The notes under the pieces are model-generated. The model did no database searches, was not told the origin of the DNA, and worked only from the letters and a program-made list of their open reading frames with translations. Below, piece after piece: positions 1-64,000 of a stretch of 64,000 nt of DNA (position 1 is the stretch's first letter; each line of letters begins with the position of its first letter). The position numbers and the translations under genes were made by a program. The DNA is from Octopus bimaculoides (taxonomy: Eukaryota). The DNA is taken from positions 36,252,027 through 36,316,026 of the forward strand of contig NC_068983.1 in assembly GCF_001194135.2 (NCBI RefSeq), written 5' to 3'.

Positions 1-539
1 GAGAGAGAGAGGGGGGACCAGTCAAGCAGCACATCACGCTGTAATTCTTGGGCTGAGAAATCAACACTTAAAAGCCATAATTTTAAGGAGCGATAAGAAT
101 TTTTGAATAAAGGAAAATGGGTAGTGGTGGTGGGTAGGTACCGCCAGCGAGTAGAGAGGGCTCTTAATTGTAGATTTTAAATATTTGAGAGACAACAATA
201 TATATATATATATATACATACATATATACATACATATATACATACATATATATATATATATCTTAAAAGCACCCAGTCCACACTGTAAAGTGGTTGGTGT
301 TTGGAAGGGCATCCTGCTGTAAAAATCTTGCTAAAACTACCTCACCTGTGTTCGTGCCATGTAAAAAGCACTAAGTTAACTCTGCTGAGTGGTTGGTGTT
401 AGGAAGGGCATCCAGCTGTAAAAATCCTGCCAAAACAGTTACAGAAGTCTGGTGCAGGCTCTTGTCAAATCATACCACGCATGGAAGGTGGACGTTAAAC
501 AATGATGATGATGATGATATATATATATATATATATGAC

Positions 540-730
540 CCCTCTGTCTGGCATTCACCATGATAGATTGCTAGCCACTAAACCTTTTTAATTTTCTCTC
601 CTTGTTTATTTCTGTGTTCCTTTCTGTTGAAGAGCATAGGTTCAAAACGTAAAAGACTTTCTCACTTCCCAAGCATTAAACTAATATATCTGTTTGTTGT
701 TTACACACCCGTCTTTGTCTTTTGTTTTTT
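540..730 (+). mobile_element. Penelope-like 3' terminal repeat fragment with hammerhead-like motif (621-655)
   Basis: Reverse-complement homolog at about 62740-62950. Motif ttt-CTGTTGA-a-gagc[atag]gttc-AAAAC-GTA-aaag. Confidence 0.45.
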
Positions 731-1039
731 GGTAAATTTTCACTATATATATATATAAATATATCAAATCGTCCAACCCATGCTAGCATGGAAAGCGGAC
801 GTTAAACGATGATGATGATGATGATGATTAATATATATACAGATGTGCACATAATAGTAATCATTAGAAGTAAAAATACACAATAGCATGATGGAATATA
901 ATAACCTCTTTCAGCTAAATCAGTCAGTTGTTATACTGGAGTCTCCTTGGGCAACATGTTTATCAAAATTGCTACGTAACACTGATGTGTGTGTGTGTGT
1001 GTGTGTGTGTGTGTCTGTTTCTCTATCTACATCTAAGAA

Positions 1040-1500
1040 ACGAGTTCAGAATGATGAATGCATATTTGCCATCAATATGACAAGTACAGCTGAATGTATC
1101 GTGAAAATAAAGAGGAAATTCTGGGCATGGAAGCTAAGCCAAGAATCAAGAGGCCTTTTGCACAATGATGATGGTCTTAGTAAGCAAGAAAGAAGACAGG
1201 TCCCAGGTACCTTCCACTGAAATGGCCTTGTTCGATTTTCAGAAAAGTAGTAGGTATAAACTCCGTACACTGTATTGAAAGTGAACCATGGACACACTAA
1301 AGATGTAACCGAATCACAAGCAGACTATCAAGGAACATACTGCACTGGAGCAGTATGTTCAATGAACACTAAAGAAAGAAACTCCTTTGAATGCCTGGAT
1401 GGCTCACTAGAAATAATTGATAGATTTTGTTACCTAGGAGATGTAGTTATTAAGGAAGGTAGTTACTTCAAAATTCTGTCAATCGGAGTAAGAACAGCTA
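1040..1500 (+). mobile_element. RTE-clade LINE reverse transcriptase remnant
   Basis: KFWAWKLSQESRGL and LEIIDRFCYLGDVV match RTE RT motifs; multiple stops. Confidence 0.65.
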
Positions 1501-2879
1501 CAGGTAATGGTGCTATATAAAAACACTGGTGCTGGTACCACATAAAAAGGACTGGTGCTGGTGCCACGCAAAAAGGACTAGTGATGGTGCCACATGAAAA
1601 GGACTGGTGATGGTGCCATATAAAAAGTACCCAGCACACTCTGTAAAGTGGTTGGCATTAAGAAGTGCATCCAGCTGTAGAAACTAGGCCAAAACAGACT
1701 ATGGAACGTGGTGTGTCTCCTGGCCTTACCAGCTCCTGTAAAACCACCCAATGCCTGTGACTTAGTGGTTCATCAAAAGAAACCAATAAAATAAGTACCA
1801 GGCTCATAAAAAAAGAAAATAAGTGCTGGCATCGATTCATTCGACTAGAAAAGAAAATTGTTCAGGGTGGTGTTCCAGCATGGCCACAGTTGAATGACCG
1901 AAACAAGAAAAAGATAGAAGGTAAAATATTTTTGTCATAAGTTACCAATCTCTGATGTTCAAAACATAAAAATATATTACAGTGACCATTTTTCCTAACA
2001 AGAAGGAAAGAAAAAACCTCAAAAACAAAGCATAAACAAAGCATCTCCGGTCAAGCTGTTTCAACCAAAGCACTGAGAGTTACTGAGTGCATGCTGTACC
2101 TCTAAGCAGTTCTTTTGATATGTACATAAGTAATTCTGTCATTATTTCTTGTTAATCTCTAGTTAAAACTGTGTCAGATTACACAAGCTGCTTTTCTTGC
2201 TACCTTGAGGGTGAATCCGTTGCAATTATGAAAAGAAGAAAATGATTGAACTATTATCAAAGTTTGATCAACAACACAATATTTAGGTATACATAATTAA
2301 TTAATTAGCTGAAAAAAACAAAACAAAACAAACAAGCAGAGAAGAAGCATCAGGTGAGCTGAAATAGAATAGGAATGTTTTCTATGCACAACGTTAATTT
2401 TGTATGATAGGTAATTATTGAAAACTTGTTATTTAGTTTACATTGGTGTTTCTTTTTCCCTTTTTTTAATAAGTATTTTAATGTAAAAGTAACTTTACTT
2501 GTACACACAGTGTCACACACACATATAGATATCATTGTTGTTGCGGTTGTTGTCATCATCGTTGTCATCGTCGTCGTCATCGTTGTCGTCGTCGTCATCG
2601 TTGTCATTGTCATCGTCATCATCATCATCATCCTTTAATGTCTGTCTTTCATGCTGGTATTGGTTGGCCAGTTCAGCAGGAGCTGACAAGCTGGAGGGCT
2701 ACATCAGACTGTATTGTCTACTTTCACATGGTTTCTACTGCTGGATGCCATTCCTAATGCCAACCACTTTACAGTGTACTGGGTGCTTTATACATGGCCC
2801 TGGCATAGATGCTTTATATGTGGTACCAGCACCCACGAGCCTGCAAGAAAAATACCTCTTTAGCTGACAGAGAGACATG

Positions 2880-3560
2880 CCTATACATATGGATGGCCAT
2901 GATTTTACTTAGCTTGACATGTCTTCTCAAGTACAGCAAATTGCCAGAAGCCTTGGCCCCCTTGTCATCTCCTCAGCAATTAGAGATTGGTACTTCTTTA
3001 TGCAGCTGTCCTCATCTATATGCATCACATGATCACACCAGTACAGTATTTTCTCTTGCACAATACATCTGGTGCCTCTTATACCCAATTGTTCTCTTAA
3101 ATCATTTACACTCTGTTGTACTTGCACACAAATGTTAACCATCCGGTGGACATACTGGCTTCATTTTTTTCAAGACTTTGCATATCCCTAGTAGTCATAG
3201 CCCATGTCTCACTGCTATGTAGCTGCCTTTCACTCTGAGTGAGCTACACTTCCAGAACTATCTCTTCCAGTACTAACTTGGTCCCCTAGGTAATGAACTA
3301 TCTACTATTTCTAAAGATTCCACTGGGAATTTGAGGAAGTCTATTTTTCGTACATTCCTAGTGTTTATTGTACCTACACATCTGTCACATACAAACACTA
3401 CTTTCTCTGTTAATCTTTGTGTGATACCACTGCACCTCTAATGCATCCATAGCTTGCACTGGGTACACCATATGGAGTTTCTATCAACACCTTTTCTAGA
3501 TATTTTCTAGATATTGATCCCTGAAGGGATCAGTGATTAGTCTGTTTTTCTACTTGCTAG
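2880..3560 (-). mobile_element. RTE-clade LINE remnant
   Basis: LGIRGTRCIVQEKILYWCDHVMHIDEDSCIKKYQSL (RLRWYGHVMRM-like) and WCTQCKLWMH*RCSGI. Confidence 0.7.
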
Positions 3561-3639
3561 GATTTGGGCCTTTGCTAAATGTCCTTCTCTTTCTCTTTTC
3601 TACATCTCTCTCCATATATATCTATCATCCGAATTTGAT

Positions 3640-4033
3640 GACAGCACCACATGACTGGCATCCGTGCTAGTGGAGTACTAAGAGCACCAGCTGAGCATTA
3701 TCGTGGCCAGGGACGCTGCATGGCCCCCGTGCCGGTGGCACGTAAGGAGTACCATTTGAGCGTGATCCTTACCAGCATTGCCTTACTGGCACTTGTGCTG
3801 GTGGTATGTGGAAAACGCCATTTGAGCATGGCCGTTGCCAGTACCGCCTGACTGGCCCTCATGTTGGTGGCATGTAAAAGCACCCACTACACTCTCGGAG
3901 TGGTTGGCGTTAGGAAGGGCATCCAGCTGTAGAAACTCTGCCAGATCAGATTGGAGCCTGTTGCAGCCATCTGGCTCACTACTTCCCAGTCAAACCATCC
4001 AACCCATGCCAGCATAGAAAGCAGACGTCAAAC

Positions 4034-4073
<40 letters not shown>
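3640..4073 (+). mobile_element. (ATG)n-tailed interspersed repeat, probably an RTE-dependent SINE/LINE derivative; the most abundant family here
   Basis: Core gagtggttggcgttaggaagggcatccagctgtagaaactctgccagatcagattggagcc...gacgttaaacgatgatg. About 20 copies, e.g. 262-517, 1517-1720, 2530-2830(-), 10165-10495(-), 13110-13258(-), 15265-15600, 18324-18530(-), 18630-18830, 34635-34800, 37080-37460(-), 44345-44540, 52935-53150(-), 56700-56920(-), 61880-62090(-). Confidence 0.85.
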
Positions 4074-4110
<37 letters not shown>

Positions 4111-4179
4111 CAGTGAATCATAAATCCGAGAAAGAAGCATACTCTAAGTTATAGAGCAGTAGAGAATATAAAGATAGAT

Positions 4180-4900
4180 ATGGCCAGTCTATGGAGTTAC
4201 CCTGGGTTTCATGTCTATAAAGCATTTAGCTTTACAATATTTCTTCAGACACTAAACCTGTTGGCCTATGGCATCTCTAGCAAGTGGCCTTTCTAGAAAA
4301 TGGAGAAGGAAAAACTTTGTTACTCTGCCAACAACAAGGGATTGTCTCCCTTTGACTGCTATTTGTAATGAACTCTGTTGGTGTGTGAGTCCCTGGACGC
4401 CAGCAAGAATTTCCTGAAGTGCAAGCAAGGCCCAAAGACCTCCATCTGGGAGTTAAGGATGTTCCCCGGGTCAAGGAAGTCCTTTAATATCTTCATCTGT
4501 TTGGCTATGCACAGTTTACAATGCTTAGTCCCATTTATGTAGAGGCCTGGATTTTCTAGGATTTTCCATGATGTTACGTGGGGAGTTCCATCATCTTTCA
4601 GCTGCCATACATGGCTGGCTTAGAATGCAGTGTATCTCCTTTCCGAGATCCTGAAAGAGGATCTGTGGTTGGAGAGGCACTGTTTAAACATGTTACTGGA
4701 TCATCTGATGTATCTCCATGTGCAAGTGTTGGTGATGCTGTTTCTGCTGATGTTGATGCGGTTACTGCTGCTGTTGTTGGCGCTGGTGTTGGTGTTGACA
4801 TGAAGAGGGGAATTAGATGGTTAAAAGTCTGTTGAAGAGGTAGAGAGAAAGAGAGAAATATAAAGTGCTTAGCAGGGGGAAGTTTCAAAATCATGTAATA
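4180..4900 (-). mobile_element. LINE 5' region / endonuclease remnant (clade uncertain)
   Basis: Broken reading frames: a Thr/Ala-rich leader followed by APE-like residues (DFLDPGNIL...VFGPCLHF); many stops. Confidence 0.4.
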
Positions 4901-6321
4901 TATTATTGTGATTGGAAGTGAAATAAATTAACAAAATAAAAATAAAAATGCAAATTATCCCTTTTTTCTTAAATAGTTTCTCTTAATCTTTTTCATTTTA
5001 TGGAATTTCCATGGGTCCCACAAGTACAATTAATTGGAGTTTGAAAGTTTGTCTGAGGAAGGACGACTGGCTGGTTGAGTATAAAGATATGAACAGAGCA
5101 TCCAAAATAACAAGAATGATGATAACAATGATGATAGTGAGTGATGACATAGATATGAATGATGATAGGTCAAAAGAGATTGGGATGGCATGTCCTGTAG
5201 AGCTTCTGTACATAGCTCCTCATTAAGGCTTTCATTTTCAACATTGCTGGGTGTCCACTGTGGAATTCCTGCAATACTCGTTTCTGTAGTGCAGTTAGTA
5301 CTAGCACCCTTTGCACGTACATTAAAACATTGTCGCATAGTGAAAAATTATTTGAATTTGTATTTTTATTTTGCTTATTTGTCAATATTTCTTTCATTCT
5401 TGTAATGTAATTATTCTCTGCAGATTTCATTTTTATATGAGTACCAGCTTATTCGGATATATCATAAGTCAAATAACTCCAACTAGTTGGTACCAAACAG
5501 ATTGGTTGCGTTCGTTATGACGAAAACTTTCACCTTGCAAGATTTTCCTCGAAATGTGACATCATTTCACATTTTGCCTACAAAGTGTAGTTTGTCCCTT
5601 GTTACGCCACATGCAGTTTTCACTGTTTTTTCTTAACATAGGTTTCCCTATTTTCTTCCATGTGTTGGTGTTAATGATTGAAATGTCACTACCATTATCC
5701 AGTTGTAATTTAATATTTACTCCGTTTACTTTTATATGTTCAAATTTCCTTATTTGGGAATCAATTTTACTTTCTGCTGAGAGCACTTTGGAATTTTTTA
5801 CATTTGACCTTCATGCTTTTGTTTTGCAGTGTGAACTCTTCTGTCCAAATTTTTGACAACTATAACATTTTTAGCTTTTAAAAGGACAAACTTTTCTGAA
5901 ATGTAGGCCTTCACATCCACAACATGGATTAGGACCTAGCAATCTTCTTTGGTTATACTTTCTTGGTTGACATATCTGTATTTTTGTGAAATCCTTTTCT
6001 TGAATTTTTCCTACATCATGTTCCAGGTTTACCATCCTTTGACATTCTTCTGCAACAGTCTGCAGGGTTAAATCTTGGTTCGCTTGTTCAAGTTTTGAAA
6101 GAATTCTTGCCTGTATCTTCATTTGCTGTAAGGCCTTGTAAAAAAATGAGGCACTTAAACATCTCAGGAGTAAGTTCTTTAAGTTTAAAACATTCACACA
6201 TTCTGTTGACTGTTCGCATATGTAATAAAGTCATCATCCTCTTTTTTAGCTAAATTCCAACACTTCATTCGAGTGTTAAAGAGAGAAATTTTATCACCAA
6301 ACGTTACACAGTAATTTGATT

Positions 6322-6508
6322 CAGTTCTATATTTAAGAGATGAGGAATTATGTACTTTATTTACATTATTTACATTTGACAGATATTTGTCCTCATCTTG
6401 TTTGTTGTTAACGCAATGTTTCGGCTGATACACCCATGGGCATATGGCTTTGTGGTTAAGAGCACGGGCTACTAACCCCAAGATTCCAAATTCGATTCCA
6501 AGCAGTGA

Positions 6509-6567
<59 letters not shown>

Positions 6568-6602
6568 GTAATAATAATAATAACAACAACAACAACAACA
6601 AC

Positions 6603-6640
<38 letters not shown>

Positions 6641-6792
6641 CAACATCAAAAAATACCTTAGGAATGAGAACCCGGGTTCGAAATTTGCCCAAGACACCTG
6701 ATGAAGGCTGGAGGGTATATCAGCCGAAAATGTGTTAACAACAAACAAGATGAAGACAAATATCCGTCAAATGTAAATAATGTAAATAAAGC
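6322..6792 (+). mobile_element. Composite non-autonomous element: inverted tail + tRNA-like head + (AAT/AAC)n + hammerhead-bearing tail
   Basis: Flanked by direct repeat aatttgatt (6313-6321, 6793-6801), interrupting the gypsy gag. 6322-6436 is the reverse complement of the tail at 6712-6790. A-box-like TGGCTTTGTGG and B-box-like TTCGATTCC lie in 6440-6505. Confidence 0.65.
6692..6736 (+). ncRNA. Degenerate minimal hammerhead motif
   Basis: gacac-CTGATGA-a-ggctg[gagggtatat]cagcc-GAAA-at-gtgtt. The core and stem II are intact, but the C/GUH segment is partly deleted. Confidence 0.55.
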
Positions 6793-7225
6793 AATTTGAT
6801 TGTTTCCTGAAAACAAATTTCACTAGATTTTTTTTGGTAAACAGCATTGTTCATGCTTAGATGGAGCTAATTTACATAATGATAACCTTACTTTTTCTTT
6901 GTGCGACCATGTCTTGTAATCTTCCTTCTCATACCTTCTGTAGTACGATGCAAAAGTTATACCCTCCTCTGGGTTATAACTGAATTCATTAGTTGAGTTC
7001 AATATACCGTCTGGCAAAAATGAATTTACCTTATTTTTGGACTTCTTTGAATATAGCTCCAATAATTGTTTGTTGTTGTAGTTGATGCTGTACCAGTTGC
7101 TTTTGCAACACCTGTTGCTGTTCTTGTTGTTGCTTTTGCTATTGTATTATAGAAGCTAATAGGTCTTCCATCATTTAACAAGTATCATGAACAAATTGTT
7201 AAATAACCTATGTGGGCTTCGAAAC

Positions 7226-7236
7226 CCTCATCACCA
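7226..7236 (-). promoter_or_regulatory. Primer-binding site, tRNA-Ser(GCU)-like
   Basis: TGGTGATGAGG equals TGGCGACGAGG (complement of the eukaryotic tRNA-Ser(GCU) 3' end, from memory) with two CpG-to-TpG changes, followed by TTCGAAGCCCAC. Confidence 0.5.
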
Positions 7237-7312
7237 GATATTGTATCCATCATCTCCAGTGTCATGGTACCACCAAGATATTGCGATGGATGGTTTAAAT
7301 ACACTGTACCAG

Positions 7313-7540
7313 TGTTGTAACAGTAAACAAGATAATGATGCAGTTGTAATAATAATGTAATGATCCAACAATCTCTTCATGAATCAACTTTCTAAACAAA
7401 CTAACCAACTGACACCTTCTGACTTCACTGCGAACTCAACTCAAACTAACACAACTTCACTCTCTCTGCTACTATTTATAATCGCTTGGTTCAGTCTATT
7501 CCTTGCAAGGGGGGGGGATGCTGTGACTCTCATCACAACA
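7313..7540 (-). repeat. Candidate 5' LTR of the gypsy element
   Basis: Minus-strand TGTTG...CAACA termini and an internal TATAAATA, upstream of gag. No partner 3' LTR found. Confidence 0.45.
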
Positions 7541-8599
7541 TAAGGAGAATTATACACCTATACAGATTTTATTATTACAATCATTTATGCAGTATATTCT
7601 CTTTAAACCTCTGTCCAACATATTTTTCTGCTGCATGGATATTTTGCTATGTGGTATTTATTTGCATCCTGTTGGTTCAGCTGCATTCTGATTTCATCAT
7701 GGTTAAAAATGTATCCATGCAGATTTATTCAAGTTGATGCTGCAATTAAAGTTTGAAGTGAACTGGAGTATAATGGCTTTGACACTCTTCTATTTTTGGT
7801 AGGGACAATTAATGTTGAGTGCAAGGAATATGAATGATGGTAGGAGAAAATCAGATATGGCTATAAAATCCATAATCAGTTCGATCCTAGGATGACCCCA
7901 GGGTTTAGATATAGAATCATGATTACCAAGAATTAAACTAGGTTAGAGTATATTTCATCCATTAACCTTAAGTAAAATAAATAGGGATACTTTTTGCAAG
8001 AGATTAAGGGTCAATAAGTCAAATAAATTAAAAAATATAAGATACACAGAATTTACTTGTAAGGGCTATAACAGGAGTCTTGGGATACATAACAGACCCA
8101 AGGAAGTGTGTGGTATGCATGGATATCCCTTGTGATGTACAAATATCACATCATTCCATTTAATAGTCACTGTTCAACGGTCATGATAACACTTCAATTT
8201 ATGTTACATTGACAAATCCTTTTATCAATGAATCTTTCATTAATGCTTTTTATTCAATAATTCATCATTAGCTATTTAGTTGCCATGACATAGCTTTAAA
8301 GTATAACGACCAGCTGGTGTTGTGGTCTTTGTTGTTTAACTACTGATCACACCTGAATTAATTAGCAGATCTATAATCTAATCAAAGGCTTTCCAGCCAT
8401 GTCTCCTACATCCTTCTCATGGGCAGGTTCTTTTTCAGAGATGACAGGGATTGAAAATAATATTAAAGACATCGTGCATGCGCCTATATTTATTTTCAAG
8501 TACAGAGAGACAACAGGGGAAACACCATTAGTAGAAGAGGTTGAGAAGGTGAAAGAGGGGAGTAAAGTGTAGTGTTGGAAAGAAACAGGGGACACTAAG

Positions 8600-9110
8600 C
8601 TTAGAGAAATTAAGAGAAGTTAATATAGGTATGAGTTAAGATGGGAACTACTGGTGGTGTATGGTTTGTGTATAGCTTTGTTGCTAGTTCTTGGGTTACG
8701 TATAACATAACATATGTGAGTGCTTTCTGATCTATAATCCTTCATCAGATGTTCAATGGTGATTTTTTGCTGGTATTGGTTAAAGGCCCTGGAGTCAGTA
8801 TATGAATTTCCAACCATCAAGTTCCTTCCAGTGGTTGAGGTTGGGTGCCCTCTTTTTGATGAAATGTGCTTCCTTTATTCAAAAATTGACTGTATCCATT
8901 CCTGTCGCCAGTATACAGGTGGAGAAATCCTCATCACAGTGCTAGTGGTGTTGGAATATAGTGCTGGGTGGTGTGGCCTTGTGGAGGTGTTCCTTCACAC
9001 TGATGTAGATTTCCCCACAAGAACAGGTCATCTCATTTATCACATGAGTTTCAAAACATAGCTGGAGGCTGTACATTGGCTGTTTTGCTTTTTATGGGAC
9101 ACTGGTTCAG
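8600..9110 (-). mobile_element. Penelope-like element remnant (GIY-YIG C-terminus)
   Basis: Minus-strand reading CSCGEIYI...FSTCILATGMDTVNFRIKEAHFIKKRAPNLNHW, followed by a CTGATGA-a-ggat[tatag]atca-GAAA motif at 8748-8724. Confidence 0.65.
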
Positions 9111-9699
9111 ACAGCATGTGTCCTGTATGCTGTTATTGCCATCACCCCCTTCCTTCCTTATTCATCTATCATTTCTTCCTTTCTCATTCATATGTTGTGA
9201 CGGAGAAATACACAAGAGTATTATTATAGTAGATAATAATGGTCTTATTGAATACATTACTCAAGTGTCCTACAACTCACTGGAAAGGATAAAAGAAGGG
9301 ACAGAAAGCAAAAATAAATCAAAGAAAGACAGAAAAAATAGCCAAAAATACATGCAGAGTATAGAGGAAAAGAGAGAAAAAGACAGAAAAGTGAACAGTA
9401 AAAGAGTCATGGAGAAGAATGGGTGTATAGGTATGTGGTGCTGTAGTTATGGTAGATTTTAGGAATCATGGGATTGTTGAAGGATGCAGCGTTGTGATAG
9501 CTAACAAATGATGTTGGTAGTTTATTCCATGCTTTGACAAATCTGAGTGTGAAAAAAATGTTTCCAGACGTCATGAGTGTGTCATTCTAAGAATGCATCA
9601 AATGTCTAACTGTATTCATTGAAATATTTATAATTCACATGAAATATTTGAAGAAATGGCCATGATCATAATGTTTTTGTTCTGAATTGCAGATAACCA

Positions 9700-9738
<39 letters not shown>

Positions 9739-9807
9739 TATATATATAACAGTATCACGGTGATTCCTTCTGATAAGGGGCCTCTACAGAAAGGCCCCAG
9801 CACAAGA

Positions 9808-9963
9808 ATGGACCTGCTATGTAGCAAGTTATTGAAACTTGGTATTCTGCAAACATTACTCAGCCTCAGTTGTACTGTTATGGCCAGTGTTTGTCTAGAC
9901 TACCTAAAAAACCAACATGTGCTTGCTGCACTTGCTGGAGGCGCCCTCTTTTGCTCTTTTTGT
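9808..9963 (+). CDS. Orphan four-pass membrane protein, coding exon 1 (MDLLCSKLLKLGILQTLLSLSCTVMASVCLDYLKNQHVLAALAGGALFCSFC)
   Basis: ATG in strong context (agaATGg), two hydrophobic stretches, donor TGT|GTAAGT. A strong upstream acceptor (ttttgttctgaattgcAG, exon start 9693) suggests a preceding 5' UTR portion. Confidence 0.75.
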
Positions 9964-10555
9964 GTAAGTATTGAGAAATTCATTTTCTGAACATTTTAAA
10001 CAAAAGTGATTTTATTCTACCAAACAAATGACCTAACTTTTGCTTTTACAACTTTATTTTTATTATTACTTTACATTTTGAGTTCAAATTCAGCTGTGCT
10101 TGACTTTGTTTTTCACCTTTTCAACATCAATGAAATGAATTCCAGTTACTTACTTCATCATCATCGTTTAACATCCGCTTTCCATGCTAGCATGGGTTGG
10201 ACGATTTGACTGAGGACCAGTGAACCAGATGGCTGCACCAGGCTCCAATCTGATATGGTAGTGTTTCTACAGCTGGATGCCCTTCCTAACGCCAACCACT
10301 CAGAGAATGTAGTGGGTTCTTTTACGTGCCACCGGCACGAAGGCCAGTCAGGAGGTACTGGCAATGGCCACACTTGACATGGTGTATTGTACGTGACACC
10401 TGCACAGGAGCCAGTCTAGTGGTACTGGCAACGAACTCGCTCGAATGTCTTTTCACGTGCCACTGGCACAAGTGCCAGGAAGGCGATGTTTGGCTCTATG
10501 TAATTGACTTACCCTCTTGCCCCCAAATTTCTGGCCTCATGCCTACAGTAGAAAG

Positions 10556-10598
10556 GATTCTTCTTCTTCTTCTTCTTCTTCTTCTTCTTCTTCTTCTT

Positions 10599-10674
<76 letters not shown>
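10556..10674 (+). repeat. (CTT)n(ATT)n compound microsatellite
   Basis: Direct reading; explains the poly-L/I and poly-K/N ORFs. Confidence 0.95.
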
Positions 10675-10675
<1 letters not shown>

Positions 10676-11166
10676 GGCGATGAGCTGGCAGAATAGTTAG
10701 CATGCTGGACGAAATGCTTAGTGCTATTTCGCCTGTCGCTACTTTCTAAGTTCAAATTCCGCCAGGGTCGACTTTGCCTTTCATCCTTTGGGGTCAATAA
10801 AATAAGTACCAGTTGAACACAGGGGTTGATGTGATCGACTCAATAATAGTATTATTAGACTGATTTCTAATATTGACTTTAAACCATAAATTTGGTGTGC
10901 TTTTTAGGGTTGCAGTGCAGAGTGATAATAATTCTCTCTAATTTTGGCTTGAGACCAGCAATTTTTAGAGGAAGGGGTCAAGTTGATATTAATAATCAAT
11001 ATATCTACAATCAGCACACCAGTACACTAGCACTTTATTGGCTTTGGAGGTATAAAGGAGAAAGTCGACCTCAGCGAGATTTGAACTCAGAATGTAAAGA
11101 AATGTCATTAAGCATTTTGTTTGACATACTAATGATTCTACCACCTCATTGCCTGAGTGGAAGGAG

Positions 11167-11198
<32 letters not shown>

Positions 11199-11439
11199 TA
11201 TTATTATTATTATTTCCATTCTAGGCACAAGGCCTTGAAAAGCTCTTGGAGGAAGGGGGCTAGTTGATTAAATCGACCCCAGTATGTAACTGGTACTTAT
11301 TTCATCGACCCTGAAAGGAAGAAAGGCAAAGTTGACCTTGGCGGAATTTGAACTCAGAATGCAGCAGCAGACAAAATACTGCTAAGCATTTCACCTGGTG
11401 TGCTAACAATTCTGCCAAATAATAATAATAATAATGATA

Positions 11440-11790
11440 AATGATTATAGATAAGGAAAAGTGAAGCTGCTTATTTATCAACCCATCATGTCTGTTTGAT
11501 TCCAGGATCGTAAAGAAAGAGGATGGAAAACAAAAATACAATCCCTCAAAACTTGAAATAGGAAGAACAGTAAAGGTCGCACTTGTAATAATTGGTGCAT
11601 TGGGAACAGTAAGCAATGATATACAGAAATGGCTGAAGGAGATTCAAATAGAATGTCTGTGTCTGGTAGAGCTGCTACAGAAAGTTTGTCTCTTAGGGAC
11701 AGGAAGGATTATCAGGAGGATTCTAAGCTCTTGAAAGACAGCTGAAAACTTGTAGATACTTAAGGTTACAGGTAGTAACCCACTGTCCAC
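11440..11790 (+). mobile_element. R4/Dong-like non-LTR element, restriction-like endonuclease C-terminus
   Basis: VALVIIGALGTVSNDIQKWLKEIQIEC...LLQKVCLLGTGRIIRRIL, the typical IGALG...QK..LLGT end of R4-type ORFs. Confidence 0.65.
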
Positions 11791-12988
11791 ATAATCCCTA
11801 CCAGGAATAAGACCGAATAATAATAAAACTGATGTCTAATATCTTTTACTTGTTTCAGTCATTAGATTGCAGTCATGCTGGGGTACCACCTTGAAGAATT
11901 TTTAGTCAAATGAACTGACCCCAGTACCATTTTTTCTTAAAGCCTGGTACTTATTTCATCAGTCTTTTTTGAGACTGTAAAGTAACGTATTGAAATATTG
12001 CCAGTCTGGTGGGTTTTGAACTTTGAATGTAAAGCAATATACTGAAATACTGCGAGTCATTTTGTCGATATGTACGACTAATTAATCCCTGTATCATTAT
12101 TGTTTGTTATTTACAATAACAAAACCCGTAGAAATGTAGCCAACACAAAGAGTAGAACAAAATGCATATTGGTATTTAGTTTTGTTTCTCCTAGTTCTGT
12201 GTTCAAATTTGCATTTCTTTCCTCCAAGACTGGCAAAATAAGTATCTACCAGTAATATCTCTCTCTTCATGTGCCTTGCCTGTTTTACAGGCATCAATAA
12301 TCATGGACCTCTATGCTAAAATCTGAAGATTAATGATTTTCTTTGAAAAAGGTACAGCAGTGGTTTCTTGTCTTTTTCTGATTTATTTACAGTTTACTCT
12401 GTTAGTCTCCTGCTCCCCAAAATTTATCCTTGAGGCACAGCTCCTACCTAACCCTTAGACAAGGACACTGGTTCATGTGACATCAGGGTAGTCCACACAA
12501 TAGTTGGTCTTTGTGATATATGTCTTGGGGCTGGCCCTTCACTGAGTCATGTAAGTCACAAGAACATCCTTTTTTGTTTGACTCATAACTAGGTTCCTTG
12601 ACCAGTACTAACACTTTGGACCAAAGTGGAACTGGAAATAGTGGTAACTCCATACTCCACCCCGCTAAACCCATGAACTCTTCAGCTGGAGCCTCGCTAC
12701 TGGTGAGGCTCTAGTTATTTGGTTAACTAAATTCTGGGTCTTCAAATCAAAAGTGATTGTGTACTTGCTAATGTGCTAATGTTGTCAATACTATAAATGT
12801 TGCTAATATGCTAATGCTTATTCGAGATTCATGAATGACAGTCTCATTTCTCTTTTCAAAGCTGAGATTGTGTAACATTTTAATCTGATCTATGTCTCAA
12901 GACAATTTACTTTGTTTTTGAACAAAGAATTTAAATAATTTTAATTTCATTGTAATTCCAATGGACTAAACCTATTTCTTTTCTCTAG

Positions 12989-13054
12989 CTGACAGTTTGT
13001 GGAATTATTGAAACAATAGGAGGAACACATTGGTTTTTCCGACACATCAACACA
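12989..13054 (+). CDS. Four-pass membrane protein exon 2 (LTVCGIIETIGGTHWFFRHINT)
   Basis: ctatttcttttctctAG acceptor, ACA|GTAAGT donor, 66 nt. Only the phase 0 frame is open, and it matches exon 1. Confidence 0.75.
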
Positions 13055-14182
13055 GTAAGTTTTGGAGGATCTTAATAATTTTTTAAAATATCATTTTTGA
13101 TTAATTTCATTATCATCATCATCATCGTCGTTTAACGTCCGCTTTCCATGCTAGCATGGGTTGGACGATTTGACTGAGGACAGGTGAAACCAGATGGCTA
13201 CACTAGGCTCCAATCTGATTTGGCAGAGTTTCTACAGCTGGATGCCTTTCCTAGCGCCATACATATGTAACTTATGTTACTTAATTACGAAAAGGTTTTA
13301 GCAATTAGGAATGTATTATTGTTAATATAATGTTTGATGGTGGTGAGCTGACAGAATCAGTACTGTGCTAAACAAAATGTTTAGCAACGTTTCTCCCAAC
13401 TCCTTATGTTCTCAGTTCAAATGCCATTGAGATCAACTTTGCCCTTCATCCTTTTAGGAGTCAATAAAGTAAGTACAAGTTGAGCACTGGGGATGATGTA
13501 ATTGATTAGCACCTCCCACAAAATTTCAGTTCTTTTGCCTGTTGTGGAAAGGATTATTAAACTAACTACAGTGACGAAACAGTTAAGTCTTTCATCAAAG
13601 ACATCCCTACTGGATAGTACTGAAGATTAAGTGCTTAAAAATATAAGACTTAACTATGATTTGCAAGCAAGTGTCACTTGGTGGCTTGTATCATGCTCTT
13701 GTGTACCTATTGTGTCAGGAGCCATGATGTGACAGTTGGTGTGGTGGGAGAGAGAAAGCAAGAGATGTACACCAGTACCAGTGTGATACTCACTTTCTGC
13801 TGCATTGACAGGAGCAATGTGAAATGAAGAGTCTTGCTCAAGGATACTTCACTGGTATTAGAAAAATCAGAACTTTGGGACTCACCATTTTAACAGGAAA
13901 ATTTTTTTAGGTAAATCTGCAATGAGATTCTTGTTATAATTAGTGTTTAGCTCCAACCCTATAATCAAGGGCCCTCTACCTGTGACCATCCTATATTTTT
14001 TTAGAAATTCCTAGGACTTCATTAATGCTTGCTTTCCATTTTTAAATATAAAGTTGTTGGATATAAGATAGATTTCACTGCTATTTCTAGCAGGTTGATC
14101 ATCTCATCCCAGCCTGGATGTATCATTATGTCAAGAATAGTTATTGAATTTCTGAATAATTTATTTCTTTTTCTTGTTTCAG

Positions 14183-14269
14183 AAGCCAGTTTTATTCCTT
14201 GTATGTGTAGTAGAATCAGTCATCTTTGTACCAGGTGCCATTGGGTTTTTTGGTCGATTGTGTTACTTG
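14183..14269 (+). CDS. Four-pass membrane protein exon 3 (KPVLFLVCVVESVIFVPGAIGFFGRLCYL)
   Basis: tttctttttcttgtttcAG acceptor, TTG|GTAAGT donor, 87 nt, phase 0-0, hydrophobic helix. Confidence 0.72.
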
Positions 14270-15048
14270 GTAAGTAATATAATTATTTTGGTTAAGGTGG
14301 TGAGCTGACAATGGTTAGCATGCCAGACAAAATGCTTAACGGCATTTCTTTCAACTTTTTGTTCTGAGCTCAAATTCTGCTGAGGTCTATTTTGCCCTTC
14401 ATCCTTTTAGGGTTGATAAAATAAGTACCAGTTGAGCACTGAGGGTGATGTAATCAACTTACACCCACCCTTGAAATTGCTGGCCTTGTGCCAAAATTTG
14501 AAATCTGTATAATTATTATGGTTGTTGCTTTGCTCTGGGTTAACCAAGATCATTACCACCAAAGACTTTATAACAGTGACCAACCAGTCATTTTAGAAAC
14601 ATGCCTAGTGCTGCAGTGTCTAACATGTACTATTCTAATTTAAAGGGTTGGGATGTGATTTGAGGGAAATTTGGCTGCTATTTCTTACCGTTTGAGCAAC
14701 CACGTACAAGTTACCTCTGCCTTTTTGCAGAACTTTCTCTTTTCTTTTCCTTTTTTTCTTTTTCATAGAAGATCCCTTCCTTTCTGAGAAATTTTTTCTT
14801 TTTTTTTTTTATCAATTTTATATGCTATATTTTTTATAGTTTCTTTTCTTTTCTGTTTTGGTTTTGTAGACTTGACTGAACAGGGTCTTGCTCTATTCAG
14901 TTGCCATGGCTACTGAACAAATTAGATTGTTTAGCTCATTCCGGTTTGCTTCTGTGAAAATATCTGTCTTTCTGTCTGTCTGTTTGTCTGACTATCTGAC
15001 ACAAACACACAAACGTGTGTGTGTTTGTATCATCACCATATGTTGAAG

Positions 15049-15054
<6 letters not shown>

Positions 15055-15144
<90 letters not shown>

Positions 15145-15250
15145 TGTTTGTGTGTATATGTAATGTATATATAAATATATATGTATGTATAATTACATAT
15201 ATATGTGTGTATATGTGTAAATATATGAATATATATGTATATGTGTGGTG
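15055..15250 (+). repeat. (GT)n/(AT)n microsatellite
   Basis: Direct reading. Similar tracts at 985-1015, 17815-18055, 19255-19400, 32820-32862. Confidence 0.95.
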
Positions 15251-15689
15251 TCTATAAGTATGTTGGTGTCATGTAACTGGCACCTGTGCCAGTGGCACAT
15301 AGAAAGCACCTTTCAAGTGTTGGGCCTCACGGAGGCAATGACAAACGACTGAGACTTTTGGCAATATGCTGTGCTTGAGTAGTTGTGGCAGATACTGGTG
15401 TCACACAACTGGCACCTGTGTTGGTGGCATGCAAAAGCACTCATTACACTCTTGGAGGGATTGGCATAGGAAGGGCATCCAATCGTAGAAACCATGCCGA
15501 ATCAGACTGGAGTCTGGTGCAGCCCCCTAGCTTACCAGCTTTGGTGAAACTGTCCAACCTATGTCAACATGGACAATGAATGTTAAATGATGATGATGAT
15601 ATATATATATATAAATACACACACACGCACACACATATACATACATATGTGTGTAAGTCATCTAAGAGACCATAAGTCAGGGGAAAGAT

Positions 15690-16480
15690 GCACTTGTCAG
15701 TAGAATGGGTATATTATTCAAAATGTATAGTATTAAATATCCATCACAGCTGATCTTACCAATCGGTTTTGCAGAAAGAATACAATGGAGTGTTAGGCAA
15801 CAAATGTGTTGGGTGGTGGTGGGAGATAGTTTATTTTGTGGGGCGTCCGCATTATTTTGTGCATGTATGTATGTGGGTGCCTTGGCATGTACTTTCGTCA
15901 AACTCATTTTTCCAGGCTCAAGGACATTGGTGGAAGGTAGTTTGCAGAAGGTCGAGGCAGGGGAACTGTGGTTGCAGTCATGGTGGGGCGTGCAAGTACG
16001 ATAGAATGTACTTCCTTTCATGCAGGCAAGGATTGAACACCTCACTCCTGCTATTCAGGTAACCACCCAGGCATTGGGTACCTTTTAAAATTGCCCTCTT
16101 CTCAGCCAGGCATAATCTGCATTTCCTGCTGCTATTGGAGTATGGTTTACTTCTTTCTAGGGTCTTCCACTTTATGCTGTACTCTGTGGTGCTTTCTTTC
16201 AAAGTTCAAATATGCTTCGCTAAGGTTGTGGCATTATGTCTCTCTGAGATGTTAAATGAGGACTTGTGGTTATTAAAGCAGTTTCTGAAGGAGCCTTTCT
16301 TTGCCCCCACATACTTCTGCGTGCTCGGTTGTCCATTGGGTCCTGTTGCTGTTACGTCTGCCTCGTAAACAACTGTTTCTGTATTGCAATGGCCATTTAG
16401 TGGACAAGTTATGTTATTCCTGCATGAGCATCCTGCAGTGCATTTAGTGTAAAAAAGATTTTAGTAGGTAGACCCAGACC
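15690..16480 (-). mobile_element. Penelope-like element remnant (Cys-rich GIY-YIG endonuclease)
   Basis: Minus strand CSCRNNITCPLNGHCNTETVVYEADV...KYVG and YSIKWKTLERSKPY...CRLCLAEKRAIL...LNSRSEVFNPCLH, typical of the PLE ORF end. Confidence 0.75.
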
Positions 16481-16581
16481 CAAGGTTGAAGCCTACCTAC
16501 AAAATTATATATAGGTGGTATAAGGTGGTGCTCCAGCATTGCCACACTCAAATGACTGAAACAAGTAAAAGAATAAAAGAA

Positions 16582-16618
16582 TATATATATATATACACAT
16601 ATACATATACATACATAC

Positions 16619-16662
<44 letters not shown>

Positions 16663-16810
16663 TTGCCTGCCTGCCTGCCTACCTCTCTACCTACCTACCT
16701 ACCTACCTACCTACCTATCCATCCATCCATCTATCTATCCATCCATCTATCCATCCATCCATCCATCTATCTATCTATCTATCTATCTGTATGTATGTAT
16801 GTATATATGT
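16582..16810 (+). repeat. Compound tetranucleotide array (ATCT/GCCT/ACCT/ATCC/ATGT)
   Basis: Direct reading. Confidence 0.95.
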
Positions 16811-17119
16811 ATTCTATTTTGCTCAATTTCCTGCAGATGTCTGGTTAGTTCATAGCTTGAGAAAGTGTCTCAATTGATCCATGTTTATTGATTTTGTGAT
16901 GGTCACCGGCCACTTTTACTATTTCCTTCTTTTTTTATTGCTGTTGTTGATATATTTTCCCCATTGTTAACTGTGATTAATCTATTGTAGTGTATAGTTT
17001 TAGTGTGTTTATTGTTAAGCATAGGATCTTGAGCATATTTTAGTTCTGGATGGATACATGCTTCCCTGTTTCCATGGGAACTTATGAGACCTTCATCCTC
17101 ATTTTTTTCTCTCTCTGTC

Positions 17120-17780
17120 ATTTTGTCTTACTGTGATCTTAGTTCTTTATTTAAATATGTTAATGATTCTTTTGTGATGTTACTATTGGGTTTTTGAAGG
17201 CTTTTTACATACACAAATAACTGTTGTGAAGGGTCATGTCTTTTGTATGATGGATTCCATTGTAGCACTTTCATTGGATTGATGGAGCTAGTGTTATTTG
17301 CTCCACCATTTCTTGAAATTTTGTTTTATTTCGATGGATGCTAACAATATTTTTGTGATGTTACTATTGCGTTTTTGATGGCCTTTTTCATACACAAGTA
17401 ACTGTTGTGAAGGGTCATGTCTTTTGTATGATGGATTCCATTGTACCACTTCCATTGGGTAGAGGAAGCTAGTGTTATTTGTTCCATCATTTCTTGTAAT
17501 TTTGTTTTATTTCGCTGGATGCTAACAGTAAGAAGTTGTTCTCTTAGTTGGGGGCAGGTTAACCTTGAGAAGACACTTTCTATGGCATTCATGCTAACTG
17601 TACTTTGCAGCAACGTTACACTGGATGCATGCTACAGTGTTCATTGTTAGTCCTAGAGCAGAAACCCTTACTGTTTGTGTGATATGACAGAATCTCTTGT
17701 TGCATAGTGATGAGGAATCTCTCCTTCGTCCACAACCTTTCAACTCGCTACTCTTTTCTTCATAGCAAGGACTTACCCTT
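17120..17780 (-). mobile_element. R4/Dong-like non-LTR remnant with 181-bp tandem duplication
   Basis: Units 17170-17350 and 17351-17527; minus-strand peptide KWYNGIHHTKDMTLHNSYLCMKK. Clade assignment is tentative. Confidence 0.45.
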
Positions 17781-18834
17781 AAGGCCAGAAGCCACCTTTC
17801 TTCTCTCTCTCTCACACACACACACACATTTGCACATATGAACACACACACACACACACTTGTACACACACATACTCACACACGTATACACAAACACACA
17901 CACACTTGTCCATAAACACACACACACACACACACTCACACACGTGTGCATGCACACATGCACACACACACACATTTGTACATACACACACATATTTGTA
18001 CATACACACACATATATACATACTCGTACGTGTACATGCGTATGCACACACATGCACTCATTTTATTTTACAAATTTCGAAATACATAAAGACTTTACAG
18101 AAAACGGAGAGAACTGTGTGAAAGTAATGTTTAATTTGAGAGTTATAGAAAGCATTTTATAAATGAAACGTTTCTCTCATTGCCTTGACAAGATTTTTGC
18201 TTCTGGACCCCAGCTTGAGAATATCTTAAGGAGAGGTCCAGAGTTTCAAGGACAAACAATATGAAGTCATTTGCATACAACTCACTGATTTTGTCTGCTG
18301 TAAACTTACTTTCTCTATGTAACATCATCATCATCTTTTAAAGTGTGCCTGCCATACTGAGTTGAACAGTTTGACAGGACCTGACAAATTGAAAGGATTG
18401 CATTGCACTCCAGTATCTGGTTTGGTATGGTTTCCGTGGCTAGATGCCCTTACTAATGCCAACCACTTTACAGAGTGTACCGGGCACTTTTATATCATGG
18501 CACCAGCACTAGTGAAGTCACCATGTAGCTTGCAAGATTAAGATTCCCTTTGATTGAACACAACTACAGGAGAGAGGGAAGCAGCATTATGCCAAGAAAT
18601 AAAATATTGAACTATAAAAAGAAGCCAGTACTGGTGGCACTTAAAGAGTGTGGTTGATACCACTGCTGCCTAACTGGCACCCATGCTGGTGGAATGTAAA
18701 AATCACCCACTACACTCTTGGAGTGGTTGACGTTAGGAAGGGCATCCAGCTGTAGAAACCTTGCCAGATCAGATTGGAGCTTGGTGCAGCCTCCTGGCTT
18801 GCCAGTCCTCAGTCAAACTGTTCAACTCATGTAC

Positions 18835-19165
18835 CTAGGGTCCTATCAGAAGCAACTGTCATTACACTTTCCAGCTGGATTTCCAAATCAACTGAGATTA
18901 TGATATTATCCAACCATCTCATTCTTTGTGGCTCAAAGAATCTGTCTAGCGATTCTTTACTTTGACATTCTAATCACATATCTGCAGTATCAGAGCTGTG
19001 ACTTCTCAATGCAGAGATGAAGTAGTAGCTCAACCTGGAGAGACTCCTTGATTTCCAAGCAATGAACCCTGATGAATAACATTGCTCCAGAGATCCTTCA
19101 GAGGAACCCGATTTTAGTTCCTTGTATTTGCAATTGTACTCTTTTGGTCATTACCTATGACCATA
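18835..19165 (-). mobile_element. RTE-type LINE C-terminal remnant
   Basis: FL*RISG...IKESLQVELLL...IEKSQL*YCRYVIRM resembles FLRRI.G...VEPLLL.IERSQLRWYGHV.RM. Confidence 0.55.
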
Positions 19166-19345
19166 GGTGAGAATAGGCACAGAAACTGAATTGAAGATAA
19201 TGAGTTTAGTTTTTTTTACTAGCCTCTCCTCTTATATATGTATGTGTATATACATACAAATATCTCTGTGCATGTGTATGTGTGTGTGTGTGTTTATGCA
19301 TGTGTGTGTGCGTGTGTTTATGCATGTGTGTGTGTGTGTGTGTGG

Positions 19346-19391
<46 letters not shown>

Positions 19392-20949
19392 TTGTGTGTG
19401 ATTTAGAGCTGTGCATTCATAAATGGATAGAGAGGAAAAAAGATGAATAGCTAGAGAAAAAGACTGAGAATGAGTGAAGTAGGCACTGCGGTTACTATTT
19501 CTTAGATCACAAAATCATGTCCAGCCTGTCAGATGGACATTTATTCCTCCATGTCTCACCTATGTGAAGAATAGGTGCTAAGTCTTATCCAGGAGGTGAT
19601 TCATCTCTCATCTCACTCAGTGTTAGAGAAACTGGAAGTAATTATTAACTTTTTGCGATTCTGCAGTTCATGGATATATTGATACACTTACGCATGCATA
19701 CACATACAGAAAGGTTCATACATAGATGCACATAGACACAGCTTCATATAAATACTTATAAAACTCAACAGAAGTTACAATGAAACTGTTTATATTTAGT
19801 AGTCATTATTAGAGGCTTTTACTTGTGCTGGCAGCTATGGTCTGTAATGAGTTAACACTTTGCCAATACAAATTTATAATTAAAACTGCAGACAAGTAAG
19901 GATTAATTCATTGATCAAATAGAATTACCGTTATGTTACTCGTTTCATGCGAGTGTTGCCAACAATATTTTTGGCTGCATGACGATAGAAAAGTGTAAAT
20001 CTGAAAACAAAAAAGAAAAAAAAAAAAGAAAGGAAAAGCAATACCCCCTCCTTCTCCCAGCAAACTATTTCATAAGTCAATAGGGAGCCTGTGCATATTT
20101 GCCCTCTTTGGTAGAAATAGCAGCCAAATTTACCTCATATAACACTTTACCATCTTAAAAGGGAATGGGGATGGATAATGTTGTTGATGTATACTTTAAA
20201 AAGTATAAGAAACTGAAGGATGTGATGGCCATAAATGGAGTGCCTTTGATCATAGACAGCTAACTATTTTAAAACTGGTTTCAAATTTTGGGACAAGGCC
20301 ATCAATTTTGGGGTGGGTTAAGTTGATTACATTGACCCCAGTGTTCAAATGGTACTTATTTTATAAACCCCCGCCTGCGAAAAGATGAAAGGCAAAGTCA
20401 ACCCTGGTGGAATTTGAACTCAGAACATAGAGATGGATGGAATGCCACAAAGCATTTTATCCAGCATGCTAATAATTCTTCCAGCTGACTACCTTAGATT
20501 ATCTTAATATTGGAGACAAAAGATTAGTATATAATCCTAGCGGGATCCCTTGTGAGTCATAAAACCAGTTACCTCGTTTCCATTCGGTACAAGTAACAAA
20601 GACCACAACATTTACTTTGAATGATGACCCATTTACAGCTGAGTGGACTGGAGCAATCTGAAGTGAAGTGTTTTATTCAAGAGCACAATGTACTGCCCAG
20701 CTTAGTAATTGAAATTATGATCTAACAATTGTGAGTTTAAAACCTGAAACACTAAGTCATATGGTTAGAGTCTGAGGAAATCAATGATAGTTTGTGTCAG
20801 CTAAAATAACTTCTGTCTCTTAACAGGGATGGCTAAAAAAGTTTGTTTCCCAACCACATGGTTTTAGGTTCAGCACCACTGCATGGCACCTAAGGCAATT
20901 GTCTTCTACTTAAGCCCCAGGCTAATTATAGCTATTATAATAGAGGAGG

Positions 20950-21480
20950 TTAAGGCCAACAGTCCACGAGAACGCCTATAAGTTGATGACCTTGGTCTTA
21001 AAGCTGTATCTGTAATAGATTTAGAGAATAAATGTCCTGTCTCAGAAGCAAAATCTAGAAGAAAGAAAACCAAGAGTTGTATCCATAATTAATCTAGCTG
21101 ATATAGAATAACTCAACAGTGAGGGAGTCAAAGTCTACAAGACAGCTGTTCATTCTAGAGAGGGTGGTGTCTTCCAGTTTAGCAAAAGAAATTTGTACAT
21201 ATGCTTGCATTTGCTGAAAATTTTGGACCTGGAATTAAGTAGTGTTGTAAAATTATTGGATCTAAAAAGAATGTGTGATCTTTCAGCTATGCATAGCTTG
21301 CATCTCTCTGATCCATTTACATATGACATAAATTTCTCCATGATTCTCCACTTTATTGTATGTAGTGTTCAGTTGGTTTCAGATCCCACCAATAGCAGCT
21401 TGAAAGACAGACCTCGGAAAATAATGTGGTTTACCTCCTGCCTTTCTCTCTAAATGTTAAAACTAGTGTAGGCAAGAAAT
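20950..21480 (-). mobile_element. Penelope-like element remnant
   Basis: ORF 21150-21341: YVNGSERCKLCIAERSHIL...LLNSRSKIFSKCKH, homologous to 15978-16202. Confidence 0.7.
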
Positions 21481-21574
21481 TATTGACATTGTTAAATAGG
21501 CATTTCTCAGTAAACCATAAATATAGAAACATTTTTAATAGACACTTGATGAAATGTCATACAGCTGCTGCCCC

Positions 21575-21646
21575 AATATGAGAAACATTATCACTTGTAA
21601 TATGAGAAACATTATTACTTGTAATATGAGAAACATTATCACTTGC
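21575..21646 (+). repeat. 24-bp x3 tandem repeat
   Basis: aatatgagaaacattatcacttgt at 21575, 21599 and 21623. Confidence 0.9.
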
Positions 21647-22099
21647 AAGCCACATCAAGAGCCCACTATGTTTTATATGCATGCATGTATATATACATGC
21701 AAACACACACACACATGCATACAAAGCAAAGCGCTGTTGCTGCAGTTGAAACATATGTAGGTGAGTGTTATTTATGCTGTAGAAAACTTTTTAATAAAAA
21801 AGTATTGAATGTGAATAAATCTCCACTCTCCTCTTCATTATCAATTATATTTACATACATATGTGTGTGTGTGTGTGTGTGTGTGCATGTATTATTGTCT
21901 CATTTTATTTGTGATTGTAATAATGGAATTGAATTGTATAAAAAGATTTTTTTCATATTTCAGATAAATGTAATTCGAAGATACAGTCCTGAAGCATCAC
22001 TAAATATTGATTTTGTAAGTTGAAATAATTATCATTTCACCATTTCTGTTGATTCTATATTCAAAGATCACTTAAAGTGAATCATCAACTGGACATTTC

Positions 22100-23150
22100 T
22101 TACATTGGCATCAGCCACATAATGGTAATTGCAAAAGAACCAGAACTATTATGTTCTGGCTGAGTTCATTTCCCTTACTTCTGCTGTGGTTACCTCCTGA
22201 ACCTACTGGATTGTGGACATGCCAAAGAGATAGCCTCTAAAAGTTTATGAGTAATTGCTGCAAAACTTCCTTCAGACTGAGCCATACCATCTTCAAAAGG
22301 CAATATGGTTGTAGTTGGACTGCAGATTTTGATTGTTGGTGTCCTCAGCTTGGACTCATTTGTAGCTAAATAACACTTAACAGCGAAAAAGAATGCAACA
22401 TGTTTAGATTACCATATGGCACTCCAAATGATAAACCATAGCATGTTTGAGGGTGTAGTAGGGTTCCTCATTAGTTAGAAGTTTGACAGAGCTGAAACAG
22501 TTGAATTACTCAATGGTTATGCCCTTTAAATAGCTGAGGGTTGATGGGGGTCTCAGATATGATCCTCACTCCTCACCACACACTGTGGCCTCTTGATGCT
22601 GCTGTACATTCCATCAGGGTCCTCACCATTTAACGCTTGATGCTACTGCTCCATCTTCACCTTTGTTACCTGCAGACCATTTTTTATCCACTTTTATTAT
22701 CTGTGCCTTGATAATGTGACCAAAATATTGCACTTTTCACTATCTGGCTTTCATTACCAATCTTCATTCTGATTCCTCCTCCTCCTCCTCCTTGTATTTG
22801 CACCTATTTCTTTACAGCAAGAATTTTTCTCCATAACAAGATGATTTTCTTATGGGTTCGAATATGCCTCAAGCATATTTGGATTGGTAACAAGTCTATT
22901 TATAAACGTCACTGCTTAACGCTGTCACCCCATATTATGCACACACACACATACACAATGTCATTTCTTGATTCTGAATGTTTGTGGTATTGGTCCCTCA
23001 CAACTTTTAGCAAGTTTAAAATTATGTTATTTTGTGCTGTACACTATTTACCATTTTTATGGTGTCCCTCTTTGCTTGACATTCTAAGCACATGCTTATT
23101 TGCTCAATGGTTAATTCAGCACTGATGTCACTGAACAGTGAGCTCAAATG
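22100..23150 (-). mobile_element. Highly decayed RTE-type LINE
   Basis: Minus strand near 22760-22600 reads ...VQYFGHIIK...GNKGEDGAV, resembling LQYFGHIIR...GKIEGKRRRG. Confidence 0.4.
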
Positions 23151-23224
23151 TGCATATGACTGGTGTAGTCATACTCAACTCAGTGTTTGTCACTCTCTAC
23201 CAGGAAAATAGTGGAGGATGAATT

Positions 23225-23834
23225 CTTTTTCTACTCTAGGCACAAGGCCCGAAATTTTTGGGGAGGGGGCCAGTTGATTAGATCAACCTCAGTACGCAAC
23301 TGGTACATAATTTACCAGCCCTGAAAGGATGAAAGGCAAAGTCAACTTTGGTGGAATTTGAACTCAGAATGTAAAGACAGTCGAAATACCGCTAAGCATT
23401 TCACCCGGTGTACTAACGTTTCTTATTTCTTTATTGCCCACAAGGAGCTAAACNNNNNNNNNNAAAGACAGTCGAAATACCGCTAAGCATTTCACCCGGT
23501 GTACTAACGTTTCTTATTTCTTTATTGCCCACAAGGAGCTAAACATAGAGGGGACAAACAAGGACAGACAAAGGGATTAAGTCGATTACATCAACCCCAC
23601 TGTGTAACTAGTATCTAATTTATCGACCCCGAAAGGATGAAAGGCAAAGTTGACCTCGGCGGAATTTGAACTCAGAACGTAACAGCAGACGAAATACAGC
23701 TAAGCATTTCGCCTAGCGTACTAACATTTCTTATTTCTTTACTGCCCACAAGAGGCTACACACAGTGGGGACACACAAGGACAGACAAACGGATTAAGCC
23801 CGGCGTACTAACGTTTCTGCCAGCTCGCCGCCTT
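23225..23834 (-). mobile_element. Dimeric Nin/Deu-core SINE
   Basis: TSD aatagtggaggatgaatt (23207-23224, 23835-23852); contains an N gap with duplicated flanks. Confidence 0.8.
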
Positions 23835-24951
23835 AATAGTGGAGGATGAATTAACTATGTAAAGGGAGAGAGTCAGTTCAATGAACACTTCTAGTTTTAA
23901 CGATTACCAATTAATGTAGGATTTAACAAGTTTATTAAAACAGGAAGAGAAATTACATTTGGTCAGCTGTACTTGGCCTTCTAAAAGTTTTCTAGTTGCA
24001 CTTGTCTCGTAAGTGATGTGATTTGAGACCGTATCATGAAACTGAACAAATTAATGACAAAATGGCCATTTTAAAGGGGTCATTTAGCTAATTAAAAACG
24101 ACACGAAGACTGTTAAATTTACTTTCGTTAATTTCTCAAGATGTTAGTGATCTGGCTAGTTGTGCATCGAAAATTTCACATCTCACCCCACCCCCAAACA
24201 ATTATGAAATGAATTCAACTGTTTTTTTTTTGCTTTAGATGCTTTTAGATGACCAAAATAGCTCTTTTACGATGTGTTTATTTTAAAAATTCTGTTATTA
24301 ATATACTAACTCTAGAACCTTGGAGCATTTAGTCACTTCTCTTTATATTGTGAATTCTGTCTTTCATACTTTCGGGGACGATAAATTTAGTTCCAGCTAT
24401 GTATCTCCTGGGCTCATATGATCAACCCTACCCTCTCATAAAATGCATGGCCTCATAAAACGCAATATTGAAACACAAGAAACGAGAGTTACTGCCCTTT
24501 ACCTTATCTTGGCAAGCTATGTTTATTGCTATCGAGTTCTCTCTTAGGAAATATGTTGAAATTATTACCTTATTGCGTTCACAATAAAAGCTCTCAGAAT
24601 TCCCAAGGAATTAAACTTACACGCATACAGACACAATAAAGAGGTGCGTACGTAACAGCAGATAAGTGAGGTATAGGTTACACGAAGGAAAGATGAGAGC
24701 AAGCTATTTATGAAACAGTAGGATGTATTTATATACTCTCGGTTTAAAACAATTTAATACTACATCGTTATGACTCTTAGTTTTATAGAGGGGGAGTGGT
24801 TTCTAGATTAGATTTATCGACTAGTTATAATCTTGGCTCCGTGATTATGTTTGTTTTAGTTCAGAATTAAACAGGGCCGAGCTATAAATATCTTTCACAG
24901 ATTTTACACACAAGCACATACAAATATGTACAAGTCCATATATATATATAT

Positions 24952-25181
24952 NNNNNNNNNNNNNNNNNNNNNNNNNNNNNNNNNNNNNNNNNNNNNNNNN
25001 NNNNNNNNNNNNNNNNNNNNNNNNNNNNNNNNNNNNNNNNNNNNNNNNNNNNNNNNNNNNNNNNNNNNNNNNNNNNNNNNNNNNNNNNNNNNNNNNNNNN
25101 NNNNNNNNNNNNNNNNNNNNNNNNNNNNNNNNNNNNNNNNNNNNNNNNNNNNNNNNNNNNNNNNNNNNNNNNNNNNNNNNN
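24952..25181. other. Assembly gap
   Basis: Run of N. Other gaps at 23454-23463, 26749-26758 and 36386-36565. Confidence 1.
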
Positions 25182-27308
25182 GACCCTGAAAGATGAGAGG
25201 CAAAGTCGACCTCGGCAGAATTTGAACTCAGGACATAATGACAGACGAAATACCGCTAAGCATTTCACCCGGAATGCTAACGTTTCTGCCAGCTCACCGC
25301 GTTTTCCTTCATTTCCTTCAGATATTACAAGATGGAATCACTGATATATATATATATATGACAGGCTTCATTCAGTTTCTTTCATCCTATCAAATCCACT
25401 CAGCCAGAGGCTACAAAAGACACTTGCCTAAGGTACCATGTAGAAGGACTGAACCTAGAATCATGTATCTGAGAAATAAAATAAACCTCTTAACCACACA
25501 TCCTCACCTATGCCTATGTCATACCTGTGTCTAAATGAAAAATGGTAACACTGAACAGAACAACATCAACATCAACAACACATATCATTCATTTATCACG
25601 TCAGTTTAGCATGGGTTTCTAGTAACTCCTCTCAGAATTTCAAAAAACTACAAAATATTTACAAATGCAATAAAGTATGCAGTTGCTTATTATATTGCAT
25701 AAATGCAAGTTGCAACCCACTGCACATTTGAAGACCACCTACAGATGAACTGATGAATGAGCTTACACGTCATAGCTCAACCTCTTAAAAATAGCAGCCA
25801 AATCACATACTGTGCTGTAATCAGGACTGATGTAAAGCTAAACAACAAAAACAACAACAACAACAACACCAACAACAACCGTAACAACCTGCAAAGTGAA
25901 ACGCCTACACCTTGATTTTAAATGTCAAGAGAATGGTTCAGAACAAAACCACAATGTTTTGATTCCTACAGCTGTTTAAGCATAAACGCCCACATAAATA
26001 AACACTATTTCACTCACCTGATTCTGATTGAGGGTTGGGGTAGGTACTGGGGGTTAGCAAAAAGCAACACACAAAAAAATAAAAAAATAAATGAGAGGTA
26101 AACAAAATGTGGAACCAAAATACTAAACCTGAGAGTTCCTCAAAACTCAGATTGTCTGATAGATTTCCCTATTCTTTTATTTGTTTCAGTCATTTGACTG
26201 CAGCCATGCTGGAGCACTGCTTTTAGTTGAACAAATCAACTATCTTTTGATAGTTGAGCAACTATCTTTTGATACGGACACAACACAGGCTACACTTTCA
26301 GGTTTATGGGATAAAGTTTACAGAAATAACCCAATAGGTTTATCATTAAATCCATGAAATATTATAGTAAGAGAATAGTAAGAGATTAATTGAGTAGCTT
26401 GAATATAAAAGGTTTCACTGTTTGCAAGATCCTAGTGTGATCCTGGTACTTATTGGATTAAAATACAATAGTTGGATCCACCATCAACATTAAATCACAA
26501 ACTCTTTCTCATTATAAGATTATTAGATTCATTACATTTTAATAAAGTATAGATATTCTTCATCTAACCAATATTAGCTGTGAAGTAAAAGTAAAAGATG
26601 ATAAGGTCAGAATAAAATATCAACACATATCCAGAGTTGTCTCCCATATTTTGTTATTTAAAGGTTAGTGGTTGCTTAATATTGTTTTTCTGGCAGAAAT
26701 GTTAATACACCAAGCAAAATGCTTAGCAGTATTTCGTCTGTCTTTACGNNNNNNNNNNTACACCAAGCAAAATGCTTAGCAGTATTTCGTCTGTCTTTAC
26801 GTTCTGAGTTCAAATTCTGCCGAGGTCGACTTTGCCTCTCATCCTTTCGGGGTCGATTAAATAAGTATCAGTTACGCACTGCGATCAGCGCAATCAACTT
26901 AATCCCTTTGTCTGTCCTTGTTTGTCCCCTCTGTGTTTAGTCCCCTGTGGGCAATAAAGAAATAAATATTGTTTTTCTTTAAGGCAGTGAGCTGGCAGAA
27001 ATGTTAGCATGGCGAGCAAAATGCTTAGCAATATTTCATCTGTCTTTACATTCTGAGTTCAAATTCCACCGAGGTCGACTTTGCCTTTCATCCTTTCGAG
27101 GTTGATAAATTAAGTACCAGTTGCATACTAGGGTTGATCTAATTGACTGGCCCCCGCCCCCAAAATTTCGGGCCTCGTGCCCGGAGTAGAAAAGAATATT
27201 GTTTTAACTTTTTTATTTTTCTTATTGCATATCTATAATTTCTAGTTAATGTGTTGACTCTACAACAGTTCTCCTGAATAGTTTTTTTTTTTTTTTTAAA
27301 TTTTGCAG

Positions 27309-27431
27309 CCAGTTCTACCTCTTGCAGTCATCAGTCCTGTTGCAGGATTATTAGCTTTTATGGTTTTCGGCATTACAATGTGTACTGCAGCTATACTTCA
27401 CTACCATGAATCACCAGCCTGTTTACAAGTG
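27309..27431 (+). CDS. Four-pass membrane protein exon 4 (PVLPLAVISPVAGLLAFMVFGITMCTAAILHYHESPACLQV)
   Basis: Poly-T tract then tttgcAG, donor GTG|GTGAGT, 123 nt, phase 0-0, long hydrophobic helix. Confidence 0.75.
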
Positions 27432-27723
27432 GTGAGTTATCACTGTTTTACCTTTATTTCAGTTATTATTTAACTTTTCATAAAGCTTCTTATATTTTGT
27501 ATTGAGTCAATGAGGGAGCCTCTATACAGTAACTTCAGTACCATAGCCAGGTTCTAAAGTCAGTGGGAATGAGCACATAAAAAAAGGACACTGGGACACA
27601 TACCAAGCATTTAAAACTCATGTTGCTGATATTATTTGAAATATTTCAATAGTTATAATATACATAATTGCATTCTGCATTTGTTAATTTGATGTTTAAA
27701 TGTCATTATGCATGAAACTTACA

Positions 27724-28107
27724 GTGGAGGCGCAATGGCCCAGTGGTTAGGGCAGCAGACTCGCGGTCATAGGATCGCGGTTTCGATTCCCAGACCGGGG
27801 GTTGTGAGTGTTTATTGAGCGAAAACACCTAAAGCTCCATGAGGCTCCGATAGGATGGTGGCGAACCCTGCTGTACTCTTTCACCACAACTTTCTCTCAC
27901 TCTTACTTCCTGTTTCTGTTGTGCCTGTAATTCAAAGGGTCAGCCTTATCACACTGTGTCACGCTGAATATCCCCGAGAACTACGTTAAGGGTACACGTG
28001 TCTGTGGAGTGCTCAGCCACTTGCATGTTAATTTCACGAGCAGGCTGTTCTGTTGATCGGATCAGCTGGAACCCTCGACGTTGTAAGCGACGGAGTGCCA
28101 ACGAACA
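27724..28107 (+). mobile_element. Full-length tRNA(Arg)-like-headed SINE (OR-type, family name tentative) in intron 4
   Basis: A box TGGCCCAGTGG, B box GTTTCGATTCC, TSD atgaaacttaca (27712-27723, 28108-28119). Other copies at 35995-36379(-), about 42460-42750(-) and 47125-47440(-). Confidence 0.85.
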
Positions 28108-28559
28108 ATGAAACTTACAACTACTGATATTGGTGTGACATGAAAAAGATGAAGCTCCATGGAATTGGCCAGCATCAAGAGGTTATGATGTCAGGGTTGC
28201 TTTGGTTGTTCAGATGTCAGTGGCCACCAACGTGTCACAGGAGATTGAGCAGAAAGCTTAAAAACATGGGAAGTTGGTCAAATAAAGAAATGACAACAGA
28301 AAGTTCTTCAAAGGCCATGCAATTAACAAAAAAAAAAGAAGATATTTAACTTTTATTATGCAAGTAAACTAAAGATTTTAAAAAGATTATTGTAAAGGTG
28401 CTAATTCTAAAAAGTGTACTTAGTGATGGTGATAGTGGTGGTGGTGGTGGTAGTGGTGGTGGGGTAATTTGCTCCCCTTGCTCCTGTATTAGTTATTCCA
28501 CTAAGTTACTCATCCTGGTAGAAATAGCATCTAAATCTCTCTTAAAGTAGAAGATTGGT

Positions 28560-29097
28560 ATTTTGCCATTCAAACTGGTTGTATCCAGCCAAAAAAATTC
28601 TACCTGTTTTATATTCAAACTGGTCAGATCCTGCCACTCACACCTACCCTACAATATCATTCTGAAAATTCGTAATCATATCATCAAAATCTTGAAGCTA
28701 TGGGAATAATGCATATTTATTCAAAACAATATGAATAAATCTATCAATCTGGTCAGAAGACTTGTCCAGACCAATACAATTCTTCCATGTTGGATGTCCC
28801 AGTCTTCCATAGCAATCTTCATATCCTCATATTGGTTTCAAATTTCAGCCCAAAGCCAGCAATTTTGGGGTGTGGGGCAAGTTGATTACTTTGACCCCAG
28901 TGTTCAACTTGTACTTATTTTATCAATCCTGAAAAGATGAAAAGCAAAGTTGGCCTTGGTGGAGTTTGAACTAAGAACATAAAGACAGATAAAATGTTGC
29001 TAAGCGTTTCACCTGGTGTGCCTACGATTCTGCCAGCTTGCTGCCACATCATATCCTCCTCATATTTCATAAAGTAATTTGAATGCTAAAGGGTTAA
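28560..29097 (+). mobile_element. piggyBac-type MITE (ends GGGTTAA) interrupted by a SINE
   Basis: Right end gaatgctaaaGGGTTAA at about 29081-29097; left end decayed; Nin/Deu-core SINE inserted at about 28830-29045. Confidence 0.4.
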
Positions 29098-29121
29098 AAC
29101 AGATGAACACATTTGATAACA

Positions 29122-29202
29122 TATAACATGTCTTGGAAGAACATGTCCAACATATAACATGTCCAACATATAACATGTCCAACATATAACATGTCTTGGA
29201 AG
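29122..29202 (+). repeat. 16-bp tandem repeat bracketed by catgtcttggaaga
   Basis: catgtccaacatataa x3. Confidence 0.85.
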
Positions 29203-30766
29203 AAAGTTGGAGAGCTCTTAGCTGGGACATCTTTGATTGAATATCTACTTGATCAGGTTAATCTAAGGTTAAACATTCCCCCCATAGACCCGCACAATGA
29301 CATGCAGCTCATTGCTTGGATTCACACTCCTAATTCATTATACAATGATAAAATGGATAGATAAAACTGGTAGCTTTATATAAGAGTGACGGTGATATTT
29401 GAAACAGTTGAATGAAAATACTGTAGGGAACTTATATTTCCAAGCCTAATCACATGATCATCCTTTGCTACACTTGACAGAGATTAAAGTCAGAGCCTTG
29501 GATTATTTGCAACTGCCATTAGATATGTTCACTCAATCATGTCACCCTTAACTTACAGTGCAAAAAATATTGTCACGTGATGTTAATGCACCAACTGACA
29601 TATTGGGGAGCTTCCAAAAATTTCTAAGCCTAAATTGTGTGATCATCCTCTGCCAATCAAATTGTATTCTAAAGAGATACTAATTTGAGCCATGTTCTTT
29701 CCATGAAACAAGAGAATTTTTGAACTCTAATCAAAAGCAAGACAGTTGCAGCATAGTCCCATATCTTTTTATCTCACTTTTGAAAATCAGAAAAATCTGT
29801 AAAACTGGTTAAACCTATAAAAATACACCATCAGTATAAGCTTGGTGAGAATGGGACTTCGTTTCCATTCAGTATAGCATGAAGATGAAGTTTCATCTTC
29901 AATCAATATTGTTTGTGAAGAGATGGTAATTCATCTGCCATTGGTGAAAGATAGAGAGAGAGAGATTAAGCTTCATCTATCAGAATGGCTTGGTTGACAT
30001 GATGCTTTATTTTCCATCAATATGGTTTGAAAAGATACATAGTGAAACTCCTCTCTCTTCAGAGAGAGAGTTTTCACCTCCTAATAATATAGTTTGGAGA
30101 GAGATGGGGCTTCAGTGAAGTAACTTGCTTAGATACAGTGATGACATCAAGTTATGTTTGTATGTCATATTGGACAGCAGATTTCATCAGATTAGCTGTG
30201 TTTCATAAAGTAACATATGTTCGAAACTTTCAGGATTTCATTTCAGTCTAAGAAATCATTATTTAGAAGGACAAAGGCAGCAATATCTTTGGTAGAAATG
30301 GTAGGGCATCAGACTAAATGAGTTACAAAGTGAAGTAGTAGAATCGAAGAATCTAGTGAGGGTTAAGATTAGCAAATAGTAAATATAAACAGCTCAGAGC
30401 TGAATAGGTTAGTTTGCAGAGTGGAATAGAAGTGGCCCTAGTTGTAGGAAGAGCCCTTATATTTGATAAAGGATCCTGCCTGAAATGACCATTCCAATTT
30501 GTTATGGCATTTTCAGAATTAAATACCTTACAGTTAGTTCTACCGGGTATGATCTTACCTTTGTGTCTTCTGAGCTTAGCAAAATATGTATTAACAATAT
30601 GCCAAATTTGATTAAATTAATAATAAATCTCTAAAAATTCAATATTGTTTTCATTCAAAAATCAATATTAAAAAAAAAAAAAACATAAATATTTGTAAAT
30701 CATTCTCTCTTTATTTTAACATCCTTAAATATTTTTATGACATGAATTTTTTTCATCTTTTCCCAG

Positions 30767-30918
30767 CATACTATATCTTACAACCCAGAAGCATGTGACC
30801 AGCCATTGATCGTCTGTACATCAGATATTGAAGATTCACAAGATTTTTTGCCATCTGACATTGCTTTTGATCAATCATTTGCAAGAAGACCCACAGATTT
30901 TGATGTTCCTTTACGAAG
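30767..30918 (+). CDS. Four-pass membrane protein exon 5, acidic tail (HTISYNPEACDQPLIVCTSDIEDSQDFLPSDIAFDQSFARRPTDFDVPLR)
   Basis: tttttcatcttttcccAG acceptor, open in phase 0 for 50 codons. Weak donor AAG|GTATCA; read-through instead gives RYQKIR* with TAG at 30935-30937. Confidence 0.68.
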
Positions 30919-31996
30919 GTATCAAAAGATAAGATAGTTTTGTACTTAAAATGTAAAGAACAATTATGGAAGTGAACTGCTTTTGTTCAGTGGCGCAATG
31001 ATGAATTCAACAAAATCTACACAGCTGTCAATGTTGATAGGTTATCAACTCAACAACAAACAAACATTGACTGTGGTTTTTATTCTTAGACATCTGAGTC
31101 ATTTATGCTGTTTAAGGGGAAAAGCCATGTATTTGTGTGACTGTTTGGTATACACAGATTTATCACATACACTGCTAATGTCCTTGGGAAAGGCATTAAC
31201 ATCACAGATATCCACATCACACTTTCCCTGAAATTTAAGGTCTTTGTGCTGAGTGAAAAAAGGTATGTAAATTTGTTTGTCACCAACAAACAAAACAAAT
31301 ACCTTGATTTTTCTTAATGAAGGTTTTCATAACTATGCATTTTGCAATTCTATTTGCCACTAAAGTTTCGAATTTTAAAAAAGAAGTATTTTGGTTAAAA
31401 CTGGTGGCAAAGAAATGGAAAGAAGAAATGAATATAGTCTTTATTGTAAAATGAAGAATTGTTAAAATTCATACATTCTTCACGGAATATTTATTTCATT
31501 AGTATCACAAGAGATCACCTTATTTTAATTTCTACTGAATTGAAATGCCAAGAGACAAAATGATTCCATAAAGTAAAAAATAATTAGAGAAATATGAACT
31601 CTCAGGTGTTTTGTGCTTAAAAGTGAACTATTTCTAGTGACTGAGTAAGGGCAGGGTTTATGCTTATATTTTCTAAAATAATTTTCAACTTTTTGTTAAA
31701 TCTTTTGTTTTCCTTTCTCTTTAGTAACTGGCTGTCATTTTGTACAGTGACGATGGTTGTGGTGTAGAACATTATAGTAGACACTTAAAGCTACCTCACT
31801 TGTTAGTCTTTCACCATTTTCAGATTGATAAAATAAGTAATACAGTAATAATACCAGTAATATGCTAAGAATTATTTCAACTGACAATTCATTTTCCCTG
31901 TAAAGGACTGGCATTAAGCACAATCAAAATAAATTATGTAATCTTCAACCTTTAATAAAACGTGCTGCATCTTTTCTCTGTATCTTCTGCAACTAG

Positions 31997-32114
31997 AGAT
32001 TCAGATCTATCAAATGTACCAAACACACTCAAATTAGATGTTTTGCAAACCTTACACTTCTCTATGCAATACTATGAGTTAATATGGCTATGCATTTTGG
32101 CACAGCTGTTTTAG
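31997..32114 (+). CDS. Possible terminal exon of the membrane-protein gene (DSDLSNVPNTLKLDVLQTLHFSMQYYELIWLCILAQLF*)
   Basis: Pyrimidine tract cttttctctgtatcttctgcaactAG; open in the phase 2 frame required by the 30918 donor. No homology support. Confidence 0.35.
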
Positions 32115-32679
32115 CCCTGCTGATTTGGCATCACTGATTCAATGCTGCCTTATTTGATATTAGACGCTTTGTCTTCAGGACCTTTCGGCACTGAGAAAAT
32201 TCTGTCTTTATTTTAGTTCATAGCAAACATGTAATCATGACTACTATTCTACTTTCTGCTTCACTTTATGTATGTGATGGCTGACGAAATATTGACAAAG
32301 TGTGGAAAAGAAAAAATTTCTCACAAAGGGTTTCCATGCATCTTTGACAAAGAAAAAATGGCAATGAATTAAAATTTTGGTGTTGTGAGCAGGAAAATTG
32401 GGGAAAGAGAACCATTAAGATGTATTAAATGACTCCAGTTGGTTCAAACACATCTATCTCTCACTCAGTTTGATTATGTATGTGTCTTTTCTTCATGCCT
32501 ATTTGAAGTGGAGGACATGTTTATAGTAATTGGGGATCATTTAATATATTTTAATGTTTCTCACATTTTCTCTCTTTCTCACTCTGACTCTGTTTATGTG
32601 TTTTTTCTTCTTCATGCCTATGTGAAAAGGGGGACATACTTATAGTAATTGGAAGTCAGTCGATACATTTTAATGTTTC

Positions 32680-32711
<32 letters not shown>

Positions 32712-32824
32712 TCTCTGATTATGTGTTTGCATTAGCATATTTCTCTATGTGTATGAGGAGAGGGAAGTGTTTATGTCATCTCTCATTCATTCTATCAGTA
32801 ATGTGTATATTTCTACATGTGTGT

Positions 32825-32864
<40 letters not shown>

Positions 32865-33145
32865 CTAGTGCCAAAAAAACAAAAAAAAAGGCCATTACCA
32901 ACACAGTTCCTATATCCAGTCAGCCATGCCAAATTGTCAGCATCCAAACAGCCAAGCCCAATCATCTCATCCTGTAATATCATTTGTGAGTCAATATGAC
33001 AGTCTCCATGTTGCTACTCAACTAGTTCTTTTTCATAACATTTATATTTTCATTCAATAACAGTCTTTGCAAAGGTTCCCTTAAGCAATGGCAGATTAGC
33101 TTTACTCATTCAGTTATAGGAAATTCAGTAAAAGTATTTGTTTAA

Positions 33146-33531
33146 AATTTGTTGTATCTTGGGAGGATCGTAACAAACACATGCACTGGTTCTATTTCAC
33201 TTCTTTATTTTTTATTAGTCATTTGGTTAACCAATTAACTAACCAGTTGTTTGATTAATCATTTGGTCTGTCAGTCAATCAGCTAGGTTTTCCAAAGTTC
33301 TTTTGTTAGACTTGGAGTAGAGCGAGCATTGATGAGATTGCAAATGGTGACAAAAGGTTTTTGATAAACCTGGCTGGTTGATTGACTGAATGAATGTTTA
33401 ACCAAGCAATCAGTTAATTAATTGGTTAAATGGTTAACCAATTGACCAAATAAAAATAAAAACAAAAGCAGAATAGAACCAGTGCATGTGTTTGTTATTT
33501 ACATAATGACTCTTCTGAGATACAAAAAATT
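33146..33531. repeat. Long imperfect inverted repeat (foldback/MITE-like)
   Basis: taacaaacacatgcactggttctatt (33171-33196) is the perfect reverse complement of 33472-33497; the inner and outer arms also pair. Confidence 0.85.
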
Positions 33532-33709
33532 CCAACAGGAGTCAACATCAAGACTCTTGCAAACCAAATACACAAACAAGGATTCTTCATAATAACTACA
33601 ATGGATGCTTCAATATTTGGTTACTGTTTGGAATACAATGCTTTACAAGATGAACACTTAAAAATATACACAGCCTACACTGCAAACTTGGTGCTGCTTT
33701 TTTTTCTCA

Positions 33710-33739
33710 AATAAAATAAATGTACATTCAGTAAATAAA
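33710..33739 (+). promoter_or_regulatory. Clustered AATAAA polyadenylation signals, candidate 3' end of plus-strand gene
   Basis: AATAAA at 33710, 33715 and 33734, followed by T/GT-rich sequence. The sequence is AT-rich, so chance occurrence is possible. Confidence 0.35.
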
Positions 33740-33861
33740 TGCAGTCTTAAAAAAATTTTTTGTGTGAAATGTAACAAAAATGTTATTATAATTTCTTTTT
33801 TAAATCGAAAAATTATTATTTCTAAATCTCTGAATGAGAAACATTCAGTAACAATACTCTA

Positions 33862-34057
33862 GAGTAAAGATTATTTGCCAACATAATGTGGCAGTCCTGG
33901 TTAGGACGACTGTTACTGTTATTTAGCCCCAGGAAACATCGTCTCCAGCTGGCTCCAGCTGACAGTGCGTTGATAGCCAGGTGGAGATGTTGTTTCTTGG
34001 GGCTAAATAACATTAACATTTGTCTTAATCCATTATGTTGGCAAATAATCTTTACTC
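33862..34057. repeat. Foldback element
   Basis: Perfect 27-bp arms 33862-33888 / 34031-34057, plus inner arms tgttatttagcccc...aaac / gttt...ggggctaaataaca. Confidence 0.85.
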
Positions 34058-34496
34058 AATTTCTTCTTTACTGATTCAATACTGTATTGTCCTTCCCTTC
34101 CCATCAGCAATTCTCTGGGTCATGCCAAATGGGAGTAGAAGAGATCTAAACATTAGAAATTCCATTCCTTTTCTGACTGATTTATGGATCATTTTTGCCA
34201 GCTGAATGAACTGGAGCAACATGAGATAAAGTGTCTTGCTCAAGGGCACAATGCGCCTTTGGGAATCAAACACACAACCTTACAACTGTGAGCTGAATAG
34301 CCTAACCATTGATACAAAGTTAAATACAGAGATGAGTCCAATAGCCAACAAGTATCATGAGGGAAAATTGGAAAAACTTTGGTGAGAGATTTCAAGCAAC
34401 CATGAAACTGTCCAAGGGTAAAAGGGTAGGTATGAGTATATGATATTATTTACATTATTTACATTTGACAGATGTTTGTCCTCATCTTGTTTGTTG

Positions 34497-34547
34497 TTAA
34501 CACAATGTTTCAGCTGATATACTCTCCAGCCTTCATCAGGTGTCCTA
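34497..34547 (-). ncRNA. Degenerate minimal hammerhead motif, same family as 6692-6736
   Basis: Reverse strand ggacac-CTGATGA-a-ggctg[gagagtatat]cagct-GAAAC-ATT-gtgtt; the triplet is AUU rather than GUH. Confidence 0.5.
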
Positions 34548-35357
34548 GGGAAATTTTGAACCTGGGTTCTCATTCCTAAGGTATTTTTTGATGTTGTTGT
34601 TGTTACTATTATTATTATTATTATTATTATTATTCCAGAGTGGTTGGCGTTAGGAAGGGCATCCAGCTGTAGAAACTCTGCCAAATAAGATTGGAGCCTG
34701 GTGTAGCCATCTGGTTCACCAGTCCTCAGTCAAATCGTCCAACCCATGCCAGCATGGAAAGCGGACGTTAAACGATGATGATGATGATGATGATGATGAT
34801 TCCATCAAATGTAAATAATGTAAATAATGTACATAATTCCTCATGTCTCAAATATAGAACTGTATGAGTACATGATGTTTGTTGGAGGACAAAAGGGTGA
34901 AAAAAAAAAGGCGCTAAATGATCCTTTTGGGAAAAATCTGTGAGAGAAGACTGAGCAAGACACAGGAATAAGTGGTGAAGGTTAATCTTAAGATGCTAAA
35001 CTTCACAAAGAGCCAGAACAAAGGACCAGAACCAAATGGTAAGACATTGTGCTAGAGAAGACATAACCGATCCATGAAAGCATAGAAAACAAACATAAAA
35101 TGATGATGAGGAGGAGAAGGATGATTATTGTTTTACCATCCACTCTTCCATGCTTGCATGGATGAGATGGAATTTATTGAGGCAGATTTCTATGGCTGGA
35201 TGCCCTTCCTGTCACCAATCATTACCTGCTTCCAAGCAGGGTAACATTTCTCCTTGGCCAGATATGTTTCCATAGAAGATTGGAAACGAAGGATAATACT
35301 CATAAGATTGTGACATTTGCTTGCAACTATCATTCAATGTCAAGATGAGGGGACACC

Positions 35358-35397
<40 letters not shown>

Positions 35398-35994
35398 ATG
35401 GGCTTCTTTCATTTTCCATTTACTAAATCTCCTCACAAGGTTGGTTGACCCAGGGCTATATCAAAAGGGATTTGCCCAAAGATGTCATGCAGTAGGACTG
35501 AACTTGTGACTCACGAGATGACTAAAGCCTTGTGAATAGAAATTGGAAGGAAAATAAGCTCCTCAGCCACACTGCTATGCCTGATCATACATATATATCT
35601 TTAAAACATATACTGTCAGATTATGGAATGAAAGATAAGTAATCATCCAATGCAAATTTTTTGTAGTATGGCATGAGTCAGTGGTGAATTAAGAACTTTC
35701 AAACAATTCAATTACTTTGATACTTGTGCTTTCCGACCAAGAACTTGGAATATTTTACCACCCATTTCTATCCCACACGAGGTTTTAAATATATATATTT
35801 CAGTACAGCAAATTCTTTGTAAATATTCCTTCTGTGTTGTTTGTATTAGCATGTTCTTAATAGTTGTCAATTGTCAAATTAACACCAATATGCAAATTAA
35901 CTCACCATGTTTAAATTAAGATACATTCTTGTCATAGTTTTAAACTGTTCCTTCTTGATAAAACAGTGTCAAGGTGAAACCTACAACAATCAAT

Positions 35995-36379
35995 TGTTGT
36001 TGGCACTCCATCGCTTACGACGTCGAGGGTTCCAGTTGATCCAATCAACAGAACAGCCTGCTCGTGAAATTAATGTGCAAGTGGCTGAGCACTCCACAGA
36101 CACGTGTACTCTTAACGTAGTTCTCGGGGATATTCAGCGTGACACAGTGTGACAAGGCTGACCCTTTGAATTACAGGCACAACAAAAACAGGAAGTAAGA
36201 GTGAGAGAAAGTTGTGGTGGAAGAGTACAGCAGGGTTCGCCACCATCCCCTGCCGGAGCCTCGTGCACCTTTAGGTGTTTTCGCTCAATAAACACTCACA
36301 ACGCCCGGTCTGGGAATCGAAACCGCGATCCTATGACCACGAGTCCGCTGCCCTAACCACTGGGCCATTGCGCCTCCAC
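35995..36379 (-). mobile_element. Full-length copy of the same tRNA-headed SINE
   Basis: Near-identical reverse complement of 27724-28107. Confidence 0.85.
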
Positions 36380-36565
36380 ACAACANNNNNNNNNNNNNNN
36401 NNNNNNNNNNNNNNNNNNNNNNNNNNNNNNNNNNNNNNNNNNNNNNNNNNNNNNNNNNNNNNNNNNNNNNNNNNNNNNNNNNNNNNNNNNNNNNNNNNNN
36501 NNNNNNNNNNNNNNNNNNNNNNNNNNNNNNNNNNNNNNNNNNNNNNNNNNNNNNNNNNNNNNNNN

Positions 36566-36858
36566 CCGGATCTGTCCCACATGTGACAGCAGGTGTTTGA
36601 CAAACTTACAGGTCAGCAATACTTGGGCACTGGACTAGGGCGTGCAGAATGGTTTCATCGTTCAGGGCACACCTCAAGCCGGCCTGCCTGATGGCACTTT
36701 CATACCTGTAAAGTTTATCCCAAACAGGTAGCCAGAGCCATGTGGCGCTTTAAATGTTTTCACTCAATAAACACTCACAACGCCCGGTCTGGGAATCGAA
36801 ACCGCGATCCTATGACCACGAGTCCGCTGCCCTAACCACTGGGCCATTGCGCCTCCAC
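36566..36858 (-). mobile_element. Same tRNA head joined to a Tx1/L1-derived tail
   Basis: 36745-36858 matches the head of 35995-36379; 36566-36700 reads LRCALNDETILHALVQCPSIADL, the C-terminal zinc-knuckle of L1/Tx1 ORF2. Confidence 0.6.
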
Positions 36859-37079
36859 ACAACAATCAATACACCATATTGAATCTGAAGTTTCTAAATA
36901 ATCACCTAATTTCACTGTATTTCCTGTGGGAAATGTATGTTCTTGTCTACATGATGCTGTTCTTTAGTCCCACATCAGCTGGATCTAGTAAAGCAGAAAT
37001 ACATATAACTAAAGTCATTCCAGCCATGACTATTCCATCTTTATTGTTAGACATGGTGTAATAGTGTCTCTAGAAGTTT

Positions 37080-37116
<37 letters not shown>

Positions 37117-38274
37117 CTTAACGTGTCTGTTTGCCATGTTGGCATGAGTTGGATGGTTTGGCAGCAGATGGCAAGCCAAAGGGCTGCAACCAGGCTTCAG
37201 TCATCTGTTTTTCGTATGGTTTCTATGACTGGATGCCCTTCCTAATGTCAATTACTTTACTGAGTGGACTGACTGGCTGTTTATTATGTGGTGCTGGTAC
37301 AGGTGCTTTTTATGTGGCACAGGTACTTTTTATGTGGCACAGGTGCTTTTTATGTGGCACCAGGGTTGGCAAGGGGCTTGCAAGACGGGCGCCAAAGCTG
37401 AGAAAGAGAGAGGAACCAAGAGAAGTGGCTGTGTGCCAGACAAGAGGCTGGAATATGACAGTCAGGAATAGCTGTTTTATTACAGAGGAAATTCTTGGTT
37501 ACCACATATGAACAAGGAAGCAGAGGGAAATGAGAGAGAGAGAAAAAGAAAGATACAGTCAGAGTGAGTGAGTGAAAGAGAGAGAGAGAGAGGTGGGGGT
37601 CTTATCCACTATCCAGTAATTCCTTCCAATTTCTATTCACAAGGCTTTAGTCATCCCGTGAGTTACAGAAAACATCTACCTGAAGTGTTCAGAAGTGGGA
37701 TCAAGTCTGAGACCCAAAGGTTAACCACACAGCTATGCCTGCTTATATCCAACACAGACAATCATTGTTGTCAACTTTCAACTTTAATTTCTACTCATTT
37801 ATAGTATTTTAAGCATAATTGTGAAATTTAAGGTTTAACCGTGTAACATGATGTGTTCCCCACATTGTGTATCTTATGGTTTTAATGTCTCTGAATATTA
37901 TTTCATCTTCACATCTCTCCAAAAAAAATACATATTCATATTTGCTAATGAATTAAAGAGTTCAAGAAAATTAGAAAATTAGTAAAAGGAAAATTAGTAA
38001 AAAAGAAAATTAGTAAAAAACATTCTAATTAAAAGAGAAAAAGAAAGACTAAAGAAATTCATTGAGTCTGAAGAACATAAAGCAAAAACAATTTTTGATT
38101 GTCCTGGTACAACATTTAATACAACTTCAGACAATCGTTGTTGACTGAGTGTTAATTTGGAAAAATATTAAGGATGGTTCCAGACCAGATTAATTTTGAA
38201 ATTAATAAGAATATTATATAAGCATAATTTTTACAGTCAAACCATTTGCCTAAACAGAAGATTGTATGTATAAG

Positions 38275-39185
38275 AGCCAGGCACAGGCATGGCTGTGTAG
38301 TAAGAAGCTTGCTTTCCAACCACATGGTTCCAGGTTCAGTTCCACTGTGTGGCACCTTGGGCAAGTGTCTTCTACTAAAGCTGACCAAAGTGTCTTCTAC
38401 TAAAGCTGACCAAAGCCTTGTGAGTGGATTTGGTAGACGGAAACTGAAAGAAACCCGCTGTATGTGTGTGTGTGTGTGGGTGTCTTTGTGTCTGTCCTCC
38501 ACCAATGCTTGACAACTGGTGTTGGTGTGTTTATGTCCCCATAACTTAACAGTTCAGCAAAAGAGATCAATAGAATAAGTACCAGGCTTTAAAAAAGTAC
38601 TGGGGTTCACTCATTCGAGTATAAATTCTTCAGGTGGTGCCCCAGCATGGCCAGTCTGCTGGGGCCAGTTTTCATTCCCTCTAATATCTATTGTTTTTAA
38701 TGCAGCATGTCCATAAGAGATGGTATATCAGGACAAATACCATAGTAACTGGCCTATCAACAGTGTATATACATTAAGTATGATACATAGCTTGCCAGCA
38801 TGTATCATACTTAATGTACGATACAGGTGCCAGCATAGCTGTGGTAAGGCAGTTTGCTTTTCAACCACATGGCTTCAAGTTCAGATCCACTGCATGGTAC
38901 CTTGGGCAAGTGTCTTCTGCTATAGCCTCAGGCTGACCAAAGTCTTGTGAGTGGATTTGGTAAGCGGAAACTGAAAGAAGCCCGTCATATGTGTGTGTGT
39001 TTGTCCCCCACCACTGCTCGGCAACTGGTGTTGGTGTGTTTACATTATCTTAGTGGTTCTGCAAAAGAAACTGATAAAATACGTAACAGGCTTTAAAAAA
39101 AAAAGTGCTGGAGTTGATTAATTCAACTGACAATTACTCGAAGTGGTGCCTCAGCATGGCTGCAGTCAAATGACTGAAACAAGTG
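38275..39185 (+). mobile_element. Tandem pair of tRNA-headed CORE-like SINEs (OK-type, name tentative)
   Basis: ggctgtgtagtaagaagcttgc...ggttcagttccactgtgtggcaccttgggcaagtgtctt, a (GT)n spacer, then a tail ending atgactgaaacaagt. Other copies about 20830-20930, 25350-25520(-), 35350-35580(-), 37640-37745(-), 48860-49060(-), 58110-58225(-). Confidence 0.75.
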
Positions 39186-39194
39186 AAAGAGGTC

Positions 39195-39925
39195 CCACAG
39201 AGGCAATGTGGCTGATGCTGGTGTTGCATAACTTGTACCCATGCTAGTGGCATGTTAAAAGCACCTTTCGAGAGCTGGGCCTCGTGGAGGCAATGACAAA
39301 TGACAGACCTTTGGCAATATGCTGTGCTTGAGAAGAAGACCTATCAAGCCAAATAAAAACATGGTCATGGCAGATACAGGTGTCACGCAACTGGCACTTG
39401 TGCCAGTGGCTAATAATAGCACCCATTATACTTTCAGAGTGGTTGTTGTTAGGAAGGGCATCCAGCTGTAGAAACCATGCCAAATCAGACTGGAGTTTGG
39501 TGAAGCTCCTTAGCTTACAAGCCTTGGTCAAACTGTCCAACCTATGCCAGCATGGACAATGGATGTTAAATGATGATGATGATGTGCCTTGAGCGAGGTT
39601 ATTGCCAGTGCCTCGAGTGAGGTCGTTGCCAGTGCCTCGAGTAAGGTCGTTGCCAGTGCCCCTGGACTGGCTCCTGTGCAGGTAGGACATAAAAAACACC
39701 ATTTTGAGCATGGCCACTGCCAGTTCCGCATGACTGGCTCTCATGTCGGTGGCATGTAAAAGCACCCACTACACTCTCGGAGTGGTTGGCGTTAGGAAGG
39801 GCATCCAGCTGTAGAAGCTCTGCCAGATAAGATTGGAGCCTGGTGTCGCCATCCGGTTCACCAGTCCTCAGTCAAATCGTCCAACCCATGCTAGCATGGA
39901 AAGCGGATGTTAAATGATGATGATA
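39195..39925 (+). mobile_element. Two consecutive (ATG)n-tailed repeats with an internal 24-bp x3 expansion
   Basis: Tails at about 39570-39583 and 39913-39924; gtgcctcgagtgaggtcgttgcca x3 at 39584-39655. Confidence 0.75.
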
Positions 39926-39961
39926 CTTATATATATATCTATATCTATCTATCTATCTATC

Positions 39962-40012
<51 letters not shown>

Positions 40013-40365
40013 CTTCCTCTTAGATTGTGACCAGTGAACTTTGTTGGCAGAAAACAAACTGTCTTAAATTAAAACTTGCCATCTGTTTGAAATTTAATCT
40101 TCCATATTAGTAGATAAATGTATGATTTAAGGCTTGTTGAAAGTTCTGTTGTTTTCAAAATAAACATTAAATGCAAAGAATCATGAACTTTGAGTGAAAT
40201 TTAGTAAGTTTGTACAATGTTGTTGTTGGATATTTGATCAAGTTTCTTAAAAAAGATAAATGCTCTGTCAGAACACTACAGTCTGCATTTCCTTAAGGAG
40301 GAGATATCAAAGTAGAGAAGATTCTAGCAGAAAAAAATAGTCTCAAAGAGAAAGAGAGAGAGAGG

Positions 40366-40416
<51 letters not shown>

Positions 40417-40890
40417 AAATGTTTATAAATAGGAATATCATGTACGCCAGCTGTTTAGGATTTATTACTTAGCTGCATGTATGTGTATGTGTGTTTGTGT
40501 GTGTGTGAGAGAGGAGAGAAAAAAGGAAGAAAGAGAATGTATGTGTGTGGTGCACATGTGTGTATACATATAAGTAAGGATTTAGCAGAAGATAACCTAC
40601 ACTTACTGTTAAATACTTGAAAATGAAAAAAAAAAAAAAAAAAAAAGAAGGAAAAACACTTGTGCTGCAGGAAATTATTTCCTTCTTAATGAATAGATAT
40701 CATGATATATAAAGATTTGATTATTTCTTAAAAGAAAAAAGATAAAAAACTGAGAACTTCATCAGGCGTTGTGTTCCATAATGCATCAAGGAACACAGCT
40801 TATTAATAATCAAATATGGAATGAGCTTAAACAGTCCAACGATGTTAAAACACGTGAGATTTCATAACATAAAACATAAACTAATTAATA

Positions 40891-41129
40891 CAGTGGTTCT
40901 CAACCATTTTTAGTCTATAGACCCCCTCCAATTCCTGTTTTACTCTATTGGACCTGCATAGTCATTTATTGTATATAAAAACAAAATCTTGCTTAAATAT
41001 TACTAGGAATTCTATAAAAAAATATTTTGTGTATTGTAGAAGTACAACCAATTTGTTGCAGATAAATTTTAACAACAAAGTCTAATATAGACTCCCAAGG
41101 GCCATACGGACCCTGGTTGCAGACCAATG
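40891..41129. mobile_element. hAT-like MITE
   Basis: Imperfect terminal inverted repeats cagtggttctcaacc / ggttgcagaccaatg; related fragment at about 57019-57060. Confidence 0.45.
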
Positions 41130-41499
41130 ATTTAATGGAACCTCTCATTGAATTATCAATTGGTTGGCTCAGTGGTTTCTTTAGCAATTTCTCCATTCAA
41201 ACATAAGCCCCAAGTGCCACACCATTTCATACAATAATCGCAACTATGACTATTCATGGCTTTGATATGACTTGATAAGCTTTCTCCATACTGGTCAGTT
41301 TTTTCGCTTGGGTTTGCCATTTTTTTTTATCAATTCCTTTCCAAACCATGTTCCTTTTTGCAGTATCTTTAAATCTCAGTCAAGGCTTTCTCTGGTTTCT
41401 TTTCTCCTTACACAGTTGAGAGTAAAAGATTTGTCTGGGGAGTCTGCAACTGCCAATCCTGTGTATGTAGCCTAACGAACTTAAATTTCTATCAATGAG

Positions 41500-42440
41500 G
41501 ATTTTCAACATAGGAGGTAGGTCAGCATGTCATAGGACCTCTTCATTCCTTATATTCTCAAACAGAGTGATATTTATGATTTGTCATAGCTGTCTTATGA
41601 TATACGTATGTAACTTGTCTACTTGAGCTTTATAGAGTGTATAGGTTTCAGCTCCATACAACAGGTAAGAAAGCACTATAATCTGGTACACCTTACACTT
41701 AACATGCCTATTTTTCCACAGTATCTCCTGCAGCCTGTCAAATAAAGCATTAGCTCTGTTCATTCCGTATGTGATTTCCTGGTCCACACATACATTATCT
41801 GAGATGGTGCTGCCTAAGTATTTGAATGTTTTGCATAGGCCAGTCTTTCATATCCAATAATGATGTTTGCTTCTGTTAGAAGGGAATTTAGGTTCTCCAT
41901 GGATTGGTAGGGGCATTTGGCTTTTCTGATGCGAATCTTTAAGTTGAACTGTTGTGCAACTCTGGCAAAGTTATCTCCCCGTTTCCACATATCTTCAGTG
42001 CTGTGAGCAACCAGTGCACTATCATCAGCGAACAGCTTCTCCCACACTAGGAACCTCGTAATGCATATCTTGGCATTGTACAAATCAACATTATGCTGAA
42101 ACACTGTTGTGAGATAGAGGGAGAACAGTGCTGGAGCAAGTACACACCCTTAACTCCATTTGTGACCACAAACTCACTTGAGGTATTGCTATCTTGGACT
42201 ACCCTTCGTGCAGGAACCTGTCCAGGTTGATGACCTTTCAAGGACATCCATCTTTCTTAAGAACCACCCAAAGTTCATCACCAGATACTGTGTTGAAAGC
42301 CTTTGTGATGTCTGTGAACATTGCATACATAGGCATGTTCTGCTCAATGCATTTTTATTGAATTCGGCAAAAGCAGAAGACCATGTCCAAAGTGCTTCTA
42401 CCACAGCAGAAGCTACACTGTGTCTCAGGTAATAAATTGG
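41500..42440 (-). mobile_element. RTE/BovB-like LINE RT remnant
   Basis: EKLFADDSALVAHSTEDM (catalytic FADD), VTNGVKG, CKVYQIIVLSYLLYGAETYTLYK; frameshifted. Confidence 0.85.
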
Positions 42441-43404
42441 GCAAATATATCGGTCTAATTCAAAACGAGCACTTTGTCAGTTACGACGACGAGGGTCCCA
42501 GCTGATACAATCAACGGAACAGCTTGCTTGTGAAATTAACATGCAAGTGGCTGAGCACTCCACAGACACATGTACCCTTAATGTAGTTCTCAGGGAGATT
42601 CAGCAGGTACTACTCATTTTTGCTAGCTGAGCGAACTGGAGCAATGTGAAATAAAGTGTCTTGCACAAGGACACAATGCGTCGCTGGGAATTGAACTCAC
42701 AACCTTGCGATCATAAGCCAAATGCCCTAACCACTAAGCCATGCACCTTCACATGGGTCCAATATCTGTGTGATATTAATGATCTTTTTTCATTACGGTC
42801 CTTTTCCATTGATTTTAATATTTACTTGACTTTTCTTTTGCATGAAGGGTCAGAACACTTAAGTTTGTAATAACAGCTAATGCAGTGAATATTCTGAAGC
42901 TAATTAGACTTAATTAAGCAGTGAGCAAAAAAAAAAAAAAACCAGAATTAGTCAATAACTAATATTGTTTTAATAATAATTTTGGGTGATGGCATGGCAG
43001 TACATTTGCTTTACAAACAAAACACATGGTTGCTGGTTTGATGCTACTGTATAGCACTTCAACCAAGTGTTTTCTAGCATATCTTCAGGTTGATCAATGT
43101 TCCATGAGTGGAATTTGATGAATGGAAACTATTCTGAAGCCCATCATATACACACACATATACATAGTCACGCAATCTGCATATGCTTAAGTGAAAAGCA
43201 CCCAATATAACACTGAATTAATTTATAAGGCGGTGAGCTGGCAGCATTGTTAGCATACCAGGCAAAATGCTTACTGGCATTTTCTCAATCTTTATGTTCT
43301 GAGTTCAAATTACCCTGGAGGGCGACTTCACTTTTAGAGTTGATAAAATAGGTACCAGTTGAGTATTGAGGGTTGATATAAGCAACTTATCCCCTCCCCC
43401 GAAA

Positions 43405-43870
43405 TCGCTGGCAGTGTTTGGAGTGATCACTAGCGATGGCGATGTTATGCCTCCATTCATCTTCCCACATGGTCTCAGACTCAACATGGTGGCCTACATC
43501 ATGTGCTTGGAGGATGTAGTGCTGCCCTGGATCAAGAGGGTGGCTGCTGGAAGACCCTATGTCTGACAACAGGTTGAGCAAGAGACCAACAAAACTCCTT
43601 GTAATACCAAAGATGAACTGAAAGCAAGGATTATGGTAACATTCATCAACTTATATACAAGGAGACCGTCCAGAGGAGTTGCAGGAGATTCCAAAGTTGT
43701 TTGGAGGCCGTGGTTAAAGCCAATGGCGATTTTATTGAATAAATTCACTCTTTAATATTTCAAGATATTTTTATGTAATTTTGGTAGATGTATCTGTTAA
43801 AATGAGGTATCAGTGTTATTTTCATTTTTGCATAATTTAAATGACAGTTTATTCACTGCATTCTGTATAT
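43405..43870 (+). mobile_element. Tc1/mariner-superfamily (maT/DD37D-like) deleted transposon
   Basis: VFGVITSDGDVMPPFIFPHGLRLNMVAYIMCLEDVVLPWIKRVAAGRPYV*QQ, the DDE core up to the QQD motif. Confidence 0.75.
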
Positions 43871-44012
43871 ATATACACATACATCTCTCTCTCTCTAGTT
43901 GTAATAATAATATTAAATTACAACTTATGACTTGATGCCAGTCCAGACTCCATTTACATGGATATTTCAACAAGGATTTGGAGTATTTTGTTATAGTTGA
44001 CTTGAGCCAAAA

Positions 44013-44083
44013 ATTCTGGTATGGTCCACTTAACATCAGAAAATTCTGTTAAGTGGACCATACCAGAATAGAATTTTCTGATG
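44013..44083. repeat. Perfect 23-bp hairpin with nested second inversion
   Basis: 44013-44035 pairs with 44047-44069; 44034-44047 is also the reverse complement of 44070-44083. Confidence 0.9.
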
Positions 44084-47000
44084 ACATACATACATATATA
44101 TATATCTCCAAGAATGTAAAGAATGCTTCAATTCCTTACAATCTCAGATTTTTATTTGTATTTTTAGCAACATTAATTGTTAAACTGCGAGTTGTATGGT
44201 GATTGTCAGCTTATTGAAATTTCCCTTGATTTCAGTATGGGACAAAGCGTGTAATTTAAGAGGGTTAATAAACTCTTTTTATCACGTATTGTTCACCATT
44301 TGTCATTTATACTACTAGCTGTATACATACTTGAAGCTAACTAACTTCCACACGTAAAAACACCCACTACACTCTTGGAGTGGTTGGCGTTAGGAAGGCC
44401 ATCCAGCTGTAAAAACTCTGCCAAATGAGATTGGAGCCTGGGGTAGTCACCTGGTCCACCAGTCCTCAGTCAAATCGTCCAACCCATGCCAGCATGGAAA
44501 GCGGACGTTAAACGATGATGATGATGATGATGATGATGACACACAAAACAAAGGGCAGTTGATTGGTAGAATAAATAAAGTATGTTTAATTGGGGCCTTT
44601 TATGCTCAATTCTTACTGAGGTTGATTTTGTCTTTCATTCTTGTAGAATCAATAAAATAAGGCAACAGTAAAATACTGGGGCTAATATTACTGACAGTAC
44701 CTACCCTCATGGAATCAATACTGCTTACCAGTCATTGATGGATACTTCTGATCACTGAAGTCTATCATCTGTAGGAGTGTAAGGAAAAAAATACAAAACA
44801 ACAACAATAAAAAGATTCAAGGTAGAAGATATTTTTAATTACACCAGAACTGTACAAAGTGACTACAAAAATAGAAGTTATTACTGTACACTGTACTGTG
44901 GGAATATTTGATAGAAGACTTCAACACTTGTTTCAGAGCTGGCATAACACCACCACTGCCGCCACCAACACCATCGCCATTATTTGCTTCTTTCCTATTC
45001 AATCTCAACGAGACAAGGATCCAGTATGTTGTTGTATATGTGGAGATATCCAACTGTATTCATGTAACATAGAATTGGAAGTATATATGTTTGATATTCC
45101 AAAATGATGTCAACCCATACAACAAAAGATTAACTCTTGATGTCAACCAGTCCGAGACTGCCTCAAACTCTTTAAATAGAAAAAAATCCACCGGTTTTAA
45201 AGTGTTCATATTTTAATTAAAACCTTCCATCATTGTTTTATGTAGAGACATTTTTGTTATGTTATAATATACAAGCTTAATTAATGAAAAAACAAAAAGT
45301 TACTAAACTAAATTTCTCCAAATAATTCATTGATTAAAAAAAAAATATTAATTAAAACAGGCAGTTATTTTGATAGAAAAATAATCAGAAAAGAGTTAAA
45401 ATTTTACATATTTTGCTTTGTTCTTGATTATCTCAGAACTAGATAACAACAATACTGATGGAAGAGAACATCTAGCTTGGAGTCTGAATCACTTTTCTAA
45501 AACATTCGTTTTGAAATGATTTTGTATTATTTTCTTTAGTCTGTGTCATAATAAAATTGGTTGATATAACCATAGTGCGGACACCTCCATCATCAATGAC
45601 ACCCATGGTAGTTCTTCACCTTGATACTGTAAGTTTACAAAACACACGTATTATACACACACACACACATATATCTATATATACATGGGCAGTAGGTGAG
45701 AGCTAGATATGTTCTGTATAAAAAACACTTAGCAGAGCTCAAATGAATTTGAACTTAAACACTAAATTTTTCATCTAGTGTTAGGTTCTTAACATCAAGA
45801 GTGGCTATAAGAGAGATCCAAGATGCAGATAAACACAGTTAGGCTTGACACATATATACATACATACATATACATATATATATTATATATGCAGTGTTCA
45901 TTTTGTCTTCAATACAGGAATAAGCAGCACTTATTCCTCACAGTAACTATTTACAGCTAAGTAGACAGGACTATTGCAGATTAAATGTGTTTAGTATGGA
46001 TGAACACGATGCAGCATTGGTGAATGGATGTGATCTGACAACACTTCAAATGATAAACCGACACCCTGTTAACCTAGTCAGCTGCAAATTTAATTCTGTG
46101 ATTAGAAGATTATGTAAGGAAGAAGTGCGAAAGATTTGCAAATAAAAAAACAAACAGAAAATAGCAGTAGGCACTTTTAATTTGTTAGTGATGACGGAAT
46201 GAATTTATTTCGCATATAATGGAGGACAACCTGTTTGAGTACAGCCATGCATTGGCATTCATAGCCCTTGTTTAACTTGCTAGCAATGTCTTGCAAAGCA
46301 TAAGCACCTTTCCCTTACAATGGTTGACACAGGTGGGAGATCTCCATATGACTCTTTCTTGGTGGGATGAATTCTCCAAGATATGTATAAGACTACAGGA
46401 CCGAAAAGGATGGTGTTCACAGGTTAAAAATGTCTGAGCAAGCTCAACCAGATGATGATAGAGGGATGAATAATACATTCTTACAAATGGGTGTGTGTGT
46501 GTGTGTGCATAGTAAGAAGGTACATTTATTTATTCACTGAATCTGATATTTTGTATTATTTGGAATTAAAAAAAATTTTTTTTTAAAAAAGAGCTAATCT
46601 TTGACATATACATAATTTGCTGTGGAAATAGATAATCCCATGTTTAGAAAATATACAAGGTTGGTGATGGTGGTAAATGCTGGAAGAGGATGTCAATGTA
46701 GGGGACACAGGTTGATATTTATGGTTGTTCCCTTTTTGATAAGAACTAGGGAGTAAGAATGATTGATGAGAAAAGTTTTTTTTTTCTTTTCTGAGGAAAG
46801 AATTTAGTCTAGCTTTCTTTCCTGCTACTAACCCCTTGTAATTCACATTGAACATTCAAACACGCTAAATCCTCCCAGTTAGACTTTTCTTTAGTTTATG
46901 AAGGCTTGTACAGATTTTTCTTTTGCTAGTTTTAACCACTGTTAAATCGCCCTTATCACTTGATTAAAGGCTAAATTGGTGGAGTTGTTAAAGTGTTGGA

Positions 47001-50000
47001 TAGAATGCTCAACAATATTTGTTTCAATTCTTTGTATGCTGAGTTCAAATCCCACCAAAGTTGACCTTGTCTTCCGTCCTTTTACGGTCGATAAAACAAT
47101 TACCAGGATGGTGAATTACTAGCACTATTATTGGCACTCTGTCAGTTATGATGATGAGTGTTCCAGTTGATTTGATCAATGGAACAACCTGCTTGTGAAA
47201 TTAACATTCAAGTGGCTGAGCACTCCCCAGACATGTGTGCCCTATATGTAGTTCTCAGGGAGATTCAGTGTGACACAGAATATGACAAGGCTGGCCCTTT
47301 GAATTACAGGTACAACTCATTTTTGCCAGCTAATTGCACTGGAACGACACAAGATAAAGTCTCTTGGTAAGGGACACAACACACTGCCAGCAACTGAACT
47401 CACAACCTTATGATCATGAGCCGAACGCTCTAACTACCTAGCCAAACTAAAACTATTAGAAGGTCATGTGAGATGCCTCATAGTGTCTTTGCATTCTGAG
47501 GCTAATATCAGTGAGGAAACTGGGGCCAAGCTGTAGTGACCTAAGTTGGTGGATAAACATTAGTAGAAAGGAGAGAAAACTTGCATGCCTAGGTAACTGC
47601 CAGTCTTCTTCAAAATATTCTTCACATATATGTCCAGACATATGGCCAATATTAACCAACAGGGGTCCTACATGTACTTGATAAGTTCTTATTTAATCAA
47701 CCTAGGAAAGTTGATAAACTAGATTTGAACTCAGAATATAAAGTGCCATAACTAATACAGTATTTTATGCAATGTTGAAACAATTCTGCCATAGATAAGT
47801 TTTAGTATAACAATAGGCATTAATCATTTGAAACTGTCATAGTCATTTCATTATACATATAACAGTGGATCCTACTATCCTTAGATCTAATCTTAACACT
47901 TCTTACTGTGTCTTTGTTAGCATGACTTCTCGCATAGGTACTTCCTAAAAAAAAAAACCATCCTAAAATTCCTTATGAGGCAATAAAATTGTCTTTTATG
48001 ACTCAATCAGAAGAAGAAGGACAGTACTTGCGACATTCTTGAGAATAATTGAATTATAAGGAGACTAGACTATTGGCTAATAGACCTGGTGTCATATAAT
48101 GCTTTATCAAATTCAGAACATACTACTCTATCTGGGTATGTGTGTATGTGTAAACCGCAGACAATAAAATATATCATTGTTAAAGTAAAAGTACAAATTG
48201 GTGTTACAAAAACTAATCTTTAAAACACAGTGACCTTTCAAATCTAAATTGATGAAAAACAGCACAAATCTGCTCCCATGTTGCAGAAGGTATTGTGGTT
48301 GAATAATCTCATGTCATCTCAAAATGGACAAATCTATGATGGAAGTGAGGGGAGGGGGAATTTTGAGGGTGATTTGGTTGTTATTTCTTAGAGGTCAATG
48401 TACGACAGAGAAGTTTCCATGCTAGCTTAAGGACATTGTAGTTGCTGTTATCTTTAGGTCGGCTTTGATCAAGCAAAACTATAACCAAAAACAGTCCAAT
48501 AATGATCATCCAATCTTTTTTTTTTAGACACAATGTATCCAGACTACATTATCCAATGTATCTAAAAAATATGGTTTATTCCGAAGGAGATTTCCAGCAA
48601 GTTGAATGACTGTACAGAGACCTCCACATGGCTATATATGTGAGTGTTATACCTTTATGTTATGGTGATAGTAAATCACTAGATTTTGATTTTCCTTTCT
48701 TTCATTATCATCATTGATTTAATGCCCACTTTTCCAGGGTCAAATGAAATTTGTTTGGGCAAATTTTCTATGGCTGGATGACCTTCCTGTTGCTGACCAT
48801 TGCCTGTTTTGAAGCAATGTAATATTCCCCCATGGATTTTCACAAAAGCCTGGAAACGAAGGACACAATGATGAGCAAACACACACACGCATACATACAA
48901 TAGGTTTCTTTCAGTTTCCATCAACCAAATCCACTGATGAGGCTTTGATCAAGTCTGGGCCTATATTGCATAAAGTGCCATGCAGTGGGATGCAGTGAGA
49001 CTGAACTCAAAACCACAAGGCTGGAAAGCAAACTTCTTAGTCAGACAGCCATGCCTATGACCTCTGAGAATAGATACCGGTAATTGACCTCCAGAATAGA
49101 TACCAGTAATTTAGTGTCATTACTTGATTGTTCTAGGTTTCAAATAGATATTAGCTTTACATTTAATCAAATGTCTTTCATTATGGCCATGAGTCAACTA
49201 AAACATTGTGAATAAAAATGGTAGATGGAAACTATATGGACACTCATCAGAAGTATTGTCCTTGTTCTGGGTTGACATACTCAATCAGTCACTCAGTTTG
49301 ATACCCATACCTGACTCTTGAGTAACTTTAATGGAGTTTACTCTGTTGTAAACATTTGGGCAGGTGTCTGGTTTTCTTCCCTTCCTCAAATCAGTTTTGA
49401 AGGTACTAAAAAAGCAAAAAAGAAAAGATTCTGTCTATGCCATTCTTCCTTTGACAAAAAGTATCTAAGGTGCAGGGATATTGGCTGAAAATCAAGAGTT
49501 CAATCTCTGCAATAAACACCTTTATCTGTGACATTATATCACCTGTGTTACCGGATTTTTCTTACCCTCCCCGAACAATAATTTTATAATTCATGCTGAT
49601 GTCTATTTTAATATCAATGTACTTTATATTTTGAACAGATTAAAAAATATGTATATAAAGTAAAAGTCAGATTATTGGTCCTCTTAAATCAAGAAGGTTA
49701 TTGGAATACTTCAACAGCTATTATTACAATGATACAATGCCTATCTTCTTTTTAAATAGGTTAAGCATTTTGTCCACTGAAGACCAAGAGGTAAATTATG
49801 AACACTACCAACCAAAGTTCTCACTTCTTCATTGCTTAGTAATTGGAGCAGGAAGAATACAATGCTTTACTCAAGGAATTGCCTCAGAGGGGGAATATAA
49901 ATTGTGTTTTACCCAGACATATTACAACATAGGAAATGGAACGTAAAATTGATATCTTACTCATGACATATCATAAAACCACTGAAAGAGAAGTTTTGTG

Positions 50001-51953
50001 TCTTAACCCATTGCATGTTACATAAATCTGGTGTCATACCCATTGCATGTTACAACACCAGAAATGGGATACAAATTCACAATATTTCTATCTCCAAAGC
50101 TCAAACTTTGTAATGTAAATAGATATGTTTTAATTCTTTCATACTGAGATCAACCAGGGCTAGTATGGGTGTTACAACAACAACAACAACCAGGGTTAGT
50201 GATTAACTATAATATATGTAAGCTGAACTAAAAAAAATTCTCCTGGAAAAGATTACAGTCTATCACAAGAAATGTTTTCTGGAAATCTAGATATTTAATA
50301 TTCAGTGTGGTAACCGGAGGTATGTACACATGAATAAAGTATCTTATCCCAGAAATACATTGAAATAGCTACAGTGGATCTGAACTCATGTTTGATGGGC
50401 CAGTAGTCTGTCTTACCCACTCAACTATTTTGCTTTTACTAGGTAAAGTCAAAACTTAATTTTGAACTTAAGACATATGAGTGATTCAATGAATTAATTT
50501 TACAACCAATAAATGGCTGTTACCACATTAAGTGTAGTGTTAGACGATAACATAGCTTATAGCTGAAATTATAAAATATAGTACAGTTAAAATTGATAGA
50601 ATCACTATAGAATATAGTACTGGGAGATACAATAAGTGACGATAGCATAATATATATATCAAAAAGATAGTATAGGTATAAATGATACTGTAACTATTAG
50701 CAGGTAGTATGTCTAAAGAGGTTAGTATAGTTATGGAATTAGAACTAAATATATAACTTAATCAGTTTCAAACATACTGCTTACTTTAAATGTAAACATA
50801 CAGTTGTAATTCACTTTAAACATGTTGTTATATAACTGGATTATTGTTTGTACAAATGATATATATTTTGGGTAGTAGGAATTAAAAACTAGGATATCAT
50901 TGTGGGTTTGGCTGGTGGAAACCCTACAGACTTCCACATTTGATATTTCTAGTAATAGAAATAAAGTGAAACAAGCTTGGTACTGGACCAATTTATAATA
51001 ATATTAAAATCAAAAAATAAAGAAAACAAAAAGTCATGGTATTTTGAAGATACTTAATGAGTCATAACGGTTTGTATGAATGTGATTGGTTAACAGCTTC
51101 AGAATAAGGGTACTAACTTTATCTTCCACAACATCATGGATGGTAAATGACATGGTATGACACAGAAGTTTGGGATACCAGTTGTTCAAAGATATCCACT
51201 CTTCCTATGTTGCTTTACAACTGTTTCACCGAATAAATATACTGTCTGGATTAAAAGAATACCATTTTCTGCCAAATATGTGTGTTCTTCAGAATAACTT
51301 TGCATTGGTGATGTTTTTTGAGTATTTTTTTTTAACACACAAATTATGTGGAACTGTTGAAACACATGATGGGAATTGTGACTTGTTTCCTGGTTTTCTG
51401 CTAGTCACTGGTCTAACTGGAGAGTAATTCACGATAATAAATACATACATGCATACATAAGCAAACTTACAGTTTAGATAATGAGTAATTTAACAAAGAA
51501 TCTCTTGGTTTTCAGAGATACGTTAACTCAATCGAAAAACTTAATGTAGAATATATTTGAGACTCAAGAACAAGAGACAAAGAGAGTATAAGTTGAGGAC
51601 TGCCTTCATGAGTGTACAGTTGCCCCCATGAGTATGTAAATGCTTCAATAAAGTGCAGTGATGATGGTGGTGGCAGTGGCTGCCTCTGTTTAGTAACTGC
51701 TTCAATGAGGAAAGGAAGTGGTGGTGATAGTGGCTGCCTCCAATGTAGTAACTAACTCAATGAGGAGTTGGAGCTTTGGTGGCTGCCTTAGAGTAGTGGT
51801 GAATGCCACTGAAGGAAAGCAACTGAAGCAGTCAAAGATGTTTTGTGTCAAAAAATGTAGAGATCTGAAGGTGACTGAAAGAAAATATCAGTGACTGGTC
51901 TCATTATCTTCTGGTTGGTTTACCATTTATAACTTGTTATCTCAAAGTCAATG

Positions 51954-51963
51954 TCACACTTCC
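51954..51963 (-). CDS. PLEKHG5: RhoGEF PLEKHG5-like terminal coding segment: G GAA GTG TGA completing ...S-E-V-stop (class I PDZ ligand)
   Basis: Pyrimidine tract tttgtttttccaattctgtaatttCAG followed by GGAAGTGTGA. A phase-2 join gives TCG GAA GTG TGA = SEV*, the same last residues as vertebrate PLEKHG5/Syx (TASEV). Confidence 0.85.
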
Positions 51964-52349
51964 CTGAAATTACAGAATTGGAAAAACAAATTAAGTTAAT
52001 TGATTTAAAATTCATTAGAAATAGATTTTATTTTAAAACATAATGCTGAATCAAAATTGAGACATAACTTTTGAAATAAGAAACACGACAAACCTTTTTA
52101 ATTACCTTTAGTTAAAAAATCCTTAGAGGCCTATTTATGTAGCAAACCCCAAATATGCCAATGGGTGTTCATTAGGCTGCTAGAAAAAGCAGCTAAATTT
52201 ACCTTGAATCACAAGCAATTATCTTAAAAATGAAGGACTCAAAGATGGTACAATAACAGTAAAACACCTTTGATTATAGAGCTGTTCAAGCATTGCTGAC
52301 CTAAGGCTGAACAACAACAAAGTTTAAACTCTGTAGGGTTTCTGTCCCT

Positions 52350-52712
52350 TATAAGTGACCCTGCATCTGCACATGTACATATGAGTTTGAGCAAGTTGTA
52401 TTGTGGAAGACTTGCAGTTGTTCATGAATGGAGGTCTTTCTTCTCTACACCACTGATGTGTATCTGTTGTGTAGACCACCGCTGTCGAAGAAGTAGGATC
52501 TCCCAAGACATATAAATAGAGGTAGTCTGGCCATGGTGGGAGTGTTGAGTAGCAGTCGAGTAGCGGTTGAGTAGAGATCATCCGAAGGTGCTAGATAGCA
52601 GTAGCTTGAGACATAACAGTATCCAAGGGAAAAGGCTGTCAACTTGTACTGATACAACTTGTACTGATACAACTTAGCACCAGTCTTGTTGTTGCAGACA
52701 CTGCTGTCAAAA
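52350..52712 (-). repeat. Interspersed repeat, inverted partner of 54620-54810
   Basis: Shared cagtgtctgcaacaacaagactggtgc and gatacacatcagtggtgtagagaaga...catatg.acat.tgcagatgcagggt. Confidence 0.75.
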
Positions 52713-53251
52713 CACAAACAACAGGAAAAAACACTGCAAAGCATCTTGCCTGACCTTCTAATAGTTCTACTAATCCACCATAGCAGATTGGTATTCTTTT
52801 ATTGACCCTAAAAGGGTGAAAGGCAATGGTGACCTCAGGAGATTCTACCAATTCTCCACCTTCCAAACCTTGGAAGTAAAAATATACACTAAATACTTAA
52901 CTTCCTCAACTAAGCTGTTGCTGCCATCACCACCACTATCATCATCATCATTTAATGTCCATCTTCCATGCTGTCATGGTTTGGATGGTTTGATGGAATC
53001 CAATCATTTTTGACTGTGTCAAACTTTAGTGTCAGCTTTGGCATGGTTTCTATGGCTGGAAGATGCCCTTCCTAATATCAACCACCTTATAGAGTGCGCT
53101 GGGTACTATTTTCATAGCATTGGCACTAGTAAGGTTGCTAAGTAGCTTACAAGACAATGTCTTCTTACAATAAAGATGAATTGGCATTTTTATATCAAGT
53201 TTGTTTAATGCAGTTAAGATTTTTATAAAATAAAATAAAATATTAACTTAC

Positions 53252-54147
53252 GATTCATTATTGCTGTTCAATAGGAGGTATTTTTTAATAACCAGAACCT
53301 GCGTATGGTTTAAGCCTTCGTAGTTCACATCAAGACCTGTGATATCTACAGAGGAAATACCATCTTTCATTTCACTTGGACACACATCATGTAGAAGAGC
53401 AGCTATATCAGGCATAGACTTTGATAGACTCTTGTTTTCTGTGTTAAGAGTTAAATAGTTCTCATTTGGTTCAGTCAGCAATGGTTCTTCTGGAACATTT
53501 ACTGGAGTTGTTTCTTCTTCATTTTCATTGTTTTCATGATCAGGACTCAAATGAGAAGAGCAAGTTGAACTCACTCCGCTTGAACTGCGGATACTGTCTG
53601 AACTTACATGTTTGTAGAGACTTTGTCGATTCTCTTTATGAGTTGAACCTGAGTTCCATGAGAATCTTTTATGAATAGTATTATCAGGATGTTCTTTTCT
53701 TTTAAGTTCTTGGATAGAATCAGCAGTATTGTACCGTTTTTCAGTCTTGCGTTTTCTTTCTGATTTACATTTTGTCTCTTCTGCAACTCCTCGTGAAAGC
53801 CAGTCAGAACTAGCACAAGATGGCATTGAATGGCTTGTCTTCATTTCTGAGGTTGGCAGCAGAAGAGAAGAACCTGTTTGTGTTTCTGGAGATGGACTTT
53901 CACAGACAATAAGTGGGCTTATCATTGTTTGTTCAGAAGTGCTGTTCTGAAGCTTTTGTTTGGTAAAAGAGAAAGAGTTTGGTCGGCTTTTCTCATGAAA
54001 CTTTGGGGAAGGAGAAGGATCAGTAAATTTATCATATTTTCCTTCCTGGAATGAACTTCGGTATTGTATTTTTGGAGAAGTTTTAATGTCCCCTATGGTT
54101 TGGTATAGCTGATGTCGAACAGGTTGGTTAGCTTCATTAAACAAGAG
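53252..54147 (-). CDS. PLEKHG5: RhoGEF PLEKHG5-like, large Ser/Lys/Glu-rich low-structure tail exon
   Basis: The only long non-repetitive ORF (298 aa in track). Poly-T acceptor then CAG|CTCTTG, donor GAATC|GTAAGT, 896 nt, phase 0-2. Ends LNHTQVLVIKKYLLLNSNNES, similar to PLEKHG5 [22 protein letters not shown]. Confidence 0.88.
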
Positions 54148-54619
54148 CTGAAAAAAAAAAAAAAAAATTACTTTGTCACAGCAAATCTATTTATTGCAAT
54201 GATTATAAGACTTGTGATAAGAAGGACATTGACTAAAAATGAAAATTTAATGCCTAGATGAGGTAGAACAATTAGAAGAGTGAAAAGATTTTATCAGTTT
54301 TTTTATTTTTTTAATAAGCTGTTTTTCAACCTTTATTGATCAAGTCTCTTTCAGTAAAAAGTGAATTCAACCAACTAACTACCTGAAATCTTTGGCAGAC
54401 GTAAAGAATGTGGACCACACCCCCTTGTTTTTTTTGGAGCTATGTATTTTACTCAAGAATAGTCCTCCCCAAAGTGGAAGTACTTCCACCTTCTCTCGAG
54501 GAAAATTTTATATGGACACTAGTGACAAAAGGAGCAGTTGATGTATTTGTATAGTTTTTTCTAGTCTTTGTCATCTATTTAAATATGATTATAAGACTTT
54601 AATCATAATAAAGTCTTGA

Positions 54620-54810
54620 CACCAGTGTCTGCAACAACAAGACTGGTGCCAAGCTGTATCAGTTTAAGTTGATGGTCTTTTCCCTTTGATACACATCAGT
54701 GGTGTAGAGAAGAAGGACTTTCATGCATGAATAACTGGTAATCTTCCACAAAACAACTTTCCCAGGCTCATATGAACATATGCAGATGCAGGGTGACTCT
54801 TAACCCATAA
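54620..54810 (+). repeat. Internally deleted copy of 52350-52712 in the opposite orientation
   Basis: Same segments as the partner; the central part is lost between two gatac microhomologies. Confidence 0.75.
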
Positions 54811-55517
54811 AGCACTGGGATTAAGGAAAAGAGATTCTCCTAGAGAGAATCTCTTTTCCCTTTTTTTAGTTGCTGTGTCTGGGAGCAAGGAGCAGTGCCT
54901 GTAGTGTTTGCAAGTCTTCCTAGATCACTGATACTGGTGTTATTAATGTCCCTTTTGAATCTGTGTAAATAAAAATCTAGAAGGTTGACATTCTGAGAAA
55001 AGGAGGAGTGGGCACAGTGATTAATGCAGAGCTTGGGACATTGAACACACCAAGAGTGATGAGTGAAAGATAAGCAGAGAGGGTGGAAATGCCTGAATGG
55101 AGGTAGTTTGAACACAGTCAGTTCTGAGGGGCAGAGGTCATTATAGAAGCAGTAGAAAAGGCTACTACACATTCGAAGCACATTCTCTACTACTACTAAC
55201 AGTGTCACCTAGGTCATAGAAGCTATCAACAACTTCTAGGGAGTCCTCCAAGCATATGAAAGAATTAATTTCATAGTGGTTCTTACTACTAACTATGTAT
55301 GTGTATTCTGCCACATGCAAAGTCTTCTTTTCTGTCAACTTGCTGGTTATCCCATTCTATGTCTTGTGTTTGTATAGTTTATATTGAGTACACCGTATTG
55401 GACTCTTACCTACCTGACCTGATCATCTACAATTGAATAATAAAAACATTAAGGTAAAGATAATGACTTGAGGAAAGAAGGACTTAGTTTCGTCCACAGA
55501 CTGAGAAACTCCTTTAC

Positions 55518-55630
55518 CTTTGCTTTGTTAATATGTTCGATGAAGTTTTTTATAGAAGCAGAATCAGCATGGAGGATGAATGCCATTATAGGAACAATGT
55601 AATCATTTGTTTGTATCACCAATATGGATC
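55518..55630 (-). CDS. PLEKHG5: RhoGEF PLEKHG5-like, second PH exon (GSILVIQTNDYIVPIMAFILHADSASIKNFIEHINKAK); absent from ORF track
   Basis: Acceptor tttgaatttCAG, donor AAG|GTAAAG, 113 nt, phase 1-0, exactly complementing the flanking exons. Resembles [22 protein letters not shown]...WVDTIYNAQ of PLEKHG5. Confidence 0.88.
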
Positions 55631-57221
55631 CTGAAATTCAAAGAAGAAAACTGAGTTAATTGGATGAATGAGAAACAAGTTAATATGATGCCATGTTTAA
55701 ATGAAGCATGTCTAATCTGATTGGAAATGAGGAAATGTCTATCTAAAGATAGTGAGTGGAGAGATGATACCAGGAGAGAAACCATATACACAGGATGCCT
55801 GCTTTTATCAATTATATTATGTAACCAGAAGCAAAGAATGTAAGGTCTTCCTTCCTTTCGTTTGCTATTTACTGAAACACCTACTCATCACATAAATGGT
55901 TCAGTTTTACTTAGCACTGCCAGAACTTGTTGCTACTGACGATGATGATGACAGTGACAATGATAATTATGACGATAGTGCTGAAATAGGGAGCTATAAG
56001 AGAAGGAACTGTTGGTGTTGATTGCTTAACTGGGGACCAATCCTAAAACTGCTGGAAGTTATGTAACACTATAACAGAATTCCTCTATATTAATTGGTAA
56101 TCTCCAAACGGATATCTGCTTTCATTCTTGGAAATTAGTAATTAGCAACTTAAAGGAACAAGATAACAGATACACTTAGATACCAAAATCAGTCACAGAA
56201 GAAAACCATGGAGGTGGTGGCAGTGGTGATGATGAGTAAGCAACTTGATGAATGAATGAACCTTTATAGAAAATATCTTCTCTGTCGATCTACTTGGTGG
56301 TGGTGGGGGATGCAAATGTACAGTAGCCTTTTCTACTACAACTCTAATGACTTCTGCCCCCTATATCTTGGACCCATGTTACATGCTACTCAGTTATCAT
56401 CATCCCATTTGCCTATTCTTGCCTCATTATTCTTGTGTTCAACACTACAAGCTTTGCACTAATTACAATAATGTTGACAGGGAAAAATAACATTCAGTGA
56501 AGAGAGACAATGATTGGTTCCACCTTTTTAAAGCCCTACATATTCTGGAATTTCCTTATGAATATGTTCCATATTTCTGAGACGATACATTCTATACCTA
56601 GTTGAAGATTTGGAGAAAAAATTCCAGTTAAGGAAGCCGAAACTAGAATCAAGAGATTTCAAAATAAACCTAACAGAGATAGGAGTCTACACTGCCGCTG
56701 CCACCATCATTTAACTCCTGTTTTCCATGCTGGCATGTGTTGGACAGTTTTTGGCATGGTTTCTACAGCTGGATGCCTTTCCTAATGCCAACCATTTTAC
56801 AGAATATACCAGGTGCCTTTTAGATGGCACTGGCACCTGTGCTTTTTATGTCACACCAGTGATGGTGCTTTTTACATGACACCATCACCAATGGGGTCAC
56901 CAAGTACTTTGCAAGACAAAAAAGGCAAATACATTATCTAACTGAATTCGGTTTCCATTATTGTAGTAAAGTAAAATATTTTGTTGCTATCTTCTAAATG
57001 GAAATGATTAGTTTAGATCAGTATTTCTCAACTGGGGTTCCCTGGAACCTTAGGGATTCCATGAGAAAGAGTGAGATAAGCTAATGTTAATTTCATGATC
57101 GTAATATTACTAGACATGCACAACATTGGTTATTGTAATATTGTAATATAAACATCATCCTATCTCACCTGTCATGTTATCAAAAAAATATAACTATTTA
57201 GTGATGTCTGTAATTTATGGA

Positions 57222-57274
<53 letters not shown>

Positions 57275-57280
57275 CACACA

Positions 57281-57712
57281 TATTGTTAAAGAGGACAAAA
57301 AAAAATGTTAAGGCAAGGCAAACATCTCAAATCATATACATTATTATTATTGGATGTTTACAACATCAGGATTTTAATCCACATGGATCTACATAGGATT
57401 ATACCTGAAGACTTATGCATTTGTTTCTACAACATTGGAAAGTTGAACTATGAACTTTTATGCTTCTTTTTTCTTCTCTCTCTCTTCATTTCCTTATTCC
57501 TTTACTCCCTTCCTCTATGCCATCATTCCATTAATATATACCCTTCTGATTTTTCCCTATTTTTCCCTATTTGTCTCTGATGATGGAATATCCCATACTC
57601 GGGGATATTCCAGAAACAGCTGTAAGACTTTGAATTTGTTCCAATAATAACAATGCATATGACTTGAGATGTTTGCCTTGCCTTAATGTTTGTTGTCCTC
57701 TTTAATAATTAT
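57281..57712 (+). mobile_element. Penelope-like terminal-repeat remnant with inverted arms and hammerhead
   Basis: About 75-nt arms (ttaaagaggaca...aaggcaaggcaaacatctcaa...tattattgga vs tccaataata...ttgagatgtttgccttgcctt...tgtcctctttaa) enclose the hammerhead. Confidence 0.6.
57573..57628 (+). ncRNA. Minimal type I hammerhead ribozyme motif (Penelope-type)
   Basis: gtct-CTGATGA-tggaatatccc[atactcg]gggatattcca-GAAAC-agct-GTA-agac: 4-bp stem I, 11-bp stem II, intact core, palindromic ACAGCTGT stem III, GUA cleavage triplet. Confidence 0.75.
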
Positions 57713-57859
57713 ATATCTGCTGCATCGGAAATTTTCAATGGCTCCATAACTACTGTTTCAGCTATAACCTTGGAGCCCTAGTAATCCGTTACAGCACTTA
57801 CCTAGCGTACCTAATCATCTAGATCACCTGTGAACTAAACCCCCCATATCTTGTATACT

Positions 57860-57905
<46 letters not shown>

Positions 57906-59117
57906 ATTTACCATGTGAACTATGATGAAAAAATATGAGTAAGATATGGTATATAATTTTTTTTTGTGTAGGGCTACCTTGAGACGTAATTTATTTTAAG
58001 GGTTATGTAAGGGTAAAAAAATGACAAACACTCGTTTAGATTGAAGGTTTCACCAAGACTTTCATAATTAATGAGTTATACACTTGGCATTATTAATGCC
58101 ATTGACTATTTGAATGTTATAGCCCTGGGCTGACCAAAACCTTGTGAATGAATTAGGCAGATGGAAACTGAAATAAGTCATCATATGTGTATGTGAGTGT
58201 GTCCTTGTTTTGACAAGTAAAGGTTGGTGACAGGAAAGGCATCTGTTTATAGAGTATCTCCTGAAGAAGGCTTGTCTAACTTGTGTCAACAAGGAAAAAA
58301 AACAAACATAAAAATGACAATGATGATGATTTTTGTTAAAAAAGTCAAGGCAGACAACTCTGAAATCTAAACTGATAAAAATATGAATTGGGAGTGGGGT
58401 TTCATGCAGTGGAGATTGAGATTTTATATACAATGTTTGGAATGATAAACTACAATTCTTTTTTTTCTTTACTTTTTTTTTTTGCTTTGTTGATATGTTA
58501 GCTAAGAGTGGAGGGACAGTACCCATGACCTCTGCAGACCCTCTTCTCAGTCTGGTTATATTCATACATAATGAGGCAACAATTTATTTTAATTACATGA
58601 CACTGATTTCAGCCTAGCTCTTGTTGCTAGTGTGATGAATGCCTTTGTGTTTTATACATATAATTAAAAAACAAATCCGGAATCCTTTCAGAGACCACAA
58701 ATTAAAGGAAAAAGAACAAACAGTTGATGGATTGAGACATTTACACAGAACATTGTTTTTTTTTTTTTTTTTTGTAGTTCTGCACTCACAAAAGTGAAAT
58801 CGTAGCTGACAATTAAAACTGGTTCCACAACCTTAAACAACAACTAACATATGAAAGGACTGTACTAACGATAATAAGTAATTGATTTTGATTATTTCTT
58901 AAGTACAAAACCAAAAATGCAAGAGGAAGACATTTCAAGATTGTGTAACATTTAGGCCTTTCTCAATCAAAAGCATTAGTGATATCAACATAATGAATTT
59001 ACTTTAACAATGAACTGAAACTGGCTCTCAATCAGCTAGAAATAGCAGCCAAATCTCCACCAAATCACACCCTATTATTTTGAAAAAGGAAGGAAATGTT
59101 GGATAATGTCTCTGAAA

Positions 59118-59485
59118 TCGTGATGGCACCTGTGCCCAGCGTCGCCTTTCTGGCACTTGTGCCCGTGGCATGTGTAAGGACTTTCGAGCGAGATTTCTGC
59201 CAGTGCCCCTGGACTAGCTCTTGTGCAGGTGGCACATAAAATACACCATTTTGAGCGTGGCTGTTGCCAGTACCGCCTGACTGGCCTTCGTGCCGGTGGC
59301 ATGTAAAAGCACCCACTACACTCTTGGAGTGGTTGGTGTTAGGAAGGGCATCCAGCTGTAGAAACTCTGCCAGATCAGATTGGAGCTTGGCGTAGCCATC
59401 CGGTTTCACCAGTCCTCAGTCAAATCGTCCAACCTATGCTAGCATGGAAAGCGGACGTTAAACGATGATGATGATGATGATGATA
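59118..59485 (+). mobile_element. (ATG)n-tailed repeat nested in an older repeat
   Basis: Splits the aaatagcagccaaatc...ggggctaaacaacaac family (59035-59117 and 59486-59570; other copies about 14520-14700, 20105-20260, 48360-48545, 52180-52320, 61560-61660). Confidence 0.75.
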
Positions 59486-59577
59486 TAAAAATGCAATAGT
59501 TACAGCTGGAATGTCTTTGAGGTAAGGTCTCCAGGCTCAAGGTTGACCTAGAGCTAAGCAACAACAATAACTAAAAT

Positions 59578-60011
59578 GTTCTTTTCTACTCAAGGCACAG
59601 GGCTTGAAATTTGTGGGGAGGAGGCCAGTTGATTAGATCGACCCCAGTACGCTACTAGTACTTAATTTATTGACCCCGAAAGGATGAAAGGCAAAGTCGA
59701 TCTCAGCAGAATTTGAACTCAGAACGTAAAGACAGATGAAATATCACTAAGCATTTCACCCGGTGTGCTAACGTTTCTTATTTCTTTACTGCCCACAAGG
59801 GGCTACACACAGAGGGGACAAACAAGGACAGACAAACGGATTAAGTCGATTATATCGACCCCAGTGTGTAACTGTTACTTATTTAATCAACCCCGAAAGG
59901 ATGAAAGGCAAAGTTGACCTCGGCAGAATTTGAACTCAGGATGTAGTGGCAGACAAAATACTGCTAAGCATTTCGCTTGTTGTGCTAACGTTTCTGCCAG
60001 CTCGCCGCCTT
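59578..60011 (-). mobile_element. Dimeric SINE with Nin/Deu-like core (GCCTTTCATCCTTTCGGGGTCGA) present twice
   Basis: Two tandem core units; TSD aacaataactaaaat (59563-59577, 60012-60026). Other copies near 10675-10840(+), 10925-11150(-), 11215-11420(-), 13340-13555(+), 14290-14500(+), 20280-20495(-), 25182-25300(-), 26690-27195(+), 43225-43400(+), 47000-47105(+). Confidence 0.85.
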
Positions 60012-60457
60012 AACAATAACTAAAATAAGATCAACGTCAACATACTGAATCTGATGACATAACACAAATAAGGTGCACCATTTGTTCAGAAACAAAATGT
60101 CTTTAAAAAAAAATCACCCCAGGACCTATATGCAAAGTTGGGCCTTTCATAAGCTTTAATACATTAAAAACATTTTTCCAGAATATGCACACTGTTGAAA
60201 TTGGGGTGTATCTATTATACCTATTTGTCTTTCATACCGTCAAATATGGTAATCATACTTTTCAAAGTTGGAAAAATTCATTAATTCAAGAGGAATTTTC
60301 ACTAGATTTCAATAATTAATGGAATTGTAAAAATAATAATCTCACAAATGTTAATCACAAGATAAAACAAAACAAAAACAAAAAAAAAAGGTTATTGAAA
60401 AATCCAATAAAAAAGGGGGCATTAAGAAAAAAAAAATCAATGAAAATGCAAATTTAC

Positions 60458-60593
60458 CTTTGTCTTTGAGTTCTGCAAGGCTAATTTGATCAACTCTAAT
60501 TGGTGGTTTCAATACTTTCAGACGATCATTAAGTTTTTTCAATTTGCATATAAGCAGAAGGTCAGTGAAAAGATAACATTCGACATCTTGCTG
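60458..60593 (-). CDS. PLEKHG5: RhoGEF PLEKHG5-like, PH domain exon (QQDVECYLFTDLLLICKLKKLNDRLKVLKPPIRVDQISLAELKDK)
   Basis: Acceptor ttgttctccCAG (tandem CAGCAG), donor AAAG|GTAAAT, 136 nt, phase 0-1. CYLFTDLLLICK...KVLKPP matches the PH start of PLEKHG5/6/7 (CFLFTDLLLVTK...RVIRPP). Confidence 0.9.
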
Positions 60594-61019
60594 CTGGGAG
60601 AACAAAACAAAAAGCTTTAGTATAACAATTCCTGTCCCACATCATTTTTTTTTCTGTTTTAACAACAACCCCATTTCATGTCTCAAAAGTTATAGTGACT
60701 CATACACCACTACCACTTAATAACCAGTATTGGGTTTGTTTACATCCCCATAACTTAGTGGTTCAGCAAGAGATTGATAGAATAAATACTAGACTTTAAA
60801 AAAAGCAAACAAACAAAAAAATCTAAGTAGTAGGGGTAATTTGTTTGATTAAGACCCTTCAAAGTGGTGCCACAACATGGCTACATACAAAACTTTGGAA
60901 GAAATGGGAAATTGTGAAAGGACTCCAGTGGAGGATTGAAACCACACTGTGTGTAGAGTAAGATTACTGGAGACTTAGTTCTTGCTGCATGGTATTCAAC
61001 ACCACCAGCACAACAATAA

Positions 61020-61440
61020 ATAATAATAATAATAATGTGAAGATAGTGCCAATTTTTGCCTGGTCGTTGGGGATAGTAATAGGAAACATCAAGAAATGGT
61101 AATAATAATCACTTCCACTATCGGCACAGGGCCTGAAATTTTTGGGGAAGGGATAAGTTGATTACATTGACCCAGTGTTTCACTGGTACTTAATTTATCG
61201 ACCCCCAAAAGGATGAAAGGCAAAGTCAACCTAATGTGAAGATAGTGCTGATTATTGTTGGGTCCTTGGGGAAAGTGTCAGAAAACATGAAGAGGAATAT
61301 CAAGGAAATTGGAATAGAGTGCCCCGTAGAACTTTTTCAAAAGGTTTGCCTTCTTGGCACAAACACAATAATCAGGATAGTTGAAAAGAACAGATAGCAT
61401 GGTACTGTAGGCTGCAGGCAGCAAGCCCACTATGCATGCA
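61020..61440 (+). mobile_element. R4/Dong-like 3' fragment split by a SINE
   Basis: VLIIVGSLGKVSENMKRNIKEIGIECPVELFQKVCLLGTNTIIR; aatgtgaagatagtgc is duplicated either side of the SINE at about 61110-61232. Confidence 0.6.
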
Positions 61441-62338
61441 AGACTCCAGGAGTTTCAACAAAACCCAAGTAATTGAATGAAACAGAACATCTCAAAATAA
61501 ATAGAGCAACAAAAGGGTTAATATGGATCTAGGAGTCAATTTATCCATGATCATCATGTCTTTTGTCTTTCTCAATTATGATGTATCTAAGACTACATGT
61601 CTTTTCTCTTTTCTAAAACAAGTGGTTGTGATTTTAGAGAGATCTAGCAGCTCTTTTTAGCACTTTAAATGACTACATAGAAGATCTCTCTTCAGTTTGT
61701 AGTTTCTAGAATTTGGAAAAATTAAATCTAGTGGCTACAAATAAATCTATAAAACCTTTTATGAATGAAAGACAGCAAAATTTTAAAATATTATCACATT
61801 TTAACTCTCTCCTTTAAGCATTTCTCATGTAATTTCAACATTATCATCATCACCACCAACTCTTTCTAAAAATAATAGTGATTATCATCATCATCATTAC
61901 TTAACATCCACTGGTATTGGCTGGGTAGTTTGGCAGGATGCAATGGGTTCAAAGACTGTCTCATGCTCTGATGTCGGGTTTTGCATACTTTTTATGGCCA
62001 AACACCCTTCCTAATGTCAACCACTTTATAGAGTTTACTGGATGCTTCTTTTTTCACACCATTGGCACTAATGAGATTGCCAGATAACTTGAAAGGCATT
62101 AAAGAAAAGGAGAAAAGGTAAAAAAAAGATCCTTTAAGTGTAGCCATTCAAAAGCTGAAAGTAGACAACCCTGTACAGGGTGCTTTTTTCCTTTAACAGG
62201 GTAAGACTATAGTAGAAAGGGAGGCAGCTTTATGTTCAGGCAAGAGGGATTAAAGTAAGAGAGAAAAATGCAACAATTAAAAAGACAAAATTAACTGTAA
62301 CAATGCGATAACAATTTATAAAATAAGCAAAATTTTAC

Positions 62339-62458
62339 CCGGACTGTAGAATCTTTAAACTTCATGCTACAGTGGTGCAGCAAACAGCGGCTTTGTTTGG
62401 CAAGGTAATTTGGCATTTGTGATGTAAGGGTAAATTTTTGATTGTAATGATTCAAAAG
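62339..62458 (-). CDS. PLEKHG5: RhoGEF PLEKHG5-like, DH-PH linker exon (LLNHYNQKFTLTSQMPNYLAKQSRCLLHHCSMKFKDSTVR)
   Basis: Acceptor ttattttcAG, donor CGG|GTAAAA, 120 nt, phase 0-0, open. Resembles the human PLEKHG5 segment LLKEFLHLDLTAPIPG...RQLLLEGSLRMKEGKDSK (recalled, not searched). Splices in frame to the next exon. Upstream DH exons lie outside the window. Confidence 0.85.
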
Positions 62459-62734
62459 CTGAAAATAAACAATCAGATAGAATTTATATATAGATATCAT
62501 TTCATCATCATCGTTTTAACACCTACTTTTCCATGCTTGCTAAGGAAGATTTTCTACAGCTGGATGCTCTTCCTGTCATATTTCTCAATGGCCAGTATTA
62601 TTTTTGCAAAATACTGCAATTGAATAACACAGTTTGTACGATAGTGACATTAATTTACAACTGTCACACTTAGTCAAGACAAAGGGAAACAAAGATGTGT
62701 ACACACACCACACACACACATATATATAGTTGGA

Positions 62735-63000
62735 ATTTACAAGAAAACAAAAGACGAAGACAGGTGTGTAAACAACAAACAGGTGTATTAGTTTAATGCT
62801 CGGGAAGGTGAGAAAGTCTTTTATGTTTTGAGCTTATGCTCTTCAACAGAAAGGAATACGAGAAAATAAACAGAGAGAGAATAAAAAAGCTTTAGTGGCT
62901 AGCAGTCAATCATGGCGATGGCCAGACAGAGGTGGTCAGACAAGAGAGCTAAGAAGAAGGGAAGATAATAAAGTAGTGGTGATCCCAAAACGAAGGTGCA
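62735..63000 (-). mobile_element. Penelope-like 3' terminal repeat fragment, homolog of 540-730
   Basis: Clear similarity to the reverse complement of 540-730; motif cttt-CTGTTGA-a-gagc[ataa]gctc-AAAAC-ATA-aaag at 62853-62818. Confidence 0.45.
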
Positions 63001-63369
63001 CATGCGTGTATATGAGAGCGTGTGGATGGATATATATATATATATATATATATGTATTAATGCTTGTTTTTATGTTCATTTATAATAAAAACAATTTTAC
63101 ATTAATCTGGTGGATTACTCTATACTTTTGTAGAGTACAAATATATTATTCCTAAACAAGAATGCTGTTGACAGTGATTTTGAAGTTTTGGCCAGCTAAG
63201 CCATAGTTGGAATGTGATGCATTATAGTTAGACTTGTCTTTATATAGTCTTTGTTGAGTTAAAATCATCTTTGGGTGTGTGGGTTTAAGGTGGGAATTAA
63301 ATTTTTACGGCTGGTTGATATGGAAAAGCGTTTTGGAAAAATTTGAATTGATTAAATTTGGGGTGATGT

Positions 63370-63790
63370 TCATCATCATCATCATCATCATTATTTAACA
63401 TCCACTTTCCATGCTAGCAAGGGTTGGATGGTTTGACTGAGAACTGGCCAGCTGGGGGTTGCACCAGGCTCCAATCTGATTTGGCAAGGTTTCTACAGCT
63501 GGATGCCTTTCCTAACACCAACCACACTGAGAGTGTAGTGGGTGCTTTTTATGTGTCACCATCATGGGAGCCAGTCAGGGAGCACTGGCACCGATGACGT
63601 TTGGATGGTGCTTTTCATGTGCCACCAGTATGGGAGCCAGTCAGGGGGTACTAGCATTGACTATGTTCAGATGATGCTTTTTATGTGCCACCAGCACAGG
63701 AGCCAGTCAGTGGGCACTGGCATTGGCCACATATGCATGGTACTTTTTTACATGTCACTGGCATGAGAGCCAGTCAGGGGCGACTGGCAT
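63370..63790 (-). mobile_element. (ATG)n-tailed repeat with a 66-bp x4 internal minisatellite
   Basis: Units start at 63542, 63608, 63674 and 63740. Confidence 0.75.
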
Positions 63791-64000
63791 TGACCGATGG
63801 CACTGTTATTGTTTAGAATTCATTCATGCATGTAGAACTATATAAACAAGCCTGTAGGTGTTTCTCTTTTGTTGGGTAGGCACAAGGTGTGACAGAATTT
63901 TTGTTACTGTTGGTATTATTGGATTGAATCTTTTTGCTCTGACAACATAAAGGTCAAAGGTATAAAGTCCAGTATTTAGGCCCTTAGCAATTGTATGTGT

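What the first reader, a model, noticed from the sequence alone, without database searches (positions are those of the whole stretch)
51954..53253. Splice-or-stop switch for a two-residue PDZ ligand, apparently shared with mammalian Syx
Seen: the donor reads TC|GTAAGT. Unspliced, the codons are TCG TAA (protein ends NNES*). Spliced to the acceptor at 51963, they are TCG GAA GTG TGA (ends NNESEV*). Established: mammalian PLEKHG5/Syx has isoforms Syx1 (PDZ motif, ...SEV) and Syx2, which lacks the last two residues and localises differently. Inference: the same on/off control of RhoGEF scaffolding may exist in a mollusc, implying very deep conservation of a gene-architecture switch.
Basis: partly seen in the sequence, partly recalled or inferred. 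Interest (0 to 1): 0.7.

Follow-up and report, generated by a model that had tools for sequence, protein, structure and literature searches.

The report
Ancient last intron splitting Syx PDZ tail
The window holds the 3' end of a mollusc-type PLEKHG5/Syx RhoGEF gene whose last intron sits two codons before the stop, at the same place and phase as in bat, pigeon, alligator and amphioxus, so splicing adds the PDZ-binding tail SEV; the stop met without splicing is a by-product of the splice-site consensus, and use as a switch in this animal is untested.

Summary
On the minus strand a large exon ends ...NNES with TC|GTAAGT, so unspliced it reads TCG TAA. The acceptor at 51963 gives TCG GAA GTG TGA, that is ...ESEV*.

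The gene is a PLEKHG5/Syx ortholog; its closest named relatives are bivalve and gastropod PLEKHG5.

The same phase-2 intron inside the Ser(-2) codon, followed by a 7-nt coding tail, is present in every locus I could read. These are four other lophotrochozoans, amphioxus, pigeon and bat; an alligator locus shows the donor only. The shared architecture with mammalian Syx is therefore shown, not merely apparent.

The stop at the donor is not a designed feature. In the same gene, 6 of 7 other phase-2 introns also stop immediately, against 1 of 38 for phase 0 and 0 of 10 for phase 1.

Isoforms lacking EV are annotated in many mammals (37 of 120 entries). They are also annotated in one abalone (a pair identical but for EV), and another abalone's isoform ends the same way; a nemertean swaps the tail at the same junction. 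None appears in the listed oyster, scallop, shrimp, barnacle or amphioxus isoforms.

Here the intron is long, AT-rich and repeat-filled, with a consensus donor core and a strong acceptor tract, so constitutive splicing is the most likely behaviour. A regulated switch is possible but unproven. This is a new member of a known kind, of moderate interest.

The parts
60458..60593 (-). Coding exon for part of the PH domain (QQDVECYLFTDLLLICK...AELKDK, ends AAAG|gtaaat, phase 1).
   Evidence: Splice sites read. Exact limits and an open joined frame. tblastn matches to L002, L003 and L004. Weak Pfam PH-domain hit (SOS1_NGEF_PH, E=0.0011, below the cut-off). The acceptor could also lie 3 nt upstream (cag|cag).
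55518..55630 (-). Coding exon for the end of the PH domain (GSILVIQTNDYIVPIMAF...INKAK, ends AAG|gtaaag, phase 0).
53252..54147 (-). Large penultimate coding exon (896 nt). It carries the conserved C-terminal blocks TEKRY.TAD.IQE, SIHKR.SWN, SSSGVSS, KDGISSV and KKYLLLNS, and ends ...NNE + TC.
   Evidence: Alignment A1 with invariant columns. It is 54-57% identical to P0001 and P0002 and 33-36% identical to named oyster, mussel and abalone PLEKHG5.
53248..53253 (-). Split Ser(-2) codon plus the in-frame stop met if the intron is kept: TC|G TAA.
   Evidence: The same arrangement occurs in L001, L003, L004, alligator and pigeon (TAA) and in amphioxus and bat (TGA).
51964..53251 (-). Last intron: phase 2, 1288 nt, 37% GC, donor GTAAGT, acceptor tract ttccaattctgtaatttcag.
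   Evidence: It holds five AATAAA or ATTAAA hexamers (nearest 42 nt from the donor), against about 2.1 per kb expected from composition. No similarity to the L001 intron beyond about 30 nt.
52922..53156 (.). Copy of a dispersed repeat inside the last intron. Further repeat pieces lie at 52354-52464 and 52655-52713.
   Evidence: blastn of the intron against the rest of the window gave up to 14 overlapping matches for 52922-53156. The other two pieces match 54798-54613, in the upstream intron.
51954..51963 (-). Coding part of the terminal exon: G GAA GTG TGA. It completes Ser and adds Glu-Val-stop, giving the class I PDZ ligand S-E-V.
   Evidence: Equivalent N GAR/CAA GTN stop pieces occur in seven other loci.
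50294..51953 (-). Presumed 3' UTR. Its end is unknown; the first canonical poly(A) hexamer (ATTAAA) after the stop is at 50299.
   Evidence: Inference from the hexamer scan. No transcript data.

Best explanation
The window carries the last four coding exons of a PLEKHG5/Syx-type RhoA exchange factor, on the minus strand. The 5' part, including the DH domain, lies beyond base 64000.

Its last intron (53251-51964) is an ancestral bilaterian intron that interrupts the codon of the serine at position -2. Normal splicing joins TC to G GAA GTG TGA and produces the C-terminus ...E-S-E-V. This is a class I PDZ ligand. In vertebrates and C. elegans the equivalent tail tethers the GEF to scaffolds such as MUPP1/Patj/MPZ-1 and synectin.

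If the intron is not removed, translation ends at the TAA that forms part of the GTAAGT donor. The protein then lacks only EV. No exon junction lies downstream of that stop, so such an mRNA should escape nonsense-mediated decay.

The stop itself is a by-product. The exon end (..A TC) is fixed by coding and lacks the usual AG, so the donor relies on a consensus intronic part, and in phase 2 that part reads as a stop.

Shown: the sequence anatomy, the orthology, the conservation of intron position and phase, and the existence of annotated isoforms lacking EV in mammals and abalone.

Inferred: that in this animal the intron is mostly spliced out, and that any form lacking EV is a minor product rather than a regulated one.
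For: - Anatomy.
- Orthology: the query modelled on the related locus L003 retrieves named PLEKHG5 from molluscs, an annelid, nemerteans, arthropods, amphioxus and vertebrates. The window's own partial protein is best matched by those mollusc entries.
- C-termini across Bilateria are A-S-[EDQ]-V.
- The same phase-2 intron and 7-nt coding tail occur in L001-L004, pigeon L006, amphioxus L007 and bat L008. The donor alone is seen in alligator L005.
- Selection acts on the spliced product. In bivalve L002 the Ser codon has changed family across the intron: AG|GTAATG ... cag|T gives AGT (Ser) when spliced but AGG (Arg) when unspliced.
- The stop is generic. In the same gene, 6 of 7 other phase-2 introns stop at once, against 1 of 38 for phase 0 and 0 of 10 for phase 1. 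All three donors visible in the window read GTAA.
- The two bivalve sequences whose exon ends in AG have relaxed intronic donors: GTAATG in L002, and a donor that reads AGG TGG with no stop in P0011.
- All 13 transcript-like invertebrate contigs end S/T-x-V, the spliced form.
- The intron here is long, AT-rich, repeat-filled and without conserved sequence.
Against: - RefSeq models lacking EV exist for abalone: P0295 against P0296 are identical for 1380 residues, and P0283 also ends ...EAS.
- Lineus longissimus has alternative tails, STT against EV, at exactly this junction.
- 37 of 120 mammalian entries lack EV.
- The mouse isoforms are reported to behave differently.

Use of this junction is therefore real in several lineages and cannot be excluded here. 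A 7-nt coding terminal exon has been kept in every lineage sampled. An ATTAAA lies 42 nt into the intron. No RNA data for this species were available.
Confidence: 0.68

Rival explanations
1. Regulated splice-or-stop switch. The animal deliberately produces both the SEV form (bound to scaffolds) and the form lacking EV (free), by retaining the last intron or by polyadenylating within it. On this view the device dates back to the bilaterian ancestor and is the reason the intron has been kept.
For: - The position and phase are conserved in all nine loci with DNA.
- Isoform pairs differing by EV occur in many mammals, and one pair plus a further isoform ending the same way in abalones.
- A nemertean switches its tail at the same junction.
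- A functional difference between Syx1 and Syx2 is reported.
- The stop would be immune to nonsense-mediated decay. This is inference from established knowledge of that pathway.
- An ATTAAA lies 42 nt after the donor.
Against: - The stop is expected for any phase-2 donor.
- One bivalve lacks the immediate stop.
- In L002 the unspliced form would end in Arg, not Ser.
- The listed isoform sets of Crassostrea (15), Ostrea (7), Saccostrea (4), Argopecten (5), Penaeus (7 named), Amphibalanus (14 RefSeq) and Branchiostoma (14 complete) contain no form lacking EV.
- The 13 transcript-like invertebrate contigs are all spliced.
- The intron here is 1288 nt, 37% GC, has a consensus donor core and a good acceptor tract, and is made largely of repeats.
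- Poly(A) hexamers are not clearly enriched.
- Ancestral intron positions are widely conserved in these slowly evolving lineages without any special function (established knowledge).
Confidence: 0.25
2. There is no terminal micro-exon here. The gene simply ends ...NNES* at 53248, this lineage has lost the PDZ ligand, and the SEV acceptor at 51963 is a coincidence.
For: - Prokaryote-style ORF calls for the closest relatives (P0001, P0002) end at NES.
- The window's tail (NNES) differs from the usual VEAS.
Against: - The chance of the motif in 6 kb is 0.045.
- It carries the best acceptor tract among the tail-ending candidates listed for this window.
- The closest relative, L001, has the same ...atttcag|A GAA GTA TGA behind a 17-of-20 tract.
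- The same piece is present in all other loci.
Confidence: 0.04

Closest known systems
Mammalian PLEKHG5 (Syx/Tech) with its Syx1 and Syx2 isoforms
   Same: The gene family is the same and the C-terminal block is the same (..LLLNS....S-E-V). The phase-2 intron sits inside the Ser(-2) codon in both. In both the donor reads as an immediate stop (TC|GTGAGT in bat, TC|GTAAGT here) and the terminal coding piece is the same (G GAG GTC TGA in bat, G GAA GTG TGA here). Syx2 is described as two residues shorter and unable to bind PDZ domains.
   Different: The bat last intron is 286 nt and 61% GC; here it is 1288 nt, 37% GC and repeat-rich. The isoform lacking EV is documented and annotated in mammals but untested here. 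I could not read the original Syx2 paper (Liu and Horowitz 2006). That Syx2 arises by retention of this intron is therefore my inference from the gene structure together with the RefSeq pairs.
C. elegans RHGF-2
   Same: It is a PLEKHG5-family RhoA GEF with a class I C-terminal PDZ ligand (SDV). It binds the multi-PDZ protein MPZ-1 only when that motif is present (PMC3282746).
   Different: Its gene structure was not examined here. The authors only speculate about a C-terminally truncated isoform.
Annotated mollusc PLEKHG5 (Haliotis, Crassostrea, Ostrea, Mytilus and others)
   Same: They share the conserved C-terminal blocks and the ASEV tail. One Haliotis species has a RefSeq pair that differs only by EV, and a second species' isoform also ends ...EAS.
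   Different: They are only 33-36% identical to the window's partial protein. The window's tail is NNESEV rather than VEASEV, which suggests a mollusc lineage not represented among the named proteins. No DNA could be fetched for Haliotis because the gene exceeds 100 kb.
Other genes whose alternative 3' ends add or remove a PDZ ligand (for example SynGAP C-terminal isoforms)
   Same: The general principle is the same: C-terminal alternative processing decides whether the protein can dock to PDZ scaffolds (PMC3621422 was listed; I saw only its title and abstract).
   Different: I believe those cases use alternative exons or frames that encode different tails, but that is my own knowledge and was not checked here. 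In the present case the alternative would be plain non-removal of the last intron, and only two residues would change.

Membership tests
PLEKHG5/Syx/Tech/RHGF-2 RhoGEF family | Dbl-homology (RhoGEF) catalytic domain | not testable with these tools
   The DH-coding exons lie upstream of base 64000, outside the window. In the related locus L003 a RhoGEF (PF00621) exon lies upstream of the homologous terminal exon. A model built from L003 retrieves named PLEKHG5 proteins.
PLEKHG5/Syx/Tech/RHGF-2 RhoGEF family | PH domain directly after the DH domain | tested here: inconclusive
   Only the C-terminal half is in the window. Pfam SOS1_NGEF_PH scores E=0.0011 and 19.6 bits, below the cut-off of 27.7. 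The exons do align to the PH exons of L002-L004 and to named PLEKHG5 from residue 1 of the partial protein.
PLEKHG5/Syx/Tech/RHGF-2 RhoGEF family | Family-specific conserved C-terminal blocks, and best similarity to named PLEKHG5 | tested here: met
   There are 43 invariant columns in alignment A1, including EKRY.TAD.IQE, SSSGVSS and SKS..DI. The best named matches are oyster, mussel and abalone PLEKHG5, with E values from 1e-52 to 1e-43.
PLEKHG5/Syx/Tech/RHGF-2 RhoGEF family | C-terminal class I PDZ ligand, S/T-x-hydrophobic-COOH | tested here: met
   After splicing the tail is S-E-V. Orthologs end SEV, SDV, SQV or TEV. Actual binding was not tested.
Syx1/Syx2-type isoform pair (PDZ ligand on or off through the last intron) | Intron placed between Ser(-2) and the last two codons, with a stop met at once if it is unspliced | tested here: met
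   TC|G TAA at 53253-53248. The same position and phase occur in bat, pigeon, alligator and amphioxus.
Syx1/Syx2-type isoform pair (PDZ ligand on or off through the last intron) | Both mRNA forms are actually produced | not testable with these tools
   No transcript data for this species. Indirect evidence comes from RefSeq pairs in mammals, a pair in one Haliotis species with a second species' isoform ending the same way, and Lineus. Other invertebrate isoform sets hold no such form.
Syx1/Syx2-type isoform pair (PDZ ligand on or off through the last intron) | The two proteins differ in localisation and function | not testable with these tools
   Reported for mouse in review PMC4594598. An experiment is needed here.
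Typical regulated retained intron | Short, GC-rich intron with weak splice sites (a description from my own knowledge of the splicing literature, not checked in a paper here) | tested here: not met
   The window intron is 1288 nt and 37% GC, with a GTAAGT donor core and an acceptor tract of 15 of 20 pyrimidines. The bat and pigeon introns do fit on length and GC: 286 and 119 nt, 61% and 68% GC.

The most novel reading that the evidence does not exclude
Non-removal of the last intron of PLEKHG5, which deletes exactly the last two residues of the PDZ ligand, may be an ancestral bilaterian regulatory device kept by selection for more than half a billion years. On this reading the device is the reason a terminal exon with only 7 coding bases has survived in molluscs, other lophotrochozoans, amphioxus and vertebrates, and this mollusc uses it to release the RhoA GEF from its scaffolds.
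Probability: 0.2. Interest if true: 0.6.

Novelty: new member of a known kind. Interest (0 to 1): 0.4.

Why it matters
PLEKHG5/Syx localises RhoA activation by docking to PDZ scaffolds, and the form lacking two residues is reported to behave differently in mammalian cells. The exact gene architecture that makes this form possible turns out to predate the split between protostomes and deuterostomes. Annotation pipelines already call forms lacking EV in abalone and an alternative tail in a nemertean. This turns a mouse-specific observation into an evolutionary hypothesis that can be tested with ordinary RNA-seq.

The finding also carries a caution. An immediate stop after a phase-2 donor is the rule, not a signal, so this pattern alone should not be read as a switch elsewhere in the scan.

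Tried and rejected
- The original Syx2 paper (PMC1415294, doi 10.1091/mbc.E06-01-0002) and Garnaas 2008 (PMC2758496) are not held. How Syx2 mRNA arises therefore had to be inferred from gene structure.
- Literature searches for PLEKHG5 with intron retention or splice variants gave nothing on mechanism.
- Look-ups of Meles meles X6 and Limulus X2 failed because those are not the longest products on record.
- The Haliotis and Lineus loci returned no DNA because the genes exceed 100 kb. The donor of the abalone form lacking EV and the origin of the Lineus STT tail remain unseen.
- The alligator contig ends 213 nt after the donor, so its acceptor was not seen. Its annotated protein ending ..TAS is a truncation artefact, not isoform evidence.
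- A search for intron or 3' UTR conservation between the window and its closest relative L001 found only the exon plus about 30 AT-rich bases.
- The density of poly(A) hexamers in the intron is not convincingly above expectation.
- I considered whether Logan contigs ending ..EAS (P0029, P0002) were intron-retaining transcripts. I rejected this without testing it, because their ORFs start at the exon's first Met as in genomic DNA rather than running upstream through the PH domain.
- A first attempt at exon mapping with tblastn HSPs lost most exons. It was replaced by exact k-mer chaining.
- Pfam found nothing in three other long ORFs of the window.

Full report
**1. The observation**

On the minus strand the sequence reads ...AAC AGC AAT AAT GAA TC|G TAA GTT AAT.... 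TC occupies 53253-53252, the intron starts at 53251 with GTAAGT, and TAA (53250-53248) is in frame. An unspliced message therefore ends ...NSNNES*. The acceptor ...ttccaattctgtaatttcag ends at 51964, and the next bases are G GAA GTG TGA (51963-51954), which gives ...NNESEV*. Every coordinate in the finding is correct. The intron is 1288 nt with 37% GC.

**2. What the gene is**

The open frame ending at the donor is an 896-nt exon (54147-53252). Upstream of it, two further exons join in frame through canonical sites: 55630-55518 and 60593-60458. Together they encode the second half of a PH domain and a long C-terminal region, 384 residues in all.

A first search with this region found only unnamed ORF fragments from assemblies. 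Fetching their loci showed a RhoGEF exon upstream in one of them, L003. A model built from L003 retrieved 673 proteins. The named ones were PLEKHG5 from oysters, mussels, scallop, abalone, Aplysia, an annelid, nemerteans, arthropods, amphioxus and vertebrates. The window's own partial protein matches these mollusc entries best, at 33-36% identity and E values down to 1e-52. It matches two unnamed relatives at 54-57%.

The gene is therefore a PLEKHG5/Syx ortholog from a mollusc-like lineage that is not represented among named proteins. Its DH domain lies outside the window.

**3. The C-terminus is a deeply conserved PDZ ligand**

- Vertebrate proteins end ...[12 protein letters not shown].
- Molluscs end ...LLLSSNVEASEV.
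- The annelid Owenia, shrimp and barnacle end ASDV.
- Amphioxus ends TASQV.
- A scorpion and a nemertean end EASEV.

C. elegans RHGF-2 ends SDV and needs that motif to bind MPZ-1 (PMC3282746). The spliced tail ESEV of the window fits the class I pattern S/T-x-hydrophobic.

**4. The intron is shared**

Genomic DNA around the same point shows the following.

| Locus | Taxon | Exon end and donor | Acceptor and coding tail | Intron |
|---|---|---|---|---|
| L001 | closest relative of the window | TC\|GTAAGT | cag\|A GAA GTA TGA | 3449 nt |
| L002 | bivalve, 54% identical to Mactra | AG\|GTAATG | cag\|T GAA GTA TGA | 738 nt |
| L003 | lophotrochozoan of uncertain phylum | TC\|GTAAGT | cag\|T GAA GTA TGA | 2966 nt |
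| L004 | lophotrochozoan of uncertain phylum | TC\|GTAAGT | cag\|T GAG GTA TAG | 533 nt |
| L007 | amphioxus | TC\|GTGAGT | cag\|G CAA GTT TGA | 287 nt |
| L006 | pigeon | TC\|GTAAGT | cag\|G GAG GTC TGA | 119 nt |
| L008 | bat Hipposideros armiger | TC\|GTGAGT | cag\|G GAG GTC TGA | 286 nt |
| L005 | alligator | TC\|GTAAGT | not seen; the contig ends first | unknown |

In every case the intron is in phase 2 inside the Ser(-2) codon, and the terminal exon contributes 7 coding bases plus the stop. A site of this form is expected by chance 0.045 times per 6 kb. The architecture goes back at least to the last common ancestor of protostomes and deuterostomes.

**5. The stop is a by-product**

In phase 2 the intron bases +2 to +4 form a codon, and GTAA, GTGA and GTAG all give stops. 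As a control I mapped all other introns of the same gene in pigeon, bat and amphioxus, by exact k-mer chaining of the annotated protein onto the locus. The number of introns with a stop directly after the split codon was:

- phase 2: 6 of 7
- phase 0: 1 of 38
- phase 1: 0 of 10

All three donors visible in the window read GTAA.

Where the exon ends in the non-consensus ..TC, the intronic part is a full consensus (GTAAGT or GTGAGT). In the two bivalve sequences where the Ser codon has become AGY, the exon ends in the consensus AG and the intronic part is relaxed. L002 has GTAATG. P0011 reads AGG TGG and runs on for 13 residues with no immediate stop.

In L002 the unspliced product would end in Arg, while the spliced one keeps Ser. 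Selection is thus visible on the spliced tail and not on the unspliced one.

**6. Is the junction used as a switch anywhere?**

- **Mammals.** Review PMC4594598 states that Syx2 is two residues shorter than Syx1, cannot bind PDZ domains, and activates RhoA diffusely instead of at the leading edge. Among the 120 best mammalian entries, 83 end TASEV and 37 end TAS. The four pairs I inspected were identical except for EV: sea lion, bat, rhinoceros and beluga. The bat whose gene I read has such pairs. Together with the gene structure, this shows that the short form corresponds to non-removal of this intron or to termination within it. That last step is my inference, because the original paper was not available.
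- **Abalone.** One Haliotis species (assembly GCA_022045235.1) has RefSeq isoforms of 1382 and 1380 residues that are identical except for EV. H. asinina isoform X2 also ends ...EAS.
- **Nemertean.** Lineus longissimus X1 and X3 are identical for 1240 residues and then read STT or EV.
- **No such form.** None appears among the listed isoforms of Crassostrea virginica, Ostrea, Saccostrea, Argopecten, Penaeus, Amphibalanus (RefSeq) or Branchiostoma. All 13 transcript-like invertebrate contigs end S/T-x-V.

Use of the junction is therefore real but patchy outside vertebrates, at least at the level of annotation.

**7. This locus**

- The donor core is a perfect GTAAGT and the acceptor tract is good.
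- The intron is long and AT-rich.
- From about 95 nt after the donor it consists largely of interspersed repeats. The segment 52922-53156 has up to 14 overlapping matches elsewhere in the window, and 52354-52713 repeats part of the upstream intron.
- Nothing beyond the first 30 or so bases is similar to the closest relative's intron.
- Poly(A) hexamers occur 5 times in 1288 nt, against about 2.1 per kb expected. The nearest is an ATTAAA 42 nt from the donor. This is suggestive at most.

These features fit a constitutively spliced intron better than the short GC-rich last introns of bat and pigeon. A retained-intron mRNA would nevertheless be stable in principle, since no junction lies downstream of the stop. 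A minor form lacking EV is therefore plausible.

**8. Verdict**

The shared architecture with mammalian Syx is demonstrated and is ancient, but the stop is not evidence of design, and a working switch in this mollusc remains a hypothesis.

- About 0.68: constitutive ancestral intron with at most incidental product lacking EV.
- About 0.25: a genuinely regulated switch.
- About 0.04: the terminal exon is not real.

The case is a new member of a known kind (the Syx1/Syx2 architecture), of moderate interest.

Noticed in passing
L002:11084-11089 and 11824 (bivalve relative): The Ser(-2) codon has switched family across the intron, from TC|N to AG|T. The spliced product keeps Ser, but the unspliced one would end in Arg. 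The donor is GTAATG rather than GTAAGT.
   Followed up: partly
P0011 (bivalve ORF fragment, 68% identical to Mactra PLEKHG5): The reading frame runs past the exon end as ...EAR WVPQFHIFSCCF*. This donor has no immediate in-frame stop. It is the only exception among ten lineages.
   Followed up: partly
Lineus longissimus RefSeq isoforms P0312 and P0041: Ten of eleven listed isoforms end ...EASSTT and one ends ...EASEV. X1 and X3 are identical for 1240 residues before that point. An alternative terminal exon or acceptor at the same junction seems likely, but the DNA could not be fetched.
   Followed up: partly
window 52922-53156, with copies near 39396-39583, 61954-62098, 2621-2805, 44470-44541, 34730-34798, 63370-63436, 3990-4058, 37091-37266, 763-819 and 56750-56836: A dispersed, SINE-like repeat family with many diverged copies (69-82% identity) is spread through the window on both strands. 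Several mechanical ORFs with the motif FLQLDA(L/F)PN.NH seem to come from repeats; whether they belong to this family was not checked.
   Followed up: partly
window 24952-25181 and 36386-36565 (also 23454-23463 and 26749-26758): Runs of N, which are assembly gaps of 230, 180, 10 and 10 bases.
   Followed up: no
window 1-51000: No other convincing protein-coding gene was seen. Long ORFs are low-complexity or repeat-derived. Microsatellites are frequent, for example TG at 15055-15136, TTC and TTA at 10558-10674, and AAT at 6513-6566. Three long ORFs gave no Pfam match.
   Followed up: partly
L005:81186 (alligator, contig end): The GenBank protein called 'isoform B' ends ...TLTAS only because the contig stops 213 nt after the donor. 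It mimics a form lacking EV without being evidence for one.
   Followed up: yes
L006 and L008, downstream of PLEKHG5: In pigeon and bat the next gene downstream encodes a death-domain TNF-receptor-like protein and, in pigeon, NOL9 lies upstream. This synteny has no visible counterpart in the window.
   Followed up: no
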